A stretch of DNA of 64,000 nt, taken from Macrostomum hystrix. Lineage: Eukaryota; Animalia; Platyhelminthes. Position numbers and translations under genes: made by a program. Positions 1-64,000 of the stretch are shown here, one piece after another. The notes under the pieces are model-generated. The model was not told where the DNA came from. It ran no database searches and saw only the letters and a list, made by a program, of their open reading frames with translations. How positions within the stretch are numbered: the stretch's first letter is position 1; each line of letters starts with the position of its first letter. Where the stretch lies: NCBI GenBank assembly GCA_950097015.1, contig CATNEN010000039.1, positions 7,502,001-7,566,000 on the forward strand. Direction: 5' to 3'.

Positions 1-749
1 TTTAGCAAATCTGAATCCAGCTGGGAGATTCGGAAATTGGGAGATTGGGATATTATCCTTGATGCCGCACGCAACAGGCTTTCGGAGCCTATTGATTTAT
101 CCCAATCGGGAGAAATCCCATGTGCTAACCCCCTCCTGAGCAGAGTCGAATGGCATCTGCTGATAAATATCGCAAACTGCAGCGCCTTGGCAAAGCCTTC
201 ATGTTTGTACAGTTCGCCAAATTACTTTCTCGCCAGCATTTCACTGATTATTCTGTGTGCTCAGAGCACGGAGCTGTCTTCTACTGAGTCTGATTTCTGA
301 AACTGCTCAAATACCGGCCTCTTATCACCATGTTTCTTGGAATTTATTCCGAGTGGTTGCTAAGGCGCTAGAAATTGTACAGGAGAAGTACTTAGGCAAG
401 AAAACAATCACTCAGATAGATAAGGCCGACCCTAATTTAGAGAGAAAATTTTATAGTTCCGAGCACAAAAAAGGTTTGAAGTTTTTGCTCTCAAAGAGAC
501 TAACTTGTTTGGGTTGTCCTTATAGCAACAGAAGCAGTCAGCAGCGGCGGCGGCTGCGGTTGGAGAGGTGGAAATCGATAACGTCCTGCAACTCGCATAG
601 GGAAGTCCTAGCGATATTGATCTTTTCGGTTCGATTTCTTCGCTTTTATTTTGAGTTATTTTAGCGAACAAAGTTTTCCGGAAATGCTGAGATTTGACCT
701 CGATCCGAATTTACTTTACAATCACTATTTATTTTGACTTGTAAGTCTG

Positions 750-1243
750 AGGGACTGAGGGACTGGGTACTGAGAGACTGAGGTACTGAGAGACTGAGTG
801 ACTGAAGTACTGAGGTACTGAGGTACTGAGGGACTGATGTACTGAGGTACTGAGTGACTGAGGTACTGAGGTACTGAGGGACTGAGGTACTGAGGTACTG
901 AGGTACTGAGGTACTGAGTGACTGAGGTACTGAGGTACTGAGGTACTGAGGGACTGAGGTACTGAGGTACTGAGGTACTGAGGGACTGAGGTACTGAGGT
1001 ACTGAGGTACTGAGGTACTGAGGTACTGAGGTACTGAGGTACTGAGGGACTGAGGTACTGAGGTACTGAGGTACTGAGGGACTGAGGGACTGAGGTACTG
1101 AGGTACTGAGGTACTGAGGTACTGAGGTACTGAGGGACTGAGGTACTGAGGTACTGAGGGACTGAGGTACTGAGGGACTGAGGTACTGAGGTACTGAGTG
1201 ACTGAGGTACTGTGGGACTGAGGTTCTTAGAGACTGGGTGACT
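750..1243. repeat. 8-bp minisatellite (GAGGTACT / GAGGGACT)n
   Basis: About 60 tandem copies of ACTGAGGT with GGG and GTG variants. Confidence 0.95.
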
Positions 1244-2235
1244 GAGAGAGAACAGACAAATGAATCAGGATGACGTCAGTCTGGTCACATGGTTAGATGT
1301 CCGGGCAATTAAATTTGGAAGCAAATTTAGAATCGGCTGCGAGCTGACTGATTGACAGCACAACTGAATTACAGATCAAACGGGCTATTGATTTGAAGTT
1401 CAAATTCTGCAACTATTGAGTAGAATGATGGAGTTGAGCGCCCTCGAAGGTCTAACTGCATTCCTCCTAGATATTGAATCGAATAGCGGTCAGTCGACAT
1501 GAGTCACACACTCTGTCTTGCCAATGCCGTGATAAACGGTATGCCAGCGCACTGCTTGCTAGTTGATCAATTCTGAGCACGTTGTCCGGCACCCATTCTG
1601 GAAGGCTGTGCCGGACTCGAAATTCGCACTGAGATGAATGTGACGTAATCCTGGGCCCATGGATGCAAATTACTCAATTAAGTTGCCCAGTATCACTATC
1701 GTATCTCTCCCACCCTCCCCTGGTCACTGCTGATTGGCCCCTGGCCCGGAGAGCAGCGAGCGAGACTGGTTCAAGCTTTCCTGTAATAAATACTCTCTTA
1801 TTCTTATTCATTTTTCTTTAATCCTTGGACAAGACACTTGAATTTCCCACACTGAAGCGATGCAGAGTTAACTGTCCTCGGACTACTTAATTAGTAATTA
1901 CTTAATTGCTTAATTTCTAATTAAGTAGTCCGTTTAATTGTCTTGCTAATTGGCATGTTTTTTTTTCTCTGAATAATTCGAACCCCCGATGTTCAAGTTG
2001 TGATTTCGATGCATTAAATATTAACTAGTCTAATAAAAATTATTATTACAGTATGTCACTCCTTATCTAAGAATGTCACTCCTTATATAATAATTTCACT
2101 CCTAATCTAAGAATGTCACTCTGTGGGACAGAAGCAGTCCGCGGCAAGGAGGAGAGAGAGGGAGAGATGGAGAGAGGGAGAGAGTACCTCAGGAGGGCTG
2201 CGGGCAATTGCACCTAATTATAATCGTTGACAATG

Positions 2236-2450
2236 GGGGTCGGTGGCAGAGCGGTCAACGCGTTTGCCTCTCGCACCAAGGTCCCTGAGCTCGATTCCAC
2301 GGCGAGGCCACATTCATTTGGGGCGCAGCAGCGGAGAGAAGGTTTGGGGCTTGTCGTGCAGTTTACGCCCTTGAGGGCCAACCTCCAAGGCACAGTGAGA
2401 GTGTACTCTGCCTGACGATGAGAAAGTCAGGGCAGACGTACATACCTGAT
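2236..2450 (+). mobile_element. tRNA-derived SINE family 1, 3'-truncated copy
   Basis: A-box-like TGGCAGAGCGG and B-box-like GCTCGATTCC. Body GGGGCTTGTCGTGCAgTTTACGCCCTTGAGGGCCAACCTC is shared with 29200-29575 (+) and 19490-19750 (-). Confidence 0.75.
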
Positions 2451-3100
2451 TGAAGAACGGTTCGTATTTTCAACAATTTCAAATTTAAAGAACAACAACT
2501 GACACATGGGCTCAAATTCTGTAGGCTTGGTCCACTCCCATAGTTGTGTAAAAGTTTCACCGATCTGAAGCACAATTCACCAAAGAATTTTCCTCACTAA
2601 AGTTGTGATTGACAGCTGCTTAAAAATTGATATGTGGCGAGCGGATGCTAAGGGCTCGCATTGGGAGAAAGTGAAATTCCACGGTTGAATGACTGTGGGT
2701 CAGGGTCATGCAGCTGCAGGCTTACAGCCAACAATAAGGATTGAGAAATATGTGTCAGCCATAAATACAGTTAAGGGGGCTGTGGGCATTCAGCCAGGAA
2801 AATCTGCTCTTTCAGTTCTTCTAAATTTTTAGTAACTGTGGAGATAAAAAATCTGCATTCCCTAAGCAACGAAAATATGGTCGCGAACAGATTTGTTAAG
2901 GCGGAATAGCTGAAGGCGGATGACGCTTTTCAACTAACTTTTGAAGTACAGGTGGAGCTGGTCGAAATTACAAATAGATTAAAGTAGCATTCCAGTATTG
3001 TAGACGCTGTTTGTACGAGAGAAAATTTGGCAGTGAAATTGGGACAGTCAAATAAAGTTGAAGCTTTGTTGAGACAGAGGAACTTTGAGTTTAGGACTCC

Positions 3101-4306
3101 AGAGAGGGAGAGATGGAGAGAGGGAGAGAGGGAGAGAGGGATAGAGGGAGAGAGGGAGAGATGGAGAGAGGGAGAGAGTGAGAGAGGGAGAGAGGGAGAG
3201 AGGGATAGATGGAGAGAGGGAGAGATGGAGAGAGGGAGAGAGGGAGAGAGTGAGAGAGGGAGAGAGGGAGAGAGGGAGAGAGGGAGAGAGGGAGAGAGGG
3301 AGAGAGTGAGAGAGGGAGAGAGGGAGAGAGGGATAGATGGAGAGAGGGAGAGAGGGAGAGAGTGAGAGAGGGAGAGAGGGAGAGATGGAGAGAGGGAGAG
3401 ATGGAGAGAGGGAGAGAGGGAGAGAGGGATAGAGGGAGAGAGGGAGAGACGGAGAGAGGGAGAGAGTGAGAGAGGGAGAGAGGGAGAGAGGGAGAGAGGG
3501 AGAGAGGGATAGATGGAGAGAGGGAGAGAGGGAGAGATGGAGAGAGGGAGAGATGGAGAGAGGGAGAGAGTGAGAGAGGGATAGAGGGAGAGAGGGAGAG
3601 ACGGAGAGAGGGAGAGAGTGAGAGAGGGAGAGAGGGAGAGAGTGAGAGAGGGAGAGAGGGAGAGAGGGAGAGAGGGAGAGAGGGAGAGAGGGAGAGAGTG
3701 AGAGAGGGAGAGAGGGAGAGAGGGATAGATGGAGAGAGGGAGAGAGGGAGAGAGTGAGAGAGGGAGAGAGGGAGAGATGGAGAGAGGGATAGATGGAGAG
3801 AGGGAGAGAGGGAGAGAGTGAGAGAGGGAGAGAGGGAGAGATGGAGAGAGGGAGAGATGGAGAGAGGGAGAGAGGGAGAGAGGGATAGAGGGAGAGAGGG
3901 AGAGACGGAGAGAGGGAGAGAGTGAGAGAGGGAGAGAAGGAGAGAGTGAGAGAGGGAGAGAGGGAGAGAGGGATAGATGGAGAGAGGGAGAGAGGGAGAG
4001 AGGGATATAGGGAGAGAGGGAGAGACGGAGAGAGGGAGAGAGTGAGAGAGGGAGAGAGGGAGAGAGTGAGAGAGGGAGAGAGGGAGAGAGGGAGAGATGG
4101 AGAGAGGGAGAGAGTGAGAGAGGGAGAGAGGGAGAGAGGGATAGATGGAGAGAGGGAGAGAGGGAGAGAGTGAGAGAGGGAGAGAGGGAGAGATGGAGAG
4201 AGGGAGAGATGGAGAGAGGGAGAGATGGAGAGAGGGAGAGAGGGAGAGAGTGAGAGAGGGAGAGAGGGAGAGATGGAGAGAGGGAGAGAGGGAGAGATGG
4301 AGAGAG
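3101..4306. repeat. Polypurine GA-rich array (about 12-bp unit GAGAGGGAGAGA)
   Basis: 1.2 kb of almost only G and A on the + strand; the overlapping ORFs are low-complexity artefacts. Confidence 0.95.
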
Positions 4307-5077
4307 GCAGTGGGGGAGAGAGCGATAGAGATTATGGGGGGAGATGAGAGATGGGTACAGACGGAGATAATATGGAATGGAGAAACGGATAGTGGTAGAT
4401 GATGGATAAAGAGGCACATCACAGAAAACAGACGAAAAGCAAATAACGCAGTCAATGCATTAAAAACTAAAGGAAAAAGCCGATGCCAGTACTTCGGTAC
4501 GGGGCGCGGGCAAATGCTGCACAATCTTATTCCTGTGGACTAAACAGGCAAAGCAACTATTTGCGTAATTCTTGACCAGTTCGCGTACCGGTCCATATTA
4601 TTTTATTGTCCTCGTTGGGAGCCGGCTGGCTGGGACAAGCCAAGATTTAGTCTCCACATCTGCATAAAGTGTTTTCCTCCCTTCGAGAGTAATTTTCAAT
4701 TTCTTATTTTGCAACGTTTTGTCAGCTGGGAAAGGCTTTTCTATTAGGACGATGTGGACTGTTTGAAGCGTCTCGAGATTATTCGAAAATGACTGTCTGA
4801 CAGCTGCAACGTCACGGGTGTGTCAGCTGTTGGCACACTCACACTCACACATGCACACACACGAAAATTTTCTTCTTTTCTGCGCCGTCCATTGTTTCAA
4901 AGCGGACTGATGCTTCTACGAGCGTATGCACACATTTCTGCGTGTCATTTGTGAACGCTGCGAATTTTGCATGACCTTTTATTGAAGCTGTTCTGAAACC
5001 GATTAGCACTATTGCATAACAGATTATTCTACCTTCTTTGTTATTTCTCACAGTTCCCTCTAATCTCTCTTAATTTT

Positions 5078-6215
5078 CATCTCTCTTCCCATCTTTCTCT
5101 TCCCATCTCTCTTCTCATCTCTCTTCTCATCTCTCTCTTCTCTCATCTCTCTCTTCCCATCTCTCTTCTCATCTCTCTTCCCATCTCTCTTCCCATCTCT
5201 CTTCTCATCTCTCTCTTCTCTCATCTCTCTCTTCCCATCTCTCTTCCCATCTCTCTTCCCATCTCTCTCTTCCCATCTCTCTTCTCATCTCTCTCTTCTC
5301 TCATCTCTCTCTTCCCATCTCTCTCTTCTCTCATCTCTCTCTTCCCATCTCTCTTCCCATCTCTCTTCCCATCTCTCTTCCCATCTTTCTCTTCCCATCT
5401 CTCTTCTCTTATCTCTCTCTTCTCTCATCTCTCTCTTCCCATCTCTCTTCCCGTCTCTCTCTTCCCATCTCTCTCTCTTCCCGTCTCTCTCTTCCCATCT
5501 CTCTTCCCATCTCTCTTCCCATCTCTCTCCTTCCATCTCTCTCTTCCCATCTCTCTCCTTCCATCTCTCTCTTCCCATCTCTCTCCTTCCATCTCTCTCT
5601 TCCCATCTCTCTCCTTCCATCTCTCTCTTCCCATCTCTCTTCCCATCTCTCTTCCCATCTCTCTTCCCATCTCTCTCTTCCCATCTCTCTTCTCTTATCT
5701 CTCTCTTCTCTCATCTCTCTCTTCCCATCTCTCTTCCCGTCTCTCTCTTCCCATCTCTCTCTCTTCCCGTCTCTCTCTTCCCATCTCTCTTCCCATCTCT
5801 CTTCCCATCTCTCTCCTTCCATCTCTCTTCTCTCATCTCTCTCTTCCCATCTCTCTTCCCGTCTCTCTCTTCCCATCTCTCTCTTTCCATCTCTCTCTTC
5901 CCATCTCTCTCTTCCCATCTCTCTCTTCCCGTCTCTCTCTTCCCATCCCTCTTCCCATCTCTCTCCTTCCATCTCTCTTCTCTCATCTCTCTCTTGCCAT
6001 CTCTCTTCGCGTCTCTCTCTTCCCATCTCTCTTCCCATCTCTCTCCTTCCATCTCTCTTCTCTCATCTCTCTCTTCCCATCTCTCTTCCCGTCTCTCTCT
6101 TCCCATCTCTCTCTTCCCGTCTCTCTCTTCCCATCTCTCTCTTCCCATCTCTCTCTTCCCGTCTCACTCTTCCCGTCTCACTCTTCCCGTCTCTCTCTTC
6201 CCATATCTCTCTTCC
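5078..6215. repeat. Polypyrimidine CT-rich array (CTCTTCCCATCT-type, 12-14-bp units)
   Basis: 1.1 kb tandem array read directly from the sequence. Confidence 0.95.
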
Positions 6216-9200
6216 GATCAAATAAAGTACAGTAGCGTGCATTCACTGGTAGACTCAAATCGTTTAAAGAGCGAAGCCACTTCTTCATGAATTTGGGATC
6301 AGAAAAGTACTCAAAGTCAGTCAGTCAGATAAATCCCAACCCAAGGCCCTCGTCAGTGAACCCTGCGAATTGAGTCAGCAACTTTCTTATCAGCGAATAA
6401 TTTTTGCCGTCCAAGCCACTTCAGATTTTCTACGAAGCCAGGTTTTTTTTGGGCCCGGCGGAGGAGACATTTGTGATTGGGAAACCGGGCGTGCGCTGCG
6501 CATAAATCCCAGCGGATATTGGCTGGAGGTGGGGATGTCTGAATTTCCGGAATTCGATGCGGCTTTGACTGGAGGACAGATGAAAAGCTAGTCAACAGCC
6601 TTGCACCACTATACTGACAAAATATTCGCTATCTGCATAAGCTCAATTTTCTTAGTCTATGTCGAACCTTTTAGCTTGAATCGCTCAGCTCTTGTTCTTA
6701 ATTTTGTCACTCAAGATTTAGGTTTACTTGAGGCTTAAGAAACTGCAGCTACCCTATTTGATCGCGGAGTCATAATTGCCTGCATAAATGAGGCAATTTG
6801 TGCTTTTTGTGTCCTTTGATATTAGTGGCTTTACGTCGTTATGACTCATGTTAAAAAAGAATTACGAGTATATGCATGTACTGCATACTTAAAATTAACG
6901 CTTCATGGTATTTGATGACACAGAATGGTCTAAAACACTTCCGATATGGTCTTGACACCAGACTGACACGTGGCTCGTCTCATTGTTTCCACCCAGGCCG
7001 CGGATTGACGAGAGATCCCTGATAGTGGGATTACCGGCCGCAAAAGTGAACAAGCAAAAATGACAGCTGTATTGCGCTTTGCGTTGCTTTGTCTAATTCA
7101 TAAATAGAGAATTAACTAACATTATCCACAAGACTGCTTTTCGTCATAACCATGGCTCAAAATACGCAACTAGATTAATTGTCAGCTTGTTGGACAAAAC
7201 GTGTTATAAATAAACTTTTTAATGACTGCAGGCCAGACGTTTTGCAACCCTAGTAGATGTGCAGCCCCTAATGATTTTCTGAGTCAAAACGTGAACTGAA
7301 TAAATACAAAGTCTGCTTTGGTTAGTTTATATAGCGCAAGCGGTATATGCAGATAGAGAGAATCATAAAGATTGATGATGGTTGAAAACTTGGGTAAAAA
7401 TAGAGATTTTAAAACTGATTCACAAATTTAAGTAAATTCAGATTTTTTAAACTCTGTATTACATACCGTAATGAATACAGAAATGCAGGTTAATTACAAA
7501 GCATTGTTTATTTATAATTATGATTTATCGATTTATTGTACATTGGCGCGGATTTAGCCCACAGGTATATCCCCTTTTCATAATTATGTTTGCTTGTCAA
7601 TGTCAGCCAGGTGATCTTAAACTTCTCTCTCTCTCTTCCCATTTCTCTAGTCCATTTCCATCTATGTTTTAGATCTCTATGTTGCATATCCTTGCATATA
7701 TGTAACTTTCTATACCAACAAAGTTGTTACTAACTCGACTGCCACCATAGCAAATCTATCTATAAAATAGTAAAATCGTAAGTCTCTTTTAGGAGCTACG
7801 TAAGCTAACTGTTTTAGATAAATAACCCTGTTACTCAGATACTCAGATACTTTGTTTACTGTAATACAAGTCCATTCCTCTAAAATTAAAAACGATTTTT
7901 TTTCTTCCATGTCATCCTGCCATGTCTGAGAAGGTGCTTTACGTCAAAAAGCAGTGAATGTTGCTCGCTTATATTAGAAAAAGTGAAATTCACATGGAAG
8001 CCTAATTTTTCGACAATTCTGTAGTTTTAATCAGTTAAAAAAGGATTAAAAAAGCAACTTATTCATTTCTTATTTCTACATTCTAGCTTTTTTAAAAAGT
8101 GTTATCTGCGTTTATTACGCAAACGCGCGGTACACGAAATAGATGTAAAATTAATTTCTAAAATTTAAAATATTCTTCCGACCATTGCGAAATTTTGTTG
8201 TGACCTGGTTGGTTGCTGTTGTTTAGACTTATGAGTACAGAAAATATTTTAAACTGAGTCTGGACTAGTGTCAGATATTGCAAACCACTTTTCTCTCTCG
8301 CCTCTTTCTTCAGCAATTGCTGGGCCCGATTACTTTAATTAAGTAAATGTTTCATTACAGGCTACATTTTTTATCATAAAAAATAGTTATAAAACAACGA
8401 CGTAAATTAACTTTCGTTGGCGAAATTATTTTCTTCTTTTAAAATGTTGAACGAACGAAGTGGATAACATCAACTGGTAACACAACTGGTAGGAAACTTT
8501 TTTAAATAACACTGAGCATTGCTCAGTTCAGTACAATGCAGTCCTGACTATCTCAGATTCCTAAACTGGCTAATAATGACGAATCTAAGTACAGAATGCA
8601 GCCAAAAGCCTTGGCAGGATGAAGGCGCCGCCATAGATACTCTTGGACGTGTGATTCAAAGAGAGCATTGCTAGTGCCATGCATGGCCCGGAATTTCGCT
8701 TTGCAGTAATGTACTATTGACAAAATACGTTTTATAAATTAAAAAGCTTTATATAATTTTTGTGTTTAACATTTTATACAAACAGCAACATAAATAATGC
8801 AACTCATTTTCATGCTTGGCAAGTGCCATAGGCCCAGTCATAGCTATTTATTGTAATTATTAATATTATTATGTTTATTATAGCTTGTTTGAAAAAATAC
8901 TTACTTCCATAGCTGTGCCATTGATTAGGGATGCCAAATCCAGGAAACACTTCCTAATCTATGCCCTGCAGCACTAGTAAAAAATATTATTTAAATATTT
9001 AGACAGCATTGCATCATAAAATAAAGATTGCTTTATATTATAGCTAGACATAATCAAATCATTAAGCATACAAACACTGTTTAAAACACTACTGTCAATC
9101 AGAGTGCTAAGTACAAATAGTTTTTGGTAATAATAGTACATGGCATGCTATCCAGAAGTGGCCAAGGAAAGACAGAAGATGAAAAGGTAGGAAAGATAAT

Positions 9201-9749
9201 GTCATAGTGGACCTTATGGTCCATAGTCTTTGTGGACCTTGTTGTTCATAGTCTATGTAGCCATAGTCCATAGTCTAGAAAACTGGATTTTTATAGCTCA
9301 AACATAAACATTTAACTTATTTAGTTATATATATTGTAAGATGCTGGCTTGTCAGTTAGCAGGCACATAAAATGCGAAGAGCCATACTGGCTTGCTAGCA
9401 CTATTATATTTGGCCAGAAACACTGGGGTGGGCGTACCCACTCCCCAATCATGCCACGCAAGCACGCACGCAGGCGTGTACGCTCTACCCCCCGCAGTGT
9501 ACACTGCGGGCCACAAACTCTAAGCCGCTCACAATATAAATTTGGTATTGTATTGGAAAGCTTCTATATTTATCTTTGCTACTTTTTTAGACAATAGATT
9601 TGAAGTAGCTAAAAAAGTAAAAACTTTTCTAAACTGTCAATCAGTTAAAAGTAGTAGCTATTTTAGACAAAAGTTATAAATTACAGTTTTTTAAATTGTA
9701 TAAACCAAATTACTATTATTGCAGGCATTGTAATCGCTACTCAACAAAA

Positions 9750-12190
9750 ATGTGCCTTTTTAAAGCTGTGCTTCTATTCTTTGTTGTCATGCCAACACCA
9801 TCTTGGTCAGCAGTGCCCCAGACTGTCTATGGTGATCTGCTATCCAATGTATTAAATCGTAGCACCTATATGAAGACTGCCATGCCAATATGTAACCATG
9901 GTGACAAGCTTCATGTTGGCCAGGATATGATATTGTACCAGCTTTATGACTTGGATGAGCCAACCCAAATGCTTACAGTAAGTGACAATTATAAGTCTAA
10001 TGCCCGCCTTCTCCTGACATACCAAGTGCTTGCACCTAGCCCAACACTTAACACTGACAGTCTTCTAACACCTGACTGATTCTCTTGACCCCTGACTGTT
10101 TCTCATGATACCTGACTGATTTTCCTGACACCTGACTAATTCTCCTGACACCTGACTGATTCTCCTGACACCTGACTGATTCTCCTGACACCTGACTGAT
10201 TCTCCTGACACCTGACTGATTCTCCTGACACCTGACTGATTCTCCTGACATCTGACTGATTCATCCGTTCGCAGGTGGATGTCTGGGTGGAATCCACCTG
10301 GCGCGACTGCCGCCTTACCTGGGACCCCGCTGCGCACCACAATGTGACCAGCTTCGCCGTGAAGGCCACGGAAATCTGGCACCCGGATTTGGTGTTCTTC
10401 GAATCTCTGCACGGCAACTTCGCCGAAGCCCTTGGTGTCCTCGGCCAATCAACGGCGAGGGTTCGCTATGACGGCATGGTGGAGCTGGGCAGCCAGATGC
10501 TCATCAACACCTTCTGCCGCGTTGACCTTCGCCTGTACCCATTCGACCGGCAGCGCTGCAACATCACCTTCTCCTCCTGGAGCAAGGACGCGCGCACTTT
10601 TGTGCTGATGAAAAAGGCTGACACCGGGGCCAGCGCAGATCATGCCTTCGCTTCGGCTAGCAACGGCGCCTGGCAGGTCGAAGGCTTCCCCGCCTTCAAT
10701 CGGATTGTGGAACGCCGGGTTGGCCTGAACGAGAGCGCCGAACCAGCCTGGTTCACCGAGGTCGCCTTTCAGCTGCAGCTGCGCAGGAAGTCCCTGTATC
10801 ATCAGGTTGGCAGCTGCTGTCATTCACTGTTTCAGGGTCGGATTGGGAATTCGATGAGATGGGATTTTCATATTCTCCGCTATGGCATGATGATCTAGGG
10901 ACTTGGAGTTTTACTGATGAATCTTAGGATTTTTAGGGATAATAGCTGATAGAATCAGTAGAGATGACCAATGGGATCTTAGGATCAGTAGAGATGGCTA
11001 ATGGGATCTTAGAATCAGTAGAGATGGCTAATGGGATCTTAGGATCAGTAGAGATTGCTAATGGGATCTTAGGATCAGTAGAGATGACCAATGGGATCTT
11101 AGGATCAGTAGAGATGTCTAATGGGATCTTAGGATCAGTAGAGATGGATGATGGGATCTTAGGATCAGTAGAGATGGCTAATGGGATCTTAGGATCAGTA
11201 GAGATGGATGATGGGATCTTAGGATCAGTAGAGATGGCTAATGGGATCTTAGGATCAGTAGAGATGGCTAATGGGATCTTAGGATCAGTAGAGAGGGATG
11301 ATGGGATCTTAGGATCAGTAGAGATGGCTAATGGGATCTTAGGATCAGTAGAGAGGGATGATGGGATCTTAGGATCAGTAGAGATGGCTAATGGGATCTT
11401 AGGATCAGTAGAGAGGGATGATGGGATCTTAGGATCAGTAGAGATGGCCAATGGGATCTTAGGATCAGTAGAGATGGCCAATGGGATCTTAGAATGAGTT
11501 GGGATTTATAACGGGATCTAAGGATCAGCAGTGATAACTGATTTTGATGGGATTTTGGGATTAGGAAAAAAGAGTTCTGAAAGATGCCTGCTACGAGTGT
11601 GATTTGCTAAATCACTTGAAATCCCTGGACGAGTCGCCTGCCCTGACGCCATTCAGGCCTACATGATCTTCCCGTGCGCCCTGCTCACCTGGCTTGCCAT
11701 GCTCGTCTTCGTGCTGCCGGCGGAATGCGGCGAGAAGATCGGCTACGTGACCACCCTGCTGCTGTCCCTGGTCGTATTCCTGCTGATGCTGTCGGACAAT
11801 ATCCCACGATCCGGCGACTGCGTGCCCGTCTTGGGTCGTTACTTTGTCATGAGCGTCCTGCTGGTTGCCGGGGCGAATATCTGCACAGTGCTCAGCTACA
11901 GCCTCAGCCTGCGCAGCGACCAGTTCTCTCCACCCCGAATTCTGCTGGCCTGCCTGTCACTGGCCGGCCTCTGCGGCCTTCAATTCCGCTGCGACGGCGG
12001 CTGGCGGCTGTTCACCTTCTCCAGGCGGCAGTTGCCAGGCGGTGGCGGCGCCAACAAGCAGCTCAGCAACGCGGACAAGTGGCGTCTGCTGGGCATCGTC
12101 TGTGACCGGTTCTGCCTGGCTGTCTATGCCGTGCTCTGCTCAGCTCTCACCATCTGGGTTGCCGGATTCGCCAGTGACTACGAGGAGTAG
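9750..12190 (+). CDS. Cys-loop ligand-gated ion channel, nicotinic acetylcholine receptor-like non-alpha subunit (about 430 aa, 3 exons)
   Basis: Exons 9750-9977, 10275-10805 and 11657-12190 with phase-0 GT-AG introns. Signal peptide, W.D.RL.W, IWHPD, Cys-loop CRVDLRLYPFDRQRC, pre-M1 LRRKSLY, M2 ECGEKIGYVTTLLLSL, M4 region DKWRLLGIVCDRFCL. No vicinal CC in loop C. Confidence 0.9.
10062..10262. repeat. 20-bp intronic minisatellite (CTGACTGATTCTCCTGACAC)n
   Basis: About 10 copies in receptor intron 1, ending about 12 bp before the acceptor. Confidence 0.9.
10950..11495. repeat. 30-bp intronic minisatellite (GGATCAGTAGAGATGGCTAATGGGATCTTA)n
   Basis: About 18 copies in receptor intron 2. Confidence 0.95.
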
Positions 12191-12255
12191 AAGCCTCAGC
12201 AGCAGCAGCAGCTGCTGCCTGTACACTCGCAACTGTCAGCCATAGCAAGCCCATA

Positions 12256-13160
12256 CCCCCTTCCCACCCATCAGCTGTTATCCCCTCTTCCCATCCATCA
12301 GCTGTTGTCCCCTGTTCCCATCCATCAGCTGTTGTCCCCTCTTCCCATCCATACCATCAGCTGGTATCCCTCTTCCCATCCATCAGCTGTTATCCCATCT
12401 TCCCATCCATCAGCTGTTATCCCCTCTTCCCATCCATCAGCTGTTATCCCTTTTCCCACCCATCAGCTGTTATACCCCCTTCCCATCCATACCATCAGCT
12501 GTTATCCGATCTTCCCATCCATACCATCAGCTGTTATCCCTTTTCCCATCCATCAAGTGTTATCCCTCTTCCCATCCATCAGCTGTTATCCCATCTTCCC
12601 ATCCACCAGCTGTTATCCCCTCTTCCCATTCATCAGCTGTTATCCCTTTTCCCATCCATCAGCTGTTATCCCATCTTCCCATCCACCAGCTGTTATCCCC
12701 TCTTCCCATCCATCAGCTGTTATCCCTTTTCCCACCCATCAGCTGTTATACCCTCTTCCCATCCATACCATCAGCTGTTATCCCCTCTTCCCATCCATCA
12801 GCTGTTATCCCATCTTCCCATCCATCAGCTGTTATCCCCTCTTCCCATCCATCAGCTGTTATCCCTTTTCCCATCCATCAGCTGTTATCCCATCTTCCCA
12901 TCCATCAGCTGTTATCCCATCTTCCCATCCATCAGCTGTTATCCCATCTTCCAATCCATCAGCTGTTATCCCATCTTCCCATCCATCAGTTGTTATCCCC
13001 TCTTCCCATCCATCAGCTGTTATCCCTTTTCCCATCCATCAGCTGTTATCCCATCTTCCCATCCATCAGCTGTTATCCCATCTTCCCATCCATCAGCTGT
13101 TATCCCATCTTCCAATCCATCTGCTGTTATCCCATCTTCCCATCCATCAGCTGTTATCCC
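12256..13160. repeat. About 23-24-bp minisatellite (CCATCCATCAGCTGTTATCCCMTCTTC-type)
   Basis: Tandem array starting about 65 bp after the receptor stop codon. Confidence 0.95.
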
Positions 13161-13737
13161 AGAGATAACAATGTAACTCATTATAAGCCAATTAGCTTTA
13201 ATTTACGTCTTCGACGAGTTCGTTCTAGCTTGAACTTTTTAAAGTTTAAGTGATCAGGTACGATTTTCATATTAGAAAACTTTATGGAATACTCATAAAT
13301 TTTACCCTTCTGTTTTTAAAATTTGTACATTTTCAGCTCATGCGACTTGAAATTGTCTATTTTTATTCGCAACATGCAAAGCCATGTACATGCACTGTTT
13401 TGTGTACTGCTGTTCATTGGCTAGTACTGTAATGTGTTGAGAACATGCATCATATCGAATTCTAACCGAAGATATTTTAATATTGTCCCGTTTTTGAAGA
13501 TTTTGTCCTTATTGATTCTACGCTTTGTTTAACTAAACAGAGCTAACTTTTTTAAACAAATTTATCTAGAGATTTGTCACAATGTGGTTTGTCAGCAAGT
13601 ATATTTTCAACAAACCACCACACGTTTTCCATCTAATTGAAAAATTATAAAATTAGATCAGTTTTACGTCTGTGCTTATGATGTTTTTCCATTTTTTGTC
13701 ACTTTTATAGTTATACAACAGTTGTACTCGTAGTTCC

Positions 13738-14331
13738 CAATCTACCAGTTCTTGTCCTCCAATCTACCAGTTCTTGTCCTCCAATCTACCAGTTCTTGTC
13801 CTCCAATCTACCAGTTCTTGTCCTCCAATCTACCAGTTCTTGTCTTCCAATCTACCAGTTCTTCTTGTCCTCCAATCTACCAGTTCTTGTCTTCCAATCT
13901 ACCAGTTCTTGTCTTCCAATCTACCAGTTCTTGTCCTCCAATCTACCAGTTCTTGTCCTCCAATCTACCAGTTCTTGTCTTCCAATCTACCAGTTCTTGT
14001 CTTCCAATCTACCAGTTCTTGTCCTCCAATCTACCAGTTCTTGTCTTCCAATCTACCAGTTCTTGTCTTCCAATCTACCAGTTCTTGTCTTCCAATCTAC
14101 CAGTTCTTGTCTTCCAATCTACCAGTTCTTGTCTTCCAATCTACCATTTCTTGTCTTCCAATCTACCAGTTCTTGTCTTCCAATCTACCAGTTCTTGTCT
14201 TCCAATCTACCAGTTCTTGTCTTCCAATCTACCATTTCTTGTCTTCCAATCTACCATTTCTTGTCTTCCAATCTACCATTTCTTGCCTTCCAATCTACCA
14301 GTTCTTGTCTTCCAATCTACCAGTTCTTGTC
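13738..14331. repeat. 22-bp minisatellite (CAATCTACCAGTTCTTGTCYTC)n
   Basis: About 27 tandem copies. Confidence 0.95.
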
Positions 14332-14977
14332 TTGTACGTTCTTGTCTAACAGATTTGCTGCCGCAGTGTTTTGTTTGATATTCTTAGGTATCAGAAAGTC
14401 ACACGTTTTGTCCGAGTTCTTGCAAATCAAAACAAAATTTGCTTAGGCAAATACCAAATCTAATCTATAACAGCAGTTTTGCTCAGAAACAAGCAACTCG
14501 GCTGGATGAGTCAATAATCTACTAAAAGAGGCCAGTTTTGTTGGTTGTATTTCCCTTCTGTGTTAACAGTCTAACCACTAAATAATAAATTAATTATAGG
14601 TTAGCGCGCAAATGCTGAATGCAATGAATGCTGAGTTCCTTTAATGTACAAAAAATAGAACTTTAAAGTGGTTCCAGCTAAGAAAAATTGTGGAACAAAC
14701 ACTCAGAGTAACTTACGTAAAAATTCACATTTAAATGAAGCTGTCAATATACAGAAATAACTAAACAATAAGAGGGAAGCAATTTAATACCCGTCTTGTC
14801 AGTAAAACAAAACTGAAAAGCTGGATTAAAAAATAATTTATTGAATCTACTGACAGCATTACGTAGGATTTTTACAGAGAATAATAATTTGTTACAGCAA
14901 AGCTTTATGCTTTAGAACCAATCGAAAAAAGTTTGTCGAGCAGTTTCAGAAAAAAACAAAGAAATATTAACAAATTG

Positions 14978-15290
14978 ATGGAGATTGGGGTGGATGGGCA
15001 GAGATTAGGGTGGCTGGATAGAGATTGGGGTGGATGGGCAGAGATGGGGGTGGATGGGCAGAGATTGGGTGGATGGATAGAGATTGGGGTGGATGGGCAG
15101 AGATAGGGGTGGATGGATAGAGATTGGGGTGGATGGATAGAGATTGGGGTGGCTGGATAGAGATTGGGGTGGATGGATAGAGATTGGGGTGGCTGGATAG
15201 AGATTAGGGTGGATGGATAGAGATTGGGGTGGATGGATAGAGACGGGTGGATGGATAGATTAGGAAAGATTAGCGTGGATGGATAGAGAT
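14978..15290. repeat. 20-bp minisatellite (GAGATTGGGGTGGATGGATA)n
   Basis: About 15 copies just downstream of the HP1 stop codon. Confidence 0.9.
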
Positions 15291-15375
15291 TAGTAGACGA
15301 AAGCAGATGAGATAAAAGAAATAATTTCAAGCACTAGTTGCGAGAACTTCGTTCATCGGTCAAGCAAAGCCCAGG

Positions 15376-16608
15376 TTACACCTTCGCGTCCTCATCATCG
15401 TCAAGGCACCAGGCGAGAGTGGACTCGTAGAATGCTATGACAAGCTCCGGGCAGCGAATGTTGGCCTGCTCGGCAGGGACCAACTCGACCTCGGAGGGCT
15501 GGCTGCTGCCCCGCCAGCGAATCAACAGGTGCAACTTGCCGTCCAGCTTGGCGGCGCCCACCACCTGGACGATAAATGGCTAATTATCATTCTCATTGTA
15601 CATGAGTTGTTCATCTGTCGCACCTGTCAGCCCCTAAGTTGTCCGTCTGTTTCAGCTGTCAGCCCGAGTTGTCAATCTGTTTCAGCTGTCAGCCCCTAAG
15701 TTGTCCGTCTCTTTTAGCTGTCAGCCCCTAAGTTGTCCGTCTGTTTCAGCTGTCAGCCCGAGTTGTCAATCTGTTTCAGCTGTCAGCCCCTAAGTTGTCC
15801 GTCTCTTTTAGCTGTCAACCCCTAAGTTGTCCGTCTGTTTCAGCTGTCAGCCCCTGAGTTTTCCGTCTGTTTCGGCTGTCACCGCCTGAGTTGTCAGTCT
15901 GTTTCAGCCGTCAGCCCCTGAGTTGTCCGTGTGTTTCAGTTGTCAGCCCCTAAGTTATTCTTCTGTTTCAGCTGTCAACACCTGAGTTGTCAGTCTGTTT
16001 CAGCCGTCAGCCCCTGAGTTGTCCGTGTGTTTCAGTTGTCAGCCCCTAAGTTGTTCTTCTGTTTCAGCTGTCAACACCTGAGTTGCCCCCTCTGTTTCAG
16101 CTGTCAGCCCCTGAGTTGACCTTCTCTATTTGCTGTCGGAAAAAGCTCTTAAGAATGACAGAAAAAACACCTTCTCCGGCTGCAGGCCACGGTCAAATCC
16201 CTGAGGACCACTGGAAATAGACTCGTCGCCCAAGATGCCTGCAACAGAAGGAGCCGCCTCAGAGGCTACAGACTCGGATGCAGATGGCGACTGTTGCTGA
16301 TTTGAAGGCTGTTGCTGCTGTTGCTGCTGTTTCTTGTTTTGCTTGGCACCGCTGCCTCGTTGAGACTTGCTGGACGCCTTTTTACTGGTAGCCGACTCGC
16401 GCATAAACTCTTCGATGAGCTCCGTGCAGTCGCAGTTTTCCTCTGGCTCCCAGGTGTCCTCCTCCGGGCCGTAGCCCTTCCAGCGAATGCGGAACTGCCG
16501 CTTACCGTTGCGCCGGCGCATTGCCAAGATTTTTTCAACCATGAACTCCTGCCCGGATTGCTCCGACCCGAACGACGTCTCCTCAACCTCTTCGGCTGAT
16601 GAGGGCAT
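15376..16608 (-). CDS. Heterochromatin protein 1 / chromobox family protein (about 208 aa, 2 exons)
   Basis: Exons 16608-16171 and 15564-15376 with a phase-0 GT-AG intron. Chromodomain EFMVEKIL...FRIRWKGYGPEEDTWEPEENCDCTELIEEF, Q-rich hinge, chromoshadow GFDRGLQPEKVVGA...LIRWRG...ELVPAEQANIRCPELVIAFYE. Confidence 0.92.
15612..16118. repeat. 32-34-bp intronic minisatellite (CTGTTTCAGCTGTCAGCCCCTAAGTTGTCCGT)n
   Basis: About 15 degenerate copies filling the HP1 intron. Confidence 0.9.
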
Positions 16609-16699
16609 TTTGTACTTTATTCTGCTGCAGTGCAACGCAAGTTTAATGATCGTTGCAGTTCGAGTGAATTATGCTGCTGCAGAAATAAACTACAAGTGT

Positions 16700-17786
16700 G
16701 TCTAACAGGCTAAACAGTGTCTAATAATCAGAGCAGTTTCTAATAGGCTGAGCAGTGTCAAATAGGCTGAGCAGTTTCTAATAGGCTGAGCAGTGTCAAA
16801 TAGGCTGAGCAGTTTCTAATAGGCTGAGCAGTTTCTAATAGGCTGAGCAGTTTCTAATAAGCTGAGCAGTGTCTAATAGGCTGAGCAGTGTCTAATAGGC
16901 TGAGCAGTTTCTAATAAGCTGAGCAGTGTCTAATAGGCTGAGCAGTTTCTAATAGGCTGAGCAGTGTCTAATAGGCTGAGCAGTTTCTAATAGGCTGAGC
17001 AGTTTCTAATAAGCTGAGCAGTTTCTAATAAGCTGAGCAGTGTCTAATGGGCTGAGCAGTTTCTAATAGACTGAGCAGTGTCTAATAGACTGAGCAGTTT
17101 CTAATAGGCTGAGCAGTTTCTAATAAGCTGAGCAGTGTCTAATAGGCTGAGCAGTGTCTAATAGGCTGAGCAGTTTCTAATAAGCTGAGCAGTGTCTAAT
17201 AGGCTGAGCAGTTTCTAATAGGCTGAGCAGTTTCTAATAGGCTGAGCAGTGTCTAATAGGCTGAGCAGTTTCTAATAGGCTGAGCAGTTTCTAATAAGCT
17301 GAGCAGTGTCTAATGGGCTGAGCAGTTTCTAATAGACTGAGCAGTGTCTAATAGACTGAGCAGTTTCTAATAGGCTGAGCAGTTTCTAATAAGCTGAGCA
17401 GTGTCTAATAGGCTGAGCAGTGTCTAATAGACTGAGCAGTGTCTAAGGGGCTGAGCAGTTTCTAATAAGCTGAGCAGTGTCTAATAGGCTGAGCAGTTTC
17501 TAATAGGCTGAGCAGTTTCTAATAGGCTGAGCAGTGTCTAATAGGCTGAGCAGTTTCTAATAGGCTGAGCAGTTTCTAATAAGCTGAGCAGTTTCTAATA
17601 AGCTGAGCAGTGTCTAATGGGCTGAGCAGTTTCTAATAGACTGAGCAGTGTCTAAGGGGCTGAGCAGTTTCTAATAGACTGAGCAGTGTCTAATAGGCTG
17701 AGCAGTGTCTAATAGGCTGAGCAGTTTCTAATAGGCTGAGCAGTGTCTAATAGGCTGAGCAGTGTCTAATAGGCTGAGCAGTGTCT
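16700..17786. repeat. 19-bp minisatellite (CTAATAGGCTGAGCAGTKT)n
   Basis: About 57 copies starting about 90 bp upstream of the HP1 ATG. Confidence 0.95.
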
Positions 17787-18371
17787 GGTAGAGACAAATG
17801 AGAAGGCTTTCTGGTTTTTCGCAGAAAAACTGACTAGAGGGCTACGTAAGGTATTGTTTATTCCCGAATTAAAAATATATCGTGAACAGAGTGAAGTTAG
17901 CAAACGACAGCAAAATATTTGATGTGGGATAATAGGTGGACTAGAAATGACAATGCTTAATTGCTAAACAAATAGTATAAAACAATGAAAATCATATTTA
18001 AATAAAACTGAAGAAGGAAAAGTCGTATACAGTATACTACAAGAGCTGCATTAAAAAACTTGAGTATATAAATTAAAACACGGAAGGTAAACAAAAAATT
18101 TTAATTTTAAGAGCAAAAAGTTAAATAAAAAAGTTAAAAAGTCTAAGATTTAATTCAAACCATTGGCAGCACCAATAACGGCGTAAACTGGAACGATCAG
18201 AGAGCAAAAAACAAATAGAAAAATCGGGTGTGAATTTAAATAATCTAAGAAAACATTGAGCGTATATATACAACTAACGGTATATGGTACTCAAAATATG
18301 GTACTTTGACATACGAGCAAAAAGTCTATGAAATTAAATGAAATTTTTTAGTCGAACACCATACTACTCAG

Positions 18372-19954
18372 TCAGATAAGGGTGTAGTAGTCTGTGTAGC
18401 CCAGTGCAGTTCCCGCAGTTGCTGGAGTGCGGCCGACTCGTTGCTGACGCCGATTTGTGCGCACGAACTGGCGTCTCCTCGTCAGCTGGCGGGCCAGAGA
18501 GCATGCCAGACAGACAGCCAGCAGCTGAATTGACAGGCTGCCGACCAGCACTGCTGTAACTAGCCAGGCGTTGCTTAGCAACCAATGTCCGGCAGCTGTC
18601 AAGCATCCGTCAGCGAAGACGCGCACTGTAACATTGGAAGCTAAGGAGATGCTACAGCTGCTGCGGTACTCGGGTCGGCAGCAGGAGGCCGGCAGGCTGC
18701 AGAGCAGGCTTGAAGCTGGCCTGTCGGCCTGTTGGCAGCGGTGTACAGTCGAGTATCGCCACCAGTCGATGTAGGCGGCAGGTCCGACAAGGCCGCAGCA
18801 GCTGAAAGCAGACTGGGCGGCTTCCAGACCGTCAGCCAGGCTGGTGCCAATTTTATAACTGTCGCGAGCTGCAAAAACCCTGGCTCGCGTTGCGTTGACA
18901 GCGTTGATTAGGCGTTGCCATGGCAACTGGTCACAGAGAGTATCAGATAATTGGCAAGTGATTAGCAGGCAGATAATGGCCAGCTGGCACAGGACAATGA
19001 GAATGACACAGGCGCTGAACTGGAACAGGTTTTAGACAGGTGTTTCTAGTCTAAGGAGGGGTGTGACGCCTTACCAGTCCGTGGACTGTGCAACTGTTCG
19101 CAGCCTTTGGAAGCGCCGTGCAATGGAAATTAAGTTGGCATAAAACTAAATATAATACTAAATCACGAGATTGAACTCACGAACCGCAGGCAGCAAGGCT
19201 GCTCTCTCAGCGATCCGGTGCAAGCAAAGGTGGACACAATGAGAACCACCGAGCAGATGAGCAGCAGAGAACAAACTGGGTCCAACAGGGCTGCTTGAAT
19301 AGACTGCTGGCTTGTTGAACTGCTCACAATCTGCCAGGCAGCAAAGCAGCAGGCAATGATGGACAAGCCCTACAAAAGTGCATATTGTAAACATTTTCAG
19401 AGCTAAGCAGATTGTCACAATAGCAGCGTGCTGTATGCTGCACAGTTAAAAATAGTTTACAGATATTACACCAGACGGCTTTGCAGGAGCTAATTATAAT
19501 AATTGCAAGAGGGCTGTGAGCAAAGGCTCTAGACCTGCAGCCAGCGAGGAGGCAATTCTGCCCATTTCGATGACTCCTGAGCACACGCGCACATAGCTTC
19601 TCATCGTCAGGCAGTACTTTCACTTTGCCTAGGAGGTTGGCCTTCGAGGGCGTAAATTGCACAACAAGCACCCGAGCCCTTTTTCCGTGGCTGCGAAATC
19701 AAGCTTAGGAATCTTGGAGCAAAAGGCAAACACGCTGCCACTCACCCCCGTTACAATGACTTAACAGATATAATAAATAGAATACAAAAACTTACCCAGA
19801 TAGCAAAGCTAGTCGAGCAGACATAATACTTGGCACATTTACTAACACGAGGCGATTGGGACTGAGTTGTCCAAGAAACAGTCATTGAATCCAATGGGTG
19901 CTGTTGTCGAACAGCTGATTGAAATATATTAGAATTCTGATAGGTCATCTCCAT
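18372..19954 (-). CDS. Tetraspanin (about 331 aa, 3 exons)
   Basis: Exons 19954-19796, 19369-19181 and 19019-18372 with phase-0 GT-AG introns. Four hydrophobic segments, KCAKY before TM1, GSLRE..CCLRF loop, EC2 with CCG, PASCC and a terminal GC. Confidence 0.88.
19490..19750 (-). mobile_element. tRNA-derived SINE family 1, degenerate copy in tetraspanin intron 1
   Basis: Reverse complement matches 29200-29575, including GGAGTCATCGAAATGGGCAGAATTGCCTCCTC and an (ATT)n tail. Confidence 0.75.
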
Positions 19955-21568
19955 GACTATGCATACATTTGTTTAACTCGAGATTTCAATTATTTAATTT
20001 CACTAGCTGAAATAGTTGAACAGACATTCAAATGCACTTTAGTTTTAACAATAATAGCTAACTAAGGCGTAGTAACAATGTCACACTGAGTTGTAATGAG
20101 TTGTTGGATTGTGGACATTTGTCTTGTTTTAATTAATTATACTATTTACACCAATATAAAAACAGGAACAAAATTATAAGGTTAGAGAGGGCCTGAAGAA
20201 AAAAATAATACCTAGGCTTTACTTATAACAAAAAATTTTTGTTGCCTTATCCTGTTTTGTTATAACAAATAACTACATAAAGACAAAATATTTAAATAGT
20301 ATAAAACTACAAATATAATCCAAAAAAACTAAATAGACCTAAAGGGTGTGTAAAATGGACTGTGATAAATAAAAATGGATTCAAGCTCAAATTATAAATC
20401 AGAAGGTTATAATTAAGTCAACATAAACCTAATTTCCCCATAGAGCCATAAACCCACCCCAACCATGGCCAATTAGAAAGGAGGAAATTGCATTATTTTT
20501 ATTATTTAAATTATTTATGATTAATGATGATTATGATTTACTTTTTGATAATTTAAATTAAATTATTTGACAACAAAAAAATAGAAAAATGTGAAGTGTG
20601 GTAAAAATAAATTTTTATTTGTTTATTTTTAATTTAAATTTAAAGATTAAAATAAATTTAATTTAAACATTTTAAATTCAGTATGTGAATATCTAATAAT
20701 ATTCATAGTCCAAGCTCAACTAACTAACCCTGACATGAGTCCAAAGCACAAAAATACTTAGGCAATGCTTTGATTTACTAGCTTTTAGTCTAATTTAAAC
20801 AAATTTTAAAACTTTCATACAACAACAAACTTACAAACTTTTCAGCCCTTGCCACACTCAGAGCAAGGCTAGTCTTGCTACAGCCTTGGTGGAATTCATG
20901 TACAATCCCACTTTCTCAGAAAACAAATTTGGCAACATTCTCTTTTAGATTAGTCTTTATAATTATCTTGCTTGACTCTTCATTTGGCTCACCAAACTCT
21001 AAAAATTAGTACAATGCTAAAAAAATGTCAAAAGTTTCAAAAAGTTTCAGCAACAAAAAGAACATTGTGAAAACTTGTAACTTGCAAAGTACAAGCCTTA
21101 GACTCTCAGCTTAGGCCTAGCTAGGCTTATTCATGATGTCATATGATGCAATAGCTATGCTTTGTTACTATATATTCAGAACTCTAGCCTATTAGCTACA
21201 GTTCCTAAGTTGCATTCCATAATTACAGAACTCTAGCCTAGATACAGAATATAGCTAGTATATAGGCCTCATATATAATTAAATAGTTTTTATATTTCTA
21301 GGCCTATAATAACAAAATATTTATATATAGTTATTATAGCTATATATAGTTATTTATAAATTTGCATATTTTTATTTTTCAAAAAAATTATATAAAAATA
21401 TAGTTTATTATAAATAGGCCCATATATTTTTATATAATTTATCATGGACATTTCAATTTCATGGTCCTAGGAGACTCACATTATTTGTAATCACAGTTGT
21501 GATAGAAAATGGCCATGATCACGCACAAGCATGATGAAAGTCACAATCATGGTTGGTCCCTAGTATAT

Positions 21569-21995
21569 AGATCCTAGACACTTTGTCATATTACAATTTC
21601 GTCATCTTACAACTTTGTCATCCACTTGGAAGGTAGGACACTTTGTTATCCAGCCAATTGGCATGCTTTAAAGTTTGGTCAGTTCGTTATCTACTAATAA
21701 CAAGCAATCTAGTTTGTCATCAATAAAGTGAGGGTGGCGTGGTGGGGCAGAGGTGTGAACACACTTCACACTCTAAATTGTCAAAAAAAGGTGTCGAAAC
21801 TGATTTCATTATAAGAGTTGAAAAATAGGTGCCAACACGATGTGAGGAGGGGTGGTTGTTCTAACTTTGAAAACTTTTGTTTTATAGATGACAAAGTGTC
21901 CACAAGTCAAGTCTCTTTGTCATCCATCCTCTGAGATATTGGACAGATTGTCATCTGGATGACGAAGTTGTAAGATGACGAAGTGTCCAGGTTCC
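21569..21995. mobile_element. MITE with 9-bp TSD (Mutator/MULE-like)
   Basis: Imperfect TIR of about 40 bp (AGATCCTAGACACTTTGTCATATTACAATTTCGTCATC vs GGAACCTGGACACTTCGTCATCTTACAACTTCGTCATC). CTAGTATAT is duplicated at 21560-21568 and 21996-22004. Confidence 0.75.
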
Positions 21996-22099
21996 CTAGT
22001 ATATATAGCCCTATGTATACAATCAGAACATATTTCATAGGCCTAACTAAAATAGGCCCTAAGACTGAAAAACTGAAATCCATTATATAAAAATTCATA

Positions 22100-22742
22100 G
22101 GGTAATGTATCATCAACCAAACAAGAATGTGTATTTTTTTAACTTCAAACTTAAGCTACAGATTTCTATTTAAGATATGATGATAAATCAAAAGCCAAGT
22201 TATAGAAAACAGTTACATCTTTCTAAAAAGTATCTGCTTTTGCTATTTTGTCAAATAGAAAAAAAGTTATTCCTGCTTTTTATCTAAAACCGAACAATGA
22301 TTTTCATGTATCTTCAAACCAAACAGAGAATTTGATGTTTGGTTTTATAATTTGAGTGAGTGGTTTAATCTTATTTTAAGGAGTGAACTATCATGAATCA
22401 TGTCATTTGAAAGCATTTTTCATGTTCTATAAATAACTACATTTATGGTCATTTAATTGGCAAGCAACCATATACAATCTTCGTCTAAAGTACGTACTGA
22501 AAAAAATGTTGTTAAAAAGTATGCTTTTGCAATAAAAATTTCTACTGAAACATCAATATCTTTCTTTCCTCTTAATGCTTCATTGCACATCATGCCTCAG
22601 CTTGTAGATAATTTCTTCAACTTTCAAATTAGTTGTTCTGTGAAACACAATAGCTTGTTTCTGTCTTGCACGAGACCAAGGAAGGAGTCAAAATTCTTGT
22701 TCGGTTTTGAAGATACACTGTTCGGTTGATGATACATTACCC
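22100..22742. mobile_element. MITE with TA TSD (Tc1/mariner-pogo-like)
   Basis: TIR GGGTAATGTATCATCAACCRAACA at both ends, each flanked by TA. Confidence 0.75.
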
Positions 22743-24849
22743 TACTTAGGGGCCTATTAAGTCATTATTTGTATTTGACAGGAAACCAAAAAATGGTAGT
22801 AAAAAGTAAGGCTAAAACAGTATTGCCTAGATTTTCAAGGTATAAATAATGAATTTAAGCCCACCTATAGGCTAGAGCTACATAGTTTTAGAAGAAAAGA
22901 GGATAAAAACTAAAATGATAAGACTTGACACAACATATAAAAGACAGCATCACATGTACATAATACTTAGAGGGCAGTGTATGTGCATAGGCCTAGCGGC
23001 CCTAGCCTACTCAAGTTAAGGACTGATTACTACATTTTACCAATGACACTGGATTTCCTACAGTACATAGGCCTAGTGTCATAAATAGGCCAAAACTAGC
23101 TGTGGCCATACATAATGTGCAACTGGCACTAGCACAGTTGCTAGGCCTAGCACATAGGCTTAGGTATAGGCCTATTACAACTTAAACTTCAGAATTAGTT
23201 GACTAGGCATTGTTGTGTTGTTGTGTCCATTGGCCTAATTAAAAATTACATAGTTTTAGCTAGGGCCTAGCCTCTAGCTAGATGTCATAGGCCTCTAAAA
23301 TATATGTTCTAGACTTCTAGCTTCTACAGCTATATAATAAAGGATAATACTAATAGCACTAACTTTTAAGTTTCGGCAATAAAAATAAGAATGGTACTAT
23401 TGTCAACATCTGAGCCTCAAGGACCACATGAAGAAGAGCAGTCCTTCTGGTTTCTTCTAGTGGTCCTTGGAACAGCTATAACCGAAAATGTTACGATACG
23501 AATGTAAGTGACGTTTACATTCGAAACTTAAATTTTCGCTACTTAGAAAATTCAGTATTAGCTGTTTATATGCACTATTAAGGGAACATAATATTTCTAA
23601 AGTCGAGTGGATTGGAGTAGGCCCTACTAGGTTTCAAAATACCTATAGCCTATAATACAAATACTTCTTAAAGTCTTCCGGATTTGTCACGCAAATAGTT
23701 TCTTATCTCTTGCCTTTTTCACCAAAATAAGCAAATATTCTTGAGAGCTCATTTGTGAAAATACATTTTTTAATTCTAAGCAATCTTATAGTTAGATCTA
23801 TCTTTTGTTAGAATTATTAGTATATGCCATAATTCATAGGCCTTATAAGCCATATAAACCATAATCATAAAAGCCGACTATTTGCGCGAATTTTACATGT
23901 TTTGCATATTCTAGTTTTTTGCGTTATGAGAGTGGAATGTGCTCCATGGTCCACTCCTTGTGCATTTATTTCATATTTAAATGGATCGTCATAAAAGTAT
24001 GACGTTTTGTAGTCTTGACTGTTCGATGGAGCCAGTGTACATTCGCACTGGCTTATAAATTTTATTCCGCTTTTAACAACTTTCGAAATCGATCTAAATA
24101 ACTTTTGTAATTGCAATACGGGCGACTCTCATCTCCTCCCTGCGTCTTGGACCGCAGTGCAGCTACGGCAAAAAATAGTAATTTCTCTACTGGCTCAGAA
24201 ATTAGCATACTTCTCTGCGGCGCAGACAAAATTTGCGTCGCTGCGCCGCGGTGAGGCTGAAACCCGGCCATTATTCTTAAGTCACATGTAATAATTATAA
24301 TAATTGTAATAATAATAATTAAGTCACATGTAGAGATCCAGTACTGGTTGCAATTTCGCGGCGCAGGATAACAGTCAGATATGCCTCTGTGCTCCTGACT
24401 AACCGTTGGTGCGAGGCAATTTAGTATGTGCTCCATGGTCCACTCCTTGGGTGCCACCTGACCGAAAAGCACGCGGTTCAACACATATGGGCGACCTCAC
24501 TTGTCACACAGTGGATGCGCAGTGCCTCGATGGGCACCTCCTCCTGCTGCCGCTGCAAATAGACTGTCGCCATAGCTTCTTCCGCCTCGCGACTAGGTTG
24601 CCTGCTCAGACGGAGCCTCTACGACTCTTCCCAAGCTTGCTGAATCGCGGGGTCGTTCTGCCAGACCGGCATCCCATGCTGACACTTACTCGACGCCTCC
24701 ACGCTTGCCGCCGAATGATGAAAGCGGCTGTTCTTCCAGCATCTTTGAGGGCGCGGTAGTAGTAGCGCCACGGTGCCAGTTTTGCAGACGGTAAAGCGGT
24801 GCGCGTATTTTGAGGTCGCAAACGAGGAGCCGATGATCGGCAGAACAGT

Positions 24850-25900
24850 TAATTAACAGTTAACGGCGGCGCTCTCGGAAGCGCATAAGCCCGAGATCGA
24901 GCTGTGCCAACCTTCGCGTAGCAAACCGGCCGCGCGCATTCCGCCGCCTCCGCTTGCAGCCCACGAAATTTAAGAGCCTGCTGGGTGGCTTTCGGAAGCG
25001 GTTGTTGGCCGCCACCATAACCGGCCTCTCCTGGACGTCCTCCAGCGCTTGAGTGTCGCAAAAAGCCCCGCCTGCAGATTGCAGATAGATTAGGACTCAT
25101 CTGAAGCTATAGTTGGAAAAGAGATCGATGGAAATTATGTCATCATCATTTGAACCAGTTGGACAGTAGGTGCAGATTCGCCAGATGCACTAATTGCTGG
25201 GTGTTTTCAAAGGATCTCTACCGAGCTGTCCTGTCTACTGTCAGCTTTTCGTACGTGCCTCTCGTATCTTGGAAGGCCGCGCAAAGCAGCCCCGAGTGCG
25301 CCGAATCCAGCTGCCGCTGTATCGTAGCCGCCACTGTCCACATCATGACGTTGTACAGCGGGACGGTCTTGACCGCCGCCTGCGACACGAGCCTTCTTGC
25401 GGTCGAGCAGGAGGACGGTGCGGCGGACAGACCGGTAGGTACCTTGTCCTTCAGCATTGACGACAAGGCTGACGCTTGCCGCCACCTAAACAATCTGGCG
25501 CTGGACGCCTTCAACTGACGAAGGCAGGAGGGTGAGGTCTTTGGAGTTGCCTTGTACGCTGAGGCACTTCTCGGTTCGGCTCGATGACTTTCTGAGACTC
25601 TTGATAACGCCACCGAACTGATCTAGTGCAGCAAAGCGCTTCGGTAGGAAATACTGGTAGCCGCATGCAAACGTTAATCCAGCAAGAGCAGCTGCAGAAT
25701 ATGCACACCCCTAGGTTGCAGGAAATCAATTCTGCTTGCCTGTATTCGGTAGCCGAGAAACCACGAGCCATTGTGGACGCCCCACATGCATCTGAAGTAT
25801 GAAATGTAGCTATTCAGTTCGAGCCGTAGGCGCCGATTAACTTCCACGGCAAAGTCCTGGCGAACCTATCCACCATTTGACTCCAGCTGCTTCATCAGAA
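24850..25900 (-). pseudogene. Degenerate non-LTR retrotransposon (RTE-like) 3' fragment
   Basis: Peptide QAAVKTVPLYNVMMWTVAATIQRQLDSAHSGLLCAAF resembles the post-RT region of RTE-like LINEs; many stops and frameshifts; boundaries approximate. Confidence 0.5.
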
Positions 25901-27147
25901 ACATGTGCAGATGTGATGTGACCGAATTGGCAGATTTTGCTGGTGCATAAAAACAAAAACCAGATCAACCCGATTTGTTTTTTTACGAAAGTTACACGAA
26001 AAAACCTGGCTCATGCAGATACATCGCTGAAAGATCACGAACTGGATGGGAATCGAAATTATTTGAAAAAACGCGCCTAATGCCTTTTTCTCTTAACAAG
26101 CTGCTGGCTGCACTGATCAAAATATTTAAACGTCAAGGCCGACGGCTCACGCGGCTTCTCTGATAAATCAGCACGACTCTAATCGCAGTCTTGACTCTGC
26201 TTTGCTGGTCACGCAACAGTCGGGCTTCAGGAAGACGCGTTTGCACAGGAGATCGCCACTGAAGCCTAGCAGATTACTTTTTTCCCCAAGATTTCTTTTT
26301 TTAATGAAGTGGATTAATTTCGAAGAAGATTATCTGTATCTGGGTGTGTGGCAGCATCATTCTGAGCTTTTTAGCGCACGCAATCCGGACGTACGAGGAG
26401 ATTCCCTCAGAGAAAACCCAGTTGACAGTTTTCTAGAAATTTGTATCCTAAATTTGAGTTATTTATTAGCTCGGTATTGATTGCTACAACGTAGTTAGCC
26501 AACACGAGAGCGATAGGTAAAATGTAAGATGCATACTAAGCTGTAGAATAACTTGACAGTCCTTGCTTTACAATACACAGCATAATATCGGTGTAAGCTT
26601 GGCTTCTATACTTTTTAATCACTTTTTTCGAAAGAACACAGAACAACGCAACACAGAACAGGATGAAGCAGAAAAATTTAATATAACAATAGAAGAAAGC
26701 ATTAACAATGATTATCCTGTACGTGACGCAGACATCTTTTTATAAACGGCTTGATAAAGCCCCTTGGAAACTGCGCGAGCTAAACAAAAGATGGGGAATT
26801 AAAATTCGTTGATGAAAAGCGGGATGAAAGAGTAGTGGAGTTCAGATCTGCAGTCGTGGAAATCATTCTGGTCTAGTACATGTGCGGAGAGACGTTTCAG
26901 CTAGGCAGCCAATGGCAATAAAGCGGCCAGAGATGAAGAAATGCGTCTCATGGGTGCAGAAGGGGACAGAGAGACGAAAATTGCTGTGATTGGAGATGTG
27001 GAAAAGCAGAGTACAGTCTCAAAGCAATTATAACTAGAGCGCCAGTAAAAGACAGAAGCCGCGTTGTCAGCTGAATCGAAATCGCTCTCTGCGAACTGAA
27101 GCGAGATACAAAATCGACTTTGTTTGGCAAGACAAGTTGCGTTGTCG

Positions 27148-28395
27148 ATGGGAGACAACACCACGGTCGTCAAAGCGCCTGCTGCTGACATTCTGCTTGT
27201 GGTGAGGCGGCAGTGCCGAGTGGCAGGAAATTTGTCCGAGGCCGACACTTTCAGTGAGGCATCGGCACCAAGCAACAGCACTGGAGACTCCTATCCGACT
27301 CTGTCAAGCTCTGAGGTCTACATGCTGCTTCTGATGCTGCTGGCGGCGATCAATGTGCTCACAAACTCGGCTTGCATCTGCGTGGTACGCAAACTGCTCA
27401 ACAAGTGCTTCATCTCTGGCCTGCTAATATTCCTCTTGGTTGCTGAGGTGGCATTTAACAGTAGCCAGTTGACCTACCAGTTGCTAATCTGGACATTCGG
27501 CGTGCGACAGAACACTTTTGGATCCGTCACTGGAGGTCTGGTCGTTGGCTGGACATTCTGGTCGGCCATGCTAGCCAGCCAGGCTTTCCTGATGCTGCGC
27601 AACTGGGCTGTGGTGCTCATCTCCTGTGCCAGGTTCGAGAGGCTGTACTTTCCCTACCGGCCTGTGAAGTACGCAACCAAGCAGCGTCTCATTGTTGCTG
27701 TGCTGATACTGCTGCTGCTCTGCACCGGGTGCAGCCTGACTAAAGTCATGCGCTACAATCTCATCATTTGTACCAACCTCCTAACTGTCAGTCAAGAGGC
27801 CACATGGCTCTACGATTCGTCCCTGCGCAAGAGCTTCTTCATCATAATGAGCTACGTCATGTCCACCCTGGGGCCCGTGATTCTTGTCACTGCGCTCAAC
27901 GGGCTTATCATCTGCGCGCTGAGCAGACAACGAAGGCGATTATTGCGTCATCAGCAGCGAGCTACACCAGCTGAAGAGAACGGCAGACAGCAGTCAGCAG
28001 TTGGGGCCGGCGCCAGCGGAGGCGGCAGCGCGGTGAATAAATCGGTGGACCGGCTTCTGCTGCTGCTAGTGTCCAGCTTCGTACTGTGTGAGCTGCCCGC
28101 ATTCGCATCCGGCCTGCTGGACGGTATTTTGCCCGCTAGCGCCACTCACCACCTAATTCACGTGGCTCACCTGGCAACAGCGTTAGACTCTACCCTGAAT
28201 GTGGTTTTTTACACCTTATCCCAGAAGCCGGGCAAGCTGGAAGCCTGCCTACGTCGCAACCGAGCTAACGGCGGTGCGGTGAAAGCCAGCCGAGCTGCTA
28301 ACGGAGGAGAGCGCAGGTTGCTGACGGTGCGGAACGAGGCAAACACTGGCGCCATCGCCCAGGACCCGGAAGCTATTCCACTGCGCGAATGCTGA
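27148..28395 (+). CDS. Intronless rhodopsin-class (class A) orphan or peptide GPCR, about 415 aa
   Basis: Seven hydrophobic segments: TM1 INVLTN, TM2 LLVAE, TM3 RNWAVVLISCARFERL (DRY replaced), TM5 P...LN..II, TM6 F.LCELP, TM7 DSTLNVVFY. First ATG at 27148. Confidence 0.88.
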   Translation: MGDNTTVVKAPAADILLVVRRQCRVAGNLSEADTFSEASAPSNSTGDSYPTLSSSEVYMLLLMLLAAINVLTNSACICVVRKLLNKCFISGLLIFLLVAEVAFNSSQLTYQLLIWTFGVRQNTFGSVTGGLVVGWTFWSAMLASQAFLMLRNWAVVLISCARFERLYFPYRPVKYATKQRLIVAVLILLLLCTGCSLTKVMRYNLIICTNLLTVSQEATWLYDSSLRKSFFIIMSYVMSTLGPVILVTALNGLIICALSRQRRRLLRHQQRATPAEENGRQQSAVGAGASGGGSAVNKSVDRLLLLLVSSFVLCELPAFASGLLDGILPASATHHLIHVAHLATALDSTLNVVFYTLSQKPGKLEACLRRNRANGGAVKASRAANGGERRLLTVRNEANTGAIAQDPEAIPLREC

Positions 28396-29199
28396 GTCAG
28401 ATAAAAAAATAAACAAATAGAAATTCCACTAAATCTGATCTTTTCTACAACGCTTTGAATGTTCTACAGACGAAATACAAAATAATTAATTCAGTGTCGA
28501 GTTTTTTTCAATGCCGAAAAAATATATGGACTCCTCAAACCCCATCTTCCGGTAGGAGAAAATGCGCGAATTTTTTTCTACTCCTTTCTGGCCAAGTTCC
28601 GGCTTAAAATTTTAGAAGCTTTCGTAGCGGAAACAAAGCACCCCAGCTGTACGCAGTGGATGAAAATATCCTGCCGAAACGGAGCAGTGACTAGACAAGA
28701 CAGAATCAGGTAGAGATAGGAACTGTTAAGGTTGCCGCCAATTTAATCGATTATAATTCGCGATTGCCGGTATAAGCCGGAATAAGAATTTTTTGGCCTC
28801 GCCTGCTCGGGTTGCTTTTTTGCTTTTTGAGTAGCTTTCATCTGAGAATAAATTCAAATGGAATTGCGACTGCTTTCCACGGCCAACGATCAAAGGCGGG
28901 AATCAGTTAGGCGAATTTTCCTAAAATAGAGCTGCAAATTACAATGCTTTGAAAAAATAAGCCAGCCTTCGTCTCGTACAAATCCAGTCATAGTAGGCTC
29001 GTAACCTAAGGGTGAAGTGAGCGGTTTAAAAAAACCAAACATAACACATTTTTACATATCTGTAAAAAATGTAAAAAATTAACATATCGGTTCCTAGGCT
29101 TTTTAACATGGACCAGCAGGCAAAAAATATAAGAATAACAAAAGGTGCTCTCCGTGCGCTACAGGTGTCACAGGTGACCAAAAGAGGGGAAAGCATATA

Positions 29200-29575
29200 G
29201 GGGGTGAGTGGCAGAGTGGTTAACCCTTTTGCTTCTCGCACCGAGGTCACTGAGCTCGATTCCGCAGCGAGACCATATTTTTTGGGGCGCAGCCGCGGAG
29301 AGAAGGATTGGGGGCTTGTCGTGCAATTTACGCCCTTGAGGGCCAACCTCATGGGCACAGTGTACACTGGTGAGAGTGTGTACTGCCTGACGATGAGGAA
29401 GTGAGGGGAGAAGTACACACCTGTGTGAGCGTATGTCTGCGCACAGTATCTGTGTGCGTGTGTGCACAGGAGTCATCGAAATGGGCAGAATTGCCTCCTC
29501 CTCTTTACTGCAGGTCTAGTGTCACCAAATGATGCGCCATTGCCCGCAGCCCTCCTGCAATTATTATTATTCTTC
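29200..29575 (+). mobile_element. tRNA-derived SINE family 1, full-length copy
   Basis: A box TGGCAGAGTGG, B box GCTCGATTCC, (ATT)n tail, imperfect flanking repeat GGGGAAAGCA / GGGGGAAGCA. Confidence 0.8.
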
Positions 29576-29977
29576 TTCTTTTTATTATTTGGGGGAAGCA
29601 AACCAGATCGCGTCCTTGGCAGCCAGCCCCAGTAATAAATATTAACCTCCAGTCTGGTCAGGGCCCCAATTTAAAGAATTCTCTATATCTGAAAATGACA
29701 CTCCTCAGGTTTCGCCCCATCTATATTTTTGTGAAGGCACTCGATTCTCTTTCCCGTTCTTCTCGTGTCTTCAACTGGCGTCCGGTCTGCTCCGCGCACA
29801 GAGTCCACGTTTTTATTCGTAGTCTCTCTTCTCCTTCAAGGTCTCTCAAGAATTCCTGAAATTTTTGCAGCATGACGCTTTGAGCAGCTGGTGTGGCAGT
29901 AGCTTTCGGAAGCAGCAACTCTCAAGACGTGAACCTTGCAAGAAGCTGCCCTCGCTTCAATCTCCGACACACGTAGC

Positions 29978-30165
29978 ACCAGCAGTAGGACGTCCAGCAG
30001 TAGGACATTCAGCAGTAGGACATCCAGCAGTAGGACGTCCAGCAGTAGGACGTCCAGCAATAGGACATCCAGCAGTAGGACGTCCAGCAATAGGACATCC
30101 AGTAGTAGGACATCCAGCAGTTGGACATCCAGCAGTAGGACATCCAGCAGTAGGACGTCTAGCAG
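29978..30165. repeat. 15-bp minisatellite (CAGCAGTAGGACRTC)n
   Basis: About 12 tandem copies. Confidence 0.9.
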
Positions 30166-32541
30166 TCTACCGATATCGCAGTTATTGCTGATCAAAACAA
30201 TGAAGTTCATAATTTCGCTGATTTAAACAACTTTGCCTCAAAGTATTCTCGAAGTCTTGTCAGATTCTGCCCCCATGCTTGCTGCTTCCTAGAGCTACTA
30301 GAAGGTCATTAAAAACGAAATTAGATTATTTCACTTCATTGAAATCCAATTTGCGGGTCATTCTAGAGAGATGAGCGCAAATGAATTAGTTAAAGAGCTT
30401 CTGCCACCTGCCACTCTGCACGGCAGGTGATTGCATGTGAAAATAGTTTTGCTAAATGTGAACACCACAAGTGAATTATTTAAACATAGTGTAATTTTTC
30501 TGTCAAGTGTGAAATAGTCAAAGTGCCAACGAATTATTGCTGGGAAAAATAGGTTTTTAAGAGCTTTTCCGTGACCCATGGGAAATTAAATTCCCAAAGT
30601 ATGGGTCGGAAAATCCTGTTTCTGCAGGATGTCATCCCTTATTGACCTCTCTCCCTTTGGCTAAAATGAATTATAGAGCCGCAGTCTAACTTCCGTGCTC
30701 ATTCTGAGAACCGGGATTTTCTAATCAAGAAGGCCTTGCTACCTGGAAGTGGTGCACGAGTCTCGCAAAGGGACCGGCGACTCAAACAGAAATGCAACTC
30801 TTTGACATAAGCCTGCAATTTTTTTATCTAGGCGCGGAACATAATTCCCGGGCTTAAGCAAAGGACATAATTGTATTTTCTGACTGCATTACGTGCCTTA
30901 GCCAAACAGATAAATCGAAATTTCATCTGTTTTAAACCAGGTAGCAGATGACTTTCACGCAATGATGTTCCAGCTCGAACTTCAGTACGTCTGACGACTC
31001 GCTCGAACCATGAAACTTTTTTGCTGCTAAAACTCTACTACTTTTTTATTGAATCCTCAGTTACCTACGTTTCGTCGAAAATAATTCTAAAATTAAGATC
31101 TGCAGTTCAATTACAATAATTGCGCTTATTCGAATAGACTTCAAAGGACCCAGTGCGCTTATTCGAATAGACTTCAAAGGATCTGGCAACAGAAATAAAA
31201 ACAAGTTCGCTTCTAGATAGTTTTGCTGGCAAACCTATAGTTACATTGAACTAATGACAAATTCGCGGTAACTAAAGGAGCATCTCGTTTTATTTTTGAA
31301 AGTCACCTTACGAAGCTACTCTTTGACATCCTCGTGCACTAGACTTCACGAATGTCTCGAGTACTGTGCACATCTGGCAGTTATTTTTTCTCTACAACTC
31401 GTTGTTGACTTCATTTGCTGTCATGCGATAGTCTCGCGAAACAATACTTGCTCAAGACTTGCTTCTAATTCATGTTCTGGGCTAGTCTAATAATCGCAGG
31501 GTCAGGGGGCGGGGGAGGCGGCCGTCAATATACGAGCGTACCATACTCATTTTGATTACATGCTTTTCCCGAAAGACTAGTAGGCACCCGATGTTTAGCG
31601 CAATTATTTTTCAGGACCTTCCGGCCAATGTCTCTCTATTATTTTCGCCCTTGAAAAACAGAACTTGGATTTAATTATATCGTAGGTGTCTGCGATTATA
31701 TTAATATTTATTCCTGGATTTTCGAAAAATGGAAGCCTAGCCTAATCGATTACTTGATTTGGATCGTATACCAGAATATTTCGGGATCGCGTGTATTTGA
31801 CAGTGAGGATTTCAAGATCGTGTGTATGATAGTGGGATTTTGGGATCGAGTGTTTAAAAGCGGAATTTTGGCCGCAATGTTCTAAACTCAAGTCGGTCAG
31901 TGCAGCTGCAATCTCAGTAATAAAATAGAAAAACTTTCGCTTTGAGTTTGTACTTTAGCAAAATTCTAGCGCAAGAAGAGAATTATTTGCAAAACAACAG
32001 CTATTGCTAAGTTTTTAATTAAGTTCTTGAGATCTGAAGAGATATTGGACAGCGCTATCAGTGAGAAGTTGAAAGGACACGATCTTTATATTAGTATCGA
32101 AGTCTCCTCATTCTGTTATTAACCTAATGTGAAGCAATTTTTTTCTTGCCAATTTGTTTTCTTGTTTGCACTGCTACCTACTCCTTCCTCTCGGGTCACC
32201 GGAATGATTTGACGCTGTGGATGTCCAGTTCAACGAACGTAAAGCTCTGTGTTTATGAAAAATTTCGCTATTCTATCGTTCTGCTCAGCAAGGTTCCGAG
32301 TTCCTAAATAGCAAATTACCGAAAACTAAATTAATCAGCACGTAAAGGAAAGCATAAATGTGGTATTATTATATAAGGCAAACAGCTAGGCACAAGGGCA
32401 TCAGAGTAGTACTCGAATCTCTATCATCTCAATCCTGTACTTATCAATGATCTCAGATGTCTCAGTTTATCATTTAACCCATTTGATTAAATGGCTGTTG
32501 CATTTGCACATTAGTATTTGAATACTATTTTTAGTATAGTA

Positions 32542-32929
32542 GACTAGGCTAGTAATGAAGTCGGTGACTTATTACGGGATGAGTGAGCCGTGATGTATAT
32601 CAAAGTACTGACTACTGATAAAGACTTATTAAAGACTCTGACTGAGACTGACCCCTGCCCTTTTGTTCTCTCTCCTAGACCCGCCATAAATCTCTTGGCG
32701 TTCAGTGATTTCTCAAGCTTTCAATAAAGAGAGGGGGCGCAGTGTATTTAATCATTCGTCCAACTTTCTTAATTATCAATCCCCGCTATATCAAAGTCTA
32801 AATTTCTATTGTCTGCTAAAGTATGGCCCATTTCAATAAGCCATATATTTTAACAACGCAAAGGAAAGGGAAGGGACCCTCTCTGCACTGCATGTGGAGA
32901 GAACTTGGATAAGATAAACTGAGCCGGGC
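32542..32929. repeat. Dispersed repeat of about 450 bp, left part of the copy interrupted by the YR elements (resumes at 37023-37102)
   Basis: 32542-32929 plus 37023-37102 align colinearly with the uninterrupted copy at 37601-38054. Confidence 0.9.
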
Positions 32930-34858
32930 CATTGACATATAACCAAGTGTGCGTAAACGTCTCAAGCTCGTGTATAGTTTATGGCCCAAAGGCCATGAAA
33001 GAAATAGATTGAAGTGTGCAGTAAATTCCGCAACTGTGAGGTAAATGACATGACTATGTGGTAAATACCGCATGAACTGTAGGAATTTATTAAACGAGGT
33101 TAATTCCAAAGCACAATAAACAAACGAACAATGGCAATGCAAAGATTTTGGGGAGAGGTTGAACTCACAAAAATGTAACACATTAAGATGGAGACGAAGT
33201 CTAGAATGTTAATCGGCAATAGTCAGTTCAAAGGTCACATCTTACCAAATGTGCAGTTGGAAACCTGGCCATGAAAATTGAAAACCACCTGTATCTTCTC
33301 ATTGCTTGATGATCCTTCCTGCGTCTTCTCCGTGGAACAAGACTTCTTAGGTGCTGGCTCCCCTGCATTCAGTGAGACGTGCAGAGACTCGCTCATGGCT
33401 TGCATTTCCCCAACGTAGCGAGACCCAAAGCGCAGGTATCGCTCGACTGTCTTGGTCGCTTTGTGGCCTGTTACTTTACAAATGTCAGCGACGTTGTATC
33501 CAGCGGTGGAAAGCTGCTTGATGACCGTTGGTCTGATGCAGTGACCAGTGTAGCGCTTGCTCAATTTGGCGTCCTCACTGATGCGAGCCATCATGCCCGT
33601 CAAGGCATTGGCGCCGAGAGGCTGCTTTCCAAAAAACCAGCCGGTGTTCTGGAAACCGGTCAACCGGGGCTTCAGGAAAAATGCAGTCTCATTCGCACTG
33701 GAAGTGCTGGAAGTGCTGGGAATGCACTCTTCCCTCTTCTGGAGGTACATCCGCAGACATTGCACTGGACACTGGCTGTCTGCACTCGTCATTACGGCTT
33801 CCTTCACATTGCACGCCGATTGCTTGTCTAGGTCTTTCCCCACATTCTTTACTTTCTTCTCCCGAAAGCGTACCACGTCTCTACCGTCCGGTCCTTTCTC
33901 GAACGTGAAACTGTCCGGAGTCAAACCACGTAGCCATTCCCGGCCCCTTGTTCCGAAGTAGTATATCGTGTTGTAGTACACTTCTTGCAACAGTCTAGTA
34001 GGAGTTGAGCGGTCAAAGTAGCTTGTCAGTCGGGTCAAATCCGCCGGTTCAATGGCCTCGAAATGAGTCACGGATCCACCTCGTGTAAAGAATCGCCTGC
34101 CAACTGCCTTCAGGGTCTCATTCGCACCGTAGAACTCTGGATCAGCAATAATATTGAAAGTGCGCAGCCGCATGAAGTGGCGGAACAGGGCAGCACGTAT
34201 ACACACTAGCGTTGCTGGAGAGTAAGGATTTCCGTCCCGGCGCTTTCGTGTCCCATAGAAGTAGCGCAGAGCATAGTTCAGAGTCTCCTTGGTGCACAAA
34301 TCTTCACTTACTCCGATTGCCGGACAAACATACCGACGTACAATTCTTCTTGTCTCTTCGTCCCACGCACCTCGACTTCCTTCTCTAGCTCCTTTAGATT
34401 GTCGTCAAGTTGCATTACAGCGACTTCTTCCTCACTTGGACCTGTAGCTAGTGCCCGGAACCATGTCAAACACCCTCTCCATATCATCAGGTAGCACGGT
34501 TGCCAGGTCGCTTTGGCAGAGTTCGTCCACTATCGACACCACAGACTGCCAGTCTAAGTGAGATTCAATCTCACTTGCCGTCATGCCGGTAATTACGCCG
34601 CCAGGAAACTTAGACAAACCTATTAGGCGGGTTGTTTGCCACACAATCTCAAGTCAACTTGCTGCCCCACTTGATCTCCGTGCATCCCTCTTCTGAGCTA
34701 CTATGCAGTAAATCCCAGACGGGTATTGTCTATGGGCCGAAGGAGCTGGTCTTGCGCACACACACTTGGTCATAAATCAATGCACTTATGCTAGGCTTCC
34801 TAGTGCGTAAATAGTGCGTAGTGCGTAAAAATCGGAAGCCTAGCATAAATCTACCATT
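32930..34858 (-). mobile_element. Crypton-like tyrosine recombinase DNA transposon, element A (about 1.93 kb)
   Basis: Bounded by CATT at 32930 and 34855. Both ends are independently defined by the deletion derivative at 47073-47361. Subterminal IR 32930-32951 / 34761-34782 (19/22) and hairpin 34786-34848. Carries a YR ORF. Confidence 0.85.
33235..34644 (-). pseudogene. Tyrosine recombinase (DUF3504/Crypton type), frameshifted N-terminus, catalytic domain open at 33235-34299
   Basis: GTRGRE, YTGHCIRPT, VTGHK and ERYLR give the R...HxxR...H...Y catalytic set. N-terminal piece 34432-34644 (RLIGLSKFP) matches the element B N-terminus (RLLNLSKFP) but is separated from the catalytic ORF by frame disruptions. 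Confidence 0.85.
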
Positions 34859-37022
34859 GTATCACGCTGGCGCGTGTTAGATGCACGATTTACTGTGCGT
34901 CTAATGTAGTTGTCTATGGCAATTTTCTATCTGAGTAAAAACAACAAGCGTGCGTCTAACGCGTGTAATGCACGGAAAGTGAGTATATTTTAATAAGTAT
35001 ACTTCTGCTACAAGTACAACGAACGAACAACAGGGAATTGTGTAAACAAGGTAGACTGTGTAGACGCCTGACCCAAGTGATTTCCGTTTTAAGTCATTGA
35101 AAATGCTTTACATCGCTTATTGTGTATTCACATCGTGGACCCCCCGTCCTTTCGGTCCCTACACAGGCTTTTGTAAATCCCGATTACAGTTACAGTAACA
35201 GGAACGGTTAGCAGGTGCACAGACAGGGAAAGCGAATGAAGATGAAGGCGTTCTGCATTTGGAAGTTCAGTATGGGAAAAGTTCATTGCTATTACTCACT
35301 CTAAGAATTGAACGTGCAGTTGTTGACAGTGTTGTAGAAGTTGTAAACCACAGTTGGCTTCTTCTTGGCGTCATCACTTGGCGTCCCACCAGCAACGTCC
35401 GACGTGTCAGAAATAATCAGTGACTGGCTCATGACGGTAGAAGAGTCTTTCATAATCACGTCTTGCATGGAATCATCCTTGTGTAGTGCAGAAGCCAAGC
35501 TGACCGACATGTCTCGCATTTCACCGTCCCTTCTGGAGCCAAAGCGTAAGTAGCGTTCTACAGTTCGCGTCTGCTTATGGCCAGTCACTTTGCAGATATC
35601 AGACACACTGTAACCTGCGTTAGATAGCTCCTTTATTACCGTGGATCGAATGCAGTGCGCAGTGTATGACTTTGATAAATTCGCCTTCTTTGAAATGACG
35701 GTCATCAGCTGGCCCAAGGGATTCACACCAATTGCCTTGTTCGGGCAGTACCATGCTCCATTTGCCCAACCAGTCTTTTTCGGCAGTAAGAAGAAAGGAT
35801 ATCTTTTCACCGTCTCCGAACTGCTTGATGGAATCGATTGCTCACGCTGAGCTAAATAGAGCTTCATAGCTTCCACAGGGCAGCGGCTTCTGTCTGGCAA
35901 CGCACTCATAACAGCTTGCTTGACATCGTCACACGAGTTCCTGGAGAGTTCTTTGCCAACATTCTTTACTGTTCCAGCAACAAAGCGCACCACTTCAATC
36001 CCATCGGAATCCGTCTCGAATCGAAAGGAATCATCGCTCAGTGAACGGATCCACTCGCGACCTCTGTTTCCAAAGTAGAAAATAATGTTGTAGTACACTT
36101 CATGAAGTAGCACCTCTGGAGATTTCCGATCGAAGTAGTCAGACAGCCTCTTCAGATCAACAGGCTCGATCGATTGAAAGTGTCGGGCGCGTCCGCCTCG
36201 GGCAATGAAGATTCTGCCCATTGACTTCAGTGTCGTATTGGAAGCATAGAATGCGTCGTCAGTTAGAATATTGATTCGCCTTGTCGACATGAAATGCCGG
36301 TAGAGCGCAGCTCGGATGCAAATCAACGTGGCTGGAGCAAAGTATTCGCCATTCCTCTTGCGAAGTGAGCCATAGAAGTATCGCAATAGACTATCGATCT
36401 CGCGCGGTGTAGAAGTCGCCAAATCACGCTGAACTGACGGATGGTTCTCCATGAAGCTCTGCAACTTACCGACATAATATTCGGTAGCCTTTGTCACACT
36501 CTTACTAGCAGCGGTGTCCTCGATTTCGGAAACGAGCTGTTCCAATTCAAGTAGTTCAGCTTCTTCGTCAGGTATCTTCTTGAAAAGTGCCTCCAGAAGA
36601 TCCTCCTCTTCTCGATCAATCGCCGACTCCGGTAGATTATCAGGCTCGTTCAGGATGTCGTCAATCTCATTGGTGGACAAGCCGGAAATCATTTCGTTCG
36701 GAAATTTGCTCAGATTCAGAAGTCTGACTTTAGTTGGTGGCTCAGCCATATTCTCTCACAAGTGATTTTAATTTAACAGCTTCTTATTCCCTTCTTCGTA
36801 ACACTCAATCAACTTGCGTGCCTTTCACGCATTTTGTCTATGGTTAAGACAAAGTCTAACTGAGCGTGCATCTAACGCGCCATCTAAAGTAGTAAGCCAA
36901 CGTAATACAATGCAACTCATACATCGATTTTTTGTGCTTAAATGGTCTATGGCACTCGTGCGCTGTGCGCACTCGTGCATCGACCATTTAAGCACGCAAA
37001 ATCGATGTATGAATCCTACATT
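34855..37022 (-). mobile_element. Crypton-like tyrosine recombinase DNA transposon, element B (about 2.17 kb, apparently intact)
   Basis: Bounded by CATT at 34855 and 37019. Subterminal IR 34855-34871 / 36896-36912 (15/17). Hairpin with 31-bp arms at 36917-36947 / 36982-37012. Host repeat resumes at 37023. Confidence 0.85.
35301..36749 (-). CDS. Tyrosine recombinase (DUF3504/Crypton type), 482 aa, intronless
   Basis: ATG-initiated open frame with GNRGRE, CPV, YTAHCIRST, VTGHK, ERYLR and a C-terminal YNF..TVNNCTF tail. No RT, DDE or helicase domain nearby. Confidence 0.92.
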   Translation of the reverse strand: MAEPPTKVRLLNLSKFPNEMISGLSTNEIDDILNEPDNLPESAIDREEEDLLEALFKKIPDEEAELLELEQLVSEIEDTAASKSVTKATEYYVGKLQSFMENHPSVQRDLATSTPREIDSLLRYFYGSLRKRNGEYFAPATLICIRAALYRHFMSTRRINILTDDAFYASNTTLKSMGRIFIARGGRARHFQSIEPVDLKRLSDYFDRKSPEVLLHEVYYNIIFYFGNRGREWIRSLSDDSFRFETDSDGIEVVRFVAGTVKNVGKELSRNSCDDVKQAVMSALPDRSRCPVEAMKLYLAQREQSIPSSSSETVKRYPFFLLPKKTGWANGAWYCPNKAIGVNPLGQLMTVISKKANLSKSYTAHCIRSTVIKELSNAGYSVSDICKVTGHKQTRTVERYLRFGSRRDGEMRDMSVSLASALHKDDSMQDVIMKDSSTVMSQSLIISDTSDVAGGTPSDDAKKKPTVVYNFYNTVNNCTFNS

Positions 37023-37347
37023 GACATTAAACAAAAGGGAGGGGCTGGCCCGCTATAGCCCCCTTTAAGCCACAGACAACTCAGGCTGAGAGAACCCCCC
37101 TCCCCGTTTGTACGCACAGTGCAAAACTAATTGGAAATTATGCTCGCAACTTGCATTTGCATTCTTTTATTTGTCAGAGTGCTTCAATTCTATAAATTCT
37201 ATACCACACTTCATCACTTTATTGTTTCCTGTCTTGCACAAGCTGCATGTGCATTTAAGTATATCTTGCCTTAGAATCGGGGGCGCGTGTGTTTCGAGAG
37301 ACAGACACTCTGGTTGCAGAGAAGGCAACATTTATAAACTATAAGCC

Positions 37348-40300
37348 ATGCTAAAATCAGCAAGCCAAGGCAAAGTGGTCTTCTTAGTGTTGTTGATGGT
37401 GTCCGTGTTTATCACTGGTTCCTACTACTTTGCATTTCAAGGACAACACTCGTGGAATCATGCATTGCCAAGTTTGCCTAGCCGAGAGAGCACCAAGTTT
37501 CAACATCTTGCAACCGCAGCTCTACCTGATGGTAATTGATCCATTGTTTCCTTTTCGATTCACTATGCCATTAAATAAGTAAAATTTGTCAATGTACGGT
37601 GACTAGGCTAGTAATGAAGTCGGTGACTTATTACGGGATGAGTGAGCCGTGATGCATATGCATATCAAATACTGATAAAGACTTATTAAAGACTGACTGA
37701 CCCCTGCCCTTCCGTTCTCTCTCCCAGACCCGCCATAAATCTCTTGGCGTTCAGTGATTTCTCAAGCTTTCAATAAAGAGAGGGGGCGCACGCGCAGTGT
37801 ATTTAATCATTCGTCCAACTTTCTTAATTATCAATGCCCGCTATATCAAAGTCTAAATTTCTATCGTCTGCTAAAGTACGGCCCATTTCAATAAGCCATA
37901 TATTTTAACAACGCAAAGGAAAGGGACCCTCTCTGCACTGCATGTGGAGAGAACTTAGATAAGACAATCTGAGCTGGGCCATGTACATTAAACAAAAGGG
38001 AGGGGCTGGATAGCCCTTCAAGCCACAGACACTCAGGCTAAGAGAACCCCCCTCGATTTTTATCGATCGGGCGGCACAGCCTTGAGGCTTTATGTACATT
38101 CAAGCCTCAATAGACAGAAATCTCGTCCCCACAAACAAACACTGACAAATGCATGGAGGGCTGTAGCCTGTGTATTTTAAGGCAAGATTTAACTAATGAA
38201 ATTTCGGTTTCAATTTTCATGTGATGCAAAAAAAAGTTGATAGCAAAAAGCAGGATGATCTTTCATTAATTACTGCTTACTTCCTATTCATATTTCATCA
38301 GATAATTAAACTTTCCAAGACTAAAGCACCATATTCATTTCAATGCTGGGCACACAATTTATATGCGATTACTTAACCATTTTAGCACAATTTTCACTCA
38401 AGGTTGCATTATTTGTGGGATGAAAAAAATCACGTTTTATAAATGAAAATCAATACTGTACATCTCAAATGTGATGCACAGCTTTAAGTGACATGTCATT
38501 GTCTTGGAAACATCTAGACGCATATATTGAAACCATTTTCAATGACATTGGGGCAAATAACAACATTTTATTAGAGTAAACTCGAAAATGCTGCTTCTCT
38601 TAAAAGTACTGCATCGTGTACTGACGCTCAATCAATGTTCACAGGCAGGCATGGATGCTGTCCTTTTGAAGAGGGCTCTAAATGCTATCCAACGACGCCA
38701 AACTTGATTCGAGAAATTGCACTACTAAAATCTTATGAGTAATCTTATGAGAAATTGGCATAGGCCCCGGGTGTAAAAATTGCTGCAATGTGCCTTCCAT
38801 TTCGAAAAATCAAATTTTCCAACACTAATGCAGCTGCTCATCGGATGCGGCATAGTATTGGGTACATTTAGTCTCTGTACATGAAAAAAATTCGCAAGAC
38901 CGTTTTTACAAAATTTACCTTTAAAGGTTCGAAAAATTGCATGATTTATTCAATTTCTACAAAAACAACACGTTTTGCAGTTTTGTACCTCGAAAAATGC
39001 AAAAATTTGCAAAATTATAAAAAAATCACGTTTTTTTACTTGAAATGTCAATACCATTAATCATATGCCTCGCACTGCTTCCGTTGACAGAGCAAATATT
39101 TATAGGACATCTGTTAGCGTCTATTGACACCATTTTCGGTTCAATGCGACAAAGTGCACTATCGTAGGGGCGAAAATGGCAAACTTTTTCTCATACATAC
39201 ACCTGTACAGGTACATATTTTAGTACAGATCGCCAGCTACTGAATATGCGTACACGAGTCTAGCATCAAATGAAAGAGGGTCTTAAATGCAATTCAGCAA
39301 CGCTAAACGCAACACCAACGGATGCAGTAATCAAAAGTTATGACTGATCCTGTTTTGCATGTTTTAGCCCCCCGGAGGGTCAAAATTTTGGATTTTCGCA
39401 TCCACCATCGGGGCAAGTGGATGATTAGAAAATTCGAGATATACATTTTGTGCGCACATCTGTTGCGCTTCTAAAAACTGAAGCCGCATTCGAATCACAC
39501 ACCAAATACGTTCTGGCCATGCAGTTTTGTACCTCGAAAAATGACTAAAAATGACCAAAATCACGTTTTTAGGATTTAATTACCCACATCTTCGGTAAAC
39601 AACATTCAATCAGTCTGAAACCAACATTTTCGTATAGGCGACACCCAAGAAAGTTGGTTGACATGTGTTGAAATGCGATTCAAGTCACACGTCTGTGTCA
39701 TAGAGGCGTCCAAAGTGCACCCTGTACTTAAAGTACTTTAAAAGTGCACATTTATTTCAATCACAAAAGTACACGGTCAAAAAATTTCTCCACCATCAAG
39801 TAGGCCTATGTGTTAGGGTTACGATCCCGCAAGTCAAAGTCCGCGCTAGCGCGCGGCCTTTGACTTGCATGGTGAGAAAGTTTAAAAACATGCACATTTT
39901 TTCAACCTGAAAAACCAGTTTTTCAAACCAAAAGATGGGTCAGCAAGAAAAAATTCATATCAAATCATTGTAGGCTTCTATAGCCCGCATCGACTGGATA
40001 GAACCACTTGGCGATACCATAAAATGCCGGCTTAAGCGGCCAAAGACCATTTTTCGTCACGTCCAAAAAAATCATGTTTTTGGTTGCCATGGCAACGATT
40101 TTCACATCAGTGCATAGACCCGAGTCTTTTACATGCTTTGCAAAAAACCGCATCCAAATCGGTTCAACTGGGAAAAAGCGGCAATCGTTAAAAGTAAAAA
40201 ACGTGCTTTTCTATCCCGACACGTTGGCTACGTCTTATCAAGATGAGATATCGCATCCGTAATGACCAAGAGAAAGCCTCGCTTACGCTCGGCTTCCTCT

Positions 40301-41403
40301 TGGTCATTACTGGCTCACTCATCCCAACTAGCGAGCTCTGAAATAGAGTTTCCAACGCTTTCTCTTTTCCAGACGAAAACAACAACACAATAGCCCTGAC
40401 TCGAAATTCCTATGCAAAGCTAGACGAAACCTTTCTTCTTGAAAACTTCGACGAGCTAAAAACGATTGTCAAGCCATTGTCGATGAAATATGCGCCCAGA
40501 GTTGATCAGCTGATGGCGCACAAACTGCCCGTGGTCGACACCAAGAACTGGAAGCTGCACAGAACCAATGGAAAGGTGCTGACGGTACCGATGGTGCAGC
40601 AGCTGCTCAGAGACCCCGATTATCGAGTCCCAAACGCTGTCCACTACATCTTGCCATTCAGCGACCCAGTGCTACAGTTTCATCACCTGGTTTGCATCCT
40701 GAGCGGTGTGTGGGTTCTGAGGCCGGATCACGTGATCCTGTGGTACAGCAGGGAGCCGAAGGGCGAGAACTGGGAGCTGCTGAAGCAGAACCTCACCCGA
40801 TCCGGAGTGTGGCACAGCAAAGTGCTGATGGCTCACAGAGACGTGCCAAAGTCGGTGTACAACCAGCCAGTCCTGATCCGCGAGCACCAGTCGGACATCA
40901 TTCGAATGGAGGCTCTGCTGGTGTTTGGCGGCATCTACGCTGACCTCGATGTGATCTCGCTCAAGTCCATGCAGCCGCTGAGAAACTTCTCTTTCACAAT
41001 TGGCCGCGAGCTGCCTCAGAACCTGTGCAACGGTGTGTTTCTGTCGGCTCCGAACTCCACGCTGCTCGCCCTGTGGCACGTGGCCTACCAGTCATTCGAC
41101 GACTCGGGTTGGGGCGAGCACTCGCTGATGCTGCCCAACAGGCTGTGCTGGAGATTCAGGCAGCACTGCCACGTCGAGGAAGAGAGTCTGGACAGACCGA
41201 ACTTCTTATGGTATGAAATCGTGTGGATCTACGGCCAGAAGCGAGTTTGGGACTGGCGGAAGAAGAACTACGCGATGCATCTTTGGTACAGGATGCACAA
41301 AAATAATTACAACATGGAGACTATAAAGTATGTGGACTCCATGCTCGGTGACATGTTTCGCTATGTATTGTTTGGAAATAGCACGCTGCTAAAGCAAATT
41401 TAA
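37348..41403 (+). CDS. GT32-family DXD glycosyltransferase (A4GALT / alpha-1,4-GlcNAc-transferase-like), paralogue 1
   Basis: Exon 1 37348-37531 (type II signal anchor), phase-1 GT-AG intron, exon 2 40373-41403 in frame. Motifs VPNAVHYI, HQSDIIRMEALLVFGGIYADLDV, LCNGVF, MHLW. Confidence 0.88.
37601..38054. repeat. Uninterrupted copy of the 450-bp repeat (empty-site paralogue) in glycosyltransferase intron 1
   Basis: Reads ...CTGGGCCATGTACATTAAACAAAAGGGAGGGG across the point where copy 1 carries 4.1 kb of YR elements. Confidence 0.9.
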
Positions 41404-41684
41404 TTTCGACAGTGCCAGCTATGACGACATCCACACATGGATCATCGTCATGGATCATCGTCATCCACACATGGATCATCCATGGATCATCGTCATGGAT
41501 CATCGTCATCGGAAAAGGGGTCTTAAAGCATCCTCATAATTACAACTAATTACAACTAATTACAACTACTTTACTGCTTTTTCAAGTTTGAAATATTACA
41601 ATTTTATATGTTCTGATTCTAGATCTCTGGAATCTCAAAACACCGGCAATTTTTACAGTGAATCCTTATTTAAAACAGATACCG

Positions 41685-43541
41685 CGATGAGACGTGGTAG
41701 AGATAAGACAGGGAAGAGATTAGACACGGGAGAGATTAGACATGGGAGAGATTAGACACGGGAGACATAAGGCAGGGAAGAGATTAGACACGGGAGAGAT
41801 AAGACAGGGAAGAGATTAGACACGGGAGAGATTAGATACGGGAGAGATAGATTCGAGAGCGATGAGACACGGGAGAGATAAGACAGGGAAGAGATTAGAC
41901 ACGGGAGAGATTAGACACGGGAGAGATTAGACACGGGAGAGATTAGAGCGGGAGAAATTAGATACGGGAGAGATTAGACACGGCAGAGATTAGACACGGG
42001 AGAGATTAGACACGGGAGAGATTAGATACGGGAGAGATTAGATTCGAGAGCGATGAGACACGGGAGAGATAAGACAGGGAAGAGATTAGACACGGGAGAG
42101 ATTAGACACGGGAGAGATTAGACACGGGAGAGATTAGACACGGGAGAGTTAAGACAGGGAAGAGATTAGACACGGGAGAGATTAGACACGGGAGAGATTA
42201 GACACGGGAGAGTTAAGACAGGGAAGAGATTAGACACGGGAGAGATTAGACACGGGAGAGATTAGACACGGGGGAGATTGGACACGGGAGAGATTAGATA
42301 CGGGAGAGATTAGATTCGAGAGCGATGAGACGCGGGAGAGATTAGACAGGGAAGAGATTAGTCACGGGAGAGATTAGACACGGGAGAGATTAGACACGGG
42401 AGAGATAAGACAGGGAAGAGATTAGACACGGGAGAGATTAGACACGGGAGAGATAAGACAGGGAAGAGATTAGACACGGGAGAGCTTAGACACGGGAGAG
42501 ATTAGACACGGGAGAGATTAGACACGGGAGAGATTAGATACGGGAGAGATTAGATTCGAGAGCGATGAGACGCGGGAGAGATAAGACAGGGAAGAGATTA
42601 GATACGGGAGAGATTAGACACGGGAGAGATAAGACAGGGAAGAGATGAGACACGGGAGAGATAAGATAGGGAAGAGATTTGACACGGGAGAGATTAGACG
42701 CGGGAGAGATTAGACACGGGGGAGATTAGACACGGGAGAGATTAGATACGGGAGAGATTAGATTCGAGAGCGATGAGACACGGGAGAGATTAGACAGGGA
42801 AGAGATTAGACACGGGAGAGATTAGACACGGGAGAGATAAGACACGGGAGAGATTAGACAGGGAAGAGATTAGACACGGGAGAGATAAGACAGGGAAGAG
42901 ATTAGACACGGGAGAGATTAGATACGGGAGAGATTAGACACGGGAGAGCTTAGACACTGGAGAGATTAGATACGGGAGAGATTAGATTCGAGAGCGATGA
43001 GACGCGGGAGAGATTAGACAGGGAAGAGATTAGACACGGGAGAGATTAGACACGGGAGAGATAAGACAGGGAAGAGATTAGACACGGGAGAGATTAGACA
43101 CGGGAGAGATAAGACAGGGGAGAGATTAGACACTGGAGAGATTAGACACTGGAGAGATTAGACACTGGAGAGATTAGACACGGGAGAGATTAGACACAGG
43201 AGAGATTAGACACGGGAGAGATTAGACACTGGAGAGATTAGACACGGGAGAGATTAGACACGGGAGAGATTAGATCCGGGAGAGATTAGATTCGAGAGCG
43301 ATGAGACGCGGGAGAGATAAGACAGGGAAGAGATTAGACACGGGAGAGATTAGACACGGGAGAGATTAGACACGGGAGAGATTAGACACGAGAGATTAGA
43401 CACGGGAGAGATTAGACACGGGAGAGATTAGATACGAGAGAGATGAAACAGGACACTGTAGATGTCAGAAGGGGCAACGGGCCGGATTTGGGAGCTTCGA
43501 GGGCCGCATCTGGCCCGCGGGCCGGAGTTTGCCGACCCCTA
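41685..43541. repeat. 17-bp satellite array (GAGATTAGACACGGGAG-type, about 100 copies) attached to one end of a hAT MITE
   Basis: 43441-43540 is identical to about 59164-59263, including TIR GTTTGCCGACCCCT. The same 17-mer family occurs in about 11 copies inside 58879-59264. Confidence 0.9.
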
Positions 43542-45130
43542 GTTTTGTTCAACTGCTTGAGCGTTCCTTAGTCACTTTGTTATTAGCCGTATCTTAGAAA
43601 TACTTGCAGCCGCTTCGGGCCAAATGCACTGCGTATCGATGAGTTGAACCTGTGTATTCAACTCAAACTCAAAACTGTGTATTAAAAAGTCAATTTTCTC
43701 TTCAATTGTCGCTGAAGTCCATACTGTTTAAGCAGGGAGAAATTTTTACAAGAAATATCGGCTTCTGTGCCAAACTTTGGCACAGAACCTTAGGTGCCAA
43801 ACCTAACTGGTACAAGAAAGTAAAGAACTGACAGGAAAACTATAGCGTTGTTCATAAAAAGTCAATTTGAAATGAGAGAAAGCGCACAGCTGCCCTGACT
43901 AGATTTATATACTCAAAAGCTACAGTACCACAATATAATTGACAATACAAATAGTGGGATTATCTTCGTAAGAATGAAATAATTAAGAACAATTATTTTT
44001 CTGTTTTCGCCATGAAATACTTTTCGTTTAAAAAAAAGAAAAATAAGTTGTGATAAAAAAAGAAATGAGCACCTCTTTTGAGTTGGCAGTTTATAATTTA
44101 TACTAATAATAGTGGCTCAATTTATTTTACAAGTATCACTTCCCGTATAGGCAAAGGTGTATTAAATATTGCCTGCAATTTAGTCTTTATTGCCAGAATT
44201 GCAGCTATCAAAAGTACGCATGGAGGCAGCACAGAAGTTCTTGTTCTCAACCATACTATTGGATGGTGTCTCATTGTGTGAATCGATGCGATCAGAAGTA
44301 CTCGGGTCAATTTCATTCATGAGCTTAAACTGCACAATATCAAAATCTGACTGTATGCGGAATTGCCTCCTGGCTGGCTTCGGGTCGACTGTCTGCGAGA
44401 TGCTCCACTGCCCTCTGCCCGTTCTCATAGGCTGCACTGAAGAATTGCTTTCCGCTTGGGTGTTTATTAACTGTTGTCAATGTGTCAGTCCAATAAGGCG
44501 TACCAATGACTCAGGAGGTCGCGGTAAGTTCAGTCTCTCTCCGACCTACGACTTCATACTGTTTCCATGTTCTTTCTCGCTCGTAAATTTAATTAAGTAT
44601 TCTTTGTTTGCTTAATGGGCACTGGCGGGTTGCTTTTCCAAGTCGACAAACTCGCCAATTTTATTTGTGCTATTTTAGCAAGTTTTAGTTGTAAAATATC
44701 TTGTAATTTTAAGCAAATGGTGCTTCCTATCAGAAGCAGTTTAACTATTTTGAAAATATTTAGCGTATTCAAATAGGTTATACTTGAGAATATTACGCGT
44801 AGTACATCGACGAGTATTATAAAATATTCGTCAGTTAAAACTATTTATGCACGAATTTGAAATAGGGCTACTACATGCACATTAATAACAACATTTATTA
44901 TCCGGTCTCCCTCATCAAGGCCAGCTGGTCCGTTTCAGGCCAGCAGGATAAATGTATGGACCTTTTGGCGCGACAGGCGTACAAAATACGCGTTGTGTGA
45001 GCCAGAATTGTCCAAAATTTGAATCACTGACATCTCGCGTGACATTTGATAACATTAATAATTACATTGACTATACCCTAAGCCCTATTGGTTCAGTATA
45101 ATAGCATATTTACAGAATAATATATTTCTA

Positions 45131-45428
45131 GAGGCTGTAGCCTAGTGGATAGGGCGTCGGACTCACGACTTGAAGGTCGGGGGTTCGATTCCCGATTCTA
45201 CTAAAACAATTTGTGTCCTTTAGCAAGACACTTAACTCTGCATTGATTCAGTTCACCCAGCTGTTAAATGGGTTCCAGCATTAGCTGGGATAATTGAAGG
45301 TGGGTGTGGCGTCCCCCCCAGTCCGTGGACTGAACAGCTGAACGCAGCGCAATAGCTGCGGCTGTGCTGTCGGCTGAACATCTAGTCCTATTGGGGCAGG
45401 TGTAATTAATTATTAATTATTATTATTA
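45131..45428 (+). mobile_element. tRNA-derived SINE family 2 (CORE-like central domain)
   Basis: A box TAGCCTAGTGG, B box GGTTCGATTCC, TGTGTCCTTTAGCAAGACACTTAAC...CACCCAGCTGTTAAATGGGT body, (ATT)n tail. TTACAGAATAA is repeated at 45110 and 45426. Related fragment at about 19055-19115. Confidence 0.8.
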
Positions 45429-46912
45429 CAGAATAAATAGACTCAAATTTTTCAGAGATGAGTTCCTTACTCATGCTCATTCCTTACTCATTCCTTACTT
45501 TGTTACTCATGCTACTTCTAGTAAAATGAAGAGTTTTTTAACAAGGAGAATACTTTGGACATCTTTAGCGGGAGCATCTTCAGCTAGTTCAGATTTTGTA
45601 CTTAAGCTCGCTTTAATTCCATTGATATTTTTACGGAATCTTGGTGCTTTTTCTGCCTGGTGCAATTAAAACTTCGGCCTCTTCCCTGTCGCCTCATCAG
45701 CCTCGCCTCTCCCATAGGTTTTTCACTAGAGGATTTCGGAGTCTTAGTTCTCTGACCTGGGTGTCTGGGCAAGGCTCTGCCGCCTTGCCCTTCCCTTGCC
45801 AACACGCGTTATTGAGCCGGAAGATCACAGCAGCACAGTCTCAAAAGGGCTCACATCCAGGCGCACCCCTTTAACTATGGGAAGATAAGCGCGGAATTCC
45901 CACCTGATGAACGCGGGCACGAAACTGGGTCGTCTGGTTGCGTCTGATTGAGACAGTAGTCGATCAGTAACGTCGTTCTGCAAGTCGACGTCGCTGGAGA
46001 GTACAGCTGAGTCACTCACTCACAGACGCAGCGAAGCATCCCTATACAGCGAAGCAGAAGGCAGCACCACATGGCAGCTCCCGGCCAGGTGACCGCGAAG
46101 CTTTTGCAGCGCTGCAGGACTCAGGCCTGTGGCTTTTGACTCTGCGTTTGGCGCTGGTGACAATGGCTATTCTCTCGGTGATGGCTCCCCAGCTCCCATT
46201 CATGGCCAGTGAAAGGGTTGGAACCGCAGCATACATTCAGAGGCAAGCTCTCACGCTGATTACTTCTGCACTGCATGGCTCATTGGCCATTGTCAATTCG
46301 TTTCGCGTCTCAAGCAATATGTACTCTTAACATGTCCCCTTGAATCACACAAATGTGCCCAACAAACTTGGTGCGCCAGCTCAAAGCGCCCCCTCCCCCT
46401 AATTGGAAAATCCTGGCTACGCCACTGGCTACCTCATGTTATCACTTTCACTTCTAGGTATTTACATTGATTTGTTTTATTTCAGCCGCTGCATTGCTAC
46501 AAATGAAACGATGGGTAGACACCGATACACTTCGATAGACTATAGCGCCTAGCTTTTACTTACTCTCTGTTATGTTCTCCGGTTATTGGAATATACTTTT
46601 GCGCTGCTCCAAGATTTGTAATCCTGATATATTTCTCCTTTTATTTTCTTTAGCCCTCACAGTGGGCTTCAAAACCAAGCCTGTCACTCGGCTTCATTCG
46701 GCCAATAGATAAAACAAAATCTTTAAACTGCAGATGCTGTTAAAATATTATCACTAATGTAATATAATATATAATAATATTATATAGTCAAGTCAAATCA
46801 CGCTCAAAATAGCAAGGTTTGTCTAAATAAATTTGTCAAATGTTACAATCATCCCCATAAAGCCGCGTTGCCCAATCTCATTTTTTCAAAAAGCGATTTA
46901 GTCGTATGTACG

Positions 46913-48030
46913 CATGGATGAATGAATAGAATGGATTGCTATTCTGGCTCTGGCTATTTTCGTTTTTGACTCTTTTGCATCCGGTTCCCCCGTGCCTTTT
47001 TATTGGTTGATGATTGCCATAGACAATATTCGGCCTTCGCCCCTTTCTTTCACACAAGCGCAAAGAACTGAGAATGGTAGATTTACGCACTAGGAAGCCT
47101 AGCATAAGTGCATTGATTTATGACCAAGTGTGTGTGCGCAAGACCAGCTCCTTCGGCCCATAGACAATACCCGTCTGGGATTTACTGCATAGTAGCTCAG
47201 AAGAGGGATGGCACGGAGATCAAGTGGGTCAAGATAGTCATGTCATTTACCGCACAGTTGCGGAATTTACTGCACACTTCAATCTATTTCTTTGATGGCC
47301 TTTGGGCCATAAACTATACACGAGCTTGAGACGTTTACGCACACTTGGTTATATGTCAATGTCGGTTACTTGCAGAGATTATCGAGCGCTCGTTATTCTC
47401 TGGTTACTTGTTTGTCAATTGAAGTTGTTAATTGAAGCAGAGGAATGATAACAAATCCCCTGCAAATTACAACAGTAATGATTTCAGATTTTTTATGTCG
47501 AGGGTGATGATGAGGGTGCGATGACAATGCTACAATAATGGATTACTGGCGATGCTTTATCTGAATTTTACTATTGGAGTTATGAAATTGGTTTTAAAGT
47601 TCTATTTCAACACAAGTAACTTCTATTTCGCCCAGAACTCTCCCGGCCTAAGTAGTAAGTTCAGTTTCATCATCGAGGGAGTTATTTGTGTGTGCCCTTT
47701 TAGTAAGTTCTATTTCTTCAGCGACACATCAAAACTTGTGGTACACGATTCAATTAACGTACATGACAACACAGACTGTTAGAATGGTGAAATTGAGTGA
47801 AATTGGAACAGGAAAACAACACACATAACGAGCGCTCGATAATCTCTGCAAGTAACCGACATTCTCAGTTCTTTGCGCTTGTGCATCGAAAGAAAGGGAC
47901 GAAGGCCGAAAATTGTCTATGGCAATCATTAACCAATAAAAAGGCACGGGGGGAACCGGATGCAAAAGATCAGTCAAAAACGAAAATAGCCAGAGCCAGA
48001 ATAGCAATCCATTCTATTCATTCATCCATG
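46913..48030. mobile_element. MITE with about 200-bp TIRs and 8-bp TSD (P-element-like or hAT-like)
   Basis: Termini CATGGATGAATGAATAGAATGG. TSD TATGTACG at 46905-46912 and 48031-48038. Left TIR is interrupted by 47073-47361. Confidence 0.85.
47073..47361 (+). mobile_element. Non-autonomous deletion derivative of YR element A (289 bp, inverted relative to A)
   Basis: Reverse complement equals 32930-33057 joined to 34666-34858 (less 39 bp) with very few mismatches. AATG at both ends; the intact right TIR shows a single CATT at 47860-47863. Confidence 0.92.
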
Positions 48031-48254
48031 TATGTACGTAGAAAAGACTTGAGTGTGGCAGTGGTTATCTGACTGCAAGAGCTAGCTAATACTAGTACTT
48101 AGTTTGCGCGGGTTATCCAGCTGATAAGAATGCGATTCAGCTTTATAATTCTCAGCAGGTGCTGCACGAAGGCGTCTCTGAGCAGGCCATTCCAACAGCT
48201 ATTTTTGTGAGCTCAGAATGGATCAATTTTAATCTGTAAACTGAAGCGGAAGTC

Positions 48255-49612
48255 ATGCTCAGGGATAAAAAGACACTTGCGATTGTAACCTTAATTTCAG
48301 TGATATTTACGCTCTATTTTATAAATAGATGCGATGTTGAAATAAGAAAGAAAAATGTCAACCGACAATCTTTGAGACCAATTACAGGTGAGTATGATTA
48401 CATACAATCCGTACTGCGTAGTTCGACCATTCTGAAACGAATCCTTATACGAGTAGTCCGTATGCATACAAAAAAGTCTGTGAAACCGCAGTTTTTTGAG
48501 TATTGCGTTTTTGAGACTAAAGTGCATTCCTTGAAATTTCATCAATTTTTGTTGCAGCCTCGGCGGTTTCTACCGCTGCGAAACAACAGCACTCAGAAGA
48601 CGTCGATAGGAGCTTTATGTATGAAGAGCTTGATATCAAATTTCTTATCCGTCACTTCAACGAGCTTAAAAAGATTGTGAAACCACTGGCGAGAAAACTT
48701 GCGCCCAAAATTGATCAGCTGATGGCGCACAAACTGCCCGTGGTCGACACCAAGAACTGGAAGCTGCACAGAACCAATGGAAAGGTGCTGACGGTACCGA
48801 TGGTGCAGCAGCTGCTCAGAGACCCCGATTATCGAGTCCCAAACGCTGTCCACTACATCTTGCCATTCAGCGACCCAGTGCTACAGTTTCATCACCTGGT
48901 TTGCATCCTGAGCGGTGTGTGGGTTCTGAGGCCGGATCACGTGATCCTGTGGTACAGCAGGGAGCCGAAGGGCGAGAACTGGGAGCTGCTGAAGCAGAAC
49001 CTCACCCGATCCGGAGTGTGGCACAGCAAAGTGCTGATGGCTCACAGAGACGTGCCAAAGTCGGTGTACAACCAGCCAGTCCTGATCCGCGAGCACCAGT
49101 CGGACATCATTCGAATGGAGGCTCTGCTGGTGTTTGGCGGCATCTACGCTGACCTCGATGTGATCTCGCTCAAGTCCATGCAGCCGCTGAGAAACTTCTC
49201 TTTCACAATTGGCCGCGAGCTGCCTCAGAACCTGTGCAACGGTGTGTTTCTGTCGGCTCCGAACTCCACGCTGCTCGCCCTGTGGCACGTGGCCTACCAG
49301 TCATTCGACGACTCGGGCTGGGGCGAGCACTCGCTGATGCTGCCCAACAGGCTGTGCTGGAGATTCAGGCAGCACTGCCACGTCGAGGAAGAGAGTCTGG
49401 ACAGACCGAACTTCTTATGGTATGAAATCGTGTGGATCTACGGCAAGAAGCGAGTTTGGGACTGGCGGAAGAAGAACTACGCGATGCATCTTTGGTACAG
49501 GATGCACAAAAATAATTACAACATGGAGACTATAAAGTATGTGGACTCCATGCTCGGTGACATGTTTCGCTATGTATTGTTTGGAAATAGCACGCTGCTA
49601 AAGCAAATTTAA
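48255..49612 (+). CDS. GT32-family DXD glycosyltransferase, paralogue 2
   Basis: Exon 1 48255-48387 (signal anchor), phase-1 GT-AG intron, exon 2 48558-49612 in frame; same catalytic motifs as paralogue 1. Confidence 0.9.
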
Positions 49613-51621
49613 TTTCGACAGTGCCAGCTATGACGACATCCACACATGGATCATCCATGGATCATCGTCATGGATCATCGTCATCCACACATGGATCATC
49701 CATGGATCATCGTCATCGATCATCGTCATCCACACATGGATGACGAGCAAGCTGCAGCTCTTGACGCGGTTGCGATGTGAAAACATGTTAAAACTAGTAT
49801 CAGGAAGTAAGGCTTTTATTTCAACTATGTTTGCTTAGAATAGGAGTTTCCAGGTTTATACTCGTACATTTGTTTTTTGTCTTCTTCACTAACTACTAAG
49901 TCAATCTTGCATATTGAAAATGGCTCGTGACTTTATCATGTAATCATGTATCACACAGTCGATGCAATTATGTTATTTGCAACTACATGCATCGCAATAG
50001 TTTTGTTGCAGTAATGTTGGAGTAATTAACAAGGTAACAAATAAATATTAAACGATTCGAAGTTTAAATCATACATGGCAGTCTGTTGGTACGCTTTGAT
50101 TAAGAAAGAGTCAGTTGATTTTCAACGTCACGATTTTTATTTTTGATTTTTCTTTTCTGAAGCCTTGCCTAAGCGTAAAAAAGGACGACTTAAGTAGAAG
50201 GACTAAGCACTAAATATAAATGGAACATTTTAGAGGCCACATTTTTAGATGAACTCACTTTGAAACGAATGCATGCATTTTTTAAACAAAAAGCATGTAG
50301 GACGTGATAGCTAATATTGCTAGCATCACTGCTGAGAATACGCAATAGCTGAAGCACTGCATGGCGGAGAGGAAGATAGAGGAAGAGGAAGATACACACT
50401 ATAGTTGACGCACATTTGACTCAGCGATGCACTGATGCTGCCGCAGTGATAATGCTTGACCGTCCGTATCAGGAATGTCCAATGCAAAATCGGCGATGCG
50501 CCGACGATTTTCTAATGGCCTTGGGCATGGAAGAATGCCCAGAGTGTCATCAGCGCAGGACAGATTCAAGGTCAACAGACTGCTGCGGTTGCTGGCAGTC
50601 GTCTTCAGGCTGGATGACGGGACCGGGCTGACATTGGAGCAGGCGGCAGCACCTTGGCAGCAGAAACTTTGGCAGCAGAAGCGTTGATGTCACCGTCAGC
50701 GTGAGCTTTGCTGCGCGCACAGCCAGTATTTGCTGATACAGACACTGCGTTATGCACCTGGTAGGATTACTTTTTCGATATCCCATTGTATCGCGGTATG
50801 GCACCGATGAAAATCAAAATTATGATTGCATCGGAGAAATAGCTCGTACTCGTACTCGTACTTGGAGGCGAAGCGTATTCTATGAGTATCTTTGATTTAG
50901 AGAATAAGTAAATGCGACATATTTCTAGCTATTCCGCGCTTTCCGCGCGTAAAAGGTCTCTGATTGAAGAGAACTCAATGAGTGATTGTTCCGTCTTTTA
51001 GAGCTGAAAATCACGGTGAGTCACCGTCATCCCTTTCAAAACCTTAAAACTTTCTTGCATTGCTCAAACAGGTTTCTAGGCGTGATGGGTGCATTTTCAA
51101 GTTTTCGAAGTATAAAAAACAATTAGGCACAATCTTATGTTGCTAATTAAAGGTTTCAATTCGGTTTTTACATCAACAATAAAGTTTATTAAGTACAAAG
51201 CGTAGGTATATTACAATTTTCATGGCATACAATCTAAAATGTAGCTTGTCCTATATACTTTAATTATACCTAACGGCTGTTTGGTGAATTTGGCCTCTAA
51301 GCATCACGTTATTTTGAGTTCATTTACTATACTGTCCAGAGCAGACGGAGTGAGACGAGATTGCCAGTAAGAAACTTTTTTGAAAGCGCTCATAGGTTAT
51401 CACAGAACAATAGACACAAGAAAATCTGCAGTGTTGTAGCAGATTGCATGGATCGCTTGGTGTGCACTGAAACGTGCAGTTCGGAAAAGCATAAACCCAC
51501 TCTATAAAATATAGGCGAATCTTTCTCGCAAAAATTATGCCACCCAGATTGTCCTCACGGTATTATCGCACTATCAGCCCTGTATCTAGAGAAACTGCAT
51601 TTGCACTCTTAAGCGAATGAA

Positions 51622-52116
51622 ATGTCAGCCGCCGCTCGTTATCAGCCTGGGTCTATGGAAGGCGACCTAAGGCGCAACGTTCAGCTGGTTGTGCAGCTGG
51701 CTTGCGAAGCGCACGGAGACAATCGCGGAAGAGTTGCTAGATCAGTTAAGCAGCAGCTGGACAGGCAGCTCGCTCCTAGCTGGCAGGTCATTGTTGGCCG
51801 GAACTTCGTCTGGTAAGTGGACAAGAATTGGGTAATAATATGTTGCTGCTGTTGCGTGCAATATGCATGGCCGATTGGCTGAGTGAGAATGGAAGTACAA
51901 AAATGAGCAACAGTCCTGTGCAATGAGCAACATATTTAAATATATGCATGGCTGTGGTGAATGACACTTCAACTTACATTTCAAATTCGTAAACTTAACA
52001 AAAAAGCAGTCTTTTTCATTGATTCAAATTTCAGCAGTGTCGCCTACGAGAGAAGCACACTTGGCTACTTTGAGGTTGGCGAGCATAAAATCATTGTTTA
52101 TAAAGCTGGCTTATAA
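51622..52116 (+). CDS. Dynein light chain LC8-family protein, divergent (90 aa, 2 exons)
   Basis: Exons 51622-51812 and 52035-52116 with a phase-2 GT-AG intron. VARSVKQQLDRQLAPSWQVIVGRNFVCSVAYE...YFEVGEHKIIVYKAG fits the LC8 pattern. Confidence 0.85.
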
Positions 52117-52955
52117 AACGTTTGTCACAATTCAGCGATAATTGACTATAAAATATTGTATATACACATACAGTACCTGTAGTAGCCATAATTTGTAAAA
52201 TAATGTTTAAGAAATTCGTTTTTTGCCTGCATCCACACTATATGCTGTGTAAAGATAGTAAATTAGTTTATAAATAGCATTCATTAGTGATCATTATATC
52301 GACAGTTTGTATAACAATAAGAGCTTATCTATGTGCACATTTATGCTAAAAGCAAATTACTGCTCTGACTTTCATACTGTTACACCTATTTGCGATTACT
52401 TTATGTCAGTTTTTACTGCATGCTGCGTATGGCGAATCTGTCCTTCGTAAAGTTCATACACATGACAAAAACATGACCAATATATAATATGACATGGGCT
52501 TATCGCAACATAAAACTTATATAGGAATTTGCTGATGTTTATTGTTAGCCGATAAATGAATTGCAGCCTCAGCCGCACTTGACTTACTTCACTTATCCGC
52601 ATGACAGTCCGCGTGGAGGCGAGTGTCGTCCATTCCTTTTATGTCGCTTTTAAAACAAATTCTTGTTTGTTTGAATTATTAGTCAATCTATTGGGATATG
52701 CAGATCATTTATAAGTTACTAGCTTTTTTTGCCCGTTGTTTTTAAGGCAGAAATTTAAAGCAAAGCAGTAAGCAATTCACGTCTCTGTATTAACTTTATA
52801 GTGAAGGTCACCATTTATTTATTTACTGCATTAATGAAAAGTGAAGAGTTTGTTTAAGGGCGTTTTAAGTAAAAAATAAGTGAAAAGTTTGTCCAAACAG
52901 CCCCCTCTTGATTACTTCTTTAGAAACATGTCTCTTAGCCACTCCTCTATACAGT

Positions 52956-53197
52956 CAGTGGCAGATCCAGGAATTTTGTTTTGGGGCGGTCTGTCAGGGG
53001 AGCGCCATGAGAATCACAGAGGGGGTGCCAGCGGCCGAAAAAGGACGCCAGGAGCCAAGAAAGGGCGCCAGCGGCTGAAAAACGGGAGCCAGCGGCTGAA
53101 AAAGGGGCGCCAGCGGCCGAAAAGGGGCGCATCTTATTCCCATGATTAAAATTTAGGGGGGCGACTGCCCCCCCGCCCCCCCCTAAATCTGCCTCTG
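52956..53197. mobile_element. hAT-type MITE nested in the Helitron 3' region (also at 54998-55273 and 57348-57620)
   Basis: TIR CAGTGGCAGAT / ATCTGCCTCTG and 8-bp TSD TATACAGT in all three copies. Confidence 0.85.
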
Positions 53198-53349
53198 TAT
53201 ACAGTATGCATGTACACGCGTATACATAAGGAAAATAGCCATGGCATAACAATAACAATGTCAAAGAAACAAAATTAAACTGTTTCAGAGTTCAGAGTTA
53301 GACAGGTCAAGGTCAATTCGTGACTACTTTTCTATTAATTGCTTGCGAG

Positions 53350-54012
53350 TCACCTCAAGGCCTGGGGATACACCACATTTTTCGTTCTTCCCCTTGGTGC
53401 GAAAATGAATAGGCCAGCTGGAGTTCCAACACGGGAGCAGGCGACATAAAGCTGCCCATGCGAGAAGCAAGGAGTCTCCAGGTTGATCCCAGCTACCTTC
53501 AGCGACTGTCCCTGAGCCTTGTTAATAGTCATCGCAAAGCACACTCTCACAGGGAACTGCAGTCGCTTGAACTGAAATGGCAGGTCCGTGGGGATAATTG
53601 GAATCCGGGGAACGAATACAGACTCTCCTCTGCCAGATCCAGTCATTATCGTGGCCTCAATCACGTGTGGGAAGAGCCGCCTGACTATCAGTCTGGTGCC
53701 GTTACACAGCCTTGGCGCATTCAGGTTGCGGAGGAGCATAATTGGTGCCCCAACTTTCAGCTGCAAGTTGTGCGATGGAGTTCCAGGAGGATCTAGAGAG
53801 TTCAGAAACTCAACAGGATACTCCACAGCGGTGTCATCAGTCAACGTTGTATCAATTGACTTGTAGGTGAAAACTGCACCTGGCAACTCCTGAAGCAGTT
53901 GGTAGTTAATTTCGTTGGCGGCATCATTTCTAGGACACAGAATTGCCCTCTCTGACAGCCAGTCAACGTCAGCATATCGAACCATCAGGTTCGGGTAAAC
54001 TTTTGCCTTGAG
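53350..54012 (-). pseudogene. Helitron RepHel PIF1-like helicase C-terminal fragment
   Basis: RAILCPRN, LKVGAPIMLLRNLN...LCNGTRL, RLQFPVRVCFAMTINKAQGQSL, FSHGQLYVACSRV, TKNVVY. Confidence 0.9.
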
Positions 54013-54760
54013 CTTTTTTGACGATTTTTGAGCAGTTTTTTGCACTTTTGAGCAGGAAGGAAATGATTTTTCGGGAATTTGAGTAGCCTATTGCACTCAG
54101 CGTAGGTGGTTTTAGGTATGTGCAAAGTTTGGTGCGATTTGGTTGAGCGGTTTCGGCGTCTATAAAGACAAAAGACAGACACTGGGACGCCACCGCACTC
54201 ACCGCACTCAGTCTCAGTGCTGCTTGGGGGCCAGTAGACAATCTAGGGGTTTGGGCTGTGTACATTCACGGCTTGAAATACAATGTACAGTCTGGGGCTT
54301 CGGCGCCCGGGGAAGGGAGGGGGGTGGCTGTAATAAAATTTGGCCCGCAGAGTGGCGGAGGGGAGTTGGGGTGGCTGTCCTCGGAAAACAAAAAGTGACT
54401 CACTTTGAGATGATGCAGCTTTGCTCTGGATTGAGTAGAGATGTTCAAAATTGACAGCATTGTTGGAAAACATGTAAAGTGTAAGTGGATCAAATTTGGA
54501 GAAAATCTGACAAAGTGGGGCGACGATATGTCGAATTGAGTGATTTTTTGACGATTTTTGAGCAGTTTTTTGCACTTTTGAGCAGGAAGGAAATGATTTT
54601 TCGGGAATTTGAGTAGCCTATTGCACTCAGCGTAGGTGGTTTTAGGTATGTGCAAAGTTTGGTGCGATTTGGTTGAGCGGTTTCGGCGTCTATAAAGACA
54701 AAAGGTTGCACACAGACAGACAGACAGACAGACAGAGTTTTCACTTTTATATATAAGTTA

Positions 54761-57042
54761 CTAGCTTTTTTTGCCCGTTGTTTTTGGGGCAGAAATTTAA
54801 AGCAAAGCAGTAAGCAATTCACGTCTCTGTATTAACTTTATAGTGAAGGTCACCATTTATTTATTTACTGCATTAATGAAAAGTGAAGAGTTTGTTTAAG
54901 GGCGTTTTAAGTAAAAAATAAGTGAAAAGTTTGTCCAAACAGCCCCCTCTTGATTACTTCTTTAGAAACATGTCTCTTAGCCACTCCTCTATACAGTCAG
55001 TGGCAGATCCAGGAATTTTGTTTTGGGGCGGTCTGTCAGGGGAGCGCCATGAGAATCACAGAGGGGGTGCCAGCGGCCGAAAAAGGGCGCCAGGAGCCAA
55101 GAAAGGGCGCCAGCGGCTGAAAAACGGGAGCCAGCGGCTGAAAAAGGGGCGCCAGCGGCCGAAAAGGGGCGCCAGTGCTGCGACTGGCGCCCCTGGTGGG
55201 GGCATCTTATTCCCATGATTAAAATTTTGGGGGGGGGCGACTGCCCCCCGCCCCCCCCCTAAATCTGCCTCTGTATACAGTATGCATGTACACGCGTATA
55301 CATAAGGAAAATAGCCATGGCATAACAGTAACAATGTCAAAGAAACAAAATTAAACTGTTTCAGAGTTCAGAGTTAGACAGGTCAAGGTCAATTCGTGAC
55401 TACTTTTCTATTAATTGCTTGCGAGTCACCTCAAGGCCTGGGGATACACCACATTCTTCGTTCTTCCCCTTGGTGCGAAAATGAATAGGCCAGCTGGAGT
55501 TCCAACACGGGAGCAGGCGACATAAAGCTGCCCATGCGAGAAGCAAGGAGTCTCCAGGTTGATGCCAGCCACCTTCAGCGACTGTCCCTGAGCCTTGTTA
55601 ATAGTCATCGCAAAGCACACTCTCACAGGGAACTGCAGTCGCTTGAACTGAAATGGCAGGTCCGTGGGGATAATTGGAATCCGGGGAACGAACACAGACT
55701 CTCCTCTGCCAGATCCAGTCATTATCGTGGCCTCAATCACGTGTGGGAAGAGCCGCCTGACTATCAGTCTGGTGCCGTTACACAGCCTTGGCGCATTCAG
55801 GTTGCGGAGGAGCATAATTGGTGCCCCAACTTTCAGCTGCAAGTTGTGCGATGGAGTTCCAGGAGGATCTAGAGAGTTCAGAAACTCAACAGGATACTCC
55901 ACAGCGGTGTCATCAGTCAACGTTGTATCAATTGACTTGTAGGTGAAAACTGCACCTGGCAACTCCTGAAGCAGTTGGTAGTTAATTTCGTTGGCGGCAT
56001 CATTTCTAGGACACAGAATTGCCCTCTCTGACAGCCAGTCAACGTCAGCATATCGAACCATCAGGTTCGGGTAAACTTTTGCCTTGAGCTCCTGCACTGA
56101 CTGCACAATGGTTCCGATTGTAGCGATCGATGACTGCCCATCCTCGGTGCTAATCTCCAGCAGACCATTGCCGATTCGCAATAGACTGGCAGAGAACTCA
56201 TGAGCTGTTTCGTCTCCTTGAATTGTAGCTCTCATGTTAGTTCGTAGGTGCAACTTCACAACCGATGGCCACAGGTGAGATGATTTTGGCAAGCATTAAT
56301 CTCATCAGCAGGAGTGCCACGCGGAATCACAGGCAGCGTCTGTCTAAAGTCTCCAGACAGCAGCAGAGTGACACCACCCATCAGTTGATCGCCAGCCTCT
56401 CTCTTTCTTCTATCCCAGGCTGGCTGGAGAGAAATATCGACCGGAGAGCCCTGCGCACTGGGACGCCACCGCACTCACCGCACTCAGTCTCAGTGCTGCT
56501 TGGGGGCCAGTAGACAGTCTAGGGGTTTGGGCTGTGTACATTCACGGCTTGAAATACAATGTACAGTCTGGGGCTTGGGCGCCCGGGGAAGGGAGGGGGT
56601 GGCTGTAATAAAATTTGGCCCGCAGAGTGGCGGAGGGGAGTTGGGGTGGCTGTCCTCGGAAAACAAAAAGTGACTCACTTTGAGATGATGCAGCTTTGCT
56701 CTGGATTGAGTAGAGATGTTCAACATTGACAGCATTGTTGGAAAACATGTAAAGTGTAAGTGGATCAAATTTGGAGAAAATCTGACAAAGTGGGGCGACG
56801 ATATGTCGAATTGAGTGATTTTTTGACGATTTTTGAGCAGTTTTTTGCACTTTTGAGCAGGAAGGAAATGATTTTTCGGGAATTTGAGTAGCCTATTGCA
56901 CTCAGCGTAGGTGGTTTTAGGTATGTGCAAAGTTTGGTGCGATTTGGTTGAGCGGTTTCGGCGTCTATAAAGACAAAAGGTTGCACACACACAGACAGAC
57001 ACACACACACACAGACAGAGTTTTCACTTTTATATATATAGA
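54761..57042 (-). mobile_element. Non-autonomous Helitron, unit 2
   Basis: 5' A|TCTATATATATAAAAGTG at 57042 and 3' CTAG|T at 54761. Confidence 0.9.
55426..56390 (-). pseudogene. Helitron helicase fragment (longest copy, frameshifted)
   Basis: Same motifs as unit 1 plus LRTNMR and an upstream out-of-frame MGGVTLLLSGDFRQTLPVIPRG. Confidence 0.9.
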
Positions 57043-57772
57043 TGAAATGAGAGGCCAATAAGGTGTGCGTTATGTGTGCCAGGCATATGGACTGAATTAT
57101 AGATGGGATACTAGCTTTTTTTGCCCGTTGTTTTTGGGGCAGAAATTTAAAGCAAAGCAGTAAGCAATTCACGTCTCTGTATTAACTTTATAGTGAAGGT
57201 CACCATTTATTTATTTACTGCATTAATGAAAAGTAAAGAGTTTGTTTAAGGGCATTTTAAGTAAAAAATAAGTGAAAAGTTTGTCCAAACAGCCCCCTCT
57301 TGATTACTTCTTTAGAAACATGTCTCTTAGCCACTCCTCTATACAGTCAGTGGCAGATCCAGGAATTTTGTTTTGGGGCGGTCTGTCAGGGGAGCGCCAT
57401 GAGAATCACAGAGGGGGTGCAAGCGGCCGAAAAAGGGCGCCAGGAGCCAAGAAAGGGCGCCAGCGGCTGAAAAACGGGAGCCAGCGGCTGAAAAAGGGGC
57501 GCCAGCGGCCGAAAAGGGGCGCCAGTGCTGCGACTGGCGCCCCTGGTGGGGGCATCTTATTCCCATGATTAAAATTTAGGGGGGCGACTGCCCCCCCGCC
57601 CCCCCCTAAATCTGCCTCTGTATACAGTATGCATGTACACGCGTATACATAAGGAAAATAGCCATGGCATAACAATAACAATGTCAAAGAAACAAAATTA
57701 AACTGTTTCAGAGTTCAGAGTTAGACAGGTCAAGGTCGATTCGTGACTACTTTTCTATTAATTGCTTGTGAG

Positions 57773-58383
57773 TCACCTCAAGGCCTGGGGATACACCACA
57801 TTCTTCGCTCTTCCCCTTGGTGCGAAAATGAATAGGCCAGCTGGAGTTCCAACACGGGAGCAGGCGACATAAAGCTGCCCATGCGAGAAGCAAGGAGTCT
57901 CCAGGTTGATGCCAGCCACCTTCAGCGACTGTCCCTGAGCCTTGTTAATAGTCATCGCAAAGCACACTCTCACAGGGAACTGCAGTCGCTTGAACTGAAA
58001 TGGCAGGTCCGTGGGGATAATTGGAATCCGGGGAACGAACACAGACTCTCCTCTGCCAGATCCAGTCATTATCGTGGCCTCAATCACGTGTGGGAAGAGC
58101 CGCCTGACTATCAGTCTGGTGCCGTTACACAGCCTTGGCGCATTCAGGTTGCGGAGGAGCATAATTTGTGCCCCAACTTTCAGCTGCAAGTTGTGCGATG
58201 GAGTTCCAGGAGGATCTAGAGAGTTCAGAAACTCAACGGGATACTCCACAGCGGTGTCATCAGTCAACGTTGTATCAATTGACTTGTAGGTGAAAACTGC
58301 ACCTGGCAACTCGTGAAGCAGTTGGTAGTTAATTTCGTTGGCGGCATCATTTCTAGGACACAGAATTGCCCTCTCTGACAGCC
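57773..58383 (-). pseudogene. Helitron helicase C-terminal fragment, third copy
   Basis: Near-identical to the other two copies; fused in frame to non-coding Helitron 5' sequence. Confidence 0.88.
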
Positions 58384-58878
58384 CGGGCTTCGGCGCCCGG
58401 GGAAGGGAGGGGGTGGCTGTAATAAAATTTGGCCCGCAGAGTGGCGGAGGGGAGTTGGGGTGGCTGTCCTCGGAAAACAAAAAGTGACTCACTTTGAGAT
58501 GATGCGGCTTTGCTCTGGATTGAGTAGAGATGTTCAAAATTGACAGCATTGTTGGAAAACATGTAAAGTGTAAGTGGATCAAATTGGGAGAAAATCTGAC
58601 AAAGTGGGGCGACGATATGTCGAATTGAGTGATTTTTTGACGATTTTTGAGCAGTTTTTTGCACTTTTGAGCAGGAAGGAAATGATTTTTCGGGAATTTG
58701 AGTAGCCTATTGCACTCAGCGTAGGTGGTTTTAGGTATGTGCAAAGTTTCGTGCGATTTGGTTGAGCGGTTTCGGCGTCTATAAAGACAAAAGGTTGCAC
58801 ACACGCACACACAGACAGAGTTTTCACACGCACGCACTCAGTCTCAGTGCTGCTTGGGGGCCAGTAGACAGTCAAGGG

Positions 58879-59264
58879 CAGGGGTAGGCAAACTTATTTG
58901 CTGGCGGGCCAAAGAGAGAACCTAAAAGACGACAGCGGGCCGCATTGACTGTATAAATATGAGATAGGGGAGAGATGAGACACGGAAGAGATGGGACACG
59001 GGAGAGATGAGACACGGGAGAGATGAGACACTGGAGAGATGAGACACGGGAGAGATGAGACACTGGAGAGATGAGACACTGGAGAGATGAGACACGGGTA
59101 AGATAAGACAGTGGAGAGATAAGACACTGGAGAGATGAGACACGGGAGGGATTAGACCGAGAAAGATGAAACAGGACACTGTAGATGTCAGAAGGGGCAA
59201 CGGGCCGGATTTGGGAGCTTCGAGGGCCGCATCTGGCCCGCGGGCCGGAGTTTGCCGACCCCTG
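58879..59264. mobile_element. hAT (Charlie-like) MITE with internal 17-bp repeats
   Basis: TIR CAGGGGTAGGCAAAC / GTTTGCCGACCCCTG. TSD GTCAAGGG / GTCCAGGG; empty site GTCTAGGG is seen in unit 2 at about 56517. Confidence 0.9.
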
Positions 59265-60338
59265 GTCCAGGGGTTTGGGCTGTGTACATTCACGGCTTGA
59301 AATACAATGTACAGTCTGGGGTTCCGGCGCCCGGGGAAGGGAGGGGGTGGCTGTAATAAAATTTGGCCCGCAGAGTGGCGGAGGGGAGTTGGGGTGGCTG
59401 TCCTCGGAAAACAAAAAGTGACTCACTTTGAGATGATGCAGCTTTGCTCTGGATTGAGTAGAGATGTTCAAAATTGACAGCATTGTTGGAAAACATGTAA
59501 AGTGTAAGTGGATCAAATTTGGAGAAAATCTGACAAAGTGGGGCGACGATATGTCGAATTGAGTGATTTTTTGACGATTTTTGAGCAGTTTTTTGCACTT
59601 TTGAGCAGGAAGGAAATGATTTTTCGGGAATTTGAGTAGCCTATTGCACTCAGCGTAGGTGGTTTTAGGTATGTGCAAAGTTTGGTGCGATTTGGTTGAG
59701 CGGTTTCGGCGTCTATAAAGACAAAAGGTTGCACACAGACAGACAGACAGACAGACAGAGTTTTCACTTTTATATATATAGATAGCAATGTGCCATATTT
59801 CTGTGTTTTTCCCACTTAAATTCTGCCTTATTCACGCTTCTTATTAATTTTTTTCGCTTAGGTAATTTAAAACAGCTAAAAATGTTTTGCTTTATTTCTT
59901 AGAATTTTCATGCTCCTAAAGGTTTCGCCATATGCACGAATTGCTACTCGCAGTAGAGTAGTGGGTAAGTAGGTGTTGCGCATTCGCAGTTATTTTTATT
60001 TCCTACTAATTGTTATTTTGTTTTTTAGTAGGATCCGTAGGAACTAATTGCCATTTATTTATCCTGTCTGCCTCAGTTGTACCCCCACCACCACACTCAA
60101 GCACACAAGCACACCTGCTATTGCCGACGGGCGACGTCCCCGGCGATAAGGCGACGGGGGCATGTCGATCGCCTTATGTCGCCTTTTACGGATCCGTCTG
60201 TGAAGCTCTGTGACCTCCTGGTATAGTTCCAGTGGTCATTAGCTTGCATCCTACTGGGGATGATGACCTTAAAGCGCTGAGAAAGATTGAGTGTGCTCGG
60301 CTCACCATCAGCGAGGATGGCAATTCCGTCGCACATCC

Positions 60339-61200
60339 CTAGATCTTTGAGGCATAGTTCCGTGTGTTGCAGAAGCTTGCGCTTCGCTGCCGCTGGGTGG
60401 GTGCTTCGTGCCCACCGCCCTGCGCCAGGATGACGAAGGCTTTTTTAGCTTTAGCGGGGACATGAGGAGACCATGCAGCTAAGCTCATGCTCGAGCTTGA
60501 TGCCGAGACATTTAGTTTGCTTCTGGAAAGGGATGTCCTTACCATTAAGCTGCAGAGGCTGCTGAATCTGCCATTCGTGTCTGCTGTGATAACAACTGTT
60601 TTAGACTTGGAAAGCTTCAGCCCGCAACCAGTTGCCCATGTTTCAGCTTTGTTGATAAAGTTTTGCAGAAGGTCACGAAGGGTATCTGGCACAGGGCCAG
60701 ATGCCACTGCCGTGACGTCATTCGCATAACCAAACAAGGATTGGGATTGGCTGAGCGTCTAAAAGGAGCTCGTCAATAACCATGTTCCAGAGAACTTGTG
60801 AGAGGACTCATTGCGGGCTTCCTTTTGTAGACGGTGGCCGTATACTTGACAAGCCGACCATATATACATGATCCACATCTTGAAATGCGCGGAGTGCATG
60901 TCTGCCCAAAAGGGCTCTGTCGAAAGCCTCGAAGAGGACATTGTCTAAGGCCACTTCGATATCCAGGAAAACGCTGAGGGCAAAGCCATTCCCAAGGATA
61001 GCTTTTTCCAGAGCGCAGGCCCGGGCGTGGAGGGTACTTTCAGGGATCGGCCCGCCCGAAAGGCGTACGTTGGCTGCTGCTGAGCGGCTTGTTTTTTAGC
61101 TCAACGGCAAGGAGGTGCCAGAGCACCTGCAACCTCTCCATCAGCTTGACTATGAAGGAGGTCAATGGTGCGATGGTGCAATGGAGCCGGCCCACTTCCT
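60339..61200 (-). pseudogene. Degenerate non-LTR retrotransposon reverse transcriptase fragment
   Basis: LTSFIVKLMERL, AFRAGRS, FALSVFLDI and GYANDV (YADD-like)...WATGCGLKLSKSKT occur in order with frameshifts. Confidence 0.8.
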
Positions 61201-61685
61201 TTGCCCCAGCTGACAAGCTGGAGGCGGTCGTGTAGTCAAGTCGTGTAGCCGTGAATTCTTTTGTGCGGCACCAGATGAGGATGAATCGTTCCTCGGAGGA
61301 TGTCTAGCTTGCAGACGTCGACAAGCTGACCCTCCACCGCCCTGGGGCGATTAGATGGCACAGTTAGGTCAGAAGCCGGGGCCTGCAGACTTGCCGCATG
61401 TCCTGTTAAGGTCGAAGGGTACGACACCTTTCCATCCAGCCATAGCCAGAGGTACCTGATCACGCACAGGTACACGAAGTTGCGGACTGACGCTCACAGA
61501 CGCTGTGTCTCGCCGGTGCGACCAACCTCAGCCGCACACCCATTTAAGTCTAGAAGGTGAGATTTTTTTGGTCTGAAATCTTTAGAAGAGAGATTGTTGT
61601 CTAAACCTCTCGTATCGCATTTTGTTTAACTACTATTTCCTTTCATTCGTTTTACTTTGTTTCTACATAAAAATTCTTTGTTATT

Positions 61686-62702
61686 GGGTGTGTATAATCT
61701 ATGGGTCTGGGCACACTGGGCTCACTGGGTTTAAAATAATAAAACAAAGTATATAAGTTCGAAAAATTACTAAAGGTTATTCTGATATCGCAAACAGTAA
61801 GAAAATCACTTATAATACAAATTTTCGTATTCTAATTTGTAACCTTGCGCTATTTTTTGCTGACACTTGATTTTGGCGTATTTTTATTTTTTTAGCGTGC
61901 CAAAAGCTAAAGCTGAAACTATGAGGCCGCCATCGCATGTAAAATTTACAACTATTAAATTATGGTTTTCATTTATTTTTCATTCATTTTTTGTACACTA
62001 GGCATTTAAATTTTTTTATTAAAACATTTGTTTCGAAATGTAACATGTACGTTTTCAATGTTTTTGTCTTAAAGTTTTTTACACACTTAGCATTTCAGCA
62101 TACTTTATTTAAATTGTGCGGATATTGCTACATTTTCGTAGTTCTACGGTTCTGTTTTTTTTGTTTTTTTCTTTTCTAACCAGTCGGCAAATATTTTCCT
62201 ATTTGCTGGGCTCCGCAAATTTGTTTTAACTTTCTAGTCAGCTTTATATGTGTTCCACAGCGTATGTATTATCCTTACTTTTGTTGGTAAATATACGTAA
62301 TTGGCAGCTTGTTGGCACGGATTTTTTTTCCATGCCCTCTTCTTTAACAGAAACTATTAGAAACAAAAATCATTACAAAGTAAATCATTTTTATAATTTA
62401 CCAGCAAACAAGTTGAATAATTACTACAGCTTTCTCGTTGCTTTTCGAGAAAAAGTAAAGCTTTCAGTTGAAAGCAAATATTTTATCGAAAGGAAGTTGA
62501 AAATCGTTGTTAAAACATTTAAGTTATAAAGTAAAGACGTAGCAATTTAAAATAAACGTTTCTGAAAATAAAAAAATAATTTTCTATTTTTCTCTTCTTG
62601 CATTTAACGCTGATGAAGGTAAAGAAATGTATTTTTTGTTATAATGTTTCAAACCCAGTGGTCCCAGTGTGCCCAATGCGAGCCCATGTTTTATACACCC
62701 CC
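61686..62702. mobile_element. MITE with 9-bp TSD (Mutator/MULE-like)
   Basis: Imperfect TIR of about 65 bp (GGG.GTGTATAA...TGGGCACACTGGG..CACTGGGTTT). TTTGTTATT is duplicated at 61677-61685 and 62703-62711. Confidence 0.8.
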
Positions 62703-64000
62703 TTTGTTATTTCTTAAGTTTTGCTTATGTATTCTTAAGTATTACTCATAAATTGTTATCTTCTGTAACGGTGCTACTTGTTTTACTTTTAATGAATTAG
62801 CGAAGATTTTTTTCTGCGACACCACTCATCCTGTGGATCCGCCCAGCTTGACAAAGAATTAAATAGTAAGATTATATAAAAGTAAAAAACTGCTTCATGA
62901 CTTGCAGGCCCTGGTAATGATTTAGCAATTTGAAAATTGTATCACTTATCTAGCCAAGAAAACTACCATGAACATGAACTTGAAGTCAATGTGACCATGT
63001 CCACTGATGGATGCAGATTGCAGATGCTTGCTAGCATTCACACTTGAGTGGCAGTTGGCCTGCTGAAATACAAGTAGGCTAGGCCCTAACATTGTCCAAT
63101 TAATTATTTGTCTTTTGAATCCTTAATAATTGTATATTTTCTTTGCAAACATTTGTTTAGGTGAAGATGAACTGTAACTGTAATAATTAAACCACATGTA
63201 ATGACCAATGTTATTTAATGTTAGGGCCTAATGATAGGCACCAATGATTGCACCAGTAGGGGCCTAGTCAGCATTTTTAAGTAGGCCTAGTTTTATGTAG
63301 CATTGCTTAATATATATATAAATCATTTTAAATTGAACTATCATTCATTTATTTTTTAAAATAAGTTTAGGGTTGTTTTGTCTACCACCTTTTTATTTGC
63401 AAGCAGAAGACATCTGTAGTCAGGATCATGCTGGCAATATACCAGGGAATTTGTCATGTTAGAGACTTTCTTTTTGAGAGTTTAGAGAGTTGCAGAGTTC
63501 AGCGTGGGTTTCATAATTTTATATGCCAGCCTTCATTCATGCATATCATAGGCCTATGTATGCACTATGCAGTATATGTTACATTATTCAGAGAAAGGTA
63601 ATGCAACAAAGAAAAAATTGTTTTCTTTGAGACAGTCAAGTAGAAGGCCCCTTGTCTAGAGTGCACTGCAGTGCCATATAGCCATATTTCATGGCACCGT
63701 CAAAACTGAGCAGCCGCTGGCTGTCTTCTGGCTGCTTTTGAACCTTCAAATGACTGATTGTCATTTGAACACATGCCACTCTATGGGCGCTCATCTTCTT
63801 ATCTTCTGAAAAGTGGTTATAAGATTCTAAGACAAGACTCAATATCTTAGTATAGGCTAGGGCCTACAGTAACTAGCTTGCTTCTGAAGAGAATGGTTCT
63901 GCACTTAAGGGGCAATTCATAACTGTGCCCTTTCCAAAACATAAAGTTGTGCTTTTCTTTGTGGTGCTGCACCGTGCTATATTGGAGCTAGAGGAGCTGG

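Follow-up and report, generated by a model that had tools for sequence, protein, structure and literature searches.

A head-to-tail pair of independent Cryptons with one AATG junction in common in Macrostomum hystrix

The window, that is, the whole 64,000-nucleotide stretch of M. hystrix DNA analysed here, contains two transposable elements arranged head to tail on the minus strand, namely element B (34855–37023) followed by element A (32930–34859). All features below lie on the minus strand unless stated otherwise. The plus strand reads CATTG at 32930–32934, 34855–34859 and 37019–37023. The middle copy is the shared junction (34855–34859; CAATG with the core AATG, which is CATT on the plus strand), where the last bases of B are the first bases of A; matches to B stop at 34855, and matches to A begin at 34859 or 34858. 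Both elements have the same layout: a 5' palindrome with CAATG and CATTG feet, an inner arm that is an inverted copy of the 3' end, the gene, and a 3' end closing in CAATG. The Rfam search over positions 32000–38500 found no RNA family.

Element B (2169 bp) is a complete Crypton. The genome contains about 10 copies with 92–99% identity and exactly the same start and end, which span 37023 to 34855 in the BLAST search of the animal's own genome. The same two boundaries, 34855 and 37023, are where contigs of related organisms break. The 5' terminal palindrome of B (36908–37023, feet CAATG to CATTG; inverted repeat I1) has 35-nt arms at 36917–36951 and 36978–37012 that are 91% complementary, and its DNA fold was estimated at −43.2 kcal/mol with a z-score of −12.4. 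The left arm of the inner inverted repeat (36896–36912) is an inverted copy of the B 3' end, complementary at about 15 of 17 positions to 34855–34871. The latter segment is the 3' terminal arm, which ends in CAATG and is identical in 11 of the 11 B copies examined. Between them lies an intact tyrosine recombinase ORF of 482 aa (35301–36749), assigned on the basis of Pfam, the catalytic residues and a fold model.

Element A (1930 bp) is a Crypton with both ends complete and a broken recombinase frame; its extent was determined from genomic ends, short derivatives and a related organism. A-type copies run from 34859 or 34858 to 32930 in the own-genome BLAST search. The genome contains 46 5' ends and 73 3' ends of the A type, mostly in short non-coding derivatives where the first ~195 bp of A are fused to the last ~119 bp, and one other long copy besides that of the window. 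The 5' terminal palindrome (34778–34859; inverted repeat I3, perfect 15-nt arms at 34786–34800 and 34834–34848) is shortened in the window copy, giving a fold z-score of −3.7; a derivative copy with the full-length palindrome gave −10.8. The left arm of the inner inverted repeat (34758–34782; inverted repeat I2, 25 nt) is 84% complementary to the 3' terminal arm (32930–32954), which ends in CAATG and is conserved in the 73 genomic 3' ends. The catalytic part of the A recombinase is a 354-aa open frame (33235–34299) with DUF3504 and Phage_integrase domains. The frame of the N-terminal part (34300–34584) is broken twice: comparison with the paralogue L032 and contigs of two organisms revealed four extra bases near 34445–34448 and 19 missing bases near 34325. 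The first-pass annotation had listed two recombinase genes with catalytic sets. Both sets are present, but the A copy is not intact and so could not have mobilised itself in its present state.

The A recombinase scored 43.3 bits with DUF3504 (PF12012, cut-off 29.7) and 31.2 bits with Phage_integrase, exceeding both cut-offs. The B recombinase was attributed to Phage_integrase (PF00589) with 27.4 bits against a cut-off of 27.1; its DUF3504 score of 28.9 bits was just below the cut-off of 29.7, and homologues of B carry PF12012. R229/R231, K262, H365, R368 and H391 were invariant in an alignment of nine sequences, and the tyrosine of the RY motif is present in both proteins. A and B thus each have R, K, HxxR, H and Y, which includes the catalytic set noted in the first pass. 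Modeling of the B recombinase led to a Cre-like fold (Foldseek E-value 1e-8, probability 1.0) with a mean pLDDT of 62.5 and 70–90 in the core. Cre was the closest of the fold matches, which included IntI and the Crypton-derived protein QRICH1. The nearest named relative is a DUF3504 protein of Macrostomum lignano (46% identity).

Each element of 1.9–2.2 kb contains a single long ORF on the sense strand. Pfam revealed no domains other than those of the recombinase type in A or B, hence neither a reverse transcriptase nor a further C-terminal domain, and the repeat search found no long direct repeats in the A/B region. Thus, the elements combine a tyrosine recombinase set with 4-bp terminal direct repeats (AATG) that match the target, and they lack the reverse transcriptase and long repeats of DIRS and Ngaro elements. 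Pfam, the catalytic residues and the Cre-like fold model agree with the earlier assignment to recombinase-only Cryptons of the DUF3504 type. Judged by their sequences, A and B belong to the animal DUF3504/CryptonA kind of DNA transposon and are independent of each other, with the recombinase as their only gene product.

The similarity in orientation and architecture of the two elements could also be explained if one element had been duplicated in tandem long ago and the two copies had then diverged in situ. The two proteins are 51% identical over 369 aa, yet each element closely resembles its own dispersed copies, with ~99% identity for B and ~98% for A. In addition, relatives of the B protein with 61% and 53% identity, closer than A, are located elsewhere in the genome. 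These data bear out the earlier statement that the pair is not a recent tandem duplication, and make the old duplication extremely improbable as well.

Comparison with other copies confirmed that the three CATTG junctions, the middle one common to both elements as first described, are true element ends, since other copies end at the same bases as the window elements. A alone and B alone, each with unrelated flanks, were found both in the window genome and in a related organism, where the two are apart and each ends at the window coordinates (A alone at 32930 and 34858). The contigs of this organism break off into unrelated DNA at 32930, 34855/34858 and 37023. A third organism contained only B. 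The separate occurrence of A and B indicates that they are not one two-gene element. A composite unit of 4.1 kb in which A and B are jointly mobile would explain the AATG flanks on both sides and the single filled target site, and a fused circle would leave the same arrangement. However, the inner ends of every other B or A copy adjoin unrelated sequence, and no second B-A copy was found in the genome. The only other locus with both B and A-type sequence, L007/L067, was considered as a second B-A stack and rejected, since the short A derivative there has a degenerate left end and is separated from B by 42 unrelated bases. Joint mobility of A and B is therefore very unlikely.

The older repeat that harbours the B-A pair in a single AATG site is non-coding (family C, copy 2). 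Its left half (37024–37105) and right half (32542–32929) are adjacent in uninterrupted paralogues such as L037; these carry a single copy of the site. Family C copy 1, also in the window, has the corresponding site without an insertion (37979–38005, plus strand); there it reads CATG, and the closest paralogue, L037, has the AATG form. A "skips 4091" joint present in two runs was tried as an empty allele and rejected, because its family C consensus bases and ~6% mismatches identify it as a paralogous repeat copy. Analysis of 27 independent insertions pointed to a 4-bp AATG target (CATT on the plus strand), which is repeated by the 3' end of the element. AATG was found at the left junction in 22–23 of the 27 insertions and at every 3' end. 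At the 27 non-stacked left junctions, the bases were A at −4 in 26, A at −3 in 23, and T at −2 and G at −1 in all 27; no sequence signal was found downstream of these junctions. An extended target was also considered, as the family C site matches the A 3' arm at 7–8 of 11 bases; it was dropped because the pooled flanks favoured T only weakly, at −6 and −7.

Five further exact head-to-tail junctions of different composition were found in this genome. At L066, a young B comes after an older B copy that has decayed, with 5 bp in common; L064 contains one A derivative followed by another, and at L063 the 3' end of a family G element precedes an A derivative. At L065, the order is A 3' remnant, A-type palindrome, G body, and L070 is a complete joined site of another family at a chromosomal tandem junction. 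As in the window pair, independent elements lie at these five loci in the same orientation with one core in common. Families A, B, G and H all have palindromes with inverted core motifs at their feet; the fold z-scores range from −3.7 to −12.4 and are compatible with a folded strand as well as with a duplex site bound by a dimer. Two further genome matches to the junction 16-mer, L068 and L069, were discarded as chance matches lacking Crypton features. Three other same-strand recombinase pairs are present in the genome (C34 at 1.47 Mb, C33 at 3.59 Mb and C7 at 4.97 Mb).

Chance adjacency, meaning that the two elements landed independently at random AATG sites and share a joint by coincidence, without any end preference, has some grounds: the 4-bp target is very common (~2.07 million AATG sites in the genome, ~9.4 per kb), transposons often accumulate in repeat-rich DNA, and the locus sits within an older repeat. 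Assuming uniform use of sites, 0.01–0.3 stacks would be expected by chance vs. at least 4 observed (P from 2e-10 to 2e-4), and the base-exact stacks, at least 4–6, have differing partners. A bias toward repeat-rich DNA would raise the chance expectation and would hardly yield base-exact joints. A coincidental joint is thus unlikely. The excess of exact stacks of other composition over chance supports the regenerated att-like junction proposed in the first-pass annotation, and its suggestion of cassette-like arrays stands insofar as exact stacks recur; the stacks seen are pairs only, with no longer arrays.

The same recurrence bears on a possible wrong join at a repeat boundary during assembly. 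None of the contigs listed for four runs bridges 34855, so that the evidence for this junction is the assembly itself; the contigs compared from other runs are short-read contigs that break at repeats. The neighbours have 5 bases in common, which is far too few for an assembler to join, and contiguity is high, the 220-Mb assembly comprising 42 contigs. In addition, base-exact joints recur elsewhere with other partners, and the outer flanks match one target site. An assembly artefact is thus highly improbable.

The B-A pair was very probably formed by site-specific recombination of independent Cryptons at a junction that retains the AATG core, by way of circle entry or fused circles. According to this mechanism, a circular form of the element, acted on by an active recombinase, would recombine with the target at the AATG core, leaving AATG at both junctions, and a stack would result from the same reaction on a junction instead of naked DNA. 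The short-read contigs compared showed neither circle junctions nor excision products. Two routes may be proposed. The circle of one element could recombine with the AATG at the end of a resident element, or the circles of A and B could fuse at their cores and the fused circle enter the single AATG of the older repeat. Since the core is asymmetric, the product would necessarily be head to tail with one AATG in common. The exact joint and the single target site agree with the initial proposal that one element integrated precisely into the end of the other, but a fused A+B circle fits equally well. The junction bases and the divergence of the copies are uninformative on whether A or B arrived first. 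At L066, the position of the decayed B copy upstream of the young B argues for sequential insertion.

These results suggest that the elements prefer to land at one another's ends. It is tentatively proposed that circles dock preferentially at insertion junctions, whether of their own or of other families sharing the AATG core and similar innermost arm bases, the palindrome with AATG/CATT feet being the working site. If so, Cryptons would accrete head to tail, and end modules would be swapped across families, as at L065, where an A-type palindrome heads a G body. The palindrome might then be extruded or folded, like integron attC or CTX-phage sites, and the system would be a eukaryotic counterpart to bacterial accretion and cassette recombination.

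A literature search revealed nothing relevant on tandem or head-to-tail Cryptons or on Cryptons in Macrostomum. Like animal Cryptons of the CryptonA/DUF3504 kind (Kojima and Jurka 2011, PMC3212892), the elements have one DUF3504-type recombinase gene, no reverse transcriptase, a length of ~2 kb and abundant short non-autonomous derivatives composed of 5' and 3' parts. Neither direct nor inverted terminal repeats were found in animal Cryptons (PMC3212892), and the boundaries of fungal CryptonA elements could not be fixed in a 2026 study (PMC13465315). The elements studied here have ends fixed to the base, with a direct repeat of 4 bp (AATG), inverted arms in a subterminal position and, at the 5' end, a long palindrome; they also stack on each other. 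The active CryptonF-1_cRei of Chlamydomonas ends in CACCG, targets CAYCG and is excised cleanly so that the target is left behind (PMC9977147). In both cases, a short terminal motif equals the target motif (CACCG/CAYCG there, AATG here), which fits the Goodwin model of recombination between an end and a near-identical target. CryptonF-1_cRei belongs to a different Crypton group, the text of that study mentions no terminal palindrome or head-to-tail stacking, and activity was observed directly in Chlamydomonas, whereas here we infer it.

The recombinase model is nearest to Cre and, the palindrome aside, inverted arms flank AATG+CATT, an 8-bp spacer as in lox. However, a palindrome of 75–115 bp lies within the would-be spacer, and the chromosomal partner is a 4-bp core with weak context. 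Of the two parallels drawn loosely in the first pass, with integrons and with tandem genomic islands, the latter is the more apt. In bacterial integrative elements, a circle is integrated by a tyrosine recombinase at a short core, of which a copy is regenerated at each junction, and a second element, of the same or a different kind, entering a junction gives a head-to-tail array with one core common to neighbours, as in Salmonella genomic island 1 (PMC2297512) and tDNA island arrays (PMC4891358). The elements described here differ in their eukaryotic host, 4-bp core, lack of a tRNA-gene target and nature as 2-kb cargo-less selfish units; by analogy, the resemblance is one of mechanism and not of common membership. 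In integron arrays, too, a tyrosine recombinase links units head to tail, and these units are bounded by imperfect palindromes whose feet bear inverted core motifs; IntI was among the fold matches. The integron parallel fails because there is no platform integrase with attI and no common promoter; each unit has or derives from its own recombinase, and the stacks are located at dispersed loci.

Several vertebrate genes derive from animal Cryptons. The locus and its relatives provide ends defined to the base, a core of 4 bp and a conserved architecture of the ends, together with the natural products of inter-family recombination, and Crypton end and target recognition is thereby open to bench assay. 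A preference for junctions, if real, would also account for the co-oriented Crypton pile-ups in this genome and would offer a eukaryotic parallel to the genomic islands of bacteria, which accrete in tandem.

The CATTG words at 32930, 34855 and 37019 (plus strand) had been read in the first-pass annotation as the ends of two tyrosine recombinase transposons; these are the Cryptons A (32930-34859) and B (34855-37023), both on the minus strand. Searching the region with BLAST in the genome it comes from (assembly of 220 Mb, 42 contigs, with the window at C39:7502001-7566000) bore the ends out: approximately 10 copies of B (92-99% identity) gave matches starting at 37023 and stopping at 34855, and A-type matches start at 34859/34858 and stop at 32930, so the three words are true termini. 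The middle one does serve both elements, the last five bases of B being the first five of A. Pattern searches counted the A-type ends across the whole genome: 46 were 5' ends and 73 were 3' ends. Long copies of A are few, and many A copies are derivatives of ~320 bp in which the first ~195 bp are joined to the last ~119 bp. The window itself contains a non-autonomous A derivative of 285 bp (47077-47361, plus strand) with a collapsed 5' palindrome, flanked by a left AATG (47073-47076) and its own terminal CAATG.

The ORFs of B (35301-36749, minus strand, 482 aa) and A (33235-34299, minus strand, 354 aa) both matched Pfam DUF3504 and Phage_integrase, and their proteins share 51% identity across 369 residues. 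Alignment to the intact A paralogue and to seven database relatives showed no variation in the RGRE arginines (both), in the lysine of the beta-hairpin, in HxxR or in the late histidine; the RY tyrosine was found in A and B alike. The AlphaFold model of the B recombinase (mean pLDDT 62.5; core 70-90) gave Cre-loxP complexes as top structural matches (E about 1e-8, probability 1.0); QRICH1, integron integrase, Xer recombinases and Tn1549 integrase also matched. The closest named homologue is a Macrostomum lignano DUF3504 protein, and a stretch identical to B lies inside one M. lignano gene model, so a Macrostomum-like flatworm is the most probable source of the genome. On the tests that were run, A and B agree with Cryptons of the DUF3504 kind.

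The copy of B in the window is intact. Compared with the paralogue L032 and contigs of two organisms, the window copy of A carries 4 additional bases near 34445-34448, and 19 are missing from it near 34325; these differences break its N-terminal frame. The frame of L032 is intact (476 aa), but the element's first 254 bp are absent there, so no fully intact A copy was seen. Of the ~140 changes between 34855-37023 and the B-like copies in X9, a read set of a related organism, most are C>T (55) or G>A (45), a deamination-like bias.

No second locus with the 4.1-kb B-A unit was found in the genome, and unrelated DNA adjoins the inner ends of all other A and B copies. In short-read contigs of a related organism, A (~99% identical) and B-like copies are separately flanked by unrelated sequence, and homology is left exactly at 32930, 34855/34858 and 37023; contigs of a third organism contain B only. 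B is closer to other genomic families (G, 61%; another, 53%) than to A. These results rule out both one composite two-gene element and tandem duplication of one element.

The B-A pair occupies one target site within family C, an older non-coding repeat whose two halves flank the pair: 82 bases at 37024-37105, on the left of B, and 388 at 32542-32929, on the right of A. In other family C copies, the halves are contiguous and the site is present once. In L037, the closest paralogue (95%), the site takes the AATG form; most others read CATG, including copy 1 of the window (37979-38005). The family is at least 1 kb long (37601 to at least 38600 in the window), has no long ORF and is present in at least a dozen copies of 83-95% identity across the genome. 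A joint skipping 4091 bases in two read sets was considered as an empty allele and rejected, as it carries the family consensus with many mismatches and derives from such paralogues.

The proposed crossover word, CATT on the plus strand, was examined as AATG at 27 independent left junctions from three families, with stacked ones excluded. The four bases preceding the element were A (26/27), A (23/27), T (27/27) and G (27/27). Positions -6 and -7 favoured T only weakly, and the right side of the insertions carried no signal. With rare variants excepted, CAATG closes every 3' end; the elements thus stand between AATG direct repeats. Flanking direct repeats of the core are likewise the described signature of Cryptons of other groups.

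One end design was found in four families: A, B, G (L015-L017) and H (in L017). A long imperfect palindrome with the feet CAATG and CATTG directly follows the AATG core, and after it comes an arm that is an inverted copy of the element's 3' end. Stem sequences differ across families and foot motifs are similar. Folded as single strands, the palindromes are far more stable than shuffled sequences, with z = -12.4 (B), -10.8 (an A derivative), -4.2 (G) and -5.7 (H). In several copies the palindrome is collapsed or halved, as expected from the instability of long palindromes, and a working end may be missing from them. It is internally deleted or one-armed in the B 5' ends at L004, L005, L006 and L010, and also at 34778-34859 in the window. 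Circularisation would bring the 3' arm, AATG, palindrome, CATT and 5' arm together as a single large symmetric site which, leaving out the palindrome, resembles a lox-type site (8-bp spacer). The palindrome may act either folded or as duplex. These defined ends differ from published animal Cryptons, in which terminal repeats were not found (PMC3212892); CryptonA boundaries are still hard to define (PMC13465315).

Five base-exact head-to-tail junctions were found beyond the window. At L066, a B copy (94%) with many stops precedes a B copy of 99%, with 5 bp in common. L064 joins two A derivatives, and L063 joins a family G 3' end to an A derivative. At L065, an A 3' remnant is followed by an A-type palindrome and a family G body, and at L070, the 3' arm of another family is followed by that family's palindrome and matching 5' arm, with recombinase remnants that differ between the two sides. 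As the partners differ at each locus, the stacks are separate events. Two near misses were also found: H inserted into a family G copy (L017) at an internal AATG that lies 22 bp short of its 3' end, and an A derivative 42 bp downstream of a B copy. With about 2.07 million AATG sites in the genome and 150-2000 resident copies allowed, 0.01-0.3 exact stacks are expected by chance; for just four observed, P = 2e-10 to 2e-4.

In L065 (G000:C5:1328700-1331800, junctions near 1497-1605), a 28-bp A 3'-end remnant and the A-type palindrome precede the inner arm and gene of G, a hybrid sequence suggesting that families exchanged at the inner CATT foot. L070 (G000:C33:1802072-1805087, ~1480-1620) carries a complete chromosomal joined form (3' arm, CAATG, palindrome, CATTG, perfectly matching 5' arm) between diverged recombinase remnants. 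In L017 (G000:C7:4973442-4977271, ~877-975), H has its own palindrome, and the H and G recombinase genes are co-oriented. At first look, the Crypton population is very large and diverse (661 candidates genome-wide); the 88 matches that were scored range from 31 to 100% in identity to B, many with open frames, and several other same-strand neighbouring recombinase pairs include those on C34 at 1.47 Mb and C33 at 3.59 Mb.

A literature search whose reach stopped short of the original Crypton paper returned no description of head-to-tail Crypton stacks. The earlier comparison with integrons or tandem genomic islands holds for the islands only: this is not an integron, since platform and attI are absent and every unit carries a recombinase of its own, but tandem accretion of bacterial integrative elements works alike (PMC2297512, PMC4891358). 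For the window pair, B could have entered the left junction of A, A could have entered the right junction of B, or a fused A+B circle could have inserted; all three routes predict an identical product. At L066, sequential entry is favoured, because a decayed copy lies upstream of a young one. We infer circles, recombinase activity and a preference for junctions. The best-supported explanation of stacking is that AATG sites undergo site-specific recombination in which one of the partners is a junction, and stacks are always head to tail because the AATG core is asymmetric.
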